A DNA stretch of 64,000 nucleotides from Luminiphilus sp. (lineage in GTDB: Bacteria; Pseudomonadota; Gammaproteobacteria; Pseudomonadales; Halieaceae), in contig CBFHHJ010000001.1 of NCBI GenBank assembly GCA_965655505.1, forward strand, positions 2,134-66,133, written 5' to 3'. The notes below the pieces were generated by a model. That model ran no database searches. It saw only the letters and a program-made list of their open reading frames with translations, and was not told the origin of the DNA. This document shows, piece by piece, positions 1 to 64,000 of this stretch; the first letter of the stretch is position 1; each line of letters starts with the position of its first letter. The translations under genes and the position numbers were made by a program.

Positions 1-41
1 GTTTTTGCGGGACAAGTTCTCGCAGGACAAGAGTTGGCGAA

Positions 42-407
42 TCATGATTTGGCGAGCTGCTTATCGAGCTTGAGCCATAGGCGGTCGAGCTCGGTGCGGA
101 TGTCTTCGTTTGATAAATCTGCAATGCCTTTGCGAGCAATAAAAACCAAATCTCTTGGATCGCGCAGCGGGTGGCAGCGGAAATACTCTCTAACTTGCCG
201 TTTAATGCGATTGCGTTGAGCAGCGAGGCGAACGTGTTTTTTAGCGACAATCAATCCCAAGCGGGACTGATTGGAGGCTGCATCTAAAGATAACAGCAAC
301 GCGTAACGACAGGACGCTCTCGCCTGATTGCGGTCGAATACCTGCTTGAACTGGTATTGGGTGAGTAAGCGCGATGTACGGGTGAAGGACTGTCCAAAGG
401 AAGCCAT
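42..407 (-). CDS. rnpA: Ribonuclease P protein component
   Basis: RLGLIVAKK...AAQRNRIKRQVRE RNR motif; lies downstream of rpmH; start placed at ATG 407 (ORF extends to 419). Confidence 0.95.
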   Translation of the reverse strand: MASFGQSFTRTSRLLTQYQFKQVFDRNQARASCRYALLLSLDAASNQSRLGLIVAKKHVRLAAQRNRIKRQVREYFRCHPLRDPRDLVFIARKGIADLSNEDIRTELDRLWLKLDKQLAKS

Positions 408-435
408 TGGCAGCCTCAACCCGTTAACTCAAATC

Positions 436-570
436 TTAAGCCGACAGTTTGCGCCGACCGCGGGCTCGACGACGGGCGATAACTTGGCGGCCGCCTTTGG
501 TAGCCATACGAGCACGGAAACCGTGAGTGCGCTTGCGCTTGATAACGCTTGGTTGGAATGTACGTTTCAT
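436..570 (-). CDS. rpmH: 50S ribosomal protein L34
   Basis: Not in ORF track (44 aa); hand translation [44 protein letters not shown]. Confidence 0.98.
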
Positions 571-611
571 GTCTCAACAACCTACAGTGAGATGGAATCA
601 AAGGGGCGCGG

Positions 612-640
612 AGTATAGAGAGGTCTGAGCATGCTTTCAA
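612..640 (-). promoter_or_regulatory. sigma70 promoter of rpmH-rnpA
   Basis: Minus strand TTGAAA (640-635), 17 nt spacer, TATACT (617-612), followed by GC-rich discriminator CCGCGCCCC. Confidence 0.75.
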
Positions 641-779
641 GCCCGAGGCGGCATAAGTCTTGCGACTTAAAAAAAATAACAATATGTTGATGTGGGCCGT
701 CGCTAACCTATTTGGCCCTGTGTCTGCTGGGCTGTCGCCAGTAGATCGCGGTTAGGTGGTGAACCTGAGCAGAGCTTAT

Positions 780-960
780 CTTAAACATATTAACAGCTTA
801 TACACAGCCTAAGTTAACAGAGGGGTTGAAACTCTACAGATAACTCTATAAGCGGATATTTTTTATTAAGTATTTGTTTTATATATAAAAATAAAGCTTT
901 GCAGTTTCTTTTTATTTGTGGATAACTAAGCCGTTCTCACTGTTAATAAGTTTTACCAGC
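780..960. other. Chromosomal replication origin (oriC) candidate
   Basis: DnaA boxes TTATACACA 798-806 and TGTGGATAA 917-925, 1-mismatch TGTTAATAA 941-949, very AT-rich tract ~856-916, IHF-like site 867-879; lies between rpmH and dnaA. Confidence 0.85.
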
Positions 961-990
961 GCGCAGCGCGCTTGGATTTCGGAGAACACC

Positions 991-2598
991 TTGTCAGTTA
1001 GTCAGTCTAATGCCGATTTTTGGCAGTATTGCCTTACCCGTTTACGGGATGAATTGCCCACCCAACAGTTCAATACTTGGATTCGCCCTCTCCGGGGGGT
1101 CGACAGCGATGAGGGCTTAGTTCTTGGCGCGCCCAATCGCTTCATTCGTGATTTTGTGGAAGACAAATTCGGAGCGATGATTGCTAATTTTTTGCAGGAA
1201 GTGTCAGGGGGCAACGGAATAAGCGTCAGTATTCTAGTGGCCGAGGAACAGCCTGCGTTTCGTAGCAATGCTTACAGTAACCCGGGGAATAACCAAGGTG
1301 CCTCGGCTTCGACGTCTCGCCACAACGATGATTTGCGAGGTATGCCCGAAATGGGGCGCGGCGGGTTGGCTACCGTGACGCCTTTGAATTCTTCGGCAAA
1401 ACTTTCCCCCGAAAGACAGCATGATTTACGTGGTGATTTGCAGGGTTCGCGAGGAGTCGGTGCCGATCAGCATTTTGAGGCGCGAACGTCCTCGCCTGTG
1501 AGCGAGCATCGCCCAGCGCTAGCTGGCCATACAACTGCGTCAAAGCCACCGGTGACTCAGTCGGTGGCGCCCTCTCATCAACACAATCTCGTTGAGGGAT
1601 ATACCTTTTCAAGTTTTGTCGAGGGTAAAAGTAATCAGCTGGCACTGGCTGCCGCCCAACAGGTCGCGGAAAACCCTGGTGACTCCTACAACCCCTTATT
1701 TCTGTATGGGGGCGTAGGTTTGGGTAAAACCCACTTAATGCATGCGGTTGGAAACGCGCTGTTGCGCGATAAGCCTGACGCCAAGATAGTTTATCTGCAC
1801 TCCGAGCGGTTTGTCGCGGACATGGTAAAGGCCTTGCAGTTGAATGCGATCACTGAGTTCAAGCGTTACTACCGATCTGTTGATGCGTTGTTGATTGACG
1901 ATATTCAGTTTTTTGCCAACAAAGACCGCTCACAAGAGGAGTTTTTCCATACGTTTAACGCGTTACTCGAAGGGGGCCAGCAGATGATCCTCACCTGTGA
2001 TCGTTATCCGAAGGAAATAAATGGCCTCGAGGAGCGTTTAAAGTCGCGATTTGGCTGGGGTTTGACGGTTGCTGTCGAGCCTCCCGAGTTAGAAACCCGA
2101 GTCGCAATTCTCATGAAGAAAGCCGAGCAGTCAAATATTGATCTTGCGCCGGAGTCTGCTTTTTTTATCGCCCAGCGTATCCGGTCAAACGTTAGAGAGC
2201 TCGAGGGAGCATTAAAGCGAGTAATTGCCAGCGCCAACTTTACTGGCCGGCCGCTGGATATTGAGCTCATCAAAGATAGTCTCAAAGATCTTTTGGCGCT
2301 ACAGGACAAGCAGATTAGCCTCGATAACATCAAGCTAACCGCCGCTGAATATTACAAGATTAAAGTATCAGATTTGCTGTCAAAGCGGCGCAGTCGGTCG
2401 ATTGCGAGGCCCCGCCAGATGGCGATGGCCCTGGCAAAGGAACTCACAAATTACAGTCTTCCTGAGATTGGTGATGCTTTTGGTGGTCGAGACCACACGA
2501 CAGTGCTTCACGCTTGTCGTAAGATTAAGGAACTTCGTGAAACGAGTTCCGATATTCGCGAGGATTACAAGAATCTACTGCGCTCATTGACGACCTGA
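991..2598 (+). CDS. dnaA: Chromosomal replication initiator DnaA
   Basis: QFNTWIRPL domain [11 protein letters not shown] Walker [15 protein letters not shown] domain IV; TTG 991 follows a GGAG SD (ORF-track start 916 falls in oriC). Confidence 0.98.
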
Positions 2599-2649
2599 CA
2601 GTCAGGTGTTTTGGGCGCGAGCTGTCTTTAGCTTGGAGCGACCCGGATA

Positions 2650-3747
2650 ATGAAATTTAGTATTTCGCGCGATGCATTAATCAAACCTCTCAATTTGGTG
2701 GCTGGCGTCGTTGAACGGCGTCAAACCCTTCCGATTTTGTCTAATGTGTTACTGAGCCTTGAGGGCAAGCAGCTGGCATTGACGGGTACCGACCTGGAAG
2801 TCGAACTGGTCGGTCGGGTTGAGTTGGATGTCGAAGGAGTCGACGGCGACGTGACGGTGCCAGCCAGAAAGCTGGTAGATATCTGCAAGTCGTTACCGGA
2901 TAGTTCTGTTATAGAATTCTCTGTAGAAGGCGGGAAAGCTACTGTTAAAGCGGGCCGCAGCCGATTTACCCTATCTACGTTACCGGCCTCTGAGTTTCCG
3001 TCGGTTGAAGAGGGAGCCGGCGAGCTCGCCATGGAGCTACCGCAGGCGGTGGTTAAGCGGCTGATCGATCGCACGGCGTTCGCGATGGCGCAACAGGATG
3101 TTCGCTACTACTTAAATGGCATGCTGCTCGAATTGAAGTCGGGACGGTTGCGTATGGTGGCGACCGACGGTCATCGCTTGGCCTTATGCACCGCACCCGA
3201 CCCCGTTGATGCGGGTGATGCAACAGTAATTGTTCCCCGCAAAGGAGTGTTGGAACTGGCGCGTCTGCTTGAGGGTGATGAAAACGTACGTTTAGTGATT
3301 GGCAGTAACCACGTTCGAGCAGCAAATCGCCAATTTACGTTTACCTCAAAGTTGGTTGATGGGAAGTTCCCCGAATATGAACGGGTTCTGCCGAAATCAC
3401 CCGACAAGTCGGTGATTGGTAATCGTCTCGAGTTGAAGCAGGCGTTTACACGAACGGCTATTTTGTCTAATGAAAAATACCGTGGTGTTCGCTTAAAGCT
3501 GAGCACCGACAGCTTGGAAATCACCGCGAATAACCCCGAGCAGGAGCAGGCAGAAGAAGTGGTTACCGTGGAATATCAGGGCACCGAGCTCGAAGTTGGC
3601 TTTAATGTGAGTTACCTGCTTGATGTGCTGTCGGTTCTGAACGGTGATCGAGTTCGCTTGTCCCTGGCAGATTCGGCAAGTAGCGCACTGGTTGAAGAGG
3701 CCGACGGTGGTGATTCGGTCTATGTTGTTATGCCGATGAGGCTGTGA
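2650..3747 (+). CDS. dnaN: DNA polymerase III beta sliding clamp
   Basis: LPILSNVLL, QDVRYYLNG, ATDGHRL, C-terminal VVMPMRL. Confidence 0.98.
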   Translation: MKFSISRDALIKPLNLVAGVVERRQTLPILSNVLLSLEGKQLALTGTDLEVELVGRVELDVEGVDGDVTVPARKLVDICKSLPDSSVIEFSVEGGKATVKAGRSRFTLSTLPASEFPSVEEGAGELAMELPQAVVKRLIDRTAFAMAQQDVRYYLNGMLLELKSGRLRMVATDGHRLALCTAPDPVDAGDATVIVPRKGVLELARLLEGDENVRLVIGSNHVRAANRQFTFTSKLVDGKFPEYERVLPKSPDKSVIGNRLELKQAFTRTAILSNEKYRGVRLKLSTDSLEITANNPEQEQAEEVVTVEYQGTELEVGFNVSYLLDVLSVLNGDRVRLSLADSASSALVEEADGGDSVYVVMPMRL

Positions 3748-3790
3748 GCCCACAATTTCCGCCACACCCAGCGTAAGTGATAACAAGTCG

Positions 3791-7341
<3,551 letters not shown>

Positions 7342-7416
7342 TTAGCACTCAGTTGATGCTTGCACGGCAATAGAGGCTGTGGTTGAGAGCTGACACTACT
7401 GGTATTCCGCCGAGTT

Positions 7417-8814
7417 CTATTCCTCAGCTTCTTTGTTATCGGTTGCGCCGGTCGCAATGCTTAAATGATGGGCGTCGGTTTCCGGCGCCAGCGACGCGAG
7501 TTGGTCGGGAAATGTCTTATTCGCCCGCTGGCTGAGTTGCTGAAACCGCTCGACCTTGCCGTGCAGCCCCTGACGACCAACGATCGCGGTCACCGTGTCG
7601 TTGTATTTTTTGGTTGTTGTCTGCAGAGAGCTGCCCAGGGTTTGTAAGCGATCGGCAATTAGACATACCGAATTGAAGATATCCCCCGCACGTTCGCTGA
7701 TCTCACGGGCTTCGGCGTTACTCCGCTCCACCATCCACAGGTTCGCCACCGTGCGCAGAATCGGCATCAGCGTGGTGTGAGACACCATGACGACGCCTTT
7801 CTGGTAGCCATAATTGAACAGATCACGGTGGTGCCGCATCACCTCGATGTAGGCGGGCTCAACGGGCATAAACATGAGCACAAAGTCTGGGCTCGCCATG
7901 CCGGGCAGCTGCGCATAGTCCTTTGCCGATAGGCTATCGATGTGATTTTTGACGGCGGTTCCATGCCGATTGAGCGCAGCTTCCCGAAGACTGTCATCCT
8001 CCGCGGATATCGCGGTTTCGTAGTCAATCAGTGAGACTTTGCTGTCAATGACAAGGTTTTTTCCTTCGGGCAATTTAATGACAAAGTCGGGTAAAAACCG
8101 TTGCCCCGACTCGTCTTTGAAGCTTGCTTGGGTTTCGTAATGCTCGCCGGGCCTTAAGCCTGCCAATTCCAGCGTGCGTTCGAGCTGCACTTCGCCCCAG
8201 TTGCCCACGAGCTTCTTGTCACCCTTTAGCGCGCGGGTGAGGTTGGTCGCGTCGCTGCTGATGGCAAGACCGACACGCTCAAGCCCACGAATCTGTTCGC
8301 TGAGCGCCGAGGAATTTTTAACCATGTCACCATGAACTTGATTGACTCGGTGCTGAAAACCCTCGATTTTCTCGCTCAGGGGTTTGAGAATCGCCCCAAT
8401 ACTCTCTTGGTTTTTTTCACGAAGCTCTTTGTCGCGGGCGTTTAAGAACTCGCGACTGAGGTTTTCAAACTCGCTACGGAGTTGGCCGCGGCTGCCCTCG
8501 AACTGTTTGATTTGCTCCCGAAGGCTCCGCTCGCGCTCCTCACTTCTTGCTTCCTCGGCGCTTAAACGTGCAATCAGTGCCTGGTGTTCCTGCTGCAGAG
8601 CTGCCAGCTGGTCGGCGATACGTTGGCGCTCGTTGTCCAACGTACCTAATGAGGCATTAACGTTGTCTCGCTGCTGCTGCAGATCCGCGAAATCGGATTT
8701 AAGCTGCTTGCCTTGGGCAGATGCGTACAGCCAAAAAACCGTACCCGAAATCACGCTACCCAGCGCAGCGCCTGCCGCTAGGAGCTCAACCGGGCTAAGG
8801 CTCTCAAGGTTCAT
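7417..8814 (-). CDS. rmuC: DNA recombination protein RmuC
   Basis: N-terminal TM plus coiled coil, GNWGE..LE, PD...IDSKVSL nuclease-like motifs, FVLMFMPVE. Confidence 0.9.
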   Translation of the reverse strand: MNLESLSPVELLAAGAALGSVISGTVFWLYASAQGKQLKSDFADLQQQRDNVNASLGTLDNERQRIADQLAALQQEHQALIARLSAEEARSEERERSLREQIKQFEGSRGQLRSEFENLSREFLNARDKELREKNQESIGAILKPLSEKIEGFQHRVNQVHGDMVKNSSALSEQIRGLERVGLAISSDATNLTRALKGDKKLVGNWGEVQLERTLELAGLRPGEHYETQASFKDESGQRFLPDFVIKLPEGKNLVIDSKVSLIDYETAISAEDDSLREAALNRHGTAVKNHIDSLSAKDYAQLPGMASPDFVLMFMPVEPAYIEVMRHHRDLFNYGYQKGVVMVSHTTLMPILRTVANLWMVERSNAEAREISERAGDIFNSVCLIADRLQTLGSSLQTTTKKYNDTVTAIVGRQGLHGKVERFQQLSQRANKTFPDQLASLAPETDAHHLSIATGATDNKEAEE

Positions 8815-10925
8815 CCGTTTCCGTAGCTGAGCTGGGCAATATCGGCGATGCTGATGAACAGTGCTCTCAGCGCAGCGAGTAAGCGGTAGCGATTGAGTTT
8901 TTGTGCCGGGTCCTCGGCATTGACCATAACTTGATCAAAAAACGAATCAATCGGCTGACGTAATTCGGAGAGCACTGCGAGTGCTGCCGCGTAGTCCCCG
9001 GTCTCCAGCTTGGGCGCCATTTGCTGCTTGGCCCCTGTAAGTGCGTCGAACAGTTGGGCTTCGGCCGCTTCGGTAAACAGCGCAGGGTCGGGTTCGCCGC
9101 TAACGGGGTTTTCTGACTTTGCCAGGATGTTGGCTACGCGCTTGTTTGCAGCAGCTAACGCTTCGGCCGCTTCTGTCTTGGCAAAGACTTGCAGTGCCTG
9201 AACTCGCTTATCGATTTCTGACGGTGCTGTGAGTCCTGTCGCGGTGACGGCGCGCAGCACGTCCACCCCAATTGATTGGTCTTCGTACAGGGCCCGTAAC
9301 CGCTCGAGGCTATAGTCGGTTACCGCGGCTGCGGTATTCTTATCAAGGCTGCCGCTTGGATAGCTTGCAACGGCTTGTTCAGCCAACTGTCGAAGGTCAA
9401 GGTCATGGCCACGCTCAATCAAAATGCGCAGGACGGCGAGTGCTGCACGCCGTAAACCAAAGGGGTCCTTTGAGCCCGTTGGCGTTTGTCCGATACCAAA
9501 AATGCCCGCCAGAGTGTCGAGGCGATCCGCGAGAGCAACAGCGGCGGCCTCGGGTGTGCTGGGTAGCGCGTCGCCGGCTTGCTTTGGCCAGTAGTGTTGC
9601 TCGATTGCGGTGACTACCTGTGCGGGCTCTCCATCATTCTTGGCATAGTGAGCGCCCGCTATTCCTTGAAGTTCCGGAAATTCAAGAACCATATCGGAAA
9701 CAAGATCGCACTTAGCGAGAGCTGCGGCCCGGGTTGCTGCCACAGGATCTGCCCCTAGAGATTCAGATAGCTGTTCTGTCAGCCCTACCATCCGTTGCTG
9801 TTTATCAGCGAGGCTGCCTAGCTTGTGCTGAAACACCACGCCAGCAAGGCGCTCGGTGCGCGCTGCGAGCGGTGTTTGTTTATCCGTCTCAAAGAAGAAC
9901 GCCGCGTCGCTCAATCGGGGGCGAATAACCCGTTCATTACCTGATATGACGGTGGCAGGATTGACGCTTTCAATGTTGGCGATGGTAATAAACTTAGGCA
10001 ACAAGTTGCCTTCGTGATCCACCAGATGAAAATACTTTTGGTGCTCGCGCATGGAAGAGATTAACGCCTCTTGCGGTACGTTTAAGAACTCTTCAGCAAA
10101 ACTGCCGGCCAACGCCACGGGCCATTCCACTAGGCCGGTCACTTCGTCGAGCAGGTCGTCGCCAATGACGGGCACACCGTTGACTTCGCGTGCTACCGCT
10201 TCGACTTGATTCCGGATAAGTTCACGCCTTTCCTGATAATCCACCACAACATTTGCCGCACGCATCGCGGCTAAGTAATCACTGGGTGCTTTAAGAGATA
10301 CCAAGTCCGGGTGGTGAAAGCGGTGGCCCGGAGAGGTGTCGCCGGCCTTCAAACCAAATAAGGTAACGGGCAGAACCTGATCGCCCAGTAGGGCAACCAG
10401 CCACTGCACAGGCCTTAAAAATTCGTGTCTCTCTCGCCCCCAGCGCATACGTTTCGCCACGGGGATACCCGCGACAGCGTCACTGATCAATTCGGGCAGA
10501 GCGTCGGCTGCGATCGCACCAGGCTCGGTGCGGGTTAACCCGAGGCGAAGCCCTTTGTCGGTTTCGATCTGCTGTAGTTCATCGACCGTTACACCCTGTT
10601 TGCGAGCAAATCCTTGTGCAGCCGGTGTCCAGTTCCCGTCTTTGTCGGTTGCTGCTGCGACCGGAGGTCCCAGTATCTCGGTTTCACGATCGGGAGCACG
10701 AGGGACTAAACCCGATACGAGTACGGCTAGACGTCGAGGCGTTGCAAACCATGCTGCGCTCGCAAAGCTTAGCCCACGGTCTGTTAGGCCTTGGCAAATC
10801 CCTTGATGAAGGGCTTCGGCCATCGTCGTTAGCGGTCCCGCGGGCAGTTCTTCACATCCCAACTCGAAGAGTAGGTCGAGTGCTTCGTCGGCAGCGATTA
10901 TGTCGTTCATCACGGTGTTGCTCAT
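8811..10925 (-). CDS. glyS: Glycine--tRNA ligase beta subunit
   Basis: [35 protein letters not shown]. Confidence 0.97.
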
Positions 10926-11845
10926 GACAAAGCCTCCAGCGCCTGAGCACGTAGGTCGGCGTCAGCTTGCGGGAAACCCAGTGCGGCTCGTGCAGCGTAA
11001 TAGGATTCTGCGACGGCTTTCGCCAGGGTACGCACGCGCAAAATGTATCGCTGTCGCTCGGTTACACCAATCGCGTGGCGGGCGTCGAGTAAGTTGAACG
11101 CGTGGGACGCCTTCATCACATGCTCGTAGGCGGGCAAAGGTAGCCCTTTTTCGACTAAGCGCAGTGCTTCGCGTTCGCAAAAGTCAAAGGTTGCGAAGAG
11201 TTGGTCGGTGTCGGCCTCTTGAAAATTGTAGGTCGACATTTCCACCTCGTTTTGGTGGAAAACATCACCGTAGGTGACAGGACCGGCGGGCGTCTGCGCC
11301 CAAATCAGGTCATACACAGATTCCACACCTTGAAGATACATAGCAATGCGCTCAAGGCCGTAAGTAATCTCACCTGTCACCGGCAAGCACTCAATGCCGC
11401 CGGCCTGCTGGAAATACGTGAACTGGCTCACTTCCATTCCGTTGAGCCAGACTTCCCAGCCCAGTCCCCAGGCTCCCAAAGTGGGCGACTCCCAGTTGTC
11501 TTCTACAAACCGTACGTCGTGTTCTAGCGGGTCGACGCCGAGTGCTTTCAGGCTATCGAGATACAGTTCCTGAAAATCCGCCGGGCTGGGCTTCATGACC
11601 ACTTGAAACTGATAGTAGTGCTGTAAACGGTTGGGATTCTCGCCGTAGCGACCATCTGCTGGACGGCGGCTGGGCTGCACGTAAGCGGCATTCCAGTTTT
11701 CTGGGCCAATGGCACGTAGAAACGTCGCAGGATGGAAGGTGCCGGCACCAACCTCCATGTCGAGGGGTTGTAAAATGACGCAGCCATGGCTGCCCCAGAA
11801 ACTCTGCAAGCGCAGAATCAACTCTTGAAATGTTTCGGGAATCAC
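10922..11845 (-). CDS. glyQ: Glycine--tRNA ligase alpha subunit
   Basis: [34 protein letters not shown]; start set to GTG 11845 (ORF track over-extends to 11980). Confidence 0.97.
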
Positions 11846-11955
11846 ACTGAGGTCCAGAAAAGACGGGTTTAAGTGTTTAGTATACCCGTGAAGGCGGCGG
11901 CATAATAAATGTAGCGCATAGGTAGTTGGAATATTCCCCTTGGAACACCAAAAAA

Positions 11956-12891
11956 ATGACTGATTTCCGCGAGCGTGCACTATCGCTGGCTATTCGGACC
12001 CTGCTCTGGCTTTGCTCGCGGCTGCCGCTTGAGTGGGCGAGGGGCTTGGGTCGGTGGGCCGGGCGGCGCTATTGGGCATTGGACACCCGCGGTCGGCGTG
12101 TAGCGGAACGCAATATTGCGCTCGCTTATCCTGATTTGACCGCCGACGAGCAAGATTGTCTCGTCCGGGCCACTCTCGAGGAAACCGGCGCGCTCACAGC
12201 GGAAATGGGCCATGTCTGGATGCGACCCTGGAAAGACACGCAGGCGCTAATACTCGAGGTCGAGGGAGAATCTCAGGTCAGGGCCGCCCTCAATTCAGGC
12301 CGGGGCGTCATTGTTCTGGGCCCCCATTTGGGAAACTGGGAGGTACTCGGGCTCCATTTAGCAACCCTTGGGGATATGGTGGCGCTGTTTGAGCCGCCTA
12401 AAATAGCGAGTCTCGGCCCGCTTGTTCAGTTTGCCCGGGAACGCAGCGGAGGCCAGTTGGTGCCCACCACGCCCCGAGGGCTCGCGGCACTGGTGAAAAG
12501 CGTGAAGCGCGGCGGTATCTCGGGTATTTTGCCTGACCAGGTGCCGGATTCGGACAATGGCGGCTTGAACGTACCTTTTATGGGCGTGCCTTGTGCGACC
12601 GCATCGCTGGGTGTGAATATGGTGAATCGCTCAGGTGCGGTCGCGTTTATGGGCGCCGCGTTTCGAGTTCCCGGTGGTTTTCGGGTCTGTTATGTACCCG
12701 CCCCTGACTCGCTGTACAGCGATGATCCAGAACAAGCGCTGACCTCGATGAATGACGCCGTAGAGCAGTTGCTGCGAGGTCGAGATGCACAGTACCAGTG
12801 GCTCTATAAGCGGTTCCGGTGTCGACCCAAAGGTGAGATCGATCACTACCGGAACTTGAAAGCGCCTCGCGGGTTGGAGGCCGAGAAATGA
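11956..12891 (+). CDS. Lipid A / lysophospholipid acyltransferase (LpxL/HtrB family)
   Basis: PHLGNWE and ILPDQ motifs, QYQWLYKRF end; divergent from glyQ. Confidence 0.85.
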
Positions 12892-12961
12892 AGAGATATG
12901 AAGGGGTCTTGTGCGACGAGTGCGGCCCTAACAACAAGCCAATCGGTTCAAAGGTGGTGAA

Positions 12962-13777
12962 ATGATTAAGCACTTCGCCGGCAAACTCATTGCCGGTCTG
13001 ATCGGTTTTATTACCTTAGGCCCTGTTGGTCTGCTCTTTGGTTTGGCGATTGGTCACGCATTTGATCGGGGCCTTTGGCAGGCCTTACAGGCTGCAAGCC
13101 CCGATGCACTAGCAGCGGTTCAGCGACAGTTTTTTGATACTACGTTTACCCTGCTGGGCTACGTCGCAAAGGCCGACGGCCGTGTGAGTGAAGCCGAAGT
13201 CGCCCAGGCAGAAGCACTGTTTCGACAGCTGCGTTTAAATCCAGCTCAGCGCCAATCCGCAATCCTTCGATTTAAAGAGGGCTCCCAAGCCGGATTTGAC
13301 CCAGAGCCGACGGTTGCCGCGTTTGCCCAAAAGGTCGGCGCTCGGCGTCAGGTACAACAGACACTCTTTGCATTCCTCGCTTCGATGGCGCTGGCCGATG
13401 GGAGCTTGCATGAGCCTGAGCGGGAGGCATTGCACCGGATCGCCAACCTGCTGGGTGTGCCCGCTGCAGAGGTGGATCGTCTCGTTTCCATGATCTCTGC
13501 TCAGTCGCGATTTCATCAGGGGCGCGCCGGCTCAGCCGGCAGCAGCTTCGGTCAGGCGCCCCGGGATCAGCTGGCGGATGCCTATCAGGCTTTAGGCGTG
13601 GAAAGCTCGGTTTCCGATGACGCGATCAAGAAAGCGTACCGCAAACTTATGAGCGAAAATCACCCCGACAAATTGATTGCCAAGGGCGTGCCGGATGATT
13701 TGATCAAACTGGCCACCGAGCGATCCGCAGAAATTTCCACTGCTTACCAGGTGATTCGCGAAGCACGTGGAATGTAG
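12962..13777 (+). CDS. djlA: Co-chaperone DjlA
   Basis: N-terminal TM (GLAIGHAFD), TerB-like KADGRVSEAE, C-terminal J domain with HPDKL. Confidence 0.92.
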   Translation: MIKHFAGKLIAGLIGFITLGPVGLLFGLAIGHAFDRGLWQALQAASPDALAAVQRQFFDTTFTLLGYVAKADGRVSEAEVAQAEALFRQLRLNPAQRQSAILRFKEGSQAGFDPEPTVAAFAQKVGARRQVQQTLFAFLASMALADGSLHEPEREALHRIANLLGVPAAEVDRLVSMISAQSRFHQGRAGSAGSSFGQAPRDQLADAYQALGVESSVSDDAIKKAYRKLMSENHPDKLIAKGVPDDLIKLATERSAEISTAYQVIREARGM

Positions 13778-13812
13778 CCGGTAGGCAGCACGGTGATCGC
13801 AAGCGCGCAGCA

Positions 13813-15261
13813 CTAGAATCGCCAGAACGCGGGGGTAAATAGCACTAGCAAAGTAAAGACCTCGAGTCGGCCCAGAAGCATCGCGACACAAAGAATAATT
13901 TTCCCCACTTCATCCACCGGGGCGTAGTTCGCCGCTACAACACCCAAGCCGGGGCCAAGGTTGTTCAGCGATGCCGCCACAGCGGAGAAAGCCGACGTGA
14001 AATCCAAGCCAGTGGCCAGAAGCAACAGCATGATGGTGACAAAGCAAAACATGTAGACAGCAAAAAAGCTCCACACGGCACTGACTACCGAAGGTTGAAC
14101 GCGTCTAGCATCCAATTTCAGTGGGATCACCGCATTTGGATGCAGCAGTTGCTTAAGCTCCCGCATGCCTTGCCTGAAAATGAGCAGCAATCGCATCGCC
14201 TTGATGCCACCCCCGGTAGAGCCTGCACAACCGCCCATGAAAGACAGCATGAGCAACAAGAAGGGTAGAAAATTCGGCCAGCTTGCGAAGTCTTGCGTGG
14301 TAAAGCCCGTGGTAGTTGCGATTGATACGGTTTGAAACAGACCGTGAATCAGACTCTCTTCCGGTGAGAGGGTGTTGCCAACAATCAAGGTGGCACAGGT
14401 AAGAACGACCGCCAGCAAAATGATCAAGCTGAAAAAAGAGGTTTCTGAGTCGAGCCGGTAAATGTCGAAACTCCGTCGCTGGAAGGCAATGAAGTGCAGC
14501 CCGAAGTTGACGGCAGAGATCACCATAAAAACGGTGCAGATGAGTAAAATCGTATTGCTTTCAAAATATCCCATGCTGGCGTCATGGGTTGAAAACCCAC
14601 CAATTGCCACTGTCGAAAACGCGTGGCAAATTGCATCGAATACAGTCATGCCGGCGCCCCAATATGCTAGCGCGCAGGCGGTGGTAAGGCCCAAGTAAAT
14701 TGAGAACAACGCTTTTGCCGTGCCTGTGATACGCGGTGTGAGCTTTCGGTCTTTCGCGGGGCCTGCGCTTTCAGCACGATAAAGCTGCATGCCGCCGATT
14801 CCCAGCATCGGCAGGATGGCAACGGCTAGAACAATGATCCCGATGCCCCCAAGCCACTGCAGTAGTTGTCGATAAAGCAAAATTGATTGGGGGAGGCTAT
14901 CCAAGCCGACAATGACCGTGGCCCCCGTCGTGGTCAGACCCGAGATTGATTCGAAGATGGCATCGATGACACTGAGCTGCAATGACTCGGACAGGATGAA
15001 CGGCGTAGAACCGAAGATCCCGAGAACGATCCAGAACAACGCGGTGACGAGAAATCCATCGCGAATGCGCAAATCGGACGGGGCGTTACGGGTAGGTAAC
15101 CAAAGTACTAAGCCGGCGAAAATGTTGATTGCAAACGCCGTGGCAAACGCCCCTGCGCTACCGTCATTGGCCGCCAACCCCAAATACATAGAGGGCAGCA
15201 TGGCGACGCTGAACAGCATGAGCAGCACACCGATAATCCGCAGTGACACCGTCAGATGCAT
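13813..15261 (-). CDS. trkH: Trk potassium uptake membrane protein TrkH
   Basis: SGLTTTGAT, GGCAGSTGGGIK, LNNLGPGLG, LGRLEVFT. Confidence 0.95.
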   Translation of the reverse strand: MHLTVSLRIIGVLLMLFSVAMLPSMYLGLAANDGSAGAFATAFAINIFAGLVLWLPTRNAPSDLRIRDGFLVTALFWIVLGIFGSTPFILSESLQLSVIDAIFESISGLTTTGATVIVGLDSLPQSILLYRQLLQWLGGIGIIVLAVAILPMLGIGGMQLYRAESAGPAKDRKLTPRITGTAKALFSIYLGLTTACALAYWGAGMTVFDAICHAFSTVAIGGFSTHDASMGYFESNTILLICTVFMVISAVNFGLHFIAFQRRSFDIYRLDSETSFFSLIILLAVVLTCATLIVGNTLSPEESLIHGLFQTVSIATTTGFTTQDFASWPNFLPFLLLMLSFMGGCAGSTGGGIKAMRLLLIFRQGMRELKQLLHPNAVIPLKLDARRVQPSVVSAVWSFFAVYMFCFVTIMLLLLATGLDFTSAFSAVAASLNNLGPGLGVVAANYAPVDEVGKIILCVAMLLGRLEVFTLLVLFTPAFWRF

Positions 15262-16634
15262 CAGAAGAATCCAAATCCAACGGCGAACAAGCGCTCAATC
15301 TCGGCGATGTGATTGCGATCGATCAGGAACAAGATAAGGTGGTCGTCGTTTTCAACCACCACGTGGCTGTGCGCAATGATGACTTCTTCACCACGCAAAA
15401 TAGCACCGACCGATACTCCGGCGGGGAGTTCGAGTTCATCCAGGCGTCGTCCGACCACCTTTGAGGACTTCATGTCCCCGTGAGCTGTCAGTTCGATGGC
15501 CTCAGCGGCGCCGCGTCTCAGCGAGTGTACATTGCTGATATCCCCGCGCCGTACGTGGGTTAACAAGCTGCCAATCGTGATTTGCTGCGGCGAGATGGCG
15601 ATATCAATTTCCTGACCTACTAAGTCTGCGTATGCAGAATTAGTGATCAGGGTAATGACTTTCTTAGCACCCATGCGCTTGGCGAGCATCGACATCATGA
15701 TGTTCGATTCGTCGTTGTTAGTGAGTGCGCAGAACACATCGGTGTTCTCGATATTTTCCTGGCTCAGCAGCGCAGGCTCCGCGGCGCTGCCATGTAAAAC
15801 GATGGTTTCTTCGAGCAATTCCGACAGCATTCGGCAGCGATCGTAGGATAGCTCCAATACTTTGACCTGGTAGTCCCGCTCAAGGCGACTCGCCAAGGTA
15901 GCGCCGATGTTCCCGCCGCCGGCAATCATGACCCGTTTATAGGGTTTGTCTATCTTGCGCAGCTCTGACGTGACTGCGCGTATATTCTCTCGAGCAGCGA
16001 TAAAGAACACCTCGTCTTCCGGTTCGACGACCGTATCGCCCTCGGGAATAATCGCCTGCGACCGGCGAAAAATCGCTGCCACCCGGGTATCAACCTTGGG
16101 CATATGCTGGCGGATTTCCTGAAGTTGTCGCCCAACAATTGGCCCCCCCTCAATAGCGCGCACTGCGACGAGCCGAATGCGGCCATCGGCGAAATCGACT
16201 ACCTGAAGTGAGCCGGGATTTGCGATGAGTTGTTCAATGTTATTCGTGACCAGTTGCTCTGGGCCAATCACGTAATCGACAGGAATCGCTCCGGGCTTGA
16301 AAAGTGCTTCTCCCTGATCAAGATAATTCGCTGAGCGAATCCGGGAAATTTTGGTGGGTGTTCGGAACAGCGTAAAGGCCACCTGGCAGGCGAGCATGTT
16401 GATCTCATCGCTGTTGGTCACCGCAATCAGAAGATCGGCATCTTCCGCTCCCGCATTTAACAGGGTAGTGGGGTGTGCCGCATCACCCTGCACGGTACGA
16501 ATATCGAGCCGCTCCTGAAGAGCGCGCAGGGTATTCGGTTGACTATCGACGACGGTGATGTCGTTTTGCTCATCGGCCAGATGTTCAGCAAGCGTGCCGC
16601 CAACCTGTCCCGCACCAAGAATGATAATTTTCAC
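15261..16634 (-). CDS. trkA: Trk potassium uptake NAD-binding subunit TrkA
   Basis: KIIILGAGQVG and IAGGGNIG RCK domains, SLRRGAAEAIE. Confidence 0.96.
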   Translation of the reverse strand: MKIIILGAGQVGGTLAEHLADEQNDITVVDSQPNTLRALQERLDIRTVQGDAAHPTTLLNAGAEDADLLIAVTNSDEINMLACQVAFTLFRTPTKISRIRSANYLDQGEALFKPGAIPVDYVIGPEQLVTNNIEQLIANPGSLQVVDFADGRIRLVAVRAIEGGPIVGRQLQEIRQHMPKVDTRVAAIFRRSQAIIPEGDTVVEPEDEVFFIAARENIRAVTSELRKIDKPYKRVMIAGGGNIGATLASRLERDYQVKVLELSYDRCRMLSELLEETIVLHGSAAEPALLSQENIENTDVFCALTNNDESNIMMSMLAKRMGAKKVITLITNSAYADLVGQEIDIAISPQQITIGSLLTHVRRGDISNVHSLRRGAAEAIELTAHGDMKSSKVVGRRLDELELPAGVSVGAILRGEEVIIAHSHVVVENDDHLILFLIDRNHIAEIERLFAVGFGFF

Positions 16635-16771
16635 CGGCTTACTTACCTCCTAAACCGCGCAACGCCACCTTAAACAAAGCGTAACAACATGGTAAGACCT
16701 GCTCTCTGTAACCTTTTTACGTATTTCTACAGGTTGATCCAACCGCGCTGACTCAGGCACTTGTGTGGCCA

Positions 16772-18070
16772 TCACGGCAACGCGCGTGCGAGCAGTGCAA
16801 AATAGAGACCATCGCTACCCTCGGGGTCGGGTAACCGCTGGATACCCAGCCCGGTCTTAATGGTGTCCGGGGCGCTGATTTCACGGACCACGCAGTCGGC
16901 AACTGTCGTCAAGAAACCCCTGACGATGGCGTCGTTTTCTTCTTCAAGCACGGAGCACGTGACATACAACAGTCGGCCGCCAGGCTTCAAGGTAGGCCAG
17001 AGTCCTTGCAAAATTGCGCGCTGTTGGATGGCGAAATGTTCAATATCCTCGGCGTGGCGATGCAGCTTGATGTCGGGATGTCGACGGATAACACCCGTTG
17101 CCGAGCAAGGCACATCGGCAAGAATAGCGTCGAAGCGAGCATCTCCTAAGAGCGTTGAGCCTTGAGCGGCATCGAGTGCGACTAGCGAGAAATTTAATCC
17201 GAGCCGGTCACGGTTTTCGACAATGCGCTCGAGTCGCGATTCGCTGATATCGGCAGCTGTCAGATCGATCGAGGGCTGAATCTCCAGTAGGTGACAGGCT
17301 TTTCCGCCCGGTGCGGCGCAGGCGTCGAGGATTTTCTCCCCAGCGACGGGCGCGAGAAGGGCGGCAGCAAGTTGGGCGCTCTCATCTTGAACACTCATCA
17401 GCCCAGTCGAGAAGCCGGGCAAGTCTTTTACGTCCCGCGGTGTGTTCAGAGTGATTGCGGACTCCACCTTAGCGCTCGCGGAACCCTCAATGCCTTCTTG
17501 GTTCAGGTATTTGAGGCACTCAGCCCTTGTTGTTTTGCTGAGATTTACCCTCAAGGTCATCGGGGGGCGATGACGCGCCGCGCTAACCAGACGATCCTGA
17601 TGTTCGTGCCACTGGGTGCCAATTGTCTCGAATAACCAGCCGGGCATTGCCGCCCGAGAAGCGGGGGACAGATTGGCCTCCAGCGTTGTGCTGTCGCGCT
17701 GATAGCTACGCAATACGCCATTAATGAGCCCTGTTGCCCAAGGTTTGCCGAGTTTCCGAGCGATGTTTACCGTTTCGGATACGGCGGCGTGATCGGGAAC
17801 TCGCATACCCGCAATCTGATGAAGCCCCATCAACATGAGGCTGTAGACGTCACTGTCTTTTGTTTTTAGGGGTTTTTTTAAAAGTTGTTGCGCGATGCCA
17901 GCAAGTCGTGGCCACTCTCGAAGTGTGCCGTAGACCAGTTCTTGGGCGAGTGGTCGTTGCGCGAGCGGGGCCTCGGGTAATTGGGCGGGTAATGCGGCGC
18001 CCAGTGACTCCCCCTTGGCTACCGATGCCAACACCCGTGCCGCTACCCAGCGGGCACTTTTGTTGCTCAC
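16772..18070 (-). CDS. rsmB: 16S rRNA m5C967 methyltransferase RsmB
   Basis: NusB-like N-terminus, LDACAAPGGK, DVPCSATGVIRRHPD, YVTCS. Confidence 0.95.
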   Translation of the reverse strand: MSNKSARWVAARVLASVAKGESLGAALPAQLPEAPLAQRPLAQELVYGTLREWPRLAGIAQQLLKKPLKTKDSDVYSLMLMGLHQIAGMRVPDHAAVSETVNIARKLGKPWATGLINGVLRSYQRDSTTLEANLSPASRAAMPGWLFETIGTQWHEHQDRLVSAARHRPPMTLRVNLSKTTRAECLKYLNQEGIEGSASAKVESAITLNTPRDVKDLPGFSTGLMSVQDESAQLAAALLAPVAGEKILDACAAPGGKACHLLEIQPSIDLTAADISESRLERIVENRDRLGLNFSLVALDAAQGSTLLGDARFDAILADVPCSATGVIRRHPDIKLHRHAEDIEHFAIQQRAILQGLWPTLKPGGRLLYVTCSVLEEENDAIVRGFLTTVADCVVREISAPDTIKTGLGIQRLPDPEGSDGLYFALLARALP

Positions 18071-19050
18071 GCTTGCGCCGCAGCGTTGGCGGTAGTTGCG
18101 TTGAAGAACGTTTTGTCTGGGGCGATCAACGCGGCTTTTCCGTTCAGCACTTCGGCGATGGTTAAGGGTTTGCCCCCTGGAAACTGCAATTTTTGAATGG
18201 CCAAGACGCCCTCACCACAGGCGACCTGTAATCCATCGCTATTTGCCGCGAGCAGTGTGCCGGGTGGCTTTGGCGAATCGGTGCTTGCGATCGCGACGGC
18301 TTCCCAAATTTTGACTCGGATCGTGTCGAGGTTGCTAAAACACACGGGTACCGGATTAAACGCCATGATTTTCCGGGCCAGCGAGGTAGCCGGCTGGGAC
18401 CAATCGAGATCACACTCGACCTTGGTCATCTTCGCCGCATAGGTAGCGAGGCGGTCATCTTGGGTTTTGGCTGCAGCAAGATGGGTCTCAAGGTCATCGA
18501 TGACATCGATAAGAGCCATAGGGCCGATATCGACGAGCCGGTCGTGTAGTGAGCCCCCGGTTTCATTGGCATTGAGTCGCAGCCTGCGCTCCGCAAGCAT
18601 TGGTCCGGTATCGAGTCCCGCATCCATATGCATAATGGTGACGCCGCTTTCATCATCGCCGGCTTCAACGGCCCTTTGGATGGGCGCAGCGCCCCGCCAC
18701 CGTGGCAATAGTGATGCATGGACATTGAGGCACCCGAAGCGAGGAATATCGAGCACCGCCTGGGGCAAAATTAGCCCATAAGCCACGACGATCATTACAT
18801 CGGCAGAAAGATCCGTGAGCGATCGCTGAACGTCGGAGTCCTTCAGTGACGGGGGCTGGAGCACCAATAGATCGGCCTCCAGGGCGCGACGCTTGACCGG
18901 CGATGGTAGGCGTTTCTTACCTCGGCCTGAGGGGCGGTCGGGCTGGCTCAGCACAGCGACAATTTCGTGTCGACTATTAATGAGCGCGTCGAGGTGACGC
19001 TCCGCAAAGTCTGGGGTGCCCGCAAAGATCACCCTGAGGGGGCGCGGCAT
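18067..19050 (-). CDS. fmt: Methionyl-tRNA formyltransferase
   Basis: FAGTPDFA, NVHASLLPRWRGAAP, MDAGLDTG. Confidence 0.97.
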   Translation of the reverse strand: MPRPLRVIFAGTPDFAERHLDALINSRHEIVAVLSQPDRPSGRGKKRLPSPVKRRALEADLLVLQPPSLKDSDVQRSLTDLSADVMIVVAYGLILPQAVLDIPRFGCLNVHASLLPRWRGAAPIQRAVEAGDDESGVTIMHMDAGLDTGPMLAERRLRLNANETGGSLHDRLVDIGPMALIDVIDDLETHLAAAKTQDDRLATYAAKMTKVECDLDWSQPATSLARKIMAFNPVPVCFSNLDTIRVKIWEAVAIASTDSPKPPGTLLAANSDGLQVACGEGVLAIQKLQFPGGKPLTIAEVLNGKAALIAPDKTFFNATTANAAAQA

Positions 19051-19052
19051 AA

Positions 19053-19559
19053 TCAGGCTTGCCGACGGTGGGCTTTCTCGAGTTTCCCCCGAATCCGCTG
19101 TCGCTTAAGGGGCGAAATGTAATCGACGAACAGCTTGCCTTCGAGGTGGTCAATTTCATGTTGTAAACAAATGGCCATGAGCCCGTCGAGCTCTTCCGTA
19201 AATGACTGCCCGTCGCGATCCAGCGCTGTCACGGTGATCTTTTTCGGACGATGAATCGTCTCGAAAAACCCCGGTACCGATAAGCAGCCTTCATCGTAGT
19301 CTCCAAGATCGGGATCAATCACCTCGAATTCGGGGTTGATGAAAACCCGAGGATCATCTCGCTCCTCTGATATATCGATCACAATCACGCGCTCGTGGAC
19401 ATCAACCTGCGAGGCGGCAAGTCCGATGCCGGGGGCGTCGTACATGGTCTCGAACATGTCATCGATGAGCGAGCGAATACGGTCGTCCACGGTTGCAACC
19501 GGCTGGGCGACAGTGCGCAGTCGTGGGTCGGGAAACTCGAGTATAGGTAGTAGTGCCAT
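19053..19559 (-). CDS. def: Peptide deformylase
   Basis: [22 protein letters not shown]. Confidence 0.98.
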
Positions 19560-19793
19560 GGGTAATCCTGAATCGATATTCGAATCGCTCAGCCTGAAGA
19601 TGGCAGCATTTGTGCTTGCCTCTGTCTTCAGCCGGGCTCAAACTGCGATTATAACGTGGCCTCGGGGCCTTCGTCCCGTGTGCCATGCAACCCGCTCTCG
19701 CCTTGACCGGGCGGTGGGTCAAAAAATTAGGTATCCGGGAGCTAGCTTGTGAAAGTCTTTACTGAGAATCCAGGTCTCCGATTCGGCGCGTCA

Positions 19794-20864
19794 ATGAAGG
19801 CGTTGTTCTATGTTGTGCTCGCAGCGGCGGTCTTGTTGCTCGTCGTTGCTAACCAAACAGCGCTGGCGCAGTCGGATCGTCCCGATTACGTGGAGCTCAA
19901 TGAAAACGTTCCGCTGACCTACATCGTGCAGAAGGGCGACACCCTGTGGGCCATCTCCGGCATCTATCTGAAGGAGCCCTGGCGTTGGCCCGCCCTGTGG
20001 GACAGCAACCCCCAGATTGATAACCCGCACCTGATTTATCCCGGCGACGTGTTGGAGTTGCGCTGGGAGAACGGCCGTCCTCGCCTAGGTCTCGCCAGTC
20101 GCGGTGATGTAAAGCTCTCTCCGACCTTGCGAAGCGAGAGCCTCGATACGGCAATTCCCCCCATTCCTCGTGACCAAATCGACCCATTTCTGCGTTCAAA
20201 CCGCGTGATCGAGCCGGGCATTTATGAAGGTTTGGCTTACCTTATCGCGGGCGATGCGCAACGCATCATCAGTGGTGTCGGCGATCGCGTTTATGGGCGC
20301 GGCCCCATTGATGCTGCTGACCGAACGTTTGGGATCGTTCGTCAAGGGCCGCCCATCGTCGACCCGATAACCGGTGAACTGCTTGGAATTCAAGCGAGTG
20401 ATATTGGTACGGCCTCTTTGCTGGCCGCAGAAACGACCGAATTTACAGATGTCGAGGTCAAAGAGTTTGAAGTCACGCGCATGACTGAAGAGGTTCGAAT
20501 TGGCGATCGATTATTTCCCACAGAAGAAGGCATCCTAGACGCGTACTTCCAACCTAAAGCCCCCGATAGCGAGATTGAGGATGGGTACATGGTTGCGGTC
20601 GATGGTGGTGTCACCCAAATCGGTGAAATGGACATCGTGATCATTAACCGCGGTGAGCGGGAAGGGCTGATGGTGGGCGACGTCATGGCGATCTTCCAGA
20701 CCGGGGAGGTGGTTAAAGACCCCGTAGTCGGCGACATGGTGGCGTTACCCGACGTGCGTTCGGGTGTCGTAATGTTGTTTTCGGTCTATGAGAAAGCCAG
20801 CTATGGGCTGGTGCTCACTGCGAGTCGCCCATTGTCCGTGGGCGATAAAGTAAAGAACCCCTAA
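19794..20864 (+). CDS. LysM peptidoglycan-binding protein, TsaP-like (type IV pilus secretin-associated)
   Basis: Signal peptide, LysM YIVQKGDTLWAIS...NPHLIYPGD; conserved def<-|->LysM-dprA position; alternative start 19749. Confidence 0.85.
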   Translation: MKALFYVVLAAAVLLLVVANQTALAQSDRPDYVELNENVPLTYIVQKGDTLWAISGIYLKEPWRWPALWDSNPQIDNPHLIYPGDVLELRWENGRPRLGLASRGDVKLSPTLRSESLDTAIPPIPRDQIDPFLRSNRVIEPGIYEGLAYLIAGDAQRIISGVGDRVYGRGPIDAADRTFGIVRQGPPIVDPITGELLGIQASDIGTASLLAAETTEFTDVEVKEFEVTRMTEEVRIGDRLFPTEEGILDAYFQPKAPDSEIEDGYMVAVDGGVTQIGEMDIVIINRGEREGLMVGDVMAIFQTGEVVKDPVVGDMVALPDVRSGVVMLFSVYEKASYGLVLTASRPLSVGDKVKNP

Positions 20865-21013
20865 CAGCAAGAAGAAATGTAAGTGCCGCCAGGAGGTAAC
20901 TGGCGAGAATCGGATTGGGTCTTTCAATGTGAGACGCATACCTATGGGTTAATCGATCCGAATTCATGATCCCCGGTGGTTCGTGATGAACTTAAATCCA
21001 ACACACTTTCGCT

Positions 21014-21058
21014 GCTCAAGGACGAGCTTATGCCCCACTGCTTTGGACAGGATGTCCA
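21014..21058 (+). promoter_or_regulatory. Two CsrA/RsmA-type GGA hairpins at the dprA start
   Basis: GCTC-AAGGAC-GAGC (21014-21027, contains CANGGAYG) overlapping the SD, and TGGACA-GGA-TGTCCA (21044-21058). Confidence 0.55.
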
Positions 21059-22244
21059 CGCGGATTCCTCATGGCTGACTTTTCTTCAGTCAGATTTACT
21101 CAATCACAGTGAACGCAATCGCTTGTTGTTGGCCGGGTTCGATCCGTTGCGGCCCGAAGCGGTGGCTGTCGCCAGTGAGAATGCAACGTTACGGCTTGAG
21201 CAACTTTGTGATCAGTTAGTAGCGCCCGCAATCAAGACCGCTAACGTTAGACATGCCAACCATTCGGTGTACCTGTTGCACCGGGGTGAGTCTGCCTATC
21301 CACCGCTGCTGGCACTGTGCAACGACGCCCCCCCTGCCTTATTTGTCGTTGGAGATCTTGATGCCTTGACTCAGCCCGCTGTCGCGATTGTCGGTACCCG
21401 CAATCCGTCCGCTGATGGATGCCGGGCCGCTGGCAATCTCGCGCGGGATCTTGCGAAGGCGGGGATTGTCGTTGCCAGTGGCCTCGCTAAAGGTATTGAT
21501 GGCAGTGCGCATCAGGGTGCCTTAAACGGCGATGGGCGAACGATTGCAGTCATGGCGACGGGTATCGATCGAGTCTATCCTCGCCAACATGAAAAGCTGG
21601 CGCAGAGCATTGCGCGCCAAGGGGCACTGGTTTCTGAGTTTCCTCCTGGGGCGGACCCCCAGCGATGGCATTTTCCTCGACGCAATCGAACGCTGTCGGG
21701 ACTGACTCTAGGCACTGTCGTTGTTGAGGCTGGCTCGCCCAGTGGATCATTGATAACGGCAACCGCTGCGGCTGAGCAAGGCCGAGAAGTGTTCGCCTAT
21801 CCTTGGTCAATCTACCACCGAAGTGGCGCAGGTTGTCGCCAACTACTGGCGGACGGAGCGCAGCTTGCTTGCGGCCCAAATGACGTGGTGATGGCTTTGG
21901 GACACCTTCTGTCTGCTGCTTATGAGTGTGTGCCTACTACCAACAAAGCGCTTAATCCTAGTAAATCTACGTGCAATCCCGAGCTTGAAAGTTCTGTGGT
22001 CTCAGTGTCGTGTAAGCAGTTTAGTTTGGTGTCGAAGTCCGGTGACGTTGCTTCTGAGTTTGAGGCGACTGATACAAGGACGCTGTTGCAGCACTTGGGC
22101 GATGGCGAACTCTCTTTGAGTCAATTGATGGACTTGACCGGTGTTCCTGCCGCAGAATTGCGCGCGCGATTAAGCAGGATGGAACTCAGCGGCGTGATTG
22201 TTGCCACATCACTGGGATACCGTGTCTGTGGGCGGACAGATTAG
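21030..22244 (+). CDS. dprA: DNA-processing protein DprA (Smf)
   Basis: VAIVGTR, SGLAKGIDG.AH, FPRRNR..SGL, VVVEA..SGSLITA, C-terminal winged helix; start ATG 21030 chosen (ORF from 20976). Confidence 0.93.
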   Translation: MPHCFGQDVHADSSWLTFLQSDLLNHSERNRLLLAGFDPLRPEAVAVASENATLRLEQLCDQLVAPAIKTANVRHANHSVYLLHRGESAYPPLLALCNDAPPALFVVGDLDALTQPAVAIVGTRNPSADGCRAAGNLARDLAKAGIVVASGLAKGIDGSAHQGALNGDGRTIAVMATGIDRVYPRQHEKLAQSIARQGALVSEFPPGADPQRWHFPRRNRTLSGLTLGTVVVEAGSPSGSLITATAAAEQGREVFAYPWSIYHRSGAGCRQLLADGAQLACGPNDVVMALGHLLSAAYECVPTTNKALNPSKSTCNPELESSVVSVSCKQFSLVSKSGDVASEFEATDTRTLLQHLGDGELSLSQLMDLTGVPAAELRARLSRMELSGVIVATSLGYRVCGRTD

Positions 22245-22330
22245 TTGCGCGTGAGTTGCGCGAATTGCGGCTTTCGCTTCCGCCGGGCTTTATTCGACAG
22301 GTCCGGTTTCAAGAGTAGCAAGGGGGTTGT

Positions 22331-22888
22331 TTGCAACCGCAGGATTTCAGAACTCGGCTTTTGGCCGAAGAAATATCCGCAGAGGGTGTTGTAGCCTGCC
22401 CAGCGGAGGCGGTTTGGGGCCTTAGCTGTGATCCGTATTCGGAGTCCGCAGTGTCAGAATTGCTGTTGCTCAAAGGGCGTCCGGTCGATAAGGGCCTGAT
22501 TGTGGTTGCCGCTGAAGTCTGGATGCTGGCACCGTTATTGGATGGTTTGCCCGATAGTCAGCGCAGTGCGCTCACTTTGAGCTGGCCCGGTCCCAATACT
22601 TGGTTGGTGCCCAATAACGGTGTTTTTCCATTTTGGGTGACAGGGAATAGCTCGGAGGTTGCAGTGCGTATAACCTCTGCGCCTGCCCTACGACGTCTCT
22701 CTTATGCCGTGGGTGGGCCGGTGGTTTCCACCTCAGCAAACCCTGCTGGCGCACCACCTGCGCGACACGGTTTTGAGGTGGTGAAGTATTTTGGTGCTCA
22801 ACTTCCACGCGCAGTGGGTTCGGTTGACCTGCAAGCTAAACCGTCGACAATACGACGCGCGGCGACCGGCGAGGTTGTGCGGTCATAA
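22331..22888 (+). CDS. tsaC: Threonylcarbamoyl-AMP synthase TsaC (YrdC/Sua5)
   Basis: LKGRP..KGLI, WPGP, STSAN, PSTI motifs. Confidence 0.9.
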   Translation: MQPQDFRTRLLAEEISAEGVVACPAEAVWGLSCDPYSESAVSELLLLKGRPVDKGLIVVAAEVWMLAPLLDGLPDSQRSALTLSWPGPNTWLVPNNGVFPFWVTGNSSEVAVRITSAPALRRLSYAVGGPVVSTSANPAGAPPARHGFEVVKYFGAQLPRAVGSVDLQAKPSTIRRAATGEVVRS

Positions 22889-22933
22889 AAGAATAAAGGG
22901 AAGCCGCGGGTATTACTGGCCAACTTCAGTTAA

Positions 22934-24742
<1,809 letters not shown>

Positions 24743-24750
<8 letters not shown>

Positions 24751-24815
24751 CCGTATAGACGGTGTATAGATCGGTGCATCAACTGGCAGCATAGATAGGC
24801 GCATAGAGTGGAGCG
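24743..24815. repeat. Degenerate ~12-bp tandem repeats after the aroE stop
   Basis: CCGTATAA/CCGTATAGAC then GGTGTATAGATC|GGTGCATCAACT|GGCAGCATAGATA|GGCGCATAGAGT. Confidence 0.5.
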
Positions 24816-24908
24816 CCATGAGGCTCAAAAACCCCACGAGTGCCGACATCTTTTCGTAACCCCGAGGATATGGGCCTAGGTGCTTGGCGCCCCTTATCAG
24901 TCAGGAGC

Positions 24909-25484
24909 CTAGCACTCGTCGGTGTCGTCTAAATAGCGTTGCTTGAGGCGGACGTAATTGTCGGCGCTGTACTGAAGAAAGTTTTGCTCACTTTCTTTTA
25001 ATGGCCGCATCGCTTTTGCTGGGCTACCACCGTAAAGAAAGCCGCTTTGCAGGTGTTTCCCCGGGGTCACGAGGCTGCCCGCCGCGATCATCACCTCATC
25101 TTCGACGACCGCGCCATCCATGATAATTGCACCCATGCCGATTAGAACGCGATTACCAATGGTGCAACCGTGAAGCACCGCTCGATGACCAACGGTCACA
25201 TCAGTGCCAATCGCCAGGGGCCAACCCTTGGGGTTGAACGTGCTCGCATGGGTGATGTGCAGCACTGAGTTGTCCTGAATGTTGGTGCGTGCACCGATTG
25301 TAATGGTGTGCATATCGGCGCGTATCGAGCAGTGCGGCCAAATACTGACATCATCGGCTAGGGTGATATCACCCAAAACAACCGCCGACGGGTCAATTAA
25401 CACTCGAGCGCCAAGGCGGGGCTGGTAGTCCTCGAAAGCGCGTATATTGTCTGACGCTTGGTAACTCACTCCTGTCATGTGCAC
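24909..25484 (-). CDS. Gamma carbonic anhydrase family protein (YrdA-like)
   Basis: Hexapeptide repeats, IGARTNIQDNSVLH, VTVGHRAVLHGC. Confidence 0.92.
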   Translation of the reverse strand: MHMTGVSYQASDNIRAFEDYQPRLGARVLIDPSAVVLGDITLADDVSIWPHCSIRADMHTITIGARTNIQDNSVLHITHASTFNPKGWPLAIGTDVTVGHRAVLHGCTIGNRVLIGMGAIIMDGAVVEDEVMIAAGSLVTPGKHLQSGFLYGGSPAKAMRPLKESEQNFLQYSADNYVRLKQRYLDDTDEC

Positions 25485-25607
25485 TTCCTCAACATTGAAT
25501 GATGTAGAAATCTGCCCTCTGAGCGAAGTCTTAAGATCCCACAGACTCCCCGCTTGTCGCGCAAGGCACTACACTAGTGCCCTTAAAGCGCGAGGACCTA
25601 TCCTGCC

Positions 25608-25877
25608 ATGACTGACACCACCAACCCAAAACCTCGTCGGTTTATAGCCGGCGCTGTTTGCCCCCGTTGCGGCATCATGGACCGTATCGTGGTCAGTGGG
25701 GATGGCGAAGAGCGCTCCTGCGTCGAGTGCGGTTTTACTGATGGCCGACCAGGGGATACGCCGCAGGCGGTACCTACTCGGGTAACCCGCGCGGCTGCAC
25801 GCCGAACGGAGACCGCTCCAGAGCCAGTTCGCTTACTTGACCCTAGCAGGCCAACACCCGATGACAGCGGGGAGTAA
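25608..25877 (+). CDS. YheV-family zinc-ribbon protein
   Basis: RRFIAGAVCPRC...CVECGF. Confidence 0.85.
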   Translation: MTDTTNPKPRRFIAGAVCPRCGIMDRIVVSGDGEERSCVECGFTDGRPGDTPQAVPTRVTRAAARRTETAPEPVRLLDPSRPTPDDSGE

Positions 25878-26340
25878 TAGAGTCGATATCAAAAGGGTGG
25901 GCATTAGGGCCTGCATGCGCCGAAGTATTGTTCCCTGTGGTGATTGAGAAATAACGGCTTGGTTGTGTTGCTAGCGCAGCGGGGGGTTGCTCACGGCTTT
26001 GTCGTGGGATTGTCCGGATATCATTGTCGTTTGTTCGGCATGGCTGCAGCGCAAGAGCTGCCACGGTGCGGCTGGTAATAATCTCCCTATGTAGTGGTTG
26101 AAGCCGCCAAAACTACAAGATGTGGTGTCTTGAGCCAGCAAGACGCCCAACAATTGTCCCAGATAACCCAAAAGCGTCAGTAAATAAGTCCCCTAACACT
26201 GTGATTTTGAAGGCGTTTAGCTATAATCCGCCTCGCAGAATTGTCACACACTGGTGATGGTCTGCAGTCAGGTTGGTCATTACGCGTAAGCGAATCTGCC
26301 GCCGACTGTTTCTGGGGGGAACGCCTTTGGGTTGTCGAGG

Positions 26341-26371
26341 CTCGCCATGCCTTTGTAAAAAGGTAGGCGAG
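26341..26371 (+). promoter_or_regulatory. GNRA-capped hairpin in the coxB 5' leader
   Basis: CTCGCC-a-TGCCTTT-GTAA-AAAGGTA-GGCGAG; TATAAT at 26222-26227 upstream. Confidence 0.45.
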
Positions 26372-26426
26372 GCAACGTACATCTACAAGGTCCATGGCCC
26401 CCGCGCACTGCTCTAGAGAGGCGGAG

Positions 26427-27569
26427 ATGTCATACAAAAAAGCAAGCAACGTTCTTACAGCTGCCCTGGCGGCGACACTGTCGATGCTAGTGCCGGCGGC
26501 TGCGTTCGCGCAGGGCAACCAAGTGAATATGCCCAAGGGCGTCACTGAGGTAGGCGCTGAGATCTATGATCTTCACATGCTGATCATGTGGATCTGCGTA
26601 GTCATCGGTGTTCTGGTGTTCGCGGTGATGTTTTACTCAATCATCTACCACCGAAAATCACGTGGCGTCACACCGGCTCAGTTTCACGAGAGCACCAAAG
26701 TCGAGATTGCCTGGACGGTTGTCCCCTTCCTTATTCTGATTGGCATGGCGGTACCTGCGACTTCGACGCTGCTTGAGGTTTACAACACCGACGACGCGGA
26801 AATCGACATTTTGATTACCGGTTACCAGTGGAAGTGGAAGTACGAGTACCTCGATGAAGCGGGCGACAACGTATCGTTTTTCTCAAACTTGGCAACCTCC
26901 CAAGAAGAAATCTACAACACGGCTACCAAAGAGGCCGATTATCTGCTGAATGTGGATGAGCCTCTGGTTCTTCCGGTCGATACCAAAGTCCGCTTCCTCA
27001 TGACCGCTAACGACGTCATTCACTCTTGGTGGGTGCCTGAGCTTGCTGTGAAGAAAGATGCTATTCCAGGCTTCATTAATGAAGCCTGGACCAAAGTGCC
27101 AACCGAGGGAATTTACCGTGGTCAGTGCACAGAGCTATGCGGCGCTTACCATGGGTTTATGCCGATCGAAGTCCACGTCGTGAGCCGTGAAGAGTACGAC
27201 GCATGGATGTCGGCTAAGCGCGCTGATAAGGCCGCTCAAACCGCAATGCTGTCCCAAGAGCTTAGCCTTGATGACCTGATGGCTAAAGGCGAGACGGTTT
27301 ACAACGGACAGTGCATGGCTTGCCACGGCGCCAACGGCGAAGGCGGTGTTGGTAAAGCGATTGCAGGGAGCGCGGTTGCTGTCGGCGACATCAACAAGCA
27401 TTTGGAAGTGGGCATCAAGGGCGTTGCGGGAACGGCAATGCAGGCTTTTGGTGGTCAGCTGAGCGACGTCGATATGGCGGCGGTCATTACCTATCAACGC
27501 AACGCGTTTGGTAACAACACCGGGGACGTAGTTCAGCCCTCGGATGTCGTTAGCTACAAGCAAGGTTAA
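26427..27569 (+). CDS. coxB: Cytochrome c oxidase subunit II with C-terminal cytochrome c domain
   Basis: CuA motif HSWWVP...CTELCGAYHGFM; C-terminal CMACH heme c motif; ATG 26427 after a GAGG/GGAG-rich SD. Confidence 0.96.
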   Translation: MSYKKASNVLTAALAATLSMLVPAAAFAQGNQVNMPKGVTEVGAEIYDLHMLIMWICVVIGVLVFAVMFYSIIYHRKSRGVTPAQFHESTKVEIAWTVVPFLILIGMAVPATSTLLEVYNTDDAEIDILITGYQWKWKYEYLDEAGDNVSFFSNLATSQEEIYNTATKEADYLLNVDEPLVLPVDTKVRFLMTANDVIHSWWVPELAVKKDAIPGFINEAWTKVPTEGIYRGQCTELCGAYHGFMPIEVHVVSREEYDAWMSAKRADKAAQTAMLSQELSLDDLMAKGETVYNGQCMACHGANGEGGVGKAIAGSAVAVGDINKHLEVGIKGVAGTAMQAFGGQLSDVDMAAVITYQRNAFGNNTGDVVQPSDVVSYKQG

Positions 27570-27584
27570 TTGGGAGATATAACG

Positions 27585-29165
27585 ATGGGCGATCATCACC
27601 ACGGTCCAGCCAAGGGCATTTCCCGTTGGCTGTTTACAACCAACCACAAAGATATTGGAACCATGTACCTGTGGTTCTCATTTGCCATGTTCCTGTTGGG
27701 CGGCACCTTCGCCATGATCATTCGTGCTGAGCTGTTCCAGCCCGGTATGCAACTGGTCGAGCCAGGCTTCTTCAACCAGATGACAACCTTGCACGGTTTG
27801 GTCATGGTATTCGGCGCGATCATGCCGTCATTTGTTGGTTTGGCCAACTGGATGATCCCGATGATGATCGGTGCGCCAGACATGGCACTGCCGCGCATGA
27901 ATAACTGGAGTTTCTGGATTCTGCCTCCAGGGTTTTTGATGCTGGCATCAACTCTGTTCATGGAGGGCGGAGCTCCAGCCTTCGGTTGGACATTCTACGC
28001 ACCGCTGTCTACTACTTACGCTGCGCCGTCGGTCACCTTCTTCATCTTTGCCATCCACATTTTGGGTGTGTCATCGATCATGGGCTCGATCAACATCATC
28101 GCCACCGTTATGAACATGCGTGCACCGGGCATGACCTACATGAAGATGCCGCTGTTCGTATGGACCTGGTTAATCACGGCGTTCTTGCTCGTTGCTGTTA
28201 TGCCAGTGCTTGCGGGAGCGGTGACCATGATGTTGATGGATATTCACTTCGGCACCAGCTTCTTCTCTGCGGCAGGCGGTGGTGATCCGGTCCTGTTCCA
28301 GCACGTCTTCTGGTTCTTCGGGCACCCCGAGGTGTACATCATCATCTTGCCCGCTTTTGGCGTGGTCTCTCAGATCATTCCCGCGTTTTCCCGCAAGCCC
28401 CTATTTGGCTACGCGTCTATGGTTTACGCGACTGCGGCAATTGCTTTCCTATCGTTCATCGTTTGGGCGCACCACATGTACACTGTGGGTATGCCTGTCG
28501 CCGGTGAGCTGTTCTTCATGTATGCCACGATGTTGATCGCTGTGCCTACCGGCGTGAAAGTGTTCAACTGGATCAGCACCATGTGGCGCGGCGCTTTGAG
28601 TTTTGAAACCCCGATGTTGTTTTCGATCGGTTTCTTGGTGCTCTTCACCATCGGCGGCTTTACGGGTCTGATGCTCTCCATTGCGCCTGCGGACTTCCAG
28701 TACCACGATACTTACTTTGTGGTCGCTCACTTCCACTACGTCATGGTTGCGGGAGCGGTGTTCTCGATGACTGCTGGCGTGTACTACTGGCTGCCCAAGT
28801 GGACCGGCCGCATGTACAACGAGAACATGGGTAAGATCCATTTCTGGGTATCGTTTATCGGCTTTAACATCACGTTCTTCCCGCAGCACTTTGTGGGCCT
28901 CGCGGGCATGCCTCGCCGGATCCCCGACTACGCGCTGCAGTTTGCCGACTTCAACATGATGTCCTCAATTGGCGCATTCATTTACGGTGCATCGCAGATT
29001 CTGTTCCTCTACAACGTCATTGCGACCATTGTCTCTGGCAAGAAAACCAGCGACGAGAAGGTTTGGGACGGAGCTGAAGGCCTTGAGTGGACTGTTGCTA
29101 CTCCTGCGCCTTATCACACCTTTGAAGTGCCGCCGAAGCTTGATCCGGCCCATGCACATTCTTGA
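27585..29165 (+). CDS. coxA: Cytochrome c oxidase subunit I (A1 type)
   Basis: TTNHKDIG, FGHPEVY, WAHH, VAHFH, MPRR. Confidence 0.98.
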   Translation: MGDHHHGPAKGISRWLFTTNHKDIGTMYLWFSFAMFLLGGTFAMIIRAELFQPGMQLVEPGFFNQMTTLHGLVMVFGAIMPSFVGLANWMIPMMIGAPDMALPRMNNWSFWILPPGFLMLASTLFMEGGAPAFGWTFYAPLSTTYAAPSVTFFIFAIHILGVSSIMGSINIIATVMNMRAPGMTYMKMPLFVWTWLITAFLLVAVMPVLAGAVTMMLMDIHFGTSFFSAAGGGDPVLFQHVFWFFGHPEVYIIILPAFGVVSQIIPAFSRKPLFGYASMVYATAAIAFLSFIVWAHHMYTVGMPVAGELFFMYATMLIAVPTGVKVFNWISTMWRGALSFETPMLFSIGFLVLFTIGGFTGLMLSIAPADFQYHDTYFVVAHFHYVMVAGAVFSMTAGVYYWLPKWTGRMYNENMGKIHFWVSFIGFNITFFPQHFVGLAGMPRRIPDYALQFADFNMMSSIGAFIYGASQILFLYNVIATIVSGKKTSDEKVWDGAEGLEWTVATPAPYHTFEVPPKLDPAHAHS

Positions 29166-29179
29166 GTGTTAGCTGAGTA

Positions 29180-29740
29180 ATGTTCCGACTGAGCGCTAAT
29201 CCTGCCATCGATACCGTCATCAAATTGGTGGCGGTATCCGTGGCGATGTTCGCTTTTGTGTTTGTGGTGATGGTGCCCCTCTATAACGTTCTATGCGACG
29301 TTCTAGGAATCAACGGGAAAACCAGTGGTGAGGCATACACATCAGTTAGTGCTCAGGTCGACGAAAGTCGCCAAATTACGGTTCAGTTTGTGGCGAGTAA
29401 TAACGAAGACATGCCTTGGGGGTTTCGGCCCAGTGTTACTATGATGACGGTGCACCCGGGTGCGGCAAATGACACGATTTTCTTTGCTGAGAATGTGACA
29501 CCCAATCCCATGGTGGCTCAGGCGATTCCGAGCATCTCGCCCTCTCGTGCAGCGGAGTACTTCCACAAAACCGAGTGTTTTTGCTTTAACCAGCAACCGC
29601 TCGATGGCAATAGCGATGCTGAAATGCCACTGCAATTTATTGTGGATCAGGATCTACCGCGGGATATTAAAACAATTACGCTGTCATATACGTTGTTTGA
29701 TGTGACAGACATGGTGGGTGACAAGGTCGCCACACGCTGA
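29180..29740 (+). CDS. ctaG: Cytochrome c oxidase assembly protein CtaG/Cox11
   Basis: PLY...C...G.NG, KTECFCF, TITLSYTLF. Confidence 0.94.
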   Translation: MFRLSANPAIDTVIKLVAVSVAMFAFVFVVMVPLYNVLCDVLGINGKTSGEAYTSVSAQVDESRQITVQFVASNNEDMPWGFRPSVTMMTVHPGAANDTIFFAENVTPNPMVAQAIPSISPSRAAEYFHKTECFCFNQQPLDGNSDAEMPLQFIVDQDLPRDIKTITLSYTLFDVTDMVGDKVATR

Positions 29741-29785
29741 TTCCGGGGCACTTGGGGGCCCGGAAAACGATAACGGAGAAAACAA

Positions 29786-30766
29786 ATGGCTTCCAGTCAG
29801 ACCGCTCCAGCGGGTTATGAAAAGTACTATGTTCCCGACAGTTCCAGCCTGGCCATCCGGGCAACAATCGGTCTGGTAACAACGGTTTTCGGGGGTGGTT
29901 TGCTCCTGAACGATATGACCTTTGGCGATCCCGACGCGGGCTCCAACGCCAAGTGGATCTTGATAGTCGGTCTGGTGATTTTTGTCGCCACCCTCGCGAG
30001 TTGGTTCCGTACGACAATCCGAGAAAACCTTCAGGGCATGGCAAGCGGCCAGCTGAAGCACAGCTACGTGCTGGGCATGTTTTGGTTTATTTTCTCCGAA
30101 GTCATGTTCTTTTTCGCCTTCTTCGGGGTGCTGTTCTACGTACGTACCCTCGCCGGACCCTGGTTAGCCGGCGAAGGTGAGGGCGGACGCATGAACGGCA
30201 TATTGTGGCCCGGTTTTGAATACGCTTGGCCTCCTGTGACCACCCCACAGGAAGCTGTAGGTGGTACCGACGCACAGTTGATTGCTAATAATGGTGAGTT
30301 CACCACCAGCGAACGCAGCATGGCATTTGCTGATGCGCATCATTGGTATCAATGGTTGCCCATGTGGAACACCATCGTTCTACTGTCCTCAAGCTTCACA
30401 GTGCATATCGCTCATACTGCACTGCTGGCGGGAAATCTTAAGAAGTTCAATGTGTGGCTTGGCGTCACCGTTGCTCTGGGCGTCCTGTTCCTGTTCCTTC
30501 AGGCAGCAGAGTACTACGAGGCGTACGCGCAGTTCGGCTTGACGCTCAACTCGGGTATTTATGGTTCAACCTTCTTCATGTTGACGGGCTTCCACGGATT
30601 CCACGTTGCCATGGGTATGACCATGCTTGCGATTCAGCTGATTCGATCGGTGAAAAACAAGCACTTTACTGCGTCTGATCACTTTGGGTTTGAGGCATCG
30701 AGCTGGTATTGGCACTTTGTTGATGTCGTATGGGTGTTCTTGTTCCTGTTTGTTTACATCCTTTAA
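29786..30766 (+). CDS. coxC: Cytochrome c oxidase subunit III
   Basis: WFIFSEVMFF, LTGFHGFHV, WYWHFVDVVW. Confidence 0.97.
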   Translation: MASSQTAPAGYEKYYVPDSSSLAIRATIGLVTTVFGGGLLLNDMTFGDPDAGSNAKWILIVGLVIFVATLASWFRTTIRENLQGMASGQLKHSYVLGMFWFIFSEVMFFFAFFGVLFYVRTLAGPWLAGEGEGGRMNGILWPGFEYAWPPVTTPQEAVGGTDAQLIANNGEFTTSERSMAFADAHHWYQWLPMWNTIVLLSSSFTVHIAHTALLAGNLKKFNVWLGVTVALGVLFLFLQAAEYYEAYAQFGLTLNSGIYGSTFFMLTGFHGFHVAMGMTMLAIQLIRSVKNKHFTASDHFGFEASSWYWHFVDVVWVFLFLFVYIL

Positions 30767-30785
30767 GTTTTAGAGAGCTTAAATG

Positions 30786-30811
30786 AGGGGCGCTTCGGCG
30801 CCCCTTTTTTT
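30786..30811 (+). terminator. Intrinsic terminator of coxBA-ctaG-coxC
   Basis: AGGGGCGC-TTCG-GCGCCCCT stem with cUUCGg loop followed by a T run. Confidence 0.92.
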
Positions 30812-30831
30812 GAGGCTGAGACCTTTCTCTT

Positions 30832-31386
30832 ATGAAGCCTGTGCTGCCGGTTTACCAAGACGTCCTTGATTTTTGGTTTGAGGAGCTCGAGCAAAAACAA
30901 TGGTTCGCCAAGGACGTCGCGCTTGATCAGATCATTGCCGACCGTTTCGGCGTGGTGCATGAGCATGCAGCCCGGTGTGAGCTTTGGTCCTGGCGCAGCA
31001 GTCCGGAGGGTCGTTTGGCGGAGATCCTGGTATTGGACCAGTTCTCGCGCAACATTTATCGCGATCAGCCGGCGGCGTTTGCGCAAGACGGTTTGGCGCT
31101 TGCACTGGCTCAAGAGGCGGTGGCTGCGGGCTGTGAACGCGCGCTAAACAACCAACAGCGACCTTTTCTATTGATGCCTTATATGCACTCAGAGTCCCTG
31201 TCGGTTCACCTGTCGGCCGCTGCGCTCTTCAATCAGCCGGGGTTGGAAAACAGCTACCGCTTTGAGCTGCGACACCGTGAAATTATTGAGCGCTTTGGGC
31301 GTTACCCTCATCGCAATGACACCTTGGGTCGGGCATCGACTCCGGCGGAACTAGCGTTTCTCAGTCAGCCCGGCTCAAGTTTTTAG
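30832..31386 (+). CDS. DUF924 family protein
   Basis: VLDFWF, LDQFSRNIYR, MPYMHSE, FGRYPHRN..LGR.ST. Confidence 0.9.
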   Translation: MKPVLPVYQDVLDFWFEELEQKQWFAKDVALDQIIADRFGVVHEHAARCELWSWRSSPEGRLAEILVLDQFSRNIYRDQPAAFAQDGLALALAQEAVAAGCERALNNQQRPFLLMPYMHSESLSVHLSAAALFNQPGLENSYRFELRHREIIERFGRYPHRNDTLGRASTPAELAFLSQPGSSF

Positions 31387-31437
31387 TTAATGGTAGCCGG
31401 TCGCGAGCAGAACGGTTTATAGAAAGGTGTGGTCACT

Positions 31438-31493
31438 GACTGATGGGTTTATAAACAGACTGACGGGCTGATAAACAGGTGGGCTTATCAATG
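31438..31493. repeat. 20-bp tandem duplication between convergent genes
   Basis: GACTGATGGGTTTATAAACA / GACTGACGGGCTGATAAACA (17/20) plus a partial third copy. Confidence 0.7.
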
Positions 31494-31507
31494 ACCGGCT
31501 GAGCGGA

Positions 31508-31762
31508 CTAGTCTTCTGGCAGAGAATCCTGCTGATTTTCGATGGTGCCGGCGTCCCAGGGATTACGGTTTCCAAGCTGACCTGTGGCAACGCCGTAGAT
31601 AATGACAATTACCAATCCCGATGCCAGTGCTAGCCGTACTCCAAGGGACGTAACAAGACCACGCTTCTCGGCATTACCTTGATCGGTCATCAGGAAGTAG
31701 AAACCGCTACCGAGGCTGGCGATTAGAGCCACCATGAAAAAGACAATCAGAATTTTTAGCAA
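31508..31762 (-). CDS. Twin-TM small protein (DUF2909/HIG1-like), cox-associated
   Basis: Two TM helices, SLGSGFYFL...SLGVRLAL; typical position antisense to SURF1 in cox clusters. Confidence 0.82.
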   Translation of the reverse strand: MLKILIVFFMVALIASLGSGFYFLMTDQGNAEKRGLVTSLGVRLALASGLVIVIIYGVATGQLGNRNPWDAGTIENQQDSLPED

Positions 31763-31795
31763 AGCCGTTTCCTTGGGAAGCGTGCGCGAGGGGTG

Positions 31796-32590
31796 ATGAG
31801 AGAGTTTAACGCGAAGTTGGGTCGACTGGAGTTAACGCTTGAATGGCGTTTGACACTCTTTACCGTTCTATTGCTGCCATTTCTGGTGTCACTGGGGTTT
31901 TGGCAGCTCGATCGAGCGGGAGAAAAGCGCATTCTTGCGCAGCGCCATTTAGCGCGGCAAGCATTACCGGCGATGGATCTCGAGGCGCTGGAAGCGGCCT
32001 TGGGCGATCAGGACGCTACCAACAGCTCTCTGGCTGACCGCCAAATCGCGTTTTGGGGCTCTTTTATCGACGACCACTACATATTGCTCGATAATCGCCT
32101 GCGGGAGGGCCGATTTGGCTACGAGTTGATTGCCTTGGTCGATGCGGGCAGCAAACGTTTGCCGGTCAATCTTGGCTGGGTTCAAGGGGACCCTGCGCGT
32201 CGCTCATTACCCGAGATAACCTTGCCCAGCACCCCCCAATTGATATCGGGCCGTGTGTACCTTCCCTTGGGAGACGCCTATCTTCTTGCAGATCAAGCGC
32301 CCCTCGAGGCATTGCCAGCGGTAATTCAGGCATTTGAGGGTTCCGAGATGGCCGCGGCATTATCCAAGATGCTTCAGCAAGAGGTATTACCGCTCCAAGT
32401 GCGAATCGACCAAGAACACCCATTGGCGCAACGCGCAGATTGGCCTGTTGTTAATCAAAGCCCCGAGAAGCACACCGGTTATGCAGTGCAATGGTTTACC
32501 ATGGCAGCCGTGTTGTTCATCGCATTTGTTCTGCGATCATCAAATATCCTATCCCTGATCCGCAAGCGCCCCTCGCCGGGGCAAGACTGA
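31796..32590 (+). CDS. SURF1 family cytochrome oxidase biogenesis protein
   Basis: LGFWQLDRA.EK, VNLGWV, KHTGYAVQWF. Confidence 0.92.
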   Translation: MREFNAKLGRLELTLEWRLTLFTVLLLPFLVSLGFWQLDRAGEKRILAQRHLARQALPAMDLEALEAALGDQDATNSSLADRQIAFWGSFIDDHYILLDNRLREGRFGYELIALVDAGSKRLPVNLGWVQGDPARRSLPEITLPSTPQLISGRVYLPLGDAYLLADQAPLEALPAVIQAFEGSEMAAALSKMLQQEVLPLQVRIDQEHPLAQRADWPVVNQSPEKHTGYAVQWFTMAAVLFIAFVLRSSNILSLIRKRPSPGQD

Positions 32591-32599
32591 GAGGAATCC

Positions 32600-33277
32600 A
32601 TGTCGCCGAGCGCAAAAACCGACGGCCAAAACCGAATGACCCTGTTGCTGATCGCGGGTATTCCCCTCACGATGGTATTGGCAGCTTCTTGGCTTTGGTA
32701 TTTCGTGGTTGAAGGGAATCTCGATTTGGTGAGTGCCCTGGGCACCTCCAATAACGGCACCCTGACGAGTCCCCCGCGTCAGATCGTCGAGACGCCGTTT
32801 CGCGATGATGTGGGGGCTTCATTCGCGTGGTCGGATCTTGACCCTCGCTGGACAATGGTGGTCGTCAACCCGGGTGCCCTATGCGACGAGGCCTGTGAGC
32901 GGCGGTTGTACACCACCCGTCAAATTCACATAGCGCTTGGAAAAGAATTTAATCGCCTACGTCGGGTATATATCACCGACGTGCCGATCAAGGATGCTCA
33001 GCTTTTGGTTCCCGATGAGAAGCCTTTGGGCTGGCCAGCGGGACTTTTGGGGAGCGCACTGAGTGCCTACATTGCTCAGGCACACCAAGGCTTGGTGGCG
33101 CTAGAAGCGGGTCCTTCCGACGTGTCGACGCTTTTTCCTGAGTTGAGCGACGCTCCCGCACAATGGTATCTCGTTGATCCGGCCGGGTGGGTCATGATGC
33201 GGTTTTCCGATGATTTGGAGTACAAAGCGGTCATTTCCGACCTAAAGTTCCTGCTGAAAAATTCGGGAGGAAACTGA
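32600..33277 (+). CDS. Conserved cox-cluster membrane-anchored thioredoxin-like protein
   Basis: N-terminal TM, C-D-E-A-C motif, YLVDPAGWVMMRF..DLKFLLK; usual gene after SURF1. Confidence 0.75.
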   Translation: MSPSAKTDGQNRMTLLLIAGIPLTMVLAASWLWYFVVEGNLDLVSALGTSNNGTLTSPPRQIVETPFRDDVGASFAWSDLDPRWTMVVVNPGALCDEACERRLYTTRQIHIALGKEFNRLRRVYITDVPIKDAQLLVPDEKPLGWPAGLLGSALSAYIAQAHQGLVALEAGPSDVSTLFPELSDAPAQWYLVDPAGWVMMRFSDDLEYKAVISDLKFLLKNSGGN

Positions 33278-34170
33278 TGTCAACGGCCACCGCAGAGAGC
33301 GCCACGTGGCAGGATTATCTCGAGCTGACTAAACCGCGGGTTGTCGCGCTCATGATCCTGACCGCCATTATCGGGATGTGTATGGCGGTGCCGGGTTTTG
33401 TACCTTGGCAACCTCTGGTGCTCGGAAATCTAGGCATTGCGCTATGCGCCGGATCGGCGGCGGCGATTAATCATGTGATTGACGAGCGCATCGATCAACA
33501 AATGAGCCGCACGAAGAGTCGACCCGTTGCGACCGGTAAGGTCACCCAGTCTCAAGCGATCACATTTGCCGCCCTGCTGGCACTTGCAGGCATTGTGGTA
33601 CTGGTTCTATGGGTAAATACCCTCACGGCAGTGCTCACAGTCGCTAGCCTCATTGGCTATGCGTTTATCTATACGATGTTTCTTAAGCGCGCTACGCCGC
33701 AAAATATTGTCATTGGTGGCCTAGCGGGCGCTGCCCCGCCTCTGCTGGGCTGGGTGGCGGTGACGGGTGAAATTCACGGTCATGCCTTGCTATTGGTGTT
33801 GATCATTTTCGCTTGGACACCACCGCACTTTTGGGCTCTCGCCATTCATCGTCGAGAGGAGTATGCGGCGGTAGGCATTCCTATGCTGCCGGTGACTCAC
33901 GGCGTGAAGTTTACGGCGCTGCATATTCTGCTTTACACCATCATCATGTTTTTGATTACGCTTATGCCGTTTGCAACGGGGCTGAGCAACTGGCTTTACC
34001 TTGCGGCTGCCGTGGTGTTGGGGCTGGTATTTTTGTATTGGTCTATCGAAATTATCCGCGGAAAAAATGACAAGGCACCGATGGAGACCTTCAAATATTC
34101 GATCACCTATTTGCTCGTGCTATTTGTCGCAATGTTGCTTGATCATTGGCTGATTGGAGGTGTGTTTTGA
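33277..34170 (+). CDS. cyoE: Protoheme IX farnesyltransferase (heme O synthase)
   Basis: ELTKPRV, D..IDQQMSRT..RP, LKRATPQNIVIGG, WTPPHFWAL. Confidence 0.96.
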   Translation: MSTATAESATWQDYLELTKPRVVALMILTAIIGMCMAVPGFVPWQPLVLGNLGIALCAGSAAAINHVIDERIDQQMSRTKSRPVATGKVTQSQAITFAALLALAGIVVLVLWVNTLTAVLTVASLIGYAFIYTMFLKRATPQNIVIGGLAGAAPPLLGWVAVTGEIHGHALLLVLIIFAWTPPHFWALAIHRREEYAAVGIPMLPVTHGVKFTALHILLYTIIMFLITLMPFATGLSNWLYLAAAVVLGLVFLYWSIEIIRGKNDKAPMETFKYSITYLLVLFVAMLLDHWLIGGVF

Positions 34171-34817
34171 GCACGCAGAACAAGCGCGGCATCTGGCTGA
34201 CCGTCGGTTTCATCGTGGCGTTCATGGCAATAGTTGTGGGCAGCTTTATCAACCGTGTCCAGCAGCCTCGGATCATGGCGGAAACCGAGATGCAGGCAAA
34301 CGGGTTGTTTTTGTTTGAAACGCCGCGGGATCCCGGCAGTTTTGCGTTGGTTAGCCATCGCGATGAACCGTTTACCGAGAAGGATCTCGAAGGACACTGG
34401 ACGCTGATATTTTTCGGCTTTACGCACTGCCCCGATATTTGTCCAACGACCCTGTCGTTTCTTGCTGAGCTGCATGGACAATTAGAGGGCACCGAAGCCG
34501 CAGATACCAAAGTCGTCATGGTGACGGTGGATCCGGCTCGTGACACCCCCGAAACGCTGGCGAGTTACGTTCCCTATTTCCATCCGGAATTTACCGGGGT
34601 AACCGGCGAGTTTCTGGACATCATGAAATTTGCGCGCACGTTTAACGCTCCCTTTAGAAAGGTCACCGCCGAAGACGGCAGTTACCAAGTGGATCACAGC
34701 GCTAACGTGGTGCTGGTTAATCCGCGCGGTGACTACCACGGCTTTTTTAGGGCGCCACTGGATCTGGCTAAGGTCAAGGTAACCTATCGTTCCGCTCGCT
34801 ATCTCTGGGATCATTAA
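34167..34817 (+). CDS. SCO1/SenC copper chaperone
   Basis: FGFTHCPDICP, VDPARD, VDHS; TTG 34167 after GGAGG, overlapping the cyoE stop. Confidence 0.93.
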   Translation: MSTQNKRGIWLTVGFIVAFMAIVVGSFINRVQQPRIMAETEMQANGLFLFETPRDPGSFALVSHRDEPFTEKDLEGHWTLIFFGFTHCPDICPTTLSFLAELHGQLEGTEAADTKVVMVTVDPARDTPETLASYVPYFHPEFTGVTGEFLDIMKFARTFNAPFRKVTAEDGSYQVDHSANVVLVNPRGDYHGFFRAPLDLAKVKVTYRSARYLWDH

Positions 34818-34821
34818 TGTC

Positions 34822-37575
34822 ATGACAAAGCGGTTGATTCTGATCGACGGTTCGTCCTATCTCTTTCGCGCCTATCATGCGTTGCCGCCGCTGACCAATT
34901 CCAAGGGTTTAAATACGGGTGCTGCCAAAGGCGTGATCGGCATGGTTCGGAAACTGGTCGCAGAACACCCTGACGATCAGGTAGTTGTCATCTTTGATGC
35001 CAAAGGGCCGACCTTTCGCAACGAGATTTACTCAGAGTACAAAGCTAATCGGCCCCCGATGCCTGACGAGCTGCGCGAACAAATTGAGCCTATTCATTCC
35101 GTGATTAGGGCGCTGGGATTGCCACTCATTTGCGTGGGGGGTGTCGAGGCCGACGATGTGATCGGTACGCTCGCTCGGCGTGCCAGTGAGCAGCAGCGAC
35201 CGGTTTTGGTTTCGACCGGTGATAAGGATATGGCGCAGCTCGTCAACGACCATGTCACCCTCGTCAACACCATGAATAATACGGTGATGGACAGGCAGGG
35301 AGTCATTGATAAATTTGGGATTCCCCCTGAGCTGATTATTGATCTGCTGGCACTTCAGGGTGACAAGGTCGATAACATTCCCGGTGTGCCCGGCGTTGGC
35401 GAGAAAACCGCCCTCGCGCTCTTGCAGGGCTTGGGCGGACTCGAGGAGATCTACAGCAATCTTGATCGGGTGGCCGAACTGGAGGTGCGCGGCGCCAAGA
35501 AGTTGGGTGAAAAGCTCGATGCCAACAGGGAGTCTGCCGAGTTGTCTTATCGCTTGGCGACGATAAAAACCGACTGCGAGTTGCCCCTCGCCGACGATGA
35601 CTTGGTTTCAAAACCTGCTGACCGTGATGAGCTGACGCGTTGGTACACCGAACTCGAGTTTAAAGGTTGGCTTTCCGAGGTGTTGACCGGTGACGCCGGA
35701 GAAGGTCCAGCAGGGGCGGGGGCGGAAACAGAGGGTGAGGCAGAAGTTCAAGCGGCCACTGCGTCACCGCTGGATGTTGTTGTTATTCAGGATATGGCGA
35801 CCCTGAGGGAATGGCTCAATCGCTTAGAAGCTGCCGAGCTGTTTGCCTTCGATACCGAAACGACAAGCCTCAATTACATGCAGGCACAGGTGGTCGGTGT
35901 GTCATTTGCCGTTGAACCGGGTAGCGCCGCCTATGTCCCGCTGGCACACGACTATCCCGGTGCACCCGAGCAGCTTGATCGGGATACTGTACTGGCGCTG
36001 TTAAAGCCGATTCTCGAAAACCCTGCAAGTTATAAGGTCGGACAGAACCTCAAGTACGATGCCAATGTCCTGCTCAATCATGACATCGAGTTACAGGGCA
36101 TCCGCCATGATTCGATGTTGGAGTCCTATGTGTTGGACTCCACGGGCACTCGGCACGACATGGATTCGCTGGCGCTCAAATACCTGGGGCAGCGCGCGAT
36201 CAGTTTCGAAGAGATCGCGGGCAAGGGTGTGAAGCAATTAACCTTCAATCAAATCGCCTTGGAGCAGGCGGCGCCTTATGCCGCTGAAGATGCGGACATC
36301 ACATTGCGACTGCACCATGCTCTGTGGGCAAAGCTTGAGTCTGAGCAGCCTCTTTCTGCGCTCTATCGCGATATTGAAATCCCCTTGGTGCCGGTTTTGA
36401 CGCGTATAGAGCGTAACGGTGCGTTGGTGAGCCGTCAGCAACTTGCCGATCACAGTCATGAACTTGCCGAACGATTGCGCGCCCTGGAGGAGCAAGCCTA
36501 TGAACTCGCGGGTCAGAGCTTCAATTTAGGTTCCCCTAAGCAGCTTGGCGAGATACTGTTCAACAAACTGGAGCTGCCAGTACTCAAAAAAACACCAAAA
36601 AGGGCACCCTCGACGGCCGAGGATGTCCTGGCAGAGCTGGCATTGGACTACCCGCTACCCGCGGTGCTGATGGAATATCGGAGCCTGTCAAAGCTTAAAT
36701 CGACCTATACGGATCGGTTGCCCGAGGTCATCGATCCCAATACCGGTCGGGTACACACGTCGTACCATCAAGCGGTTACCGCAACGGGGCGCTTGTCATC
36801 ATCCGACCCGAATTTGCAGAACATCCCCATCCGCACGGAGGAGGGTCGCCGGATCCGCCGGGCGTTTTGTGCTCCGGAGGGTCGCCGAATCGTTGCGGCA
36901 GATTACTCTCAGATAGAGCTACGCATCATGGCGCATCTGTCTCAGGACGCCGGCTTGCTGTCAGCTTTTGAGAAAAATCTCGATGTTCACACGGCAACGG
37001 CGGCGGAAGTGTTTGGCGTTCCTTTGGACGACGTATCCGGAGATCAGCGGCGCAAAGCTAAGGCGATTAACTTCGGGTTAATTTACGGCATGTCGGCATT
37101 TGGTTTGGGCAAACAGCTTCAGACCGGTTACAAAGAAGCACAGGAATACATTGATCGGTATTTCTCACGCTATCCTGGTGTTGCCGACTACATGACCCGA
37201 ACTCGGGCTTTGGCCCACGATCAGGGCTATGTAGAAACCCTCTTTGGCCGACGTCTGCACCTCCCAGAAATTAATGCGCGCAACAAACAGCGACAGCAAG
37301 CGGCTGAACGCACCGCGATTAACGCCCCTATGCAGGGAACAGCCGCCGATATCATCAAGCTTGCCATGATAGCCGTCGATGATTGGCTTTCGGGGGGCAC
37401 AATTGATGCCCTGATGATCATGCAGGTGCACGATGAGCTGGTGTTTGAGGTCGCCGAGCCGGAGGTCGATAAGCTGCTCGGTGCCCTACCCGAGTTGATG
37501 GCGGGTGTGGCTAAGCTGGATGTGCCGCTGCTGGTAGAGGCGGGCGTGGGGCTAAATTGGGATGAAGCGCACTAA
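34822..37575 (+). CDS. polA: DNA polymerase I
   Basis: 5'-3' exo LIDGSSYLFRAYHA, 3'-5' exo FDTET/NLKYD/YAAED, polymerase ADYSQIELR, QVHDEL. Confidence 0.99.
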   Translation: MTKRLILIDGSSYLFRAYHALPPLTNSKGLNTGAAKGVIGMVRKLVAEHPDDQVVVIFDAKGPTFRNEIYSEYKANRPPMPDELREQIEPIHSVIRALGLPLICVGGVEADDVIGTLARRASEQQRPVLVSTGDKDMAQLVNDHVTLVNTMNNTVMDRQGVIDKFGIPPELIIDLLALQGDKVDNIPGVPGVGEKTALALLQGLGGLEEIYSNLDRVAELEVRGAKKLGEKLDANRESAELSYRLATIKTDCELPLADDDLVSKPADRDELTRWYTELEFKGWLSEVLTGDAGEGPAGAGAETEGEAEVQAATASPLDVVVIQDMATLREWLNRLEAAELFAFDTETTSLNYMQAQVVGVSFAVEPGSAAYVPLAHDYPGAPEQLDRDTVLALLKPILENPASYKVGQNLKYDANVLLNHDIELQGIRHDSMLESYVLDSTGTRHDMDSLALKYLGQRAISFEEIAGKGVKQLTFNQIALEQAAPYAAEDADITLRLHHALWAKLESEQPLSALYRDIEIPLVPVLTRIERNGALVSRQQLADHSHELAERLRALEEQAYELAGQSFNLGSPKQLGEILFNKLELPVLKKTPKRAPSTAEDVLAELALDYPLPAVLMEYRSLSKLKSTYTDRLPEVIDPNTGRVHTSYHQAVTATGRLSSSDPNLQNIPIRTEEGRRIRRAFCAPEGRRIVAADYSQIELRIMAHLSQDAGLLSAFEKNLDVHTATAAEVFGVPLDDVSGDQRRKAKAINFGLIYGMSAFGLGKQLQTGYKEAQEYIDRYFSRYPGVADYMTRTRALAHDQGYVETLFGRRLHLPEINARNKQRQQAAERTAINAPMQGTAADIIKLAMIAVDDWLSGGTIDALMIMQVHDELVFEVAEPEVDKLLGALPELMAGVAKLDVPLLVEAGVGLNWDEAH

Positions 37576-37585
37576 CCCAGTAACG

Positions 37586-37618
37586 CTTGGGGCTATCTTG
37601 GGCCTATCTTGGGCCTAT
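37586..37618. repeat. 11-bp tandem repeat x3
   Basis: CTTGGGGCTAT|CTTGGGCCTAT|CTTGGGCCTAT between convergent polA and engB. Confidence 0.85.
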
Positions 37619-37628
37619 GTAGGTTCGC

Positions 37629-38369
37629 TTATTTCGCCGGTGTCGGCGGTTTATTTGGGAGATCGGTTGCTTCGGCAGGAGCGCTGTCGATCCCTTCGGT
37701 GGTGTCTGCGTCGTCGTCCTCAGGCTCGTCAAAGACTGACTCATCGGTCAGCCAGCGTTTCAATTTGCCTTCAAGTTCTTTCAAGCCGTCCCGTTTGAGC
37801 GATGAAAACAGCTGCACGCTGGCAAGTTCGCCATATTCCATCAATCGGGCGCGCACCGAAAGCAATGTATTTTTGGCGGGACCGCGCTTGAGCTTGTCGG
37901 CTTTTGTTAGCAGGACGTGAACGGGCATGCCGGCGGTGGCCGCCCAGCTAATCATCTGCTCATCCTGATCTCTGAGGGGGTGGCGGACATCCATTAGTAG
38001 TATGAGGCCGCGTAAACTCTGGCGCTCTTGCAGGTATTGTTCTAGGTGTCGATTCCAGGCTTGCTTCATCTTCAGCGGAACTTTGGCGTAGCCATAGCCG
38101 GGTAAATCGACCAGTCGCTGGGTGTCGCTTAGGCTGAAGAAGTTAATGAGTTGGGTGCGTCCCGGGGTGCGTGATGTTCGGGCAAGTTTTCGGTTTTCAG
38201 TCAGCGTATTGATAGCGCTAGACTTTCCTGAGTTTGATCTGCCGGCGAAGGCGACCTCCGAGCCGGTGTCCGGCGGGGCGTTATCGAGGGCGCTGGCGCT
38301 CTGCAGGAACTCGGCAGTGCGGAAGTTGACCGTACCCAAGGCCGGTTTATTAGAAAAATCAATGCTCAT
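37629..38369 (-). CDS. engB: Ribosome biogenesis GTPase EngB/YihA
   Basis: [26 protein letters not shown]; acidic C-terminal tail. Confidence 0.95.
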
Positions 38370-38400
38370 CGGTCTCTTTTATCCGGCGCGTACGATTGAC

Positions 38401-38406
38401 TATAAT
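38401..38406 (+). promoter_or_regulatory. -10 element for the c5-c4-dsbA genes
   Basis: Perfect TATAAT ~90 nt upstream of the cytochrome c5 start; only a weak -35 (TTTATC). Confidence 0.45.
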
Positions 38407-38497
38407 GCCACGACCTGGAGCCCATGTGGGGTGCCCACGGATTTGTTACCAATTTGTAATTGCCGGCGAACTGCTCGCCTGGCGCTGAGGAGATATC

Positions 38498-38818
38498 ATG
38501 AATTCATTAAACGTAATTCGTCGTGCCATCGCACCTGCAACGCTTCTCTTCGCTGTGGCAGTTGCTGGCCCAGTTGCAGCTGAGCCCAACATGGATAAGT
38601 ACAACAAGTCCTGCGGTGTCTGTCATGCGGCAGGTGTTGCTGGTGCGCCAATGGCCCACGATGCGGCGGCTTGGGCGCCACGTCTCGAGAAAGGTATGGA
38701 TGTGTTGTTGGCCTCGGTCAAAAATGGACTCAATGCGATGCCCCCAACGGGATTGTGCGCCGACTGCTCCGATGAAGAGTACAAAGAGCTAATTACTTTT
38801 ATGTCATCACCGAAGTAA
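38498..38818 (+). CDS. Cytochrome c5 family protein
   Basis: Signal peptide, CGVCH, GLNAMPP.GLC.DC. Confidence 0.92.
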   Translation: MNSLNVIRRAIAPATLLFAVAVAGPVAAEPNMDKYNKSCGVCHAAGVAGAPMAHDAAAWAPRLEKGMDVLLASVKNGLNAMPPTGLCADCSDEEYKELITFMSSPK

Positions 38819-38844
38819 CTCGCTTCAACCAAAGGATCTAAGTC

Positions 38845-39495
38845 ATGTTTTCACGAACACTTGTTCGGAGTTTTTTTGTTGCCGCATTTACGGCTGTTCT
38901 GAGTGCGGCGGCCAACGGCGCTGCAGTCATCAAGGGCGACGCCGCTGCCGGTGAAGGCAAGGCCGTGACCTGCGGTGCCTGTCACGGGGTCGATGGCAAC
39001 AGTGCTGTACCGAGCTTCCCCAAGCTTGCAGGGTTGGGCGAGAAATATTTGCTCAAGCAAATGCAGGACATTCGCGATGGCCTGCGCCCGGTTGCTGCCA
39101 TGGCGGGGCAGGTCGACAATATGTCTGACCAGGATCTCGCGGATATCGCCGCTTTTTATGATGACCAAACTCGAACGCCCGAAATGGCCGACGAGGAGCT
39201 CGTCGAGCTGGGTCGAAAAGTGTACATGGCGGGAATCATGGATCGAAAGGTCGCCGCTTGCTCTGGGTGCCACAGCCCCACGGGCAAAGGTAATGGCCCC
39301 GGTGGTTTCCCTGGCCTCGCCGGACAGCACGCCGACTACATTGCGGCGCAGCTGAAAATGTTCCGCAAGGGTTATGAAGACCCTAGCGGCCGCGTTAACG
39401 ACGGCGACAGCAAAATCATGCGCACCACAGCGTTTGAGCTTTCCGATCTCGAGATTGAGGCGGTGGCTAGCTACGCTTCGGGCCTGAAGCAATAA
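38845..39495 (+). CDS. Diheme cytochrome c4
   Basis: Signal peptide, CGACH and CSGCH, PKLAG/PGLAGQ. Confidence 0.94.
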   Translation: MFSRTLVRSFFVAAFTAVLSAAANGAAVIKGDAAAGEGKAVTCGACHGVDGNSAVPSFPKLAGLGEKYLLKQMQDIRDGLRPVAAMAGQVDNMSDQDLADIAAFYDDQTRTPEMADEELVELGRKVYMAGIMDRKVAACSGCHSPTGKGNGPGGFPGLAGQHADYIAAQLKMFRKGYEDPSGRVNDGDSKIMRTTAFELSDLEIEAVASYASGLKQ

Positions 39496-39516
39496 CAGTT
39501 AAACCAAGGAAGGTTA

Positions 39517-40164
39517 ATGATGCTTAGACGCGCTTTTATCAACGTTTTTGGGGGCTTTGCAGCCCTCGTGGTTGCTGCAAGCTGCAGCGCTGAGACTGCC
39601 ACCTGGCAGCTGGGTACCCACTACGATCGTGTTACCCCAACTATTCGTGTGGGTGCCAGCGACGATATCGTAGTTAGCGAGTTTTTTTGGTACGGATGTG
39701 GGCACTGCTACACCTTTGAGCCCATGATCGAGGCGTGGAAAAAACAGCTTCCAGATGACGTTGTTATTAGCCCGTCGCCGGCCATGTGGAATGGGCCTAT
39801 GCAGCTGCATGCAAAGGCGTACTACGTTGCTGAGACGCTGGGTGTCTTAGACCCGATGCATACGGTGCTCTTTAAGGCGCTGAACGTTGAGCGACGTCGC
39901 CTAAACAGCGAGGCCGCCCTAAAAGAAATCTTTGTTGAGAATGGCGTCGCGCCCGAGGATTTTGACCGCGCGTTCAACGCGTTTGGTGTTGATAGTCAGG
40001 TGCGTCAGGCCGATGCCCGCGCGCGCTCCGCGAAGATTTCGGGTACGCCATCACTCATGGTTAACGGCAAGTACCTTATTACCCCTCGCAAGGCTGGTAG
40101 CCAGGCAAACATGATTTCGATCGCTGAGTTTTTGATCGAGCAAGAGCGTAACGAAGGGGCCTGA
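39517..40164 (+). CDS. dsbA: Thiol:disulfide interchange protein DsbA
   Basis: EFFWYGCGHCY, GTPSLMVNGKY; engB-c5-c4-dsbA synteny. Confidence 0.92.
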   Translation: MMLRRAFINVFGGFAALVVAASCSAETATWQLGTHYDRVTPTIRVGASDDIVVSEFFWYGCGHCYTFEPMIEAWKKQLPDDVVISPSPAMWNGPMQLHAKAYYVAETLGVLDPMHTVLFKALNVERRRLNSEAALKEIFVENGVAPEDFDRAFNAFGVDSQVRQADARARSAKISGTPSLMVNGKYLITPRKAGSQANMISIAEFLIEQERNEGA

Positions 40165-40262
40165 TTTGTTGCCTAGAGGACGCCCACGGGTGTCCTCGAA
40201 ACTCCCGGAGCCGCTTGGCTTCGACTTAATAAGCGTCGGTTAGACCCAGGCCTTGGGTAAAC

Positions 40263-40742
40263 CTAGGCGCTGTGCAGCGGCAGCGCGGTCTTACTGACCA
40301 CGCGTCTCAATTCGAAGCTCGAGTGCACTCCGGCGACTCCAGCGATGCGAGTCAATTTTCCGAGCAAAAACTGCTCGTAATGGCTCATGTCGGGGACCAC
40401 CGCCTTGATAAGATAATCGGCGCTTTGGCCTGTGACCACGCAACATTCCATAACTTCAGGGTAGCCGGCTACCTCGATTTCAAAGGCTTCAAATCGTTCG
40501 GGCGTGTGGCGATCCATCGTGATGCCGATGTGTGCGGTGAGGGCTAGCCCCAACTTTGCCTGATTCAACAGCGTGACACGCCGCTCAATGATCCCATCGA
40601 CTTCCAATCGTTTGACTCGGCGCGCACAGGGGGTTGGGGATAGCCCCACTGTCTCGGCAAGTTCCAAGTTGCTTAGCGCGGCATTCGACTGCAGCGCCTT
40701 CAATATTTTTATGTCGGTGCGGTCAAGCTCAGCAATGGCCAT
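40263..40742 (-). CDS. Lrp/AsnC family transcriptional regulator
   Basis: LDRTDIKIL..LQ, LAETVGLSPTPCARRVKRLE HTH, RAM domain; ATG 40742. Confidence 0.93.
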   Translation of the reverse strand: MAIAELDRTDIKILKALQSNAALSNLELAETVGLSPTPCARRVKRLEVDGIIERRVTLLNQAKLGLALTAHIGITMDRHTPERFEAFEIEVAGYPEVMECCVVTGQSADYLIKAVVPDMSHYEQFLLGKLTRIAGVAGVHSSFELRRVVSKTALPLHSA

Positions 40743-40907
40743 AAATTGGCTTCCTACACTATTAAATAGATAGTTATTGGAGGATATCACTAAAAAGCAA
40801 CCATTGGGCCTGTGTTTTTGGCGACAATAACTCGCGCAGGCAGGCTAGAATCTCTGCTCATAAATCACTATTGGTCGGCTTGCGTCCGGCCTGCAGGGAG
40901 CAGCACC

Positions 40908-42593
40908 GTGGAACAGCAATCCGCCCGCAATTTCGATCACCGGAAATACCGTCCATTTCAGCCGGTTGTAAAGTCAGACCGGCGGTGGCCCGACCGTACC
41001 ATTGATAAGGCACCTATCTGGTGTTCAGTCGACCTACGTGACGGCAATCAGGCGCTGGTCGAACCGATGAACGCGGACCAAAAGCTCCGTCTTTGGGAGC
41101 AGCTCGTTGCTATCGGATTTAAAACAATAGAGGTGGGTTTTCCCTCCGCTTCGGTTCACGATTTCGATTTTTTGCGCAAACTCATTGAAGAGGACCGCAT
41201 TCCAGACGATGTCACGGTTCAGGTCTTGGTTCAGGCTCGGGAAGCTTTAATCACTCGCACCTTCGAAGCGCTCGCGGGTGTGAAGCGCGCAGTAGTGCAT
41301 TTTTACAATTCGACCTCCACGGTTCAGCGCCGGGATGTTTTCGATCTCGACCGCGAGGGGATTACGCAGATTGCCGTTGAGGGGGCGCGCCTTGTCGCGG
41401 CCGAAGCGGCGCGCTATCCCGGTACTGACTGGATTTTTGAATACAGTCCGGAAAGTTTTACCGGCACCGAACTCGATTACGCAGTAGAAATCTGTGACGC
41501 AGTGTCGGAGGTGCTTGCACCAACGCCCGAAAACCCGCTTATTCTGAACCTGCCAGCCACCGTGGAGATGAGTACACCCAACATTTACGCGGATCAAATA
41601 GAGTGGTTTTGTGATCATGTCGCTAATCGGGAGTCGTTGCTGATTTCACTGCATACCCACAACGACCGGGGCTGTGCAGTAGCCGCCGCGGAATTGGGTG
41701 TGATGGCAGGGGCCGACCGCGTCGAAGGCACCTTGATGGGTAATGGTGAGCGCACCGGCAATATGGATATCGTCACGATGGCGATGAATCTTTACAGCCA
41801 GGGCGTCGACCCCGAACTGAATTTAGAACACATGGATGAGATTATTGCCGTGGTGCGTGACTGCACACAATTGCCAGTGCATCCGCGTCATCCATACGCC
41901 GGTGAGTTGGTGTTCACAGCGTTCTCAGGCAGTCACCAAGATGCCATCAACAAATGTCTGTCGCGCCGTAATCCCGATGACGGCTGGGATGTCGCTTACC
42001 TTCCCATTGACCCTTCAGATATCGGCCGTACCTATCAGGAAGTCATTCGCATCAATAGCCAGTCAGGCAAAGGGGGAGTTGCGTACATCCTCTCGCGTGA
42101 TTACGGACTCGAATTGCCCCGGTGGTTGCAAATTGATTTCAGTGCAGCTGTGCAGGCTTTGGCTGAGGCAAGTGAGACGGAGGTTTCATCCCAGGCTATT
42201 TTTGAGCTTTTCAAAACAACCTACCTTTCGCCAACGGCAGACTGGTCCTTGGGCAATTATCAGCTAGCTCGTGAGGAGGGCGTGGACGCGCTCAAGGCCG
42301 TGCTTGCAGCACCGTCGGGGGAGACCTCAATCAACGGGCGCGGTAACGGCGTGGTGGATGCCTTCGTGAACGCTATGGAAGCTTACACCGGACGGAAAAT
42401 CGTTTTGGTGGAATACAGCGAACACACCTTGGGCCAGAGCGCCGACGCTGAGGCAGTCTGTTATGTGCAGCTGAATATTGATGGGGACCGTCCCTGCGGT
42501 GTCGGACGAAGTCACGATATTGTGCAGGCGTCATTGGCAGCCATAGTGTCAGCGCTGAAGGACCATGGTTTAGAGGCCAGTGCTGCCGCTTAG
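40908..42593 (+). CDS. leuA: 2-isopropylmalate synthase (type 2, Pseudomonas/yeast-like)
   Basis: WCSVDLRDGNQAL, HTHNDRG, GNGERTGN, AFSGSHQDAI; GTG 40908 after GGGAG. Confidence 0.95.
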   Translation: MEQQSARNFDHRKYRPFQPVVKSDRRWPDRTIDKAPIWCSVDLRDGNQALVEPMNADQKLRLWEQLVAIGFKTIEVGFPSASVHDFDFLRKLIEEDRIPDDVTVQVLVQAREALITRTFEALAGVKRAVVHFYNSTSTVQRRDVFDLDREGITQIAVEGARLVAAEAARYPGTDWIFEYSPESFTGTELDYAVEICDAVSEVLAPTPENPLILNLPATVEMSTPNIYADQIEWFCDHVANRESLLISLHTHNDRGCAVAAAELGVMAGADRVEGTLMGNGERTGNMDIVTMAMNLYSQGVDPELNLEHMDEIIAVVRDCTQLPVHPRHPYAGELVFTAFSGSHQDAINKCLSRRNPDDGWDVAYLPIDPSDIGRTYQEVIRINSQSGKGGVAYILSRDYGLELPRWLQIDFSAAVQALAEASETEVSSQAIFELFKTTYLSPTADWSLGNYQLAREEGVDALKAVLAAPSGETSINGRGNGVVDAFVNAMEAYTGRKIVLVEYSEHTLGQSADAEAVCYVQLNIDGDRPCGVGRSHDIVQASLAAIVSALKDHGLEASAAA

Positions 42594-42712
42594 TCTGCGC
42601 GCTCTCAACTGAAAAAAGGCAGAGGAGGGCTTAACGGCAGTGTCCGTGAGCCCGAGCCCTGTGTCACAATATCGCTACTCCGTATCTAGCGGGTTGATCG
42701 GACTGCTCTGCG

Positions 42713-43855
42713 ATGGCTGTCGAACAAAAACATGCTCCTGTGCGCAAGAAGTCGGATAACTTGGGTCTATTCGAGCAGCTTCGGCGTGAGTTGTTTCAGT
42801 CGGAGTTGATTGCCCCGACAAACGTCGACTCCCACGATATCCAGTTTTCCCGGCGCATGGCTGTGTACCGGGCTATGCTGGTTCTAATGCTCTTTTCGGT
42901 ACTCGTCATCTTGGGTGAAACCCTGATGACTGGCGCGGAGCAGCTGTTGACCCTCGGTGTGTCGGGTATCGCCGCAGCAGTGCTGAGCGCAACCCTTTTT
43001 GTGCTGACTGTCCAAGGGCGGGTGTTAGTGCCGCCCATTATCACTCTGGCGCTGAACTTTACCGTTGTGCTCCTTGCGCTGCGTGCAGGTGGCGATCACC
43101 ACCTGCGCTGGCTGTTTCCACTCATGATTGCACTCGCCGGTCTACTGCCGACGGTCGTTGCCCTGTTCTTTGGCACGGTCATGTTGATTGCTCTAGCTCT
43201 TTTTTGGGGTGGAGCCGACACGGATCACAGTCTCGCGGATGCCGCGGCACTAACGGCGACGTGGCTGATTTCGCTGGCCGTCATGCGGTTACTCACCCTG
43301 CACAGTGACGAGTTGGCGGATTTGGCCCTCTACGACCCGCTGACCGGCGCCCATAACCGACGGTATCTGGTGCCGCAAATTGAGCGGAACCTTGCTGACT
43401 TCGAGCGCTACGCTCGGATGTCATCCCTGCTGATGATCGATCTGGATCACTTCAAGCGGATCAATGATGAGTTTGGGCACAGCCAGGGCGACAAGGTGCT
43501 TCGGGCCATGGTTGCGCTGATCGAAGATCGGATTCGCGGCGTAGATATGCTGTACCGCCTCGGCGGTGAAGAGTTTTTAGTGATCCTGAGTGAGGTGGGC
43601 AGCACCACGGCCGCAAAAATCGCCGATGAGCTGCGGATTGGGATTGAGGGACTGGAGGCACTGCCAGGCCAGACCGTCACCGTCAGCATAGGGGTTTGTG
43701 ATGTTACTAAGGCGGAATCTGCCGAGGATTGGCTCGCTAAGGCGGACGCGGCGATGTACTCCGCCAAAGAGAAGGGCCGTAACCGTGTCGAAGTTGATGC
43801 TTCTGAAGCCGATATCGATGCGCTCACTAGAGGCAATGTACCGATCTGGCGCTAA
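42713..43855 (+). CDS. Membrane-bound diguanylate cyclase
   Basis: ~5 TM N-terminus, DPLTGAHNRR, IDLDHFK.IND..GH..GD, RGVD I-site 5 aa before GGEEF. Confidence 0.92.
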   Translation: MAVEQKHAPVRKKSDNLGLFEQLRRELFQSELIAPTNVDSHDIQFSRRMAVYRAMLVLMLFSVLVILGETLMTGAEQLLTLGVSGIAAAVLSATLFVLTVQGRVLVPPIITLALNFTVVLLALRAGGDHHLRWLFPLMIALAGLLPTVVALFFGTVMLIALALFWGGADTDHSLADAAALTATWLISLAVMRLLTLHSDELADLALYDPLTGAHNRRYLVPQIERNLADFERYARMSSLLMIDLDHFKRINDEFGHSQGDKVLRAMVALIEDRIRGVDMLYRLGGEEFLVILSEVGSTTAAKIADELRIGIEGLEALPGQTVTVSIGVCDVTKAESAEDWLAKADAAMYSAKEKGRNRVEVDASEADIDALTRGNVPIWR

Positions 43856-44717
43856 GCTGCTTGTCACCCTGTTGGCTTCTGTTCTCTTAGCTGCCTGTTC
43901 GAGTACAACGTTTTTTTATCATCAACTCGATACGCTTATCGCGTGGTATGTCGATGATTACATCGACTTCACCCGAGCCCAGTCCAGCGCCTTTGATGAC
44001 GAGATCGACGCACTTATCGCTTGGCACCAGCGCGAGGAATTGCCCCGTTACGTCGAGCTTCTATCGGATTTCGAGGCGCGGTTAGACCAGCCATTAACCG
44101 AGAGGGATACGCAGGCGATCTCTGATCAGTTGGAGGCTGCGGCGAGCCGTATTCAGAACCGCGCACTCGATACCATGCTGGCGTTTGGCGCAGACCTCGA
44201 TCATGAGCAGCGGGTCGACTTTGTTGCGGCTCTGCAAGAGCGGCAAGTTGAGTTGGGAGAGGAGTGGCTAGAGAGAACTGATGAAGCGTATTACGAAGCA
44301 ATCATCGAGCGGTTCGAGGATAATTTTAGCGACTACATCGGTCGATTAACGCCAGAGCAAAAAGCTGTCATCAGTGACTACAGTAGTGAATTTATTCGCA
44401 TTGATACGCTCTGGTTAGAAGACCGTGCACAGTGGATAGAGACCTTGGCGGCAATCATCGAGCGAGATGACCCGGACTGGCCCGCTCAGGTTCGAGCAGC
44501 GGTTGATCAGCGGGCTGACCGCAGAAGTCTTGCCTACACCACGGGTTATACCCACAACACCCAGCAGTCTTGGGCCATTTTTAGAGCAGTTCTTAATGCG
44601 CGAACTGACGTTCAAGATCGCCGGCTGCGTCGTTCAATCAATGACTATATCGACGACTTTATCTCGCTTGCTGCGGAAGTTGACGACGGGCCCCGTGAGC
44701 CCGCAGCCGCTGGCTGA
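43836..44717 (+). CDS. Uncharacterised helical lipoprotein (DUF6279-like)
   Basis: Lipobox LLAAC after ATG 43836, Y..LD.LI.WYVDDY..WH...ELP.Y pattern; overlaps the DGC stop by 20 nt. Confidence 0.75.
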   Translation: MYRSGAKLLVTLLASVLLAACSSTTFFYHQLDTLIAWYVDDYIDFTRAQSSAFDDEIDALIAWHQREELPRYVELLSDFEARLDQPLTERDTQAISDQLEAAASRIQNRALDTMLAFGADLDHEQRVDFVAALQERQVELGEEWLERTDEAYYEAIIERFEDNFSDYIGRLTPEQKAVISDYSSEFIRIDTLWLEDRAQWIETLAAIIERDDPDWPAQVRAAVDQRADRRSLAYTTGYTHNTQQSWAIFRAVLNARTDVQDRRLRRSINDYIDDFISLAAEVDDGPREPAAAG

Positions 44718-44767
44718 AACCCACCGGGCCGAACCGGTTGATGAATGACGAGCTCGTCGACTAGACG

Positions 44768-44807
44768 CTGTTTTAGCCCAATAGGCCCTGTTTTAGCCGA
44801 ATAAGCT
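44768..44807. repeat. 20-bp tandem duplication
   Basis: CTGTTTTAGCCCAATAGGCC / CTGTTTTAGCCGAATAAGCT (17/20) just past the ilvD stop. Confidence 0.75.
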
Positions 44808-44812
44808 GTGCG

Positions 44813-46654
44813 TTAGTCCAGCAGAGATAAATCTCTCACTGCTCCTTTGTCGGCGCTCGTGACCATTTTTGCGTAGACCTTCAGCGCTGGAGTAACTTTC
44901 CTTGGCCGTTCGTTTTTCGGTTGCCACGGTTTTTCGCTGTTGTCCATTGCCGTGCGACGCGCGGCCATTTCCTCCGGGCTGATCTTCACGTCAATTCGCC
45001 GGTTAGGAATATCGATTTCGATAGTATCCCCTTGTTCGACGAGACCGATTGCGCCGCCTGCTGCCGCCTCGGGTGATGCATGCCCGATGGATAGGCCCGA
45101 CGTTCCGCCAGAAAAACGCCCGTCAGTGACTAGCGCGCAGGCGGCACCGAGGCCTTTCGACTTTAAATAACTCGTCGGGTATAGCATCTCCTGCATGCCG
45201 GGTCCGCCGCGAGGCCCCTCGTAACGCACAATAACCACGTCACCTGCTCTAACCCGATCTTCCAAAATATCGGCAACAGCAGCCTCCTGACTCTCACAGA
45301 CGTGAGCGGGACCTGAGAACACCAAAATACTGTCATCAACGCCGGCAGTTTTCACAACACAGCCGTTCTCTGCGATGTTGCCAAAGAGTACTGCGAGTCC
45401 ACCTTCTTGCGAGTAGGCATTGGCGACATCACGAATACAGCCACCGCTGCGATCAAGATCGAGACTGGGCCACCGTGTTGCCTGACTAAAGGCGGTCTGG
45501 GTTGGAATTCCCGCAGGACCCGCCGAGTACATTTCCTTTACTGCCGCATCTTCACTGACAGCGATGTCCCAGTTGGCCAGTGCTTCGCCCATTGTTTGCG
45601 AATGAACGGTGTAGGTTTCTGTGTTAAGCAGACCGCCGCGAGCCAGCTCCCCGAGGATTGCCATAACGCCCCCAGCACGGTGAACGTCTTCCATGTGGTA
45701 TTTCTGGGTACTCGGCGCCACCTTACAGAGCTGTGGTACGCGCCGGCTTAACACGTCAATTTCCTGAAGACCAAAATCGAGCTCGGCCTCCTGCGCTGCC
45801 GCGAGCAGGTGCAAAATGGTGTTGGTTGAGCCGCCCATGGCAATATCGAGACACATGGCATTCTCAAAGGCCGCACGATTCGCAATAGTACGCGGCAGAG
45901 CGGAATCGTCATCCTGCTCATACCAGCGGCGCGCTAGCGAAACGACAAGTCGACCTGCCCGTCGAAAAAGCTGTTCTCGATCGGCGTGGGTGGCCAAAAG
46001 CGAGCCGTTGCCGGGCAAGCTGAGTCCGAGCGCCTCCGTCAAGCAGTTCATACTGTTAGCCGTGAACATCCCAGAACATGATCCGCAGGTGGGGCAGGCA
46101 GAGCGCTCGTAAGCATCGACGGTTTCGTCGTCAACGCTGCTGTCTGCGGCGATGACCATGGCATCGACCAAATCGAGTTTGTGTTCTGACAGTGCGGTTT
46201 TGCCCGCTTCCATGGGTCCCCCGGATACAAACACGACCGGAATGTTGAGGCGCATGGCGGCGTTGAGCATTCCCGGTGTGATCTTGTCACAGTTGGAGAT
46301 GCACACCATCGCATCAGCGCAGTGTGCGTTAACCATGTATTCGACAGAATCGGTAATCACATCTCTTGAGGGCAGGCTGTACAGCATGCCGTCGTGTCCC
46401 ATCGCGATGCCATCGTCGACAGCAATGGTGTTGAATTCCTTAGCGACACCGCCGGCGGATTCAATCTCCCGTGCAACCAACTGCCCGAGGTCCTTGAGGT
46501 GTACATGTCCGGGGACGAATTGGGTGAAGGAGTTCACGACTGCAATGATCGGCTTTTCGAAATCGCCATCCTTCATGCCGGTGGCTCGCCAAAGCGCGCG
46601 AGCGCCTGCCATATTGCGACCAGCGGTCGAAGTTCGGGAGCGGTATTGGGGCAT
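44813..46654 (-). CDS. ilvD: Dihydroxy-acid dehydratase
   Basis: [45 protein letters not shown]. Confidence 0.98.
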
Positions 46655-46710
46655 GGTGAAAGGCCTCTATTTCAGACGGGGGACGAGTCTACCAGAGCTT
46701 TTTAATGGTG

Positions 46711-48030
46711 CTAGTGGATCGATTTAAGTAAGACTTTTGAATTGCGCTGTAAGTTATAAAGCTGTTTCCGTGACTCGGGCAACGCCTCAAGATCTGCTTC
46801 AGTAAAACCCTGTTCTCTAAACCAGTGAGTGGTTTGGGTAGTGAGCACAAAAAGCTGCGTAACACCCTGATCTTTCGCCTGCTGCTCGATAATACGCAGC
46901 AGGTGCTCGCCCCGCCCAGCGCCTCGATAGTCGCTGTGGGTTGCAATGCAGGCGACCTCGGCCATTTGTGACTCACTAAACGGATAGAGCGCCGCGCAGG
47001 CAATGATACGACCGTCGCGCTCTAGCACTCGGAAATTACTGATTTCCTGCTCAAGTAGCTCCCTTGAACGTCGAACTAGAACGCCCTGCTCCTCTAAAGG
47101 GGTAACCAAGTCCAAAACCCCAGGGATGTCATCGATGGATGCTGGGCGGGCTCGTTCAAAATCATCCTGACTGATCAGCGTCCCAGTACCGTCGTGGGTG
47201 AAGAGCTCTTCGATGAGCGCTCCGTTGCGGTGGTAATTGATTAGGTGCGCGCGCGCCACCCCTTGAGTACAGGCCCGACATGCCGCATCTCGATGGGCCG
47301 CCTGAATTTCATCGGAGACTGGCAAGCCCTGTGCCTGCTCAATCGTGCACTGGGCAACCAAATTACCGTCGCTGTCGTTGAGTCCGTCGTTAGCGTCCAT
47401 GATGATGAGCTTGTCTGCACCGGTTGCAATGGCCGCCGTTGTGGCCAGCTCATCAGAGCTCAGGTTAAACACCTCACCAGTCGGAGAGAAGCCCAAGGGC
47501 GATAGCAGGACGATTGCTTGATTATCGAGAGCAGTAGCGATTCCCGCGGCATCCAGGCGCCTTACTGCGCCAGTAAATTGAAAATCCACGCCGTCGACGA
47601 CACCTAGGGGCCGTGCAGTGACAAAGTTGCCACTTATCACCCGCAGCCGTGCGCCGCGCATGGGGGAATCGGGAAGCCCCATAGACAGGCGGCTCTCCAG
47701 ATTTAGCCGCTGAGCGGCGGTGATGTCCCGCACAATTCCGAGCACCGAAGGATCAGTGACACGCACACCGCGGTGAAGGTGGCTTGTGATTCCCCGTTCC
47801 AACAGCGCCGTTTCAATGGCGTTGCGAGTGCCGTGCACCAGCACTAATCGGATACCCAGAAGGTGAATCAGCGCAAGATCGTGAATCAGGTTGCCAGCTT
47901 CGGGGCCTTCGAGCGCACCACTGCCCAGATACACCACAAAAGTTTTTCCTTTGTGGCTTCGGATATAGGGTCCCGTGTGTCGGAACCACTCAATGGTGTT
48001 GGTCTGGATGGTCACGGCGCTCAAACCCAA
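46711..48030 (-). CDS. argA: Amino-acid N-acetyltransferase (N-acetylglutamate synthase)
   Basis: WFRH..PYI..H, AAK domain plus GNAT domain, ELFTHDG.GT, YNLQRNSK. Confidence 0.95.
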   Translation of the reverse strand: MGLSAVTIQTNTIEWFRHTGPYIRSHKGKTFVVYLGSGALEGPEAGNLIHDLALIHLLGIRLVLVHGTRNAIETALLERGITSHLHRGVRVTDPSVLGIVRDITAAQRLNLESRLSMGLPDSPMRGARLRVISGNFVTARPLGVVDGVDFQFTGAVRRLDAAGIATALDNQAIVLLSPLGFSPTGEVFNLSSDELATTAAIATGADKLIIMDANDGLNDSDGNLVAQCTIEQAQGLPVSDEIQAAHRDAACRACTQGVARAHLINYHRNGALIEELFTHDGTGTLISQDDFERARPASIDDIPGVLDLVTPLEEQGVLVRRSRELLEQEISNFRVLERDGRIIACAALYPFSESQMAEVACIATHSDYRGAGRGEHLLRIIEQQAKDQGVTQLFVLTTQTTHWFREQGFTEADLEALPESRKQLYNLQRNSKVLLKSIH

Positions 48031-48090
48031 TGGCGATTTAGTGAAGCCTACCGGAAACTCGCGGTTCGGGTCTGCGCAATTGTTTGGATT

Positions 48091-49290
48091 TCACTGAGGC
48101 CGGCAACAATAATGTCCGATCGTTTGCTCCAGAATTGTCAGCGCTGGAGTGAGCTGGTCGAGGGCGAGGTGCTCGTCGGGTTGATGGGCGCAGTCGATGG
48201 ACCCTGGGCCGAGGACAATGGTTTCAAGACCGAGTCGCTGCAAAAAGGGTGCCTCAGTGGCGTAATTGACTGCTTCAGCGGGCACTCCGGTTACGGCTTC
48301 GACGACTTTGACGAGTTTTGCATCGGCGGATTCTTCAAAGGCGTCAATTGGCTGAACCAAGCGGCGCATGCTCACATCGAGACCTCGCTCGGCGGCAAGC
48401 AGCTCAATACAGCGTTGCAACGATGCTTCGACAACCGAGAAATCCAGACCGGGCACCATGCGCACATCAAAGTGCAGCTCTACCGCACCACAGATGCGAT
48501 TGGGGCTATCGCCCCCGTGTAGGCAGCCGAAGTTAAGAGTCGGCGCAGGTATTTGTAGAAGCGCACAGTGATAGCGGGCAGCGAGTTCGGTTCGCAGCTC
48601 ATCGAGCAGCTGGAGTAGCCGAGGCACTCCTTCAATTGCGTTATTCCCAAGTGCTGGGTTGGAAGAATGGCCGCTTTGGCCACGCAATTGAATGGCCTGC
48701 ATCATGATGCCTTTGTGAAGGCGTACCGGGCGCAGGGACGTGGGTTCGCCAATGATGACCGCCTCGGCGCCCGCTAGAGCGGTGCTTTCAAGGGCGCGGG
48801 CTCCGTTCATTGAGCTTTCTTCGTCAGCGGTGGCGAGGATATAGAGAGGCGCTCGCAGTGCCGACGGATCGATTCGACTTGCTGCAGCAATTGCTAGGGC
48901 AAAAAACCCCTTCATATCGGCGCTGCCCAAGCCGAATAGCTTGCCATCGCGTTCTGTGAGGCTCAGCGGATCACTGGTCCAGCGCCCCTCATCAAAGGGC
49001 ACGGTATCCGTGTGTCCTGAGAGTACTAGGCCGCCACTGGGCTGTTCGTGAGCTTGATCTCCCGATTCAGGAAGCGGTTTCTCGGGCCCCAACCTTGCGA
49101 TCAAATTTGCTTTGTCACTGCCGGGCAACGGCAGGATTTCGGTCGCAAAACCCTGAGCTTCAGCGAATTCAGCTAGCCGTTCAATGACTCGCCGGTTACT
49201 GCTATCCCAGCTGGGATCAGTAGAGCTAACCGAGGGCAACGCAACCAGTTCACTGATCTGGCGGGTAACGGTTTGTTCGATTGTCGGCAT
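48091..49290 (-). CDS. argE: Acetylornithine deacetylase
   Basis: LSGHTDTVP, GSADMKG, ADEE, IIGEPT, AHQPDE. Confidence 0.93.
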   Translation of the reverse strand: MPTIEQTVTRQISELVALPSVSSTDPSWDSSNRRVIERLAEFAEAQGFATEILPLPGSDKANLIARLGPEKPLPESGDQAHEQPSGGLVLSGHTDTVPFDEGRWTSDPLSLTERDGKLFGLGSADMKGFFALAIAAASRIDPSALRAPLYILATADEESSMNGARALESTALAGAEAVIIGEPTSLRPVRLHKGIMMQAIQLRGQSGHSSNPALGNNAIEGVPRLLQLLDELRTELAARYHCALLQIPAPTLNFGCLHGGDSPNRICGAVELHFDVRMVPGLDFSVVEASLQRCIELLAAERGLDVSMRRLVQPIDAFEESADAKLVKVVEAVTGVPAEAVNYATEAPFLQRLGLETIVLGPGSIDCAHQPDEHLALDQLTPALTILEQTIGHYCCRPQ

Positions 49291-49317
49291 GGCGATTCCT
49301 CTTGCGGAGCTAACAGC

Positions 49318-50583
49318 CTAGCCAAAAATGCCCTGCAGTAGGTAGAAGAATACCACTGCGAGTACAGCAGCGACGGGTAGGGTCACGACCCACGAGACAA
49401 CAACCAGCCGCACGACACCTAAATTGACTGCATTAATGCCCCGCGCGAGGCCAACTCCAAGGACGGCGCCGACCAGCGTATGCGTCGTCGAAATCGGCAG
49501 ACCGGTGCCGGAGGCGAGTACCACGGTACCGGCTGCGCCCAGTTCGGCAGCAAAACCACGACTGGGGGTTAGCTCGGTAATCTTCTGACCAATAGTTTTC
49601 ATTACCCGCCAGCCAAACGTGGCGAGCCCAACGACAATACCTGCAGCACCAATCAATAGAATCCACCCGGGCATCGCCGACTGAGCAGCAATTTCGCCAC
49701 CAGATCGCAGTGTTTGAACGACCGCGGCAAGGGGTCCCACGGCATTGGCCACATCGTTCGAGCCGTGGGCAAACGCCATCGAACAGGCGGTGAAGATCAT
49801 AAGCACGCCAAAAACCTTTTCAAGCCCTACATCACCCCGTCGGCCCGCCAAGCGCCGCAACAGCACAGCCCCGAGTGCTGCGACCAATAGTCCGGCAATG
49901 GTCGAGAGCAGCGCAGCATCAACAAACTGCGAACCAGTGCCCAAATTAACCTCGGCGCCCACGTGCTTGAGACCCTTGAGCAGGGTCACCATTGAAATCA
50001 TAAAACCAACAATCCACATGTATGCGGGGATCAGGCGGATAGCGCGCTCGGTTGCATTGTCGTGATCAAGAATGAGCTTCTGAACGCTGGTGAATAGAAG
50101 AAAGGACAGTCCGCCTGCGAGAACAGGTGAGACAACCCAGCTGGCCGCGATTGAACCCACTTTGACCCAGTTGACTGCGTCAACCGAGATGGCAACGCTG
50201 CTAAAGCCAACAATGGCGCCGACAATCGAGTGAGTCGTGGAGACCGGCCAGCCGCGCATGCTGGCGATCATCAGCCAAGTCGCCGCGGCCAATAGGGCTG
50301 CGGTCATTCCGTAAACAAATTGCTCGGGGATATCGGTAAAAACTGCGGGATCAATGATGCCTTTGCGAATTGTCGAGGTGACTTCGCCGCCGGCGAGGAA
50401 AGCCCCCATAAATTCGAAAACCACCGCGATTAAGATCGCCTGGCGAAGCGTCAGGGCGCGGGCGCCCACAGAGGTCCCCATGGCATTGGCGACGTCATTG
50501 GCACCAATGCCCCAAGCCATATAAAAGCCGAAAATGGCGACGAGTCCCAGCAGCACTGTGCCGTGGCTCGAGATGATATCCAT
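49318..50583 (-). CDS. Inorganic phosphate transporter (PiT family)
   Basis: GANDVANAMGTSVG, PVSTTHS, HGSNDVANA, PISTTH. Confidence 0.94.
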   Translation of the reverse strand: MDIISSHGTVLLGLVAIFGFYMAWGIGANDVANAMGTSVGARALTLRQAILIAVVFEFMGAFLAGGEVTSTIRKGIIDPAVFTDIPEQFVYGMTAALLAAATWLMIASMRGWPVSTTHSIVGAIVGFSSVAISVDAVNWVKVGSIAASWVVSPVLAGGLSFLLFTSVQKLILDHDNATERAIRLIPAYMWIVGFMISMVTLLKGLKHVGAEVNLGTGSQFVDAALLSTIAGLLVAALGAVLLRRLAGRRGDVGLEKVFGVLMIFTACSMAFAHGSNDVANAVGPLAAVVQTLRSGGEIAAQSAMPGWILLIGAAGIVVGLATFGWRVMKTIGQKITELTPSRGFAAELGAAGTVVLASGTGLPISTTHTLVGAVLGVGLARGINAVNLGVVRLVVVSWVVTLPVAAVLAVVFFYLLQGIFG

Positions 50584-50744
50584 GGGAAATCCGATGCTTA
50601 TATTTAGTTTCGAGCGCCAAACTATACGCGCTCAAGTGGTCGCGGGGAATATCCTAATAATGCGACCAAAGAGCGAGCTGCACGTCATCGGCGTAAGATA
50701 TTTTGCGGCTGTGATAGCGCCGTATCTGCGCGTAAACTCACCCC

Positions 50745-52514
50745 ATGGAAAAAAACATTCAGCTGCCGCCCGAAACGCGCCTCGATGTCGCCTCACTCGC
50801 CGAGGGACTTCATCGCGCAGGGCGTTTGTCGGTGAAGAACCTGACACGCCTGCGTTCCCATAATTACACCGCGCTACACCCCTTGGTTTTTCTTGCCGAG
50901 CAAAAATTGAGTGATCTGGCCAACCCTGGGTTGTTGCTGGACATGCCCGCGCTGCTGGGGTTTCTGTCTGAAGAGACAGGCCAGTCAGTTGCCGACATCG
51001 ATCCGCTCAAGATAGACGTCGCTGCGGTTGCCGAGGTCATGTCCCAGGCCTTTGCCCAGCGGCATCAAATTTTGGCGGTTGCGGTCGATAAAGAGTCGGT
51101 GACCATCGCCAGCGCGGACCCTTGGATAACCCGTTGGGAGACCGACCTGGAGCACGTTGTGCGCCGGCCAATAAAGCGGGTGCTCGCTGACCCCCGCGAT
51201 ATTGTGCGACACACCAAAGAGTTCTACACCATGGCGAGGTCAGTACAAGGCGCGCGGTCCCGATCCTCGGATGGTCAGGGCAAGGTGGTCAATCTTGAGG
51301 CGATGCTTGAACTCGGTAGCAAAGGAGAGCCCGACGCCAATGACCAGCACGTTGTCAGTGTCGTGGACTGGCTGTTGCAGTATGCGTTCGAGCAGCGGGC
51401 GAGTGATATTCACATCGAGCCCCGCCGCGACGTGGGCAATGTGCGTCTGCGGATCGACGGCGTTCTACACAAAGTTTACGAATTGCCAGCGGCGGTCGCC
51501 GCAGCGGTCACGAGTCGGTTCAAGATTCTGGCGCGACTGGACGTGGCCGAAAAGCGGCGTCCGCAGGACGGCCGCCTCAAGACGCGGACACCCGAGGGCA
51601 ATGAAGTCGAGCTGCGTCTGTCGACACTGCCCACGGCCTTTGGCGAAAAACTGGTCATGCGAATATTTGACCCCGACGTGTTGCTCAAGGGTTTTGACGA
51701 GCTTGGCCTGCGCGGGGATGACTACAGTCGTTGGGAGGCAATGATTGGTCAGGGAACGGGCATTGTGTTGGTGACTGGGCCCACGGGTTCAGGCAAGACA
51801 ACAACTTTGTATTCCACCTTACGGCGCCTCGCCACTGATGAGGTAAATGTCTGCACCATCGAGGATCCCATCGAAATGGTGGAGTCGTCGTTTAACCAGA
51901 TGCAGGTCAACCACCAGATAAACTTGGATTTTGCCTCGGGCGTGCGGGCGCTCATGCGCCAAGATCCTGATATCATCATGGTGGGTGAGATCCGTGATCT
52001 GGAGACTGCACACATGGCTATTCAGGCGGCACTTACCGGACACTTGGTCCTGAGTACCCTCCATACCAACGACTCCCCCGGCGCCATTTCGCGACTGAGT
52101 GAGCTTGGAGTGCCAGCATTTTTGATTCGCGCCACCGTGCGCGGTGTGATGTCGCAGCGCCTGGTTCGGACCTTGTGCAACGGATGTAAGCGACTCGAGC
52201 CCGCCGATCCGGTGGCTTGGCAGGCGTTGGTCGGCGAGCGGGGCCCCAGCTGTCCCGATCAGCTCTATCGCCCGGTGGGATGTAAACAGTGCCGAGATAC
52301 CGGTTATCGCGGACGCGAAGGTATTTATGAGGTGCTCGTGTCCGATCCGGCATTACAGGCACATATTGTTGACGCGCACTCGACCAGTGAGCTCCGTCAG
52401 GCTGCTGTTACCGGCGGTATGACGCCTTTGCGGTTGGCGGGCGCCGAGAAAGTTGTGGGTGGCGAAACCACTGTAGAAGAAGTATTGCGTGTTGCGCCTG
52501 CGCTTGAGGATTAG
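50745..52514 (+). CDS. GspE/PilB-family secretion/pilus ATPase (stand-alone)
   Basis: ASDIHIEP, GPTGSGKTTTLY, TIEDPIE, RQDPDIIMVGEIRD, TGHLVLSTLH, CxxC..CxxC zinc motif. Confidence 0.93.
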   Translation: MEKNIQLPPETRLDVASLAEGLHRAGRLSVKNLTRLRSHNYTALHPLVFLAEQKLSDLANPGLLLDMPALLGFLSEETGQSVADIDPLKIDVAAVAEVMSQAFAQRHQILAVAVDKESVTIASADPWITRWETDLEHVVRRPIKRVLADPRDIVRHTKEFYTMARSVQGARSRSSDGQGKVVNLEAMLELGSKGEPDANDQHVVSVVDWLLQYAFEQRASDIHIEPRRDVGNVRLRIDGVLHKVYELPAAVAAAVTSRFKILARLDVAEKRRPQDGRLKTRTPEGNEVELRLSTLPTAFGEKLVMRIFDPDVLLKGFDELGLRGDDYSRWEAMIGQGTGIVLVTGPTGSGKTTTLYSTLRRLATDEVNVCTIEDPIEMVESSFNQMQVNHQINLDFASGVRALMRQDPDIIMVGEIRDLETAHMAIQAALTGHLVLSTLHTNDSPGAISRLSELGVPAFLIRATVRGVMSQRLVRTLCNGCKRLEPADPVAWQALVGERGPSCPDQLYRPVGCKQCRDTGYRGREGIYEVLVSDPALQAHIVDAHSTSELRQAAVTGGMTPLRLAGAEKVVGGETTVEEVLRVAPALED

Positions 52515-52541
52515 CGACTGGTCGCGCGAGTCGGGTGATCT

Positions 52542-55406
52542 GTGTCACTGACGCAATCTTTGGCGGATTGTTTGCCCGCAGCGTGGGACCGAGTAGCGGT
52601 ACTCGCGGGCGATGATAACTTTCGACATCTGCGCGCACGCCTAAAAGGAAGCGGGCGGCTTGATGAGGTCGAGCGCCTGATGGCCGTTAGTCCCTTCTTC
52701 GTCGAGCAGCTGGCGCAAAATGCCGACTGGGTTGCGGACAACGTTGCGACGGATTGGCTTGAAGACCGAAGCTGGAGCCATGATGACTGGCGCAGAGCAC
52801 TTGCCTTGTTTACCGCAGGGGCCGATGACGAAGCCGGGTTTATGGCCGCTTTGCGCCGCTTTCGCAGCCGAGAAATGTTGCGAATCGTCTGGCGCGATTT
52901 TTCGGGCAGTGCCAATTTAGCCGCCACCGTTGCAGACGTTTCCCGGCTCGCTGATACTACGATCGAAGCTGCGGTCGAGTGGGCGGGTCAAGGCCTGACG
53001 CCTCGCTTCGGACATCCCGTGGGTCGCGATACGGGCAGTGTTCAAGAATTGATTGTGCTTGGCATGGGAAAGCTCGGCGGTGAAGAGCTCAACCTGTCGT
53101 CAGATATTGATCTGATCTTTACGTATCCCGAGGCAGGTCAAACAGAGGGTGGTCGAACCTCAGTCTCTAATCAGGAGTACTTCATCAAGCTTGGGCAGGG
53201 GGTGATTCGCTTCCTCGATACGGTCACTGCCAACGGATTCGTGTTTCGGGTCGATATGCGCCTGCGGCCCTACGGCGATAGTGGCGCATTGGTATCGAGC
53301 TTTGACGCCCTCGAGCTTTACTACCAGGAGCAGGGCAGGGAGTGGGAGCGTTACGCCCTGATGAAGGCACGGCCAATCACCGGACATCCAGACGCTGTGG
53401 CGCCGCTCAATGAGATGATTCAAGCCTTTGTATTTAGGCGCTATACCGACTTTGGCGTGATCGAAAGCCTGCGTGATATGAAGGCGATGATTCTGGCGGA
53501 AATCCGCCGTCAGGGTTTATCGGACAACATAAAAAAGGGTGAGGGCGGTATTCGAGAAATCGAGTTCATCGCCCAGTGTCTTCAGTTGATTCATGGCGGC
53601 CGAGATCGAACTCTACAGTTGCGCGGCTTAGAACCGGCGTTGGAATCGATTCGGACGGCCCAGCTGCTCCCCAGCGACGTGGTCGATGAGCTCATCAGTG
53701 CTTACCGCTGGCTGCGCGACTGCGAGCACGCGCTGCAGGGCATGGAAGATCGTCAAACCCAGACCCTGCCAGTTGAGCCACTCAGCCGTGAGCGCGTTGC
53801 CACAATCATGGGGCTGCCAAATTGGTCCGCCCTTGTTGAAGTTCTCAACCGTCACCGAGATGCGGTGGCGCGTCATTTTGCTGAGCTCATTGCCCCTGCG
53901 CAGCACTCGATCAGTAATGAAGACACGCTGCAGTTTGCCACGCTGGGATTGGCTAGCCTCACGGAACTTAATTTCGATAGTCCCTCAGACAGCTGGGGAT
54001 TGATCGAGCGCTACCTGTCGAGTGCTCGCTTTCAGGTTTTGCAGGGCGATAGTCGCCAGCGCGTTGAACGTTTTTTGCCGCGGCTGTGCGAGGCAGCAGC
54101 GCAGAGTTCAGCGCCAGGGCGTGTATTGGAGCGCCTCCTGCCGTTTGTAGAGGCAGTTTCACGACGCAGCGCGTATCTGGTTCTACTCGAGGAAAACCCT
54201 CAGGCCTTGGCCCAGCTGGTTTTGCTAGCCGCTAAGAGCCCATGGATTGCAGATCGGTTGGCAAAGCGACCCGATCTGCTCGACGAGTTGTTGGATGTTG
54301 AGCGGTTGACGTCGGTCCCCGATCGGAGCGCCATCCAGTCCCTGGTTCGTCAGCAGCTTTTGCGCGTGCCCGAGGAGGATTTGGAGGCGCAGATGCTGGC
54401 CTTGGGGCGCATAAAAGATAGTGTTGTTTTGCGCGTTGCCGCCAGTGAGTTGACCGATCATCTACCCCTGATGAAGGTCAGCGATTACCTCACTTTTCTC
54501 GCCGAGGTCATTGTAGAGCAAGCCATTCATGTAGCGCGGGCCGAATTGGTTAAGCGTCACGGCCAGCCCCAGGGCGAGCGGACCGGTTTTGCCGTTCTCG
54601 GCTACGGAAAGTTAGGTGGTATTGAGCTCAGCTACGGCTCTGATTTGGATCTGGTATTTGTCTATGAGGGGGATGAAGGTGAGACCGATGGTCCGCGTCC
54701 GATTGATAACGTGCGCTTTTTTACCCGCCTAGCCCAGCGAGTGACCCATGTTCTGTCCACCAAAATGGCCGCGGGCCGGCTGTATGAGGTGGATCTTCGG
54801 CTGCGTCCTCACGGAGATTCAGGGCTGGTAGCGGTCTCGGTGACGGGTTTACGCAAGTATCAGCTTGAGTCGGCGTGGACCTGGGAGCATCAGGCGTTGG
54901 TGCGCACTCGAGCGCTTGCAGGGGATAGTCATCTCACGAGAACACTCTCTGAGCTTCGTAAAGAGGTGTTGTGTTTGGCAAGAGACTCCACCACGCTCAT
55001 TGAGGACGTTGTGTCGATGCGTAGGCGCATGCTCAAGGCCGGAACTCAAAAAATAGACGTGCCTCGCGGCTGCTTCGACTTGAAACGTGATCCTGGTGGT
55101 ATTGTCGATATCGAATTTGTGGTGCAATACCTTGTTCTAGAACACGCTCGAACGATCCCTGCTTTGACCGAGTGGTCTGATGTGGTTCGAATTATCGAAT
55201 CGCTCCAGCAAAATGCTGTATTGCCCGAACAGGATGCCAGCGGTTTGGTAGATGCTTATCTTGCATATCGCTCGGCTGTCCATACGACAGCGTTGCAGGG
55301 TGAACAAGCTGTGGGTCGGATAGCCGATTTTGAGCAACATTTGAAGCATGTGATTGCCGTCAGGGAGCGTTTGCTTCCGGGAATAACCGACGAGTTACCG
55401 TCGTAG
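52542..55406 (+). CDS. glnE: Bifunctional glutamine synthetase adenylyltransferase/adenylyl-removing enzyme
   Basis: Two NT domains: MGKLGG.ELN.SSDID and YGKLGG.EL.YGSDLD; AWTWEHQAL. Confidence 0.96.
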   Translation: MSLTQSLADCLPAAWDRVAVLAGDDNFRHLRARLKGSGRLDEVERLMAVSPFFVEQLAQNADWVADNVATDWLEDRSWSHDDWRRALALFTAGADDEAGFMAALRRFRSREMLRIVWRDFSGSANLAATVADVSRLADTTIEAAVEWAGQGLTPRFGHPVGRDTGSVQELIVLGMGKLGGEELNLSSDIDLIFTYPEAGQTEGGRTSVSNQEYFIKLGQGVIRFLDTVTANGFVFRVDMRLRPYGDSGALVSSFDALELYYQEQGREWERYALMKARPITGHPDAVAPLNEMIQAFVFRRYTDFGVIESLRDMKAMILAEIRRQGLSDNIKKGEGGIREIEFIAQCLQLIHGGRDRTLQLRGLEPALESIRTAQLLPSDVVDELISAYRWLRDCEHALQGMEDRQTQTLPVEPLSRERVATIMGLPNWSALVEVLNRHRDAVARHFAELIAPAQHSISNEDTLQFATLGLASLTELNFDSPSDSWGLIERYLSSARFQVLQGDSRQRVERFLPRLCEAAAQSSAPGRVLERLLPFVEAVSRRSAYLVLLEENPQALAQLVLLAAKSPWIADRLAKRPDLLDELLDVERLTSVPDRSAIQSLVRQQLLRVPEEDLEAQMLALGRIKDSVVLRVAASELTDHLPLMKVSDYLTFLAEVIVEQAIHVARAELVKRHGQPQGERTGFAVLGYGKLGGIELSYGSDLDLVFVYEGDEGETDGPRPIDNVRFFTRLAQRVTHVLSTKMAAGRLYEVDLRLRPHGDSGLVAVSVTGLRKYQLESAWTWEHQALVRTRALAGDSHLTRTLSELRKEVLCLARDSTTLIEDVVSMRRRMLKAGTQKIDVPRGCFDLKRDPGGIVDIEFVVQYLVLEHARTIPALTEWSDVVRIIESLQQNAVLPEQDASGLVDAYLAYRSAVHTTALQGEQAVGRIADFEQHLKHVIAVRERLLPGITDELPS

Positions 55407-55441
55407 GCGCGTAGCACGATAAACGATAAGAGGAAAAACGA

Positions 55442-56380
55442 ATGGACCTGTCCAAACTGAACGGTCAAATCTGGATTGATGGTGAACTCGTGCCGTGGCA
55501 GGAGGCCAAGGTCCACGTGCTCACACACACCTTTCATTATGGGCTTGGGGTGTTCGAAGGCGTTCGCGCTTATATGACGCCGGATCGAGGCCCCTGTATT
55601 TTCCGGCTCAAAGAGCACACTGACCGATTGTTTCGCTCAGCCCATATCCTGCAGATGGACATGCCGTTTGATAAGCAAACACTCAATGCTGCTCAACGTG
55701 AAATTATCCGCATCAACGAACTCGAGGAGGGCTACTTGCGGCCCATGTGCTTTTTGGGTTCCGAAGGCATGGGGCTGCGTGCGGACAATTTGAAAACCCA
55801 TGTCATGGTTGCTGGCTGGTCCTGGCCTTCCTATATGGATCCGGAGGCTCGTGATCGTGGCATTAAAGTTCGCACCTCCAGCTATACGCGGCACCATGTC
55901 AACATCACTATGTGTAAAGCCAAAGCTAATGGTAATTACATAAACTCGATTCTTGCCTTGCGGGAGGCCCTCGAGAGCGGCTGCGAAGAGGCGTTGATGC
56001 TTGATAACGAGGGTTATGTTGCCGAGGGCAGCGGCGAGAACTTCTTTATGCTGCGCGATGGCGTGATTTACACCCCCGATCTCACTTCGTGCCTCGATGG
56101 AATCACTCGATCGAGTCTGTTCCAGATAGCTGCAGACGAGGGATTCACCATCAAGGAGCGACGTATCACCCGTGATGAGGTTTATATCGCCGATGAGGCG
56201 TTCTTCACGGGCACCGCTGCTGAGGTTGTTCCTATTCGAGAACTCGACGGCCGAAAGATCGGTGAAGGCCGTCGTGGTCCGGTCACCGAGCGACTTCAGC
56301 AGGTGTATTTTGATGCGGTGCGCGGCAAAGATCCGCGCTATGCAGGCTGGCTTACGCCGGTGAACGATAAATCCCGTTAA
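55442..56380 (+). CDS. ilvE: Branched-chain amino acid aminotransferase
   Basis: HYGLGVFEG.RAY, KANGNY, EGSGENFF, LDGITR, FTGTAAEV. Confidence 0.97.
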   Translation: MDLSKLNGQIWIDGELVPWQEAKVHVLTHTFHYGLGVFEGVRAYMTPDRGPCIFRLKEHTDRLFRSAHILQMDMPFDKQTLNAAQREIIRINELEEGYLRPMCFLGSEGMGLRADNLKTHVMVAGWSWPSYMDPEARDRGIKVRTSSYTRHHVNITMCKAKANGNYINSILALREALESGCEEALMLDNEGYVAEGSGENFFMLRDGVIYTPDLTSCLDGITRSSLFQIAADEGFTIKERRITRDEVYIADEAFFTGTAAEVVPIRELDGRKIGEGRRGPVTERLQQVYFDAVRGKDPRYAGWLTPVNDKSR

Positions 56381-56390
56381 TCAGGAATCA

Positions 56391-57206
56391 GTGACTATGG
56401 AGACAACTGCGTCGGGTATCTGCTTTCGCCATTGGCGACCCGAGGGCCAGCCCAGGGCAGCTGTGTTGCTGGTTCACGGGTTGGGCGAGCACAGCGGCCG
56501 ATACCAGCGAGTAGCCGAGTTACTTACGGCGCGGGGTTTTGCTGTGATTGCGCCCGACCATCTCGGTCACGGCGAGTCCCCGGGCACACGGGTATTTGTT
56601 GAGCAGTTTGATGACTATCTGGTGGGCGTGCGGGAGTGTCGCAGCCTCATTAAAGAGATTTATCCAAGTGCCCCCTGTTTTATTCTTGGCCATAGCATGG
56701 GTGGCTTAATAACGGGTCGACTGTTACTGGAAGATCAAGACCAATACGCAGGAGCGATGTTGAGCGGCCCTGCATTTGCCGCCGAACAGCCCCCCTCGGC
56801 GGTCGTGATGCTAATTGGCAGGCTGTTGGCCACCGTCGCACCGAAATCCGGGATGATTGCACTGGACTCCAGCGGCGTTAGTCGCGACCCGAAGGTGGTG
56901 GCTGCCTACAACGCTGACCCCTTGGTGCACCACGGTAAGATCACCGCGGCATTGGGCATCGCACTCTTTGACACAATGGCCAAAGTGATGGCCGAGGCGT
57001 CGTCGATAACATTGCCGCTTCTCATCATGCATGGGGGTGCCGATATCATGGCAGCGCCCGCGGGTTCTGAGCAGTTTTCGGCGGCGGTGAGCTCCGAGGA
57101 TTTGACCACCAAAATTCTACCGGGCTTGTTTCATGAAATATTTAATGAACCTGAGGGGGAAGAAATTATTGCCAGTTACGCTGACTGGGTAGAAGCGAGA
57201 CTGTAA
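56391..57206 (+). CDS. Monoacylglycerol lipase / lysophospholipase (alpha/beta hydrolase)
   Basis: HGLGEHSGRY, GHSMGG nucleophile elbow, HG..D, HEIFNEP. Confidence 0.88.
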   Translation: MTMETTASGICFRHWRPEGQPRAAVLLVHGLGEHSGRYQRVAELLTARGFAVIAPDHLGHGESPGTRVFVEQFDDYLVGVRECRSLIKEIYPSAPCFILGHSMGGLITGRLLLEDQDQYAGAMLSGPAFAAEQPPSAVVMLIGRLLATVAPKSGMIALDSSGVSRDPKVVAAYNADPLVHHGKITAALGIALFDTMAKVMAEASSITLPLLIMHGGADIMAAPAGSEQFSAAVSSEDLTTKILPGLFHEIFNEPEGEEIIASYADWVEARL

Positions 57207-58114
57207 TGCCTTCATCAACCCTCGCGGCGCCTGGTTCTATGCCCGCGCAGGTTTTAATCTGTGGCGCGGGCGGTCAACTGGGTTCAGAACTGCAGCTGAC
57301 CTGCCCCGCTGGTGTTCAGGTCGTCGCCCATGGTCGGGATGTTCTCGATATCAGCGATCCCGGGGCCATCGAGCGGGTACTCGACGCATCCCCGGTGCGC
57401 GCGATCATCAATGCTGCGGCGTATACGGCGGTTGATAAAGCTGAGACCGACCAAGAAGGTGCACGTCAAATCAATGCAGCCGCGCCTGATTATCTCGCGC
57501 GGGCCTGTGCGGCTCGCGGTTTGCATTTTCTTCACGTGTCGACGGACTTTGTTTTTGACGGTACCAAGGGCAGCCCCTATCTGCCCCATGACAATCCCAA
57601 CCCTTTGGGGGTTTACGGTGCCAGCAAGTTAGAAGGCGAGCAGGCAGTGCTGGCGAGTGGTGCCGATGCGCTGGTGCTGCGAACGGGCTGGGTGTACTCC
57701 CGGCATGGGGGCAATTTCGTTAAAACGATGCTGCGCTTAATGGCCGAGCGGGACGCGTTGTCGGTAGTGGAAGATCAAGTGGGTACGCCAACCTGGGCGA
57801 GGACGCTGGCTTCGACCTGCTGGTCACTGCTCGGCCACCCGCAGGCTATTGGCGTCTATCACTGGAGCGATGCCGGTGCATGCAGTTGGTACGACTTTGC
57901 CTGCGCAATTCGTGAGTTAGGACTTGAACTGGGTTTGTTAGACCGAGCTGCTCAGGTGAGCCCGATTCCAGCGGCTGGCTACCCGACGCCGGCGGCACGT
58001 CCTGCTTACAGCGTCCTCGATAAAACGACCACCCGAGAGTTGATTGGCTCGACGGGAAATGACTGGCGTAGTGAGTTGCGAGCGATGCTCATCGATTTAA
58101 AGTCGACAGGCTGA
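57206..58114 (+). CDS. rmlD: dTDP-4-dehydrorhamnose reductase
   Basis: GAGGQLG, NAAAYTAVDKAE, STDFVFDG, YGASK, DQVGTPT. Confidence 0.95.
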   Translation: MPSSTLAAPGSMPAQVLICGAGGQLGSELQLTCPAGVQVVAHGRDVLDISDPGAIERVLDASPVRAIINAAAYTAVDKAETDQEGARQINAAAPDYLARACAARGLHFLHVSTDFVFDGTKGSPYLPHDNPNPLGVYGASKLEGEQAVLASGADALVLRTGWVYSRHGGNFVKTMLRLMAERDALSVVEDQVGTPTWARTLASTCWSLLGHPQAIGVYHWSDAGACSWYDFACAIRELGLELGLLDRAAQVSPIPAAGYPTPAARPAYSVLDKTTTRELIGSTGNDWRSELRAMLIDLKSTG

Positions 58115-58125
58115 TACACAATAGC

Positions 58126-58171
58126 TAGATCAACATCTAGGTCAATAAATCGGTCAATGACAGGCCAATGA
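58126..58171. repeat. Degenerate 11-12-bp tandem repeats between rmlD and rmlB
   Basis: TAGATCAACATC|TAGGTCAATAAA|TCGGTCAATGA|CAGGCCAATGA. Confidence 0.55.
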
Positions 58172-58187
58172 CTTACAGGAACATACT

Positions 58188-59252
58188 ATGACGCGCTCTG
58201 TTCTGGTTACCGGTGCCGCCGGCTTCATTGGTGCTAACTTCATGTATCACTGGGCAGAGCAGCATCCGCAGGATACCTTGGTCGGGTTTGACGCCCTGAC
58301 CTATGCGGGCAACCGAGCCAGTTTAGCGCCCCTCGAGGCTGCCGAGCAGTTGGTATTTGTGCACGGGGACATTTGCGATAGCGCGACTGTTGCCAAGGCG
58401 ATTGCCGATCATCATGTCGACACCATCGTGCATTTTGCGGCGGAGAGTCACGTGGATCGATCAATCACCGGTCCCGATGCGTTTATTCAAACCAACGTTG
58501 TTGGCACGCACACGCTGTTAGCGGCGGCTCGCGAGGCCTGGCTATCGGGTTCTGGCAAGCCTCATCGATTCCATCACGTATCCACCGACGAGGTTTTTGG
58601 CTCCCTGAGTCCGGACGCGCCAGCGTTTACTGAGGATTTGCGTTACGAGCCGAACTCACCGTATTCGGCCAGTAAGGCGGGCAGTGATCACCTCGTGCGG
58701 GCGTACCACCACACATTCGGTCTCGATGTCAGCACCAGTAATTGCTCAAATAACTACGGGCCGTTTCATTTTCCTGAAAAACTCATCCCGCTGTGCCTTA
58801 CCAACATTCTCGATGGGCTGCCTTTGCCGGTGTACGGCGATGGCAGCAATATTCGTGACTGGCTCTACGTCCGCGACCACTGTCAGGGCATTGAGCGCGT
58901 AGTCCTTGCGGGCACGGTGGGTGAAACCTACAACGTCGGTGGAAACAACGAGTGGGCAAATATTGATATCGTTAAGCTGCTGTGCAGGCTCATGAATGAC
59001 TTGTTTGCCAGCGACGCTACATTAGCCAATCGATTCCCAGACTCTCCGGCAGTTAACGGCAATGCCGAGTCATTGATTACTTACGTCGAGGATCGGGCGG
59101 GGCACGATTGGCGCTACGCTATCGATGCCAGCAAGATAGAGTGTGAGCTTGGTTTTTCGCCAGCGGAAACTTTCGAAACCGGTATCGCAAAAACCCTTGA
59201 TTGGTATCTCGCCAATGAAGCTTGGTGGCGGCCCTTGCTCAAGGGTCGATAA
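58188..59252 (+). CDS. rmlB: dTDP-glucose 4,6-dehydratase
   Basis: GAAGFIG, HFAAESHVDRSI, HVSTDEV, YSASKA, CSNNYGP. Confidence 0.97.
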   Translation: MTRSVLVTGAAGFIGANFMYHWAEQHPQDTLVGFDALTYAGNRASLAPLEAAEQLVFVHGDICDSATVAKAIADHHVDTIVHFAAESHVDRSITGPDAFIQTNVVGTHTLLAAAREAWLSGSGKPHRFHHVSTDEVFGSLSPDAPAFTEDLRYEPNSPYSASKAGSDHLVRAYHHTFGLDVSTSNCSNNYGPFHFPEKLIPLCLTNILDGLPLPVYGDGSNIRDWLYVRDHCQGIERVVLAGTVGETYNVGGNNEWANIDIVKLLCRLMNDLFASDATLANRFPDSPAVNGNAESLITYVEDRAGHDWRYAIDASKIECELGFSPAETFETGIAKTLDWYLANEAWWRPLLKGR

Positions 59253-59335
59253 GAGCGCCGGGGTTCAACCACGGGCGCTAAACGATGTGTGTTTGGGCAG
59301 TCGCGATTGGAGTTAGTGTCAGGCTTTTGGCGCTT

Positions 59336-59887
59336 CTAAAACCGGAAAAGTGGAATGTCTGCCCAAGCTCGGGCTTCAGCATCTTTGGCTGAGAGTGCCG
59401 GCGCCGCGCTGTCGATTAGCGGCCAATCAATACCCACCGTAGGATCATCCCAAGCAAGACTCACCTCGCTTTGCGGGTGGTAGTAATCCGTGCATTTATA
59501 GAGAAAGTCAGCACTTTCGCTCAGCACGTAAAAGCCGTGGGCGAATCCCGGGGGTACCCACAGCATCTCGCTGCGCGCAGCGGTAAGCGTGCAGCCAAAC
59601 CATTGGCCACAGGTGGGTGAATCGGCGCGCAGATCGACGGCGACGTCGAAGACTTCGCCTGCAGTGACGCGGACGAGCTTGCCCTGGGTATGCTCGGTTT
59701 GAAAATGTAGGCCGCGCAGAATCCCCTGCCGTGACCGACTGTGATTATCCTGCACGAAATCGGCGGTGATGCCGACATCGGCGAAGCTGCGCTTGTTCCA
59801 GCTCTCTAGAAAGAAGCCGCGTTCGTCCCCGAATACTTTGGGTCGAAGAACGACAACACCCGATAGCGGGGTGTGCTCAATATCCAT
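59336..59887 (-). CDS. rmlC: dTDP-4-dehydrorhamnose 3,5-epimerase
   Basis: [30 protein letters not shown]; ATG 59887. Confidence 0.96.
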
Positions 59888-60782
59888 CCCAGTACACTCC
59901 CTCGTCACGAAGCAGGCTTTCTAGGTACACGCCATATCCGCTTTTGGTCAGCGGCTTTGCTAGCTTGAGTAATTGCTCACTATCTATGTAGCGCATACGA
60001 AACGCAATTTCTTCGGGGCACGCGACTTTGAGCCCTTGGCGCTCCTCCACTACCCGAATAAAGTTGCCGGCGTCTAGCAAGCTATTGTGTGTGCCCGTAT
60101 CGAGCCAGGCGGTGCCTCGAGACATGACTTCAACGCGCAAGTCTCCTCGTTCGAGGTAGGCTTTGTTGATGTCGGTGATCTCTAGCTCACCTCGGGGAGA
60201 GGGTTTGATATTGCGGGCTATGTTTACAACATCATTGTCGTAAAAATACAGTCCGGTAACAGCATATTGCGACCGGGGTTGCTCGGGCTTCTCTTCGATG
60301 CCAATTGCTTTGCCTTCTCGATCAAACTCTACGACCCCGTAACGTTCGGGGTCCTGCACGTAATAAGCAAAGACTGAGGCGCCCTCGGTTCTTTGGGCGG
60401 CACTACGTAACTTTTGAGTCAGGCCGCCCCCGTAGAAGATGTTGTCCCCAAGAACCAGCGCCGCCGGGTCGGAGCCAATGAAATCAGCCCCTAGAATGAA
60501 TGCCTGAGCGAGCCCGTCGGGGCTTGGCTGAACGGTGTACTCAATGTTGATTCCCCATCGACTGCCGTCCCCCAAAAGCTCCGAGAACGCAGCCTGATCT
60601 CGCGGCGTGGTGATAATCAACACATCGCGAATACCCGACAGCATCAAAGTCGCTAGGGGGTAGTAGATCATGGGTTTGTCGTAGACGGGCATCAGCTGTT
60701 TGCTGACCGTGCTTGTAAGCGGGTGCAGGCGTGTGCCTGATCCTCCGGCTAGGATAATTCCTTTGAGCTTCTGTTCAGACAT
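59877..60782 (-). CDS. rmlA: Glucose-1-phosphate thymidylyltransferase
   Basis: [43 protein letters not shown]; ATG 60782. Confidence 0.97.
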
Positions 60783-60908
60783 GACATTGGGTTGCTTTGA
60801 GATGCAGGAATGAGTGTAGCCCGCCAAACAATAGTTGTCAGGATGTCATGGCGCCACACAATCGGGCGCTGGTAAACTTGTGCCTTACCGCTCGTCTGGA
60901 GAAAGCCC

Positions 60909-62207
60909 ATTAACGCCCCCGCGTCATCACCCGGGCAGCCTAATGCTGCCGCGGAGTTTGTTCCTTTAACGGCGTCGCAGCCCCTGCGGATTGCGCTGCT
61001 GGGTTATCGTTCGGCCCCGTTTTCGGGTGGGCAGGGTATTTATCTCAAATACCTGAGCCGTGCGCTGGTAAAGCTTGGACATGACGTGACAGTTATCTCT
61101 GGCCCTCCCTATCCCCACTTAGACGAAGGTATTCCGCTAGTTGAGCTACCAAGCCTTGACTTGTATACCCATGGATTACGATCTGTTGGTCCGAACCAGC
61201 TGCTTCGCGACCCGCTTGCGCGTGCCGAGTGGGTGAGCAAGTTAACCGGTGGATTTGTTGAGCCATGGACCTTTGGAGAGCGGGTGCGTGACTGGCTGCT
61301 GCCGCGACTTCATGAGTTTGATGTGGTGCACGACAATCAAACCCTGGCGGATGGCATCTTGGACATCCAGCGCAGCGGTATTCCTCTGGTCGCGACGATT
61401 CACCATCCAATCACTCGCGACCGGCGTCTGGCGATGACCGCTGAAAGTCGCTGGTACCGCAAACTGCTGGTCCAGCGCTGGCATAGTTTCCTGAGCATGC
61501 AGCAGCGGGTTGCTCGATCCTTAGACCATATTATTACCGTCTCGGGCGCGTCTAAGCACGATATCGTGGCAGATTTCGCTGTTGATCCCGCCCGCGTTGA
61601 GGTATTGCATAACGGGGTTGATGCGGCGTTGTTTAGGCCAATACCCGAGATCGAGCGCAAACCAGCACAAATTATGGCAACCGCGTCAGCGGATACCCCC
61701 ACGAAGGGGCTTCAGGTACTACTGCGCGCCGCTGCGCGTATGGTCAAGCATCATCCTGAATTGACGCTGCTGCTTATCGGCAAGCCAAAATCGGGTGGAG
61801 ACACCCTTAAATTGGTTGATGACCTCCATCTGACAGACCGGGTTCGGTGGGTTAGCGATGTCGATCATCAAACAATGGTCGAGCTGTATGCCGAGAGTAC
61901 GATCGCCGTCGTGCCCTCGCTATACGAAGGGTTTGGCCTTCCGGCAGTTGAGGCGATGGCCTGCGGTATCCCTCTGGTGTCTTCCGATGGCGGTGCGCTG
62001 CCCGAGGTCGTGGGCGACGGCGGGCTCATTGTGCCCGCCGGTGATGACCGCGCTTTGGCGGACAGCTTGGAGCAACTTTTGACCGATGAAGGCGCTCGGG
62101 CCGAGCTGGGCAGCCGTGCCCGTCAACGAGTAGAACAGCATTTTTGCTGGGACGTCTGCGCGACGCGATTGCTCGCGTACTACCGCGAGCGGGTGCTGTC
62201 GTGCTGA
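60909..62207 (+). CDS. GT4 glycosyltransferase (ManT-like), probable non-canonical ATT start
   Basis: The in-frame conserved N-terminal strand LRIALLGYRS...GGQGIYL...GHDV lies upstream of the ORF-track GTG 61086; no ATG/GTG/TTG back to the stop at 60873; GGAGA-6nt-ATT at 60909; YEGFGLPAVEAMACG donor motif. Confidence 0.88.
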   Translation: MNAPASSPGQPNAAAEFVPLTASQPLRIALLGYRSAPFSGGQGIYLKYLSRALVKLGHDVTVISGPPYPHLDEGIPLVELPSLDLYTHGLRSVGPNQLLRDPLARAEWVSKLTGGFVEPWTFGERVRDWLLPRLHEFDVVHDNQTLADGILDIQRSGIPLVATIHHPITRDRRLAMTAESRWYRKLLVQRWHSFLSMQQRVARSLDHIITVSGASKHDIVADFAVDPARVEVLHNGVDAALFRPIPEIERKPAQIMATASADTPTKGLQVLLRAAARMVKHHPELTLLLIGKPKSGGDTLKLVDDLHLTDRVRWVSDVDHQTMVELYAESTIAVVPSLYEGFGLPAVEAMACGIPLVSSDGGALPEVVGDGGLIVPAGDDRALADSLEQLLTDEGARAELGSRARQRVEQHFCWDVCATRLLAYYRERVLSC

Positions 62208-62986
62208 CCATCGACTTTAGTTGGTTCCCTTTAGTTTCAGGTCAAAATTGCTTGGACGTGGGCTGCGGTGAGGGTCGGCACAGCCTCGCCGCATATTTAC
62301 GGCCCGGTGTTGATGTGGTTGGACTGGATTTGTCTGATGAAGACCTTGCTACGGCAAACACCCGCATCGCCGATATGGAGGTCTTCGATCCGGAAGGGTC
62401 AGTACGGTTTATGCGCGGCGATGCCACTCGGCTGCCATTTCCCGACCATAGCTTTGATCGAGTCATCTGCAGCGAAGTACTCGAGCATATACCCAATTAT
62501 CTCAATGTCCTCGAGGAGTTGGTGCGCGTGCTTAAGCCCGGCGGAAAACTTGCCATCAGCGTGCCGCGGGCGTGGCCCGAGTGGCTGTGTTGGCAGTTGA
62601 GTGAGGGGTATCGCACGACCCCGGGGGGGCATATCCGAATTTTTGATCGCACGCACTTACGTCGCGAGGTCACGCGTTACGGTTTGAACTGCTATCACCA
62701 ACACGGTGCTCACGCGTTACACGTGCCTTATTGGTGGCTGCGTTGCCTGTTTTGGCGCTCTGGCGAAGATAATTGGTTGGTGGGCGCGTATCACAAATTG
62801 CTGGTATGGGATCTGATGCAGCGTCCGGCGATTACGCGCTGGATCGAAAAGCTCACTAACCCCTGGATGGGAAAGAGTGTGGTGCTGTATTTCAATAAGC
62901 CTACCGAGCCATACGCCGAGCCTTCTGATGAACAGCGTCCAGTCGAGGAAGACGCAATGGACAGTCGTCAGGAAGCAGCGGTTTGA
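62201..62986 (+). CDS. Class I SAM-dependent methyltransferase
   Basis: GTG 62201 (MLTIDF), LDVGCGEGRH, GDA..LPF, SEVLEHI, LKPGG, GGHIRIF; overlaps the GT stop. Confidence 0.9.
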   Translation: MLTIDFSWFPLVSGQNCLDVGCGEGRHSLAAYLRPGVDVVGLDLSDEDLATANTRIADMEVFDPEGSVRFMRGDATRLPFPDHSFDRVICSEVLEHIPNYLNVLEELVRVLKPGGKLAISVPRAWPEWLCWQLSEGYRTTPGGHIRIFDRTHLRREVTRYGLNCYHQHGAHALHVPYWWLRCLFWRSGEDNWLVGAYHKLLVWDLMQRPAITRWIEKLTNPWMGKSVVLYFNKPTEPYAEPSDEQRPVEEDAMDSRQEAAV

Positions 62987-64000
62987 CGGGGCTGTATCTC
63001 AGTAAAGGGTTGTTTCCTGCAGAATTCTTGCGCCCCACCGTGGACTTCATTTTGGGAGTTCAGACCAAGGAAGGAGAGATCCCTTGGTTTGAAAACGGTC
63101 ATTCGGACCCCTGGGATCACACGGAAGCGGCAATGGGTTTATCGATTGCTGGCGAGTTTGCGGCTGCTGAGCGCGCTTATCGCTGGCTCGCGGCAAACCA
63201 GCTGCCCGACGGCAGTTGGTGGCGGAACTACCGTTCTGGCGAACCCGAGCAAGCGGATCGCCGTGAATCCAATTATGTCGCTTACATCGCAACGGGTGTC
63301 TGGCATCACTACCTGATTTCTGAGGACAAAGGGTTTTTAGCCGAGCTGTTTCCGGTGGTTGATCGCGCAGTAGAGTTCGTGCTCACGTTGCAAAGCGCAC
63401 ACGGCGAGATTGATTGGGCAGTTGATGCCGCCGGTGCGCCTATGGGAGATGCGCTGGTTACTGGTTGCAGCTCGATATTTAAAAGCCTCGAATGCGCCTG
63501 CCACATTGCATCGAGCCTCGGCATTGAGCGCGATCACTGGTGGCTTGCCCGTGAGCGCTTGGGGGTTGCTTTGCGGCAACGTCCAGAGCGCTTTGACCGA
63601 ACCTGGGCGAGCAAGGCGCGCTACTCAATGGACTGGTTTTATCCCGTGCTGACTGGCGTCGTTCAGGGGCAGGCGGCCGGCGATCGGCTTCGCGCCCGCT
63701 GGCACGAATTCGTAGAGCCCGGCCTAGGTTGCCGGTGCGAAACTCAAGAGCCCTGGGTTACCGTCGCCGAATCCTGTGAGCTGACGATGGCGTTGTTGGC
63801 TGCGGGGGATCGCCCCCGGGCGGTGGAAGTCTTCAGCTGGCTCAGTCAGTGGCGCGCAGCCGATGGCGCTTGGTGGACGGGCTATCAGTTAGTTGAGGAT
63901 TTACTCTGGCCCGACGAAAAGCCCACGTGGACCGCGGGCGCGATACTGTTGGCGGCGGATGCCTTAACAGCGCATACAGCTGCTGCATCGTTATTTACCG
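62983..64000 (+). CDS. (alpha/alpha)6-toroid 'prenyltransferase/squalene-cyclase-like' protein, possible MmpH-like glycoside hydrolase (runs off window)
   Basis: Not in ORF track (no stop in window). TTG 62983 overlaps the MT stop; hand translation MTGLYLSKGLFP...Q..EGEIPWFENGHSDPWDHTEAAMGL...Q.PDGSWW...SMDWFYPVL...PWVTVAESCE...WP.EKPTWTAGA. Confidence 0.85.
   Translation, partial: MTGLYLSKGLFPAEFLRPTVDFILGVQTKEGEIPWFENGHSDPWDHTEAAMGLSIAGEFAAAERAYRWLAANQLPDGSWWRNYRSGEPEQADRRESNYVAYIATGVWHHYLISEDKGFLAELFPVVDRAVEFVLTLQSAHGEIDWAVDAAGAPMGDALVTGCSSIFKSLECACHIASSLGIERDHWWLARERLGVALRQRPERFDRTWASKARYSMDWFYPVLTGVVQGQAAGDRLRARWHEFVEPGLGCRCETQEPWVTVAESCELTMALLAAGDRPRAVEVFSWLSQWRAADGAWWTGYQLVEDLLWPDEKPTWTAGAILLAADALTAHTAAASLFT

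Follow-up and report, generated by a model that had tools for sequence, protein, structure and literature searches.

The window, a 64,000-nt stretch of Luminiphilus DNA, ends in a row of genes whose products align with the enzymes that make and recycle MMP, a methylmannose polysaccharide, in mycobacteria (Table 1). MMP is a linear 11-14-mer of alpha-1,4-linked 3-O-methylmannose with a methyl aglycon. The three overlapping open reading frames claimed by an earlier note on this DNA are all present, with overlaps of 7 nt (manT/pmeT3) and 4 nt (pmeT3/mmpH), and so are the motifs it named, such as the RIALLGYRS..GGQG.Y of the GT4. The same note proposed looking beyond position 64,000 for a MeT1-like gene and a TetR. 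A meT1 gene does lie just outside the window, convergent with mmpH and with the two stop codons abutting. No TetR gene adjoins the cluster, which has rmlA on its upstream side and waaA past meT1, and none of the 55 of 135 neighbour ORFs scanned across 13 loci matched TetR at E 1e-12.

Table 1. Features of the cluster at the end of the window
Feature	Position	Strand	Description
Shine-Dalgarno-like GGAG and ATT, likely manT translation start	60898..60911	+	
manT orthologue	60909..62207	+	GT4 / GT-B, predicted GDP-mannose alpha-(1->4)-mannosyltransferase, 432 aa from non-canonical ATT start
pmeT3 orthologue	62201..62986	+	class I SAM methyltransferase, 261 aa, GTG start
mmpH orthologue	62983..64056	+	(alpha/alpha)6-barrel, predicted endo-mannosidase, 357 aa, TTG start; last 56 nt outside window
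meT1 orthologue	64639-64057, extended numbering (G000:C1:66190-66772)	-	predicted 1-O-methyltransferase, outside window; holds 10-N scaffold gap

The cluster genes are level with their neighbours in base composition (GC 0.55-0.59, GC3 0.59-0.62). None of the four proteins has a strongly hydrophobic segment, the top 19-residue Kyte-Doolittle mean being 1.47. A promoter scan gave 2 sites where 1.9 were expected by chance and a terminator scan 5 where 4.0 were, so that both were uninformative. The possibility that meT1 is a pseudogene was rejected. Its apparent frameshift is the scaffold gap, which two other metagenome runs bridge in frame.

The start of manT is unusual. No ATG, GTG or TTG lies after the preceding stop and ahead of the first conserved GT4 motif, which places the start at the ATT codon 7 nt behind the GGAG. 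Across 17 same-genus copies, the window's included, this position is ATT in eight, ATC in three, GTG in five and ATG in one. Judged from these sequences, translation of manT likely begins at a conserved AUU/AUC codon, and the window protein carries an N-terminal extension of about 25 residues relative to mycobacterial ManT.

The GT4 product itself finds mycobacterial ManT (7QSG) in the PDB at E 5.7e-98, with the next match at 8e-27. MshA and PimA share its fold family, but their matches are far weaker (E 3e-21 or worse), and the NCBIfam matches listed for it all fall below cut-off. Identity to actinobacterial ManT orthologues is 39-48%, whereas the figure for non-orthologous mannosyltransferases is below 35% (PMC9883506). 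The equivalents of G15, H142, K240, E313, G314, F315, L317 and E321 are kept (in the window protein G40, H165, K266, E340 and E348 correspond to G15, H142, K240, E313 and E321), so that the sugar-contact loop E313-G-F-x-L317 is unchanged. K240, E313, G314 and F315 are invariant in 124 of 124 homologues. One position that does differ from mycobacteria is Asp293, a proposed guanine contact, which is His in the window. All 19 Streptomycetales and all 6 Mycobacteriales have Asp there, whereas Pseudomonadales mostly have Thr, Asn or Ser. Since this contact is not conserved, the donor specificity of ManT is not secured.

The sole PDB sequence match of the barrel protein is MmpH (7QSJ; E 3.2e-89, 44% identity), and a model with pLDDT 95 superposes on that structure with TM 0.90; the next folds reach only E 5e-9 at 17% identity. 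GH15 and GH125 glycosidases belong to the same fold family, with about 17% identity between the barrels. Ten of the 11 described active-site residues are identical, F102 being Tyr, and D47, D50, E262, E265, W315 and the glycerol-binding subsite are retained. At E262, E265, W49, M215 and Y219 all 133 homologues agree. NCBI names these homologues 'prenyltransferase' or 'prenyltransferase/squalene oxidase repeat'; one JGI record names a homologue MMP endo-(1,4)-3-O-methyl-alpha-D-mannosidase.

The pmeT3 product belongs to Pfam Methyltransf_11. Aligned over 246 aa with the gene at the syntenic place in Mycobacteriales, it shows 47% identity (E 4e-71), and that gene also overlaps manT by 7 nt. The next best match within its own genome scores 50 bits. 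There is no solved pMeT3 structure for comparison, and the assignment as a putative 3-O-methyltransferase is shared with mycobacteria, where the 3-O activity is putative too. The C-terminal 155 aa of MeT1 match 6G7D/6G80/6H40 at E 1e-36, the only PDB match.

Thus ManT, MmpH and MeT1 each find an MMP enzyme as the only or far-best PDB match. The earlier note had likened the genes to the MMP cluster, and alignment, structure, gene order and catalytic residues now bear it out. All four orthologues are common to this locus and the M. hassiacum/M. smegmatis cluster (ManT 7QSG, pMeT3, MmpH 7QSJ, MeT1 6G7D; PMC9883506), and Mycobacteriales loci share the order manT>pmeT3>mmpH, the convergent meT1, the manT/pmeT3 overlap and the folds. 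In Streptomyces the manT-pmeT3-mmpH block is also common (43-50% identity), but meT1 lies at least 2 kb from mmpH. Residues tested by mutagenesis are all kept (MmpH D47, D50 and E262; ManT K240, E313 and E321), and at columns at least 95% conserved across Actinomycetota and Proteobacteria the proteins of the locus match 48/48, 67/67, 43/43 and 26/27. Identity to groups with proven producers is 41-53%, which lies near or under the authors' threshold of 50% for calling the cluster. Nocardia has a ManT homologue of 69% identity and yet is not known as an MMP maker (PMC9883506).

How widespread is the cluster? All 24 same-genus genomes carry MmpH, as do 92 of 250 further genomes in the order, and the cluster is also found in SAR86, Alphaproteobacteria and Desulfobacterota. 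Of 80 named loci, 77 keep the order manT>pmeT3>mmpH and 57 have a convergent meT1. In four unrooted gene trees Actinomycetota stand apart from the window genus, with no proteobacterial row nested among them. These trees, the composition of the genes and their presence throughout the genus reject a recent transfer from mycobacteria or Streptomyces. The earlier note had proposed trees to separate transfer from ancestry; unrooted as they are, these speak against the recent event, and a single ancient transfer, in either direction, may have occurred. As to mobility, 72,556 plasmid records held a single match, in a Nonomuraea record of 11.9 Mb. Judged by sequence comparison, the cluster is old and lineage-wide in Pseudomonadales and is not peculiar to the window bacterium.

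What would such a locus make? It is orthologous to the whole mycobacterial manT-pmeT3-mmpH-meT1 cluster and long resident in this lineage, and with a probability of roughly 0.7 its product is a cytoplasmic MMP-like polymethylated alpha-1,4-mannan. By analogy with the mycobacterial enzymes, this would be a short alpha-(1->4)-mannan with 3-O-methyl groups and a 1-O-methyl cap. As in M. hassiacum, MmpH would cleave within mature chains to release 4-8-mers. These would serve as primers for ManT, which would lengthen them with mannose from the GDP-mannose that the genome's ManC provides, pMeT3 would methylate O3 of the newly added residues and MeT1 would cap the freed reducing ends. In other words, cutting by MmpH and rebuilding by the other three enzymes would replicate new chains from older ones. 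The earlier note had left the product as a glycan or a glycolipid. A free oligosaccharide is the likelier of the two and a glycolipid the less likely, because MeT1 caps the reducing-end 1-OH (PMC9883506).

Another possibility is that the same four-enzyme logic builds a related polymethylated glycan in the cytoplasm that differs from MMP in sugar, donor, length or decoration (e.g., glucose from UDP-glucose, or acetylation). Streptomyces griseus is reported to make a related polymer, acetylated MMP (AMMP; PMC9883506), and MGLP, the mycobacterial 6-O-methylglucose lipopolysaccharide, is described in PMC4555173 as a polymethylated glycan with alpha-1,4 linkages that resides inside the cell and has been proposed to bind acyl-CoAs. 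MGLP has another sugar and other genes. ManT is 28-33% like MGLP and glycogen glucosyltransferases, whereas the window GT4 is a ManT orthologue. The donor evidence is mixed. A different polymer would fit the lack of conservation of Asp293 outside Streptomycetales and Mycobacteriales, the Tyr at MmpH F102 in 20 of 20 own-genus rows and the Asn at D50 in Alphaproteobacteria and other Actinomycetota. It would also fit the hexapeptide-repeat acyltransferases that flank the cluster in three loci, although none adjoins the window's cluster. Some carriers lack a detectable ManC: 7 of the 92 in the order have no match, mostly in fragmented assemblies, and G078 and G270, small SAR86-like genomes (97% complete, all four genes), are without a full ManC and have only GalU/RmlA/MurU-like enzymes, judged by eye. 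Nevertheless, the mannosyl-contact loop is intact, as is most of the MmpH cleft, and mycobacterial MmpH is highly specific, leaving MGLP and synthetic mannosides uncut. Moreover, bifunctional ManC (GMP-PMI), the GDP-mannose source that sets the window host apart from mycobacteria, is encoded in its own genome and scores above cut-off in 38 of 41 genus genomes. Within the order, a hand count finds ManC in 85 of 92 MmpH-positive and 123 of 158 MmpH-negative genomes. On balance a different polymer is unlikely.

The location invites a second thought, namely modification of LPS or another envelope glycan, such as a methylated mannose cap or O-antigen. Here the cluster has rml (dTDP-rhamnose) genes on one side and waaA on the other, waaA, hldE-like or heptosyltransferase genes lie close by in many loci of Halieaceae and SAR86, and Oligotropha is known to have an O-antigen with 3-O-methylmannose (cited in PMC9883506). 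Yet the same block occurs in Actinomycetota, which have no LPS, and other genes surround it in Spongiibacteraceae, Cellvibrionaceae, Alphaproteobacteria and Syntrophaceae. The conserved block holds no flippase, polymerase, ligase or ABC exporter, and MeT1 needs a reducing end that is free, as that of a lipid-linked glycan is not. An envelope role is accordingly improbable. Less credible by far is a barrel protein acting as a prenyltransferase or terpene cyclase in an operon for a glycosylated, methylated terpenoid. The NCBI labels, the QxxDG.W repeats and weak matches to terpene cyclase folds (TM 0.53-0.61) all point that way, but neither the best sequence match nor the best structure match lies in that family. 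They lie with the characterised hydrolase, whose catalytic acids are kept, and the JGI record already uses the endo-mannosidase name.

The preferred reading, an MMP-like mannan, would be new for these organisms. In the literature searched, MMP has been isolated solely from Actinomycetota and no MMP-like polymer is reported from Gram-negative bacteria of the window's kind. The earlier note's statement that this had not been described in Proteobacteria holds, within that literature, for the polymer and the whole cluster, but not for MmpH homologues: proteobacterial ones (40-51%, binding residues conserved) appear in the peer-review file of PMC9883506. The finding would give a new annotation to a large family now wrongly labelled 'prenyltransferase', and it would suggest that common marine bacteria contain a methylated glycan that has not been looked for.

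The in vivo role of MMP is a long-standing question. A mycobacterial knockout has a generation time only 18% longer at 15 C, with MGLP a possible back-up. The window host is Gram-negative and marine, and a search of four genus genomes, three of them 98-100% complete, found no FAS-I (PF08354), which did appear in a Mycobacteriales control. In a genus that shows no FAS-I the role would be acyl-CoA buffering and not FAS-I stimulation: a methyl-lined helix would most plausibly bind long acyl chains or acyl-CoAs and so might buffer the acyl-CoA pools on which fatty-acid uptake, beta-oxidation and neutral-lipid synthesis draw. Should Gram-negative carriers that lack FAS-I make MMP in culture, they would offer a cleaner background for the acyl-CoA-buffer and cold-adaptation ideas. 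Perhaps, and this is put forward tentatively, polymethylated polysaccharides are an old, widespread bacterial acyl-chain chaperone and not an actinobacterial speciality, made as a buffer for long acyl-CoAs, in the absence of FAS-I, by abundant ocean bacteria that scavenge lipids (Halieaceae, Spongiibacteraceae, SAR86, Parvibaculales) and by anaerobes that oxidise fatty acids (Smithella, Syntrophaceae), with output in Halieaceae throttled by the AUU/AUC start of the polymerase. Self-primed methyl-mannan would then be a common, unrecognised product of marine bacterioplankton. Wax-ester synthase showed no pattern (2 of 5 genomes). The link between carriers and acyl-CoA dehydrogenases is loose, in counts that mix related, non-independent genomes: at least 10 confirmed hits occur in 79 of 92 carriers against 79 of 158 non-carriers, while 52 of 115 genomes with at least 14 hits lack MmpH and 5 of 54 dehydrogenase-poor genomes have it.

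The locus at the end of the window is a real and complete cluster of the type known for 3-O-methylmannose polysaccharide (MMP) in mycobacteria, here in a Gram-negative marine lineage, and it is widely and anciently conserved. The earlier note had described three coupled genes with overlaps of 7 and 4 nt, and three co-oriented ORFs do fill 60909-64000 with these overlaps. It had also proposed a search past 64000 for a MeT1-like gene, which reading of the contig has now located. A scaffold gap of 10 N interrupts this meT1. Two further marine metagenome runs yielded contigs that span it and add 26 bases, so the reading frame is kept; read by eye, the bridging bases encode the SAM-binding motif of the homologues. 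Each cluster gene is single-copy in its own genome (68% complete), and the sequencing runs that match the cluster best are marine metagenomes. By-eye reading of translations names rmlD/rmlB and rmlC/rmlA in the upstream flank and waaA, tolC and parE in the far flank. rmlA is divergent from manT in the window, and many Halieaceae loci have rmlA ahead of manT.

Features of the cluster, its flanks and related loci (window numbering unless a locus, L, is named)
Feature	Position	Strand	Basis and remarks
alpha/beta-hydrolase, lysophospholipase type	56391-57206		By-eye motif reading; between ilvE and rmlD
dTDP-rhamnose genes	57206-60827	rmlD-rmlB +; rmlA-rmlC -	Two convergent pairs
Putative manT start with SD-like site	60898-60911; also loci L164-L180; L032-L044, L059		Codon comparison
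manT, GT4	60909-62207	+	ORF reading of window
pmeT3, class I methyltransferase	62201-62986	+	ORF reading; 7-nt overlap with manT
mmpH, 357-aa protein	62983-64056, ends past window	+	ORF reading; 4-nt overlap with pmeT3
meT1	ATG 64639 to stop 64057 (extended numbering)	-	Contig beyond window; stop abuts mmpH stop
Hexapeptide-repeat acyltransferase flanking cluster	L053:7990-8709; L060:7878-8597		Pseudomaricurvus and Microbulbifer
Hexapeptide-repeat acyltransferase and B12 radical-SAM gene	L081:6953-7750, 7758-9326		Syntrophaceae; between mmpH and meT1

Pfam and NCBIfam place the cluster proteins in generic families only. The PDB is more telling. The sole match of MmpH is mycobacterial MmpH (7QSJ, E 3.2e-89), the GT4 matches ManT (7QSG) at E 5.7e-98 with the runner-up at 8e-27, and the C-terminal 155 aa of MeT1 match 6G7D alone (E 1e-36). 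No solved orthologue of pMeT3 was found in the PDB, but its positional counterpart in a Mycobacteriales genome shares 47% identity with it over 246 aa. The earlier note's assignments to ManT, an MMP methyltransferase and MmpH are thus borne out. The structural comparison proposed for the toroid protein agrees, with an AlphaFold model (pLDDT 95) that superimposes on 7QSJ at TM 0.90. Named homologues include Luminiphilus syltensis (70%) and Halioglobus, in keeping with a gammaproteobacterial host from the Halieaceae (OM60/NOR5), probably Luminiphilus. Five MmpH homologues (P0159, P0163, P0165, P0187 and P0189) are 450-740 aa long with the barrel C-terminal, which suggests fusions with another enzyme.

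MmpH matches occur in 24/24 genomes of the genus, 9/16 from other families of the order (Pseudomonadales) and 92/250 others in an evenly sampled set from that order. A class-wide draw gave strong matches in seven of 299 other genomes, six of them of 0.9-2.1 Mb; its three weak matches are not MmpH. Actinomycetota contribute 35/201, including the unpublished G580 and G627. Among the best 80 of 596 confirmed matches, named carriers are Haliea, Halioglobus, Seongchinamella, Zhongshania, Spongiibacter, Microbulbifer, Cellvibrio, Pseudomaricurvus, SAR86, Parvibaculum, Smithella and Streptomyces; Teredinibacter, Desulfovermiculus and one Chloroflexota bin are further carriers. The match to the actinobacterial gene order is also sound. 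The order manT, pmeT3, mmpH is found in 77/80 loci, with a convergent meT1 within 6 kb in 57/80 (hand count), and the 7-nt manT/pmeT3 overlap recurs in the Mycobacteriales locus. The Mycobacteriales label (L124, L126-L129, L134) was assigned from likeness to 7QSJ and from type I fatty acid synthase (FAS-I) in G754. Where meT1 is missing from the locus (23 loci), it lies elsewhere in the genome in 4/4 cases checked. At one deltaproteobacterial locus, L089, manT, pmeT3 and meT1 are all missing within 6 kb of mmpH.

Trees had been proposed to separate transfer from ancestry. In the unrooted MmpH tree, a quick IQ-TREE run on 135 rows, one branch (98) splits off the Actinomycetota, and the Alphaproteobacteria (100) and Desulfobacterota-type rows (100) are each split off in the same manner. 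The window falls within the clade of its genus (99), and the tree also recovers family-level groups of the order. FastTree analyses of ManT, pMeT3 and MeT1, also unrooted and built without the long-branch loci L022-L028, concur (Actinomycetota 99-100, genus 98-100). The four trees agree and the base composition of the cluster is that of its neighbours, so its genes have long been passed on together. Being unrooted, the trees do not show which way any ancient transfer went.

What might the cluster make? In M. hassiacum (PMC9883506), the 4-8-mers that MmpH cuts from MMP are lengthened by ManT with GDP-mannose as the donor, and MeT1 caps reducing ends that are free; 3-O-methylation is presumed to be the work of pMeT3. 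The window enzymes would follow the same chemistry, with cutting by MmpH, extension by ManT, capping by MeT1 and presumed 3-O-methylation by pMeT3, and we put the probability that the putative product is MMP-like at roughly 0.7. Residue positions from the same source were transferred by hand via alignments and then across homologues, leaving aside duplicates as well as L119 and L142, which come from unpublished genomes. MmpH D47, W49, D50, N101, T163, M215, Y219, E262, E265 and W315 are identical in the window protein, whereas F102 is Tyr in 20/20 same-genus rows. ManT G15, H142, K240, E313, G314, F315, L317 and E321 are conserved, whereas L291, a main-chain contact, is Val.

A related glycan with other chemistry is an unlikely but not negligible alternative. 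ManT D293, the proposed guanine-binding residue (PMC9883506), is His in the window protein and mostly Thr in other Pseudomonadales. Its equivalent is Asp in 25/25 Streptomycetales and Mycobacteriales rows and variable among other Actinomycetota. As far as aligned residues go, this change is the sole result against a strict GDP-mannose reading. The Luminiphilus genome has a full ManC (GDP-mannose synthesis) beside a galU-like gene, and ManC is found in 85/92 carriers vs 123/158 non-carriers of the order (hand count). This excess is supportive of GDP-mannose supply but weak, because ManC is common. No full ManC was found in the 97% complete genomes of two SAR86-like carriers, G078 (L027) and G270 (L025), whose donor sugar or supply route may be different; these genomes, of 0.9 and 1.2 Mb, retain all four genes. 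Modification of LPS is far less probable. Halieaceae and SAR86 do have LPS genes around the cluster, but most other carriers scanned do not, and 1-O-methyl capping needs a free glycan. For an MMP-like product, acyltransferases by the cluster could yield acylated variants like the acetylated MMP (AMMP) of Streptomyces.

FAS-I is described as the classical partner of such polysaccharides (PMC4555173); it was not found in 4/4 same-genus genomes searched. At least 10 confirmed acyl-CoA dehydrogenase matches occur in 79/92 carriers vs 79/158 non-carriers, in a tally that treats non-independent relatives as separate genomes and stops at 14 matches. Family medians of first-look candidates, a proxy, are 8.7 per Mb in 21 carrier families vs 4.0 in 33 non-carrier families. 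Many lipid-rich genomes are without the cluster. The pattern is compatible with a putative acyl-CoA buffer role.

The claim that such a glycan had not been described in Proteobacteria stands in part. A literature search of sources outside subscription journals found no report of MMP or the whole cluster there, and the main text of PMC9883506, as consulted, does not mention Proteobacteria. Its peer-review file does note MmpH homologues (40-51%) in some Proteobacteria, with binding residues conserved, which were not pursued.

The same work leaves open whether Asp47 or Asp50 is the MmpH catalytic acid. Asp50 is Asn in 10/10 alphaproteobacterial rows and in 18/18 actinobacterial rows outside Streptomycetales and Mycobacteriales, and Asp47 is retained in 132/133 aligned rows; this pattern favours Asp47.

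One further feature concerns the start of manT. In the window, the stretch from the preceding stop to the first conserved ManT motif contains no ATG, GTG or TTG. At the N-terminal I-N-A-P position, 17 same-genus copies have ATT (8), ATC (3), GTG (5) or ATG (1); one further region without a manT start lies outside this count. An SD-preceded ATC occupies a similar place in several other Halieaceae. Because different codons able to initiate translation occupy this position, downstream of an SD-like site, manT likely begins at a conserved non-AUG (ATT/ATC) codon in Halieaceae. Such starts lower translation, as in infC and EbpA. Automatic gene callers would shorten manT.
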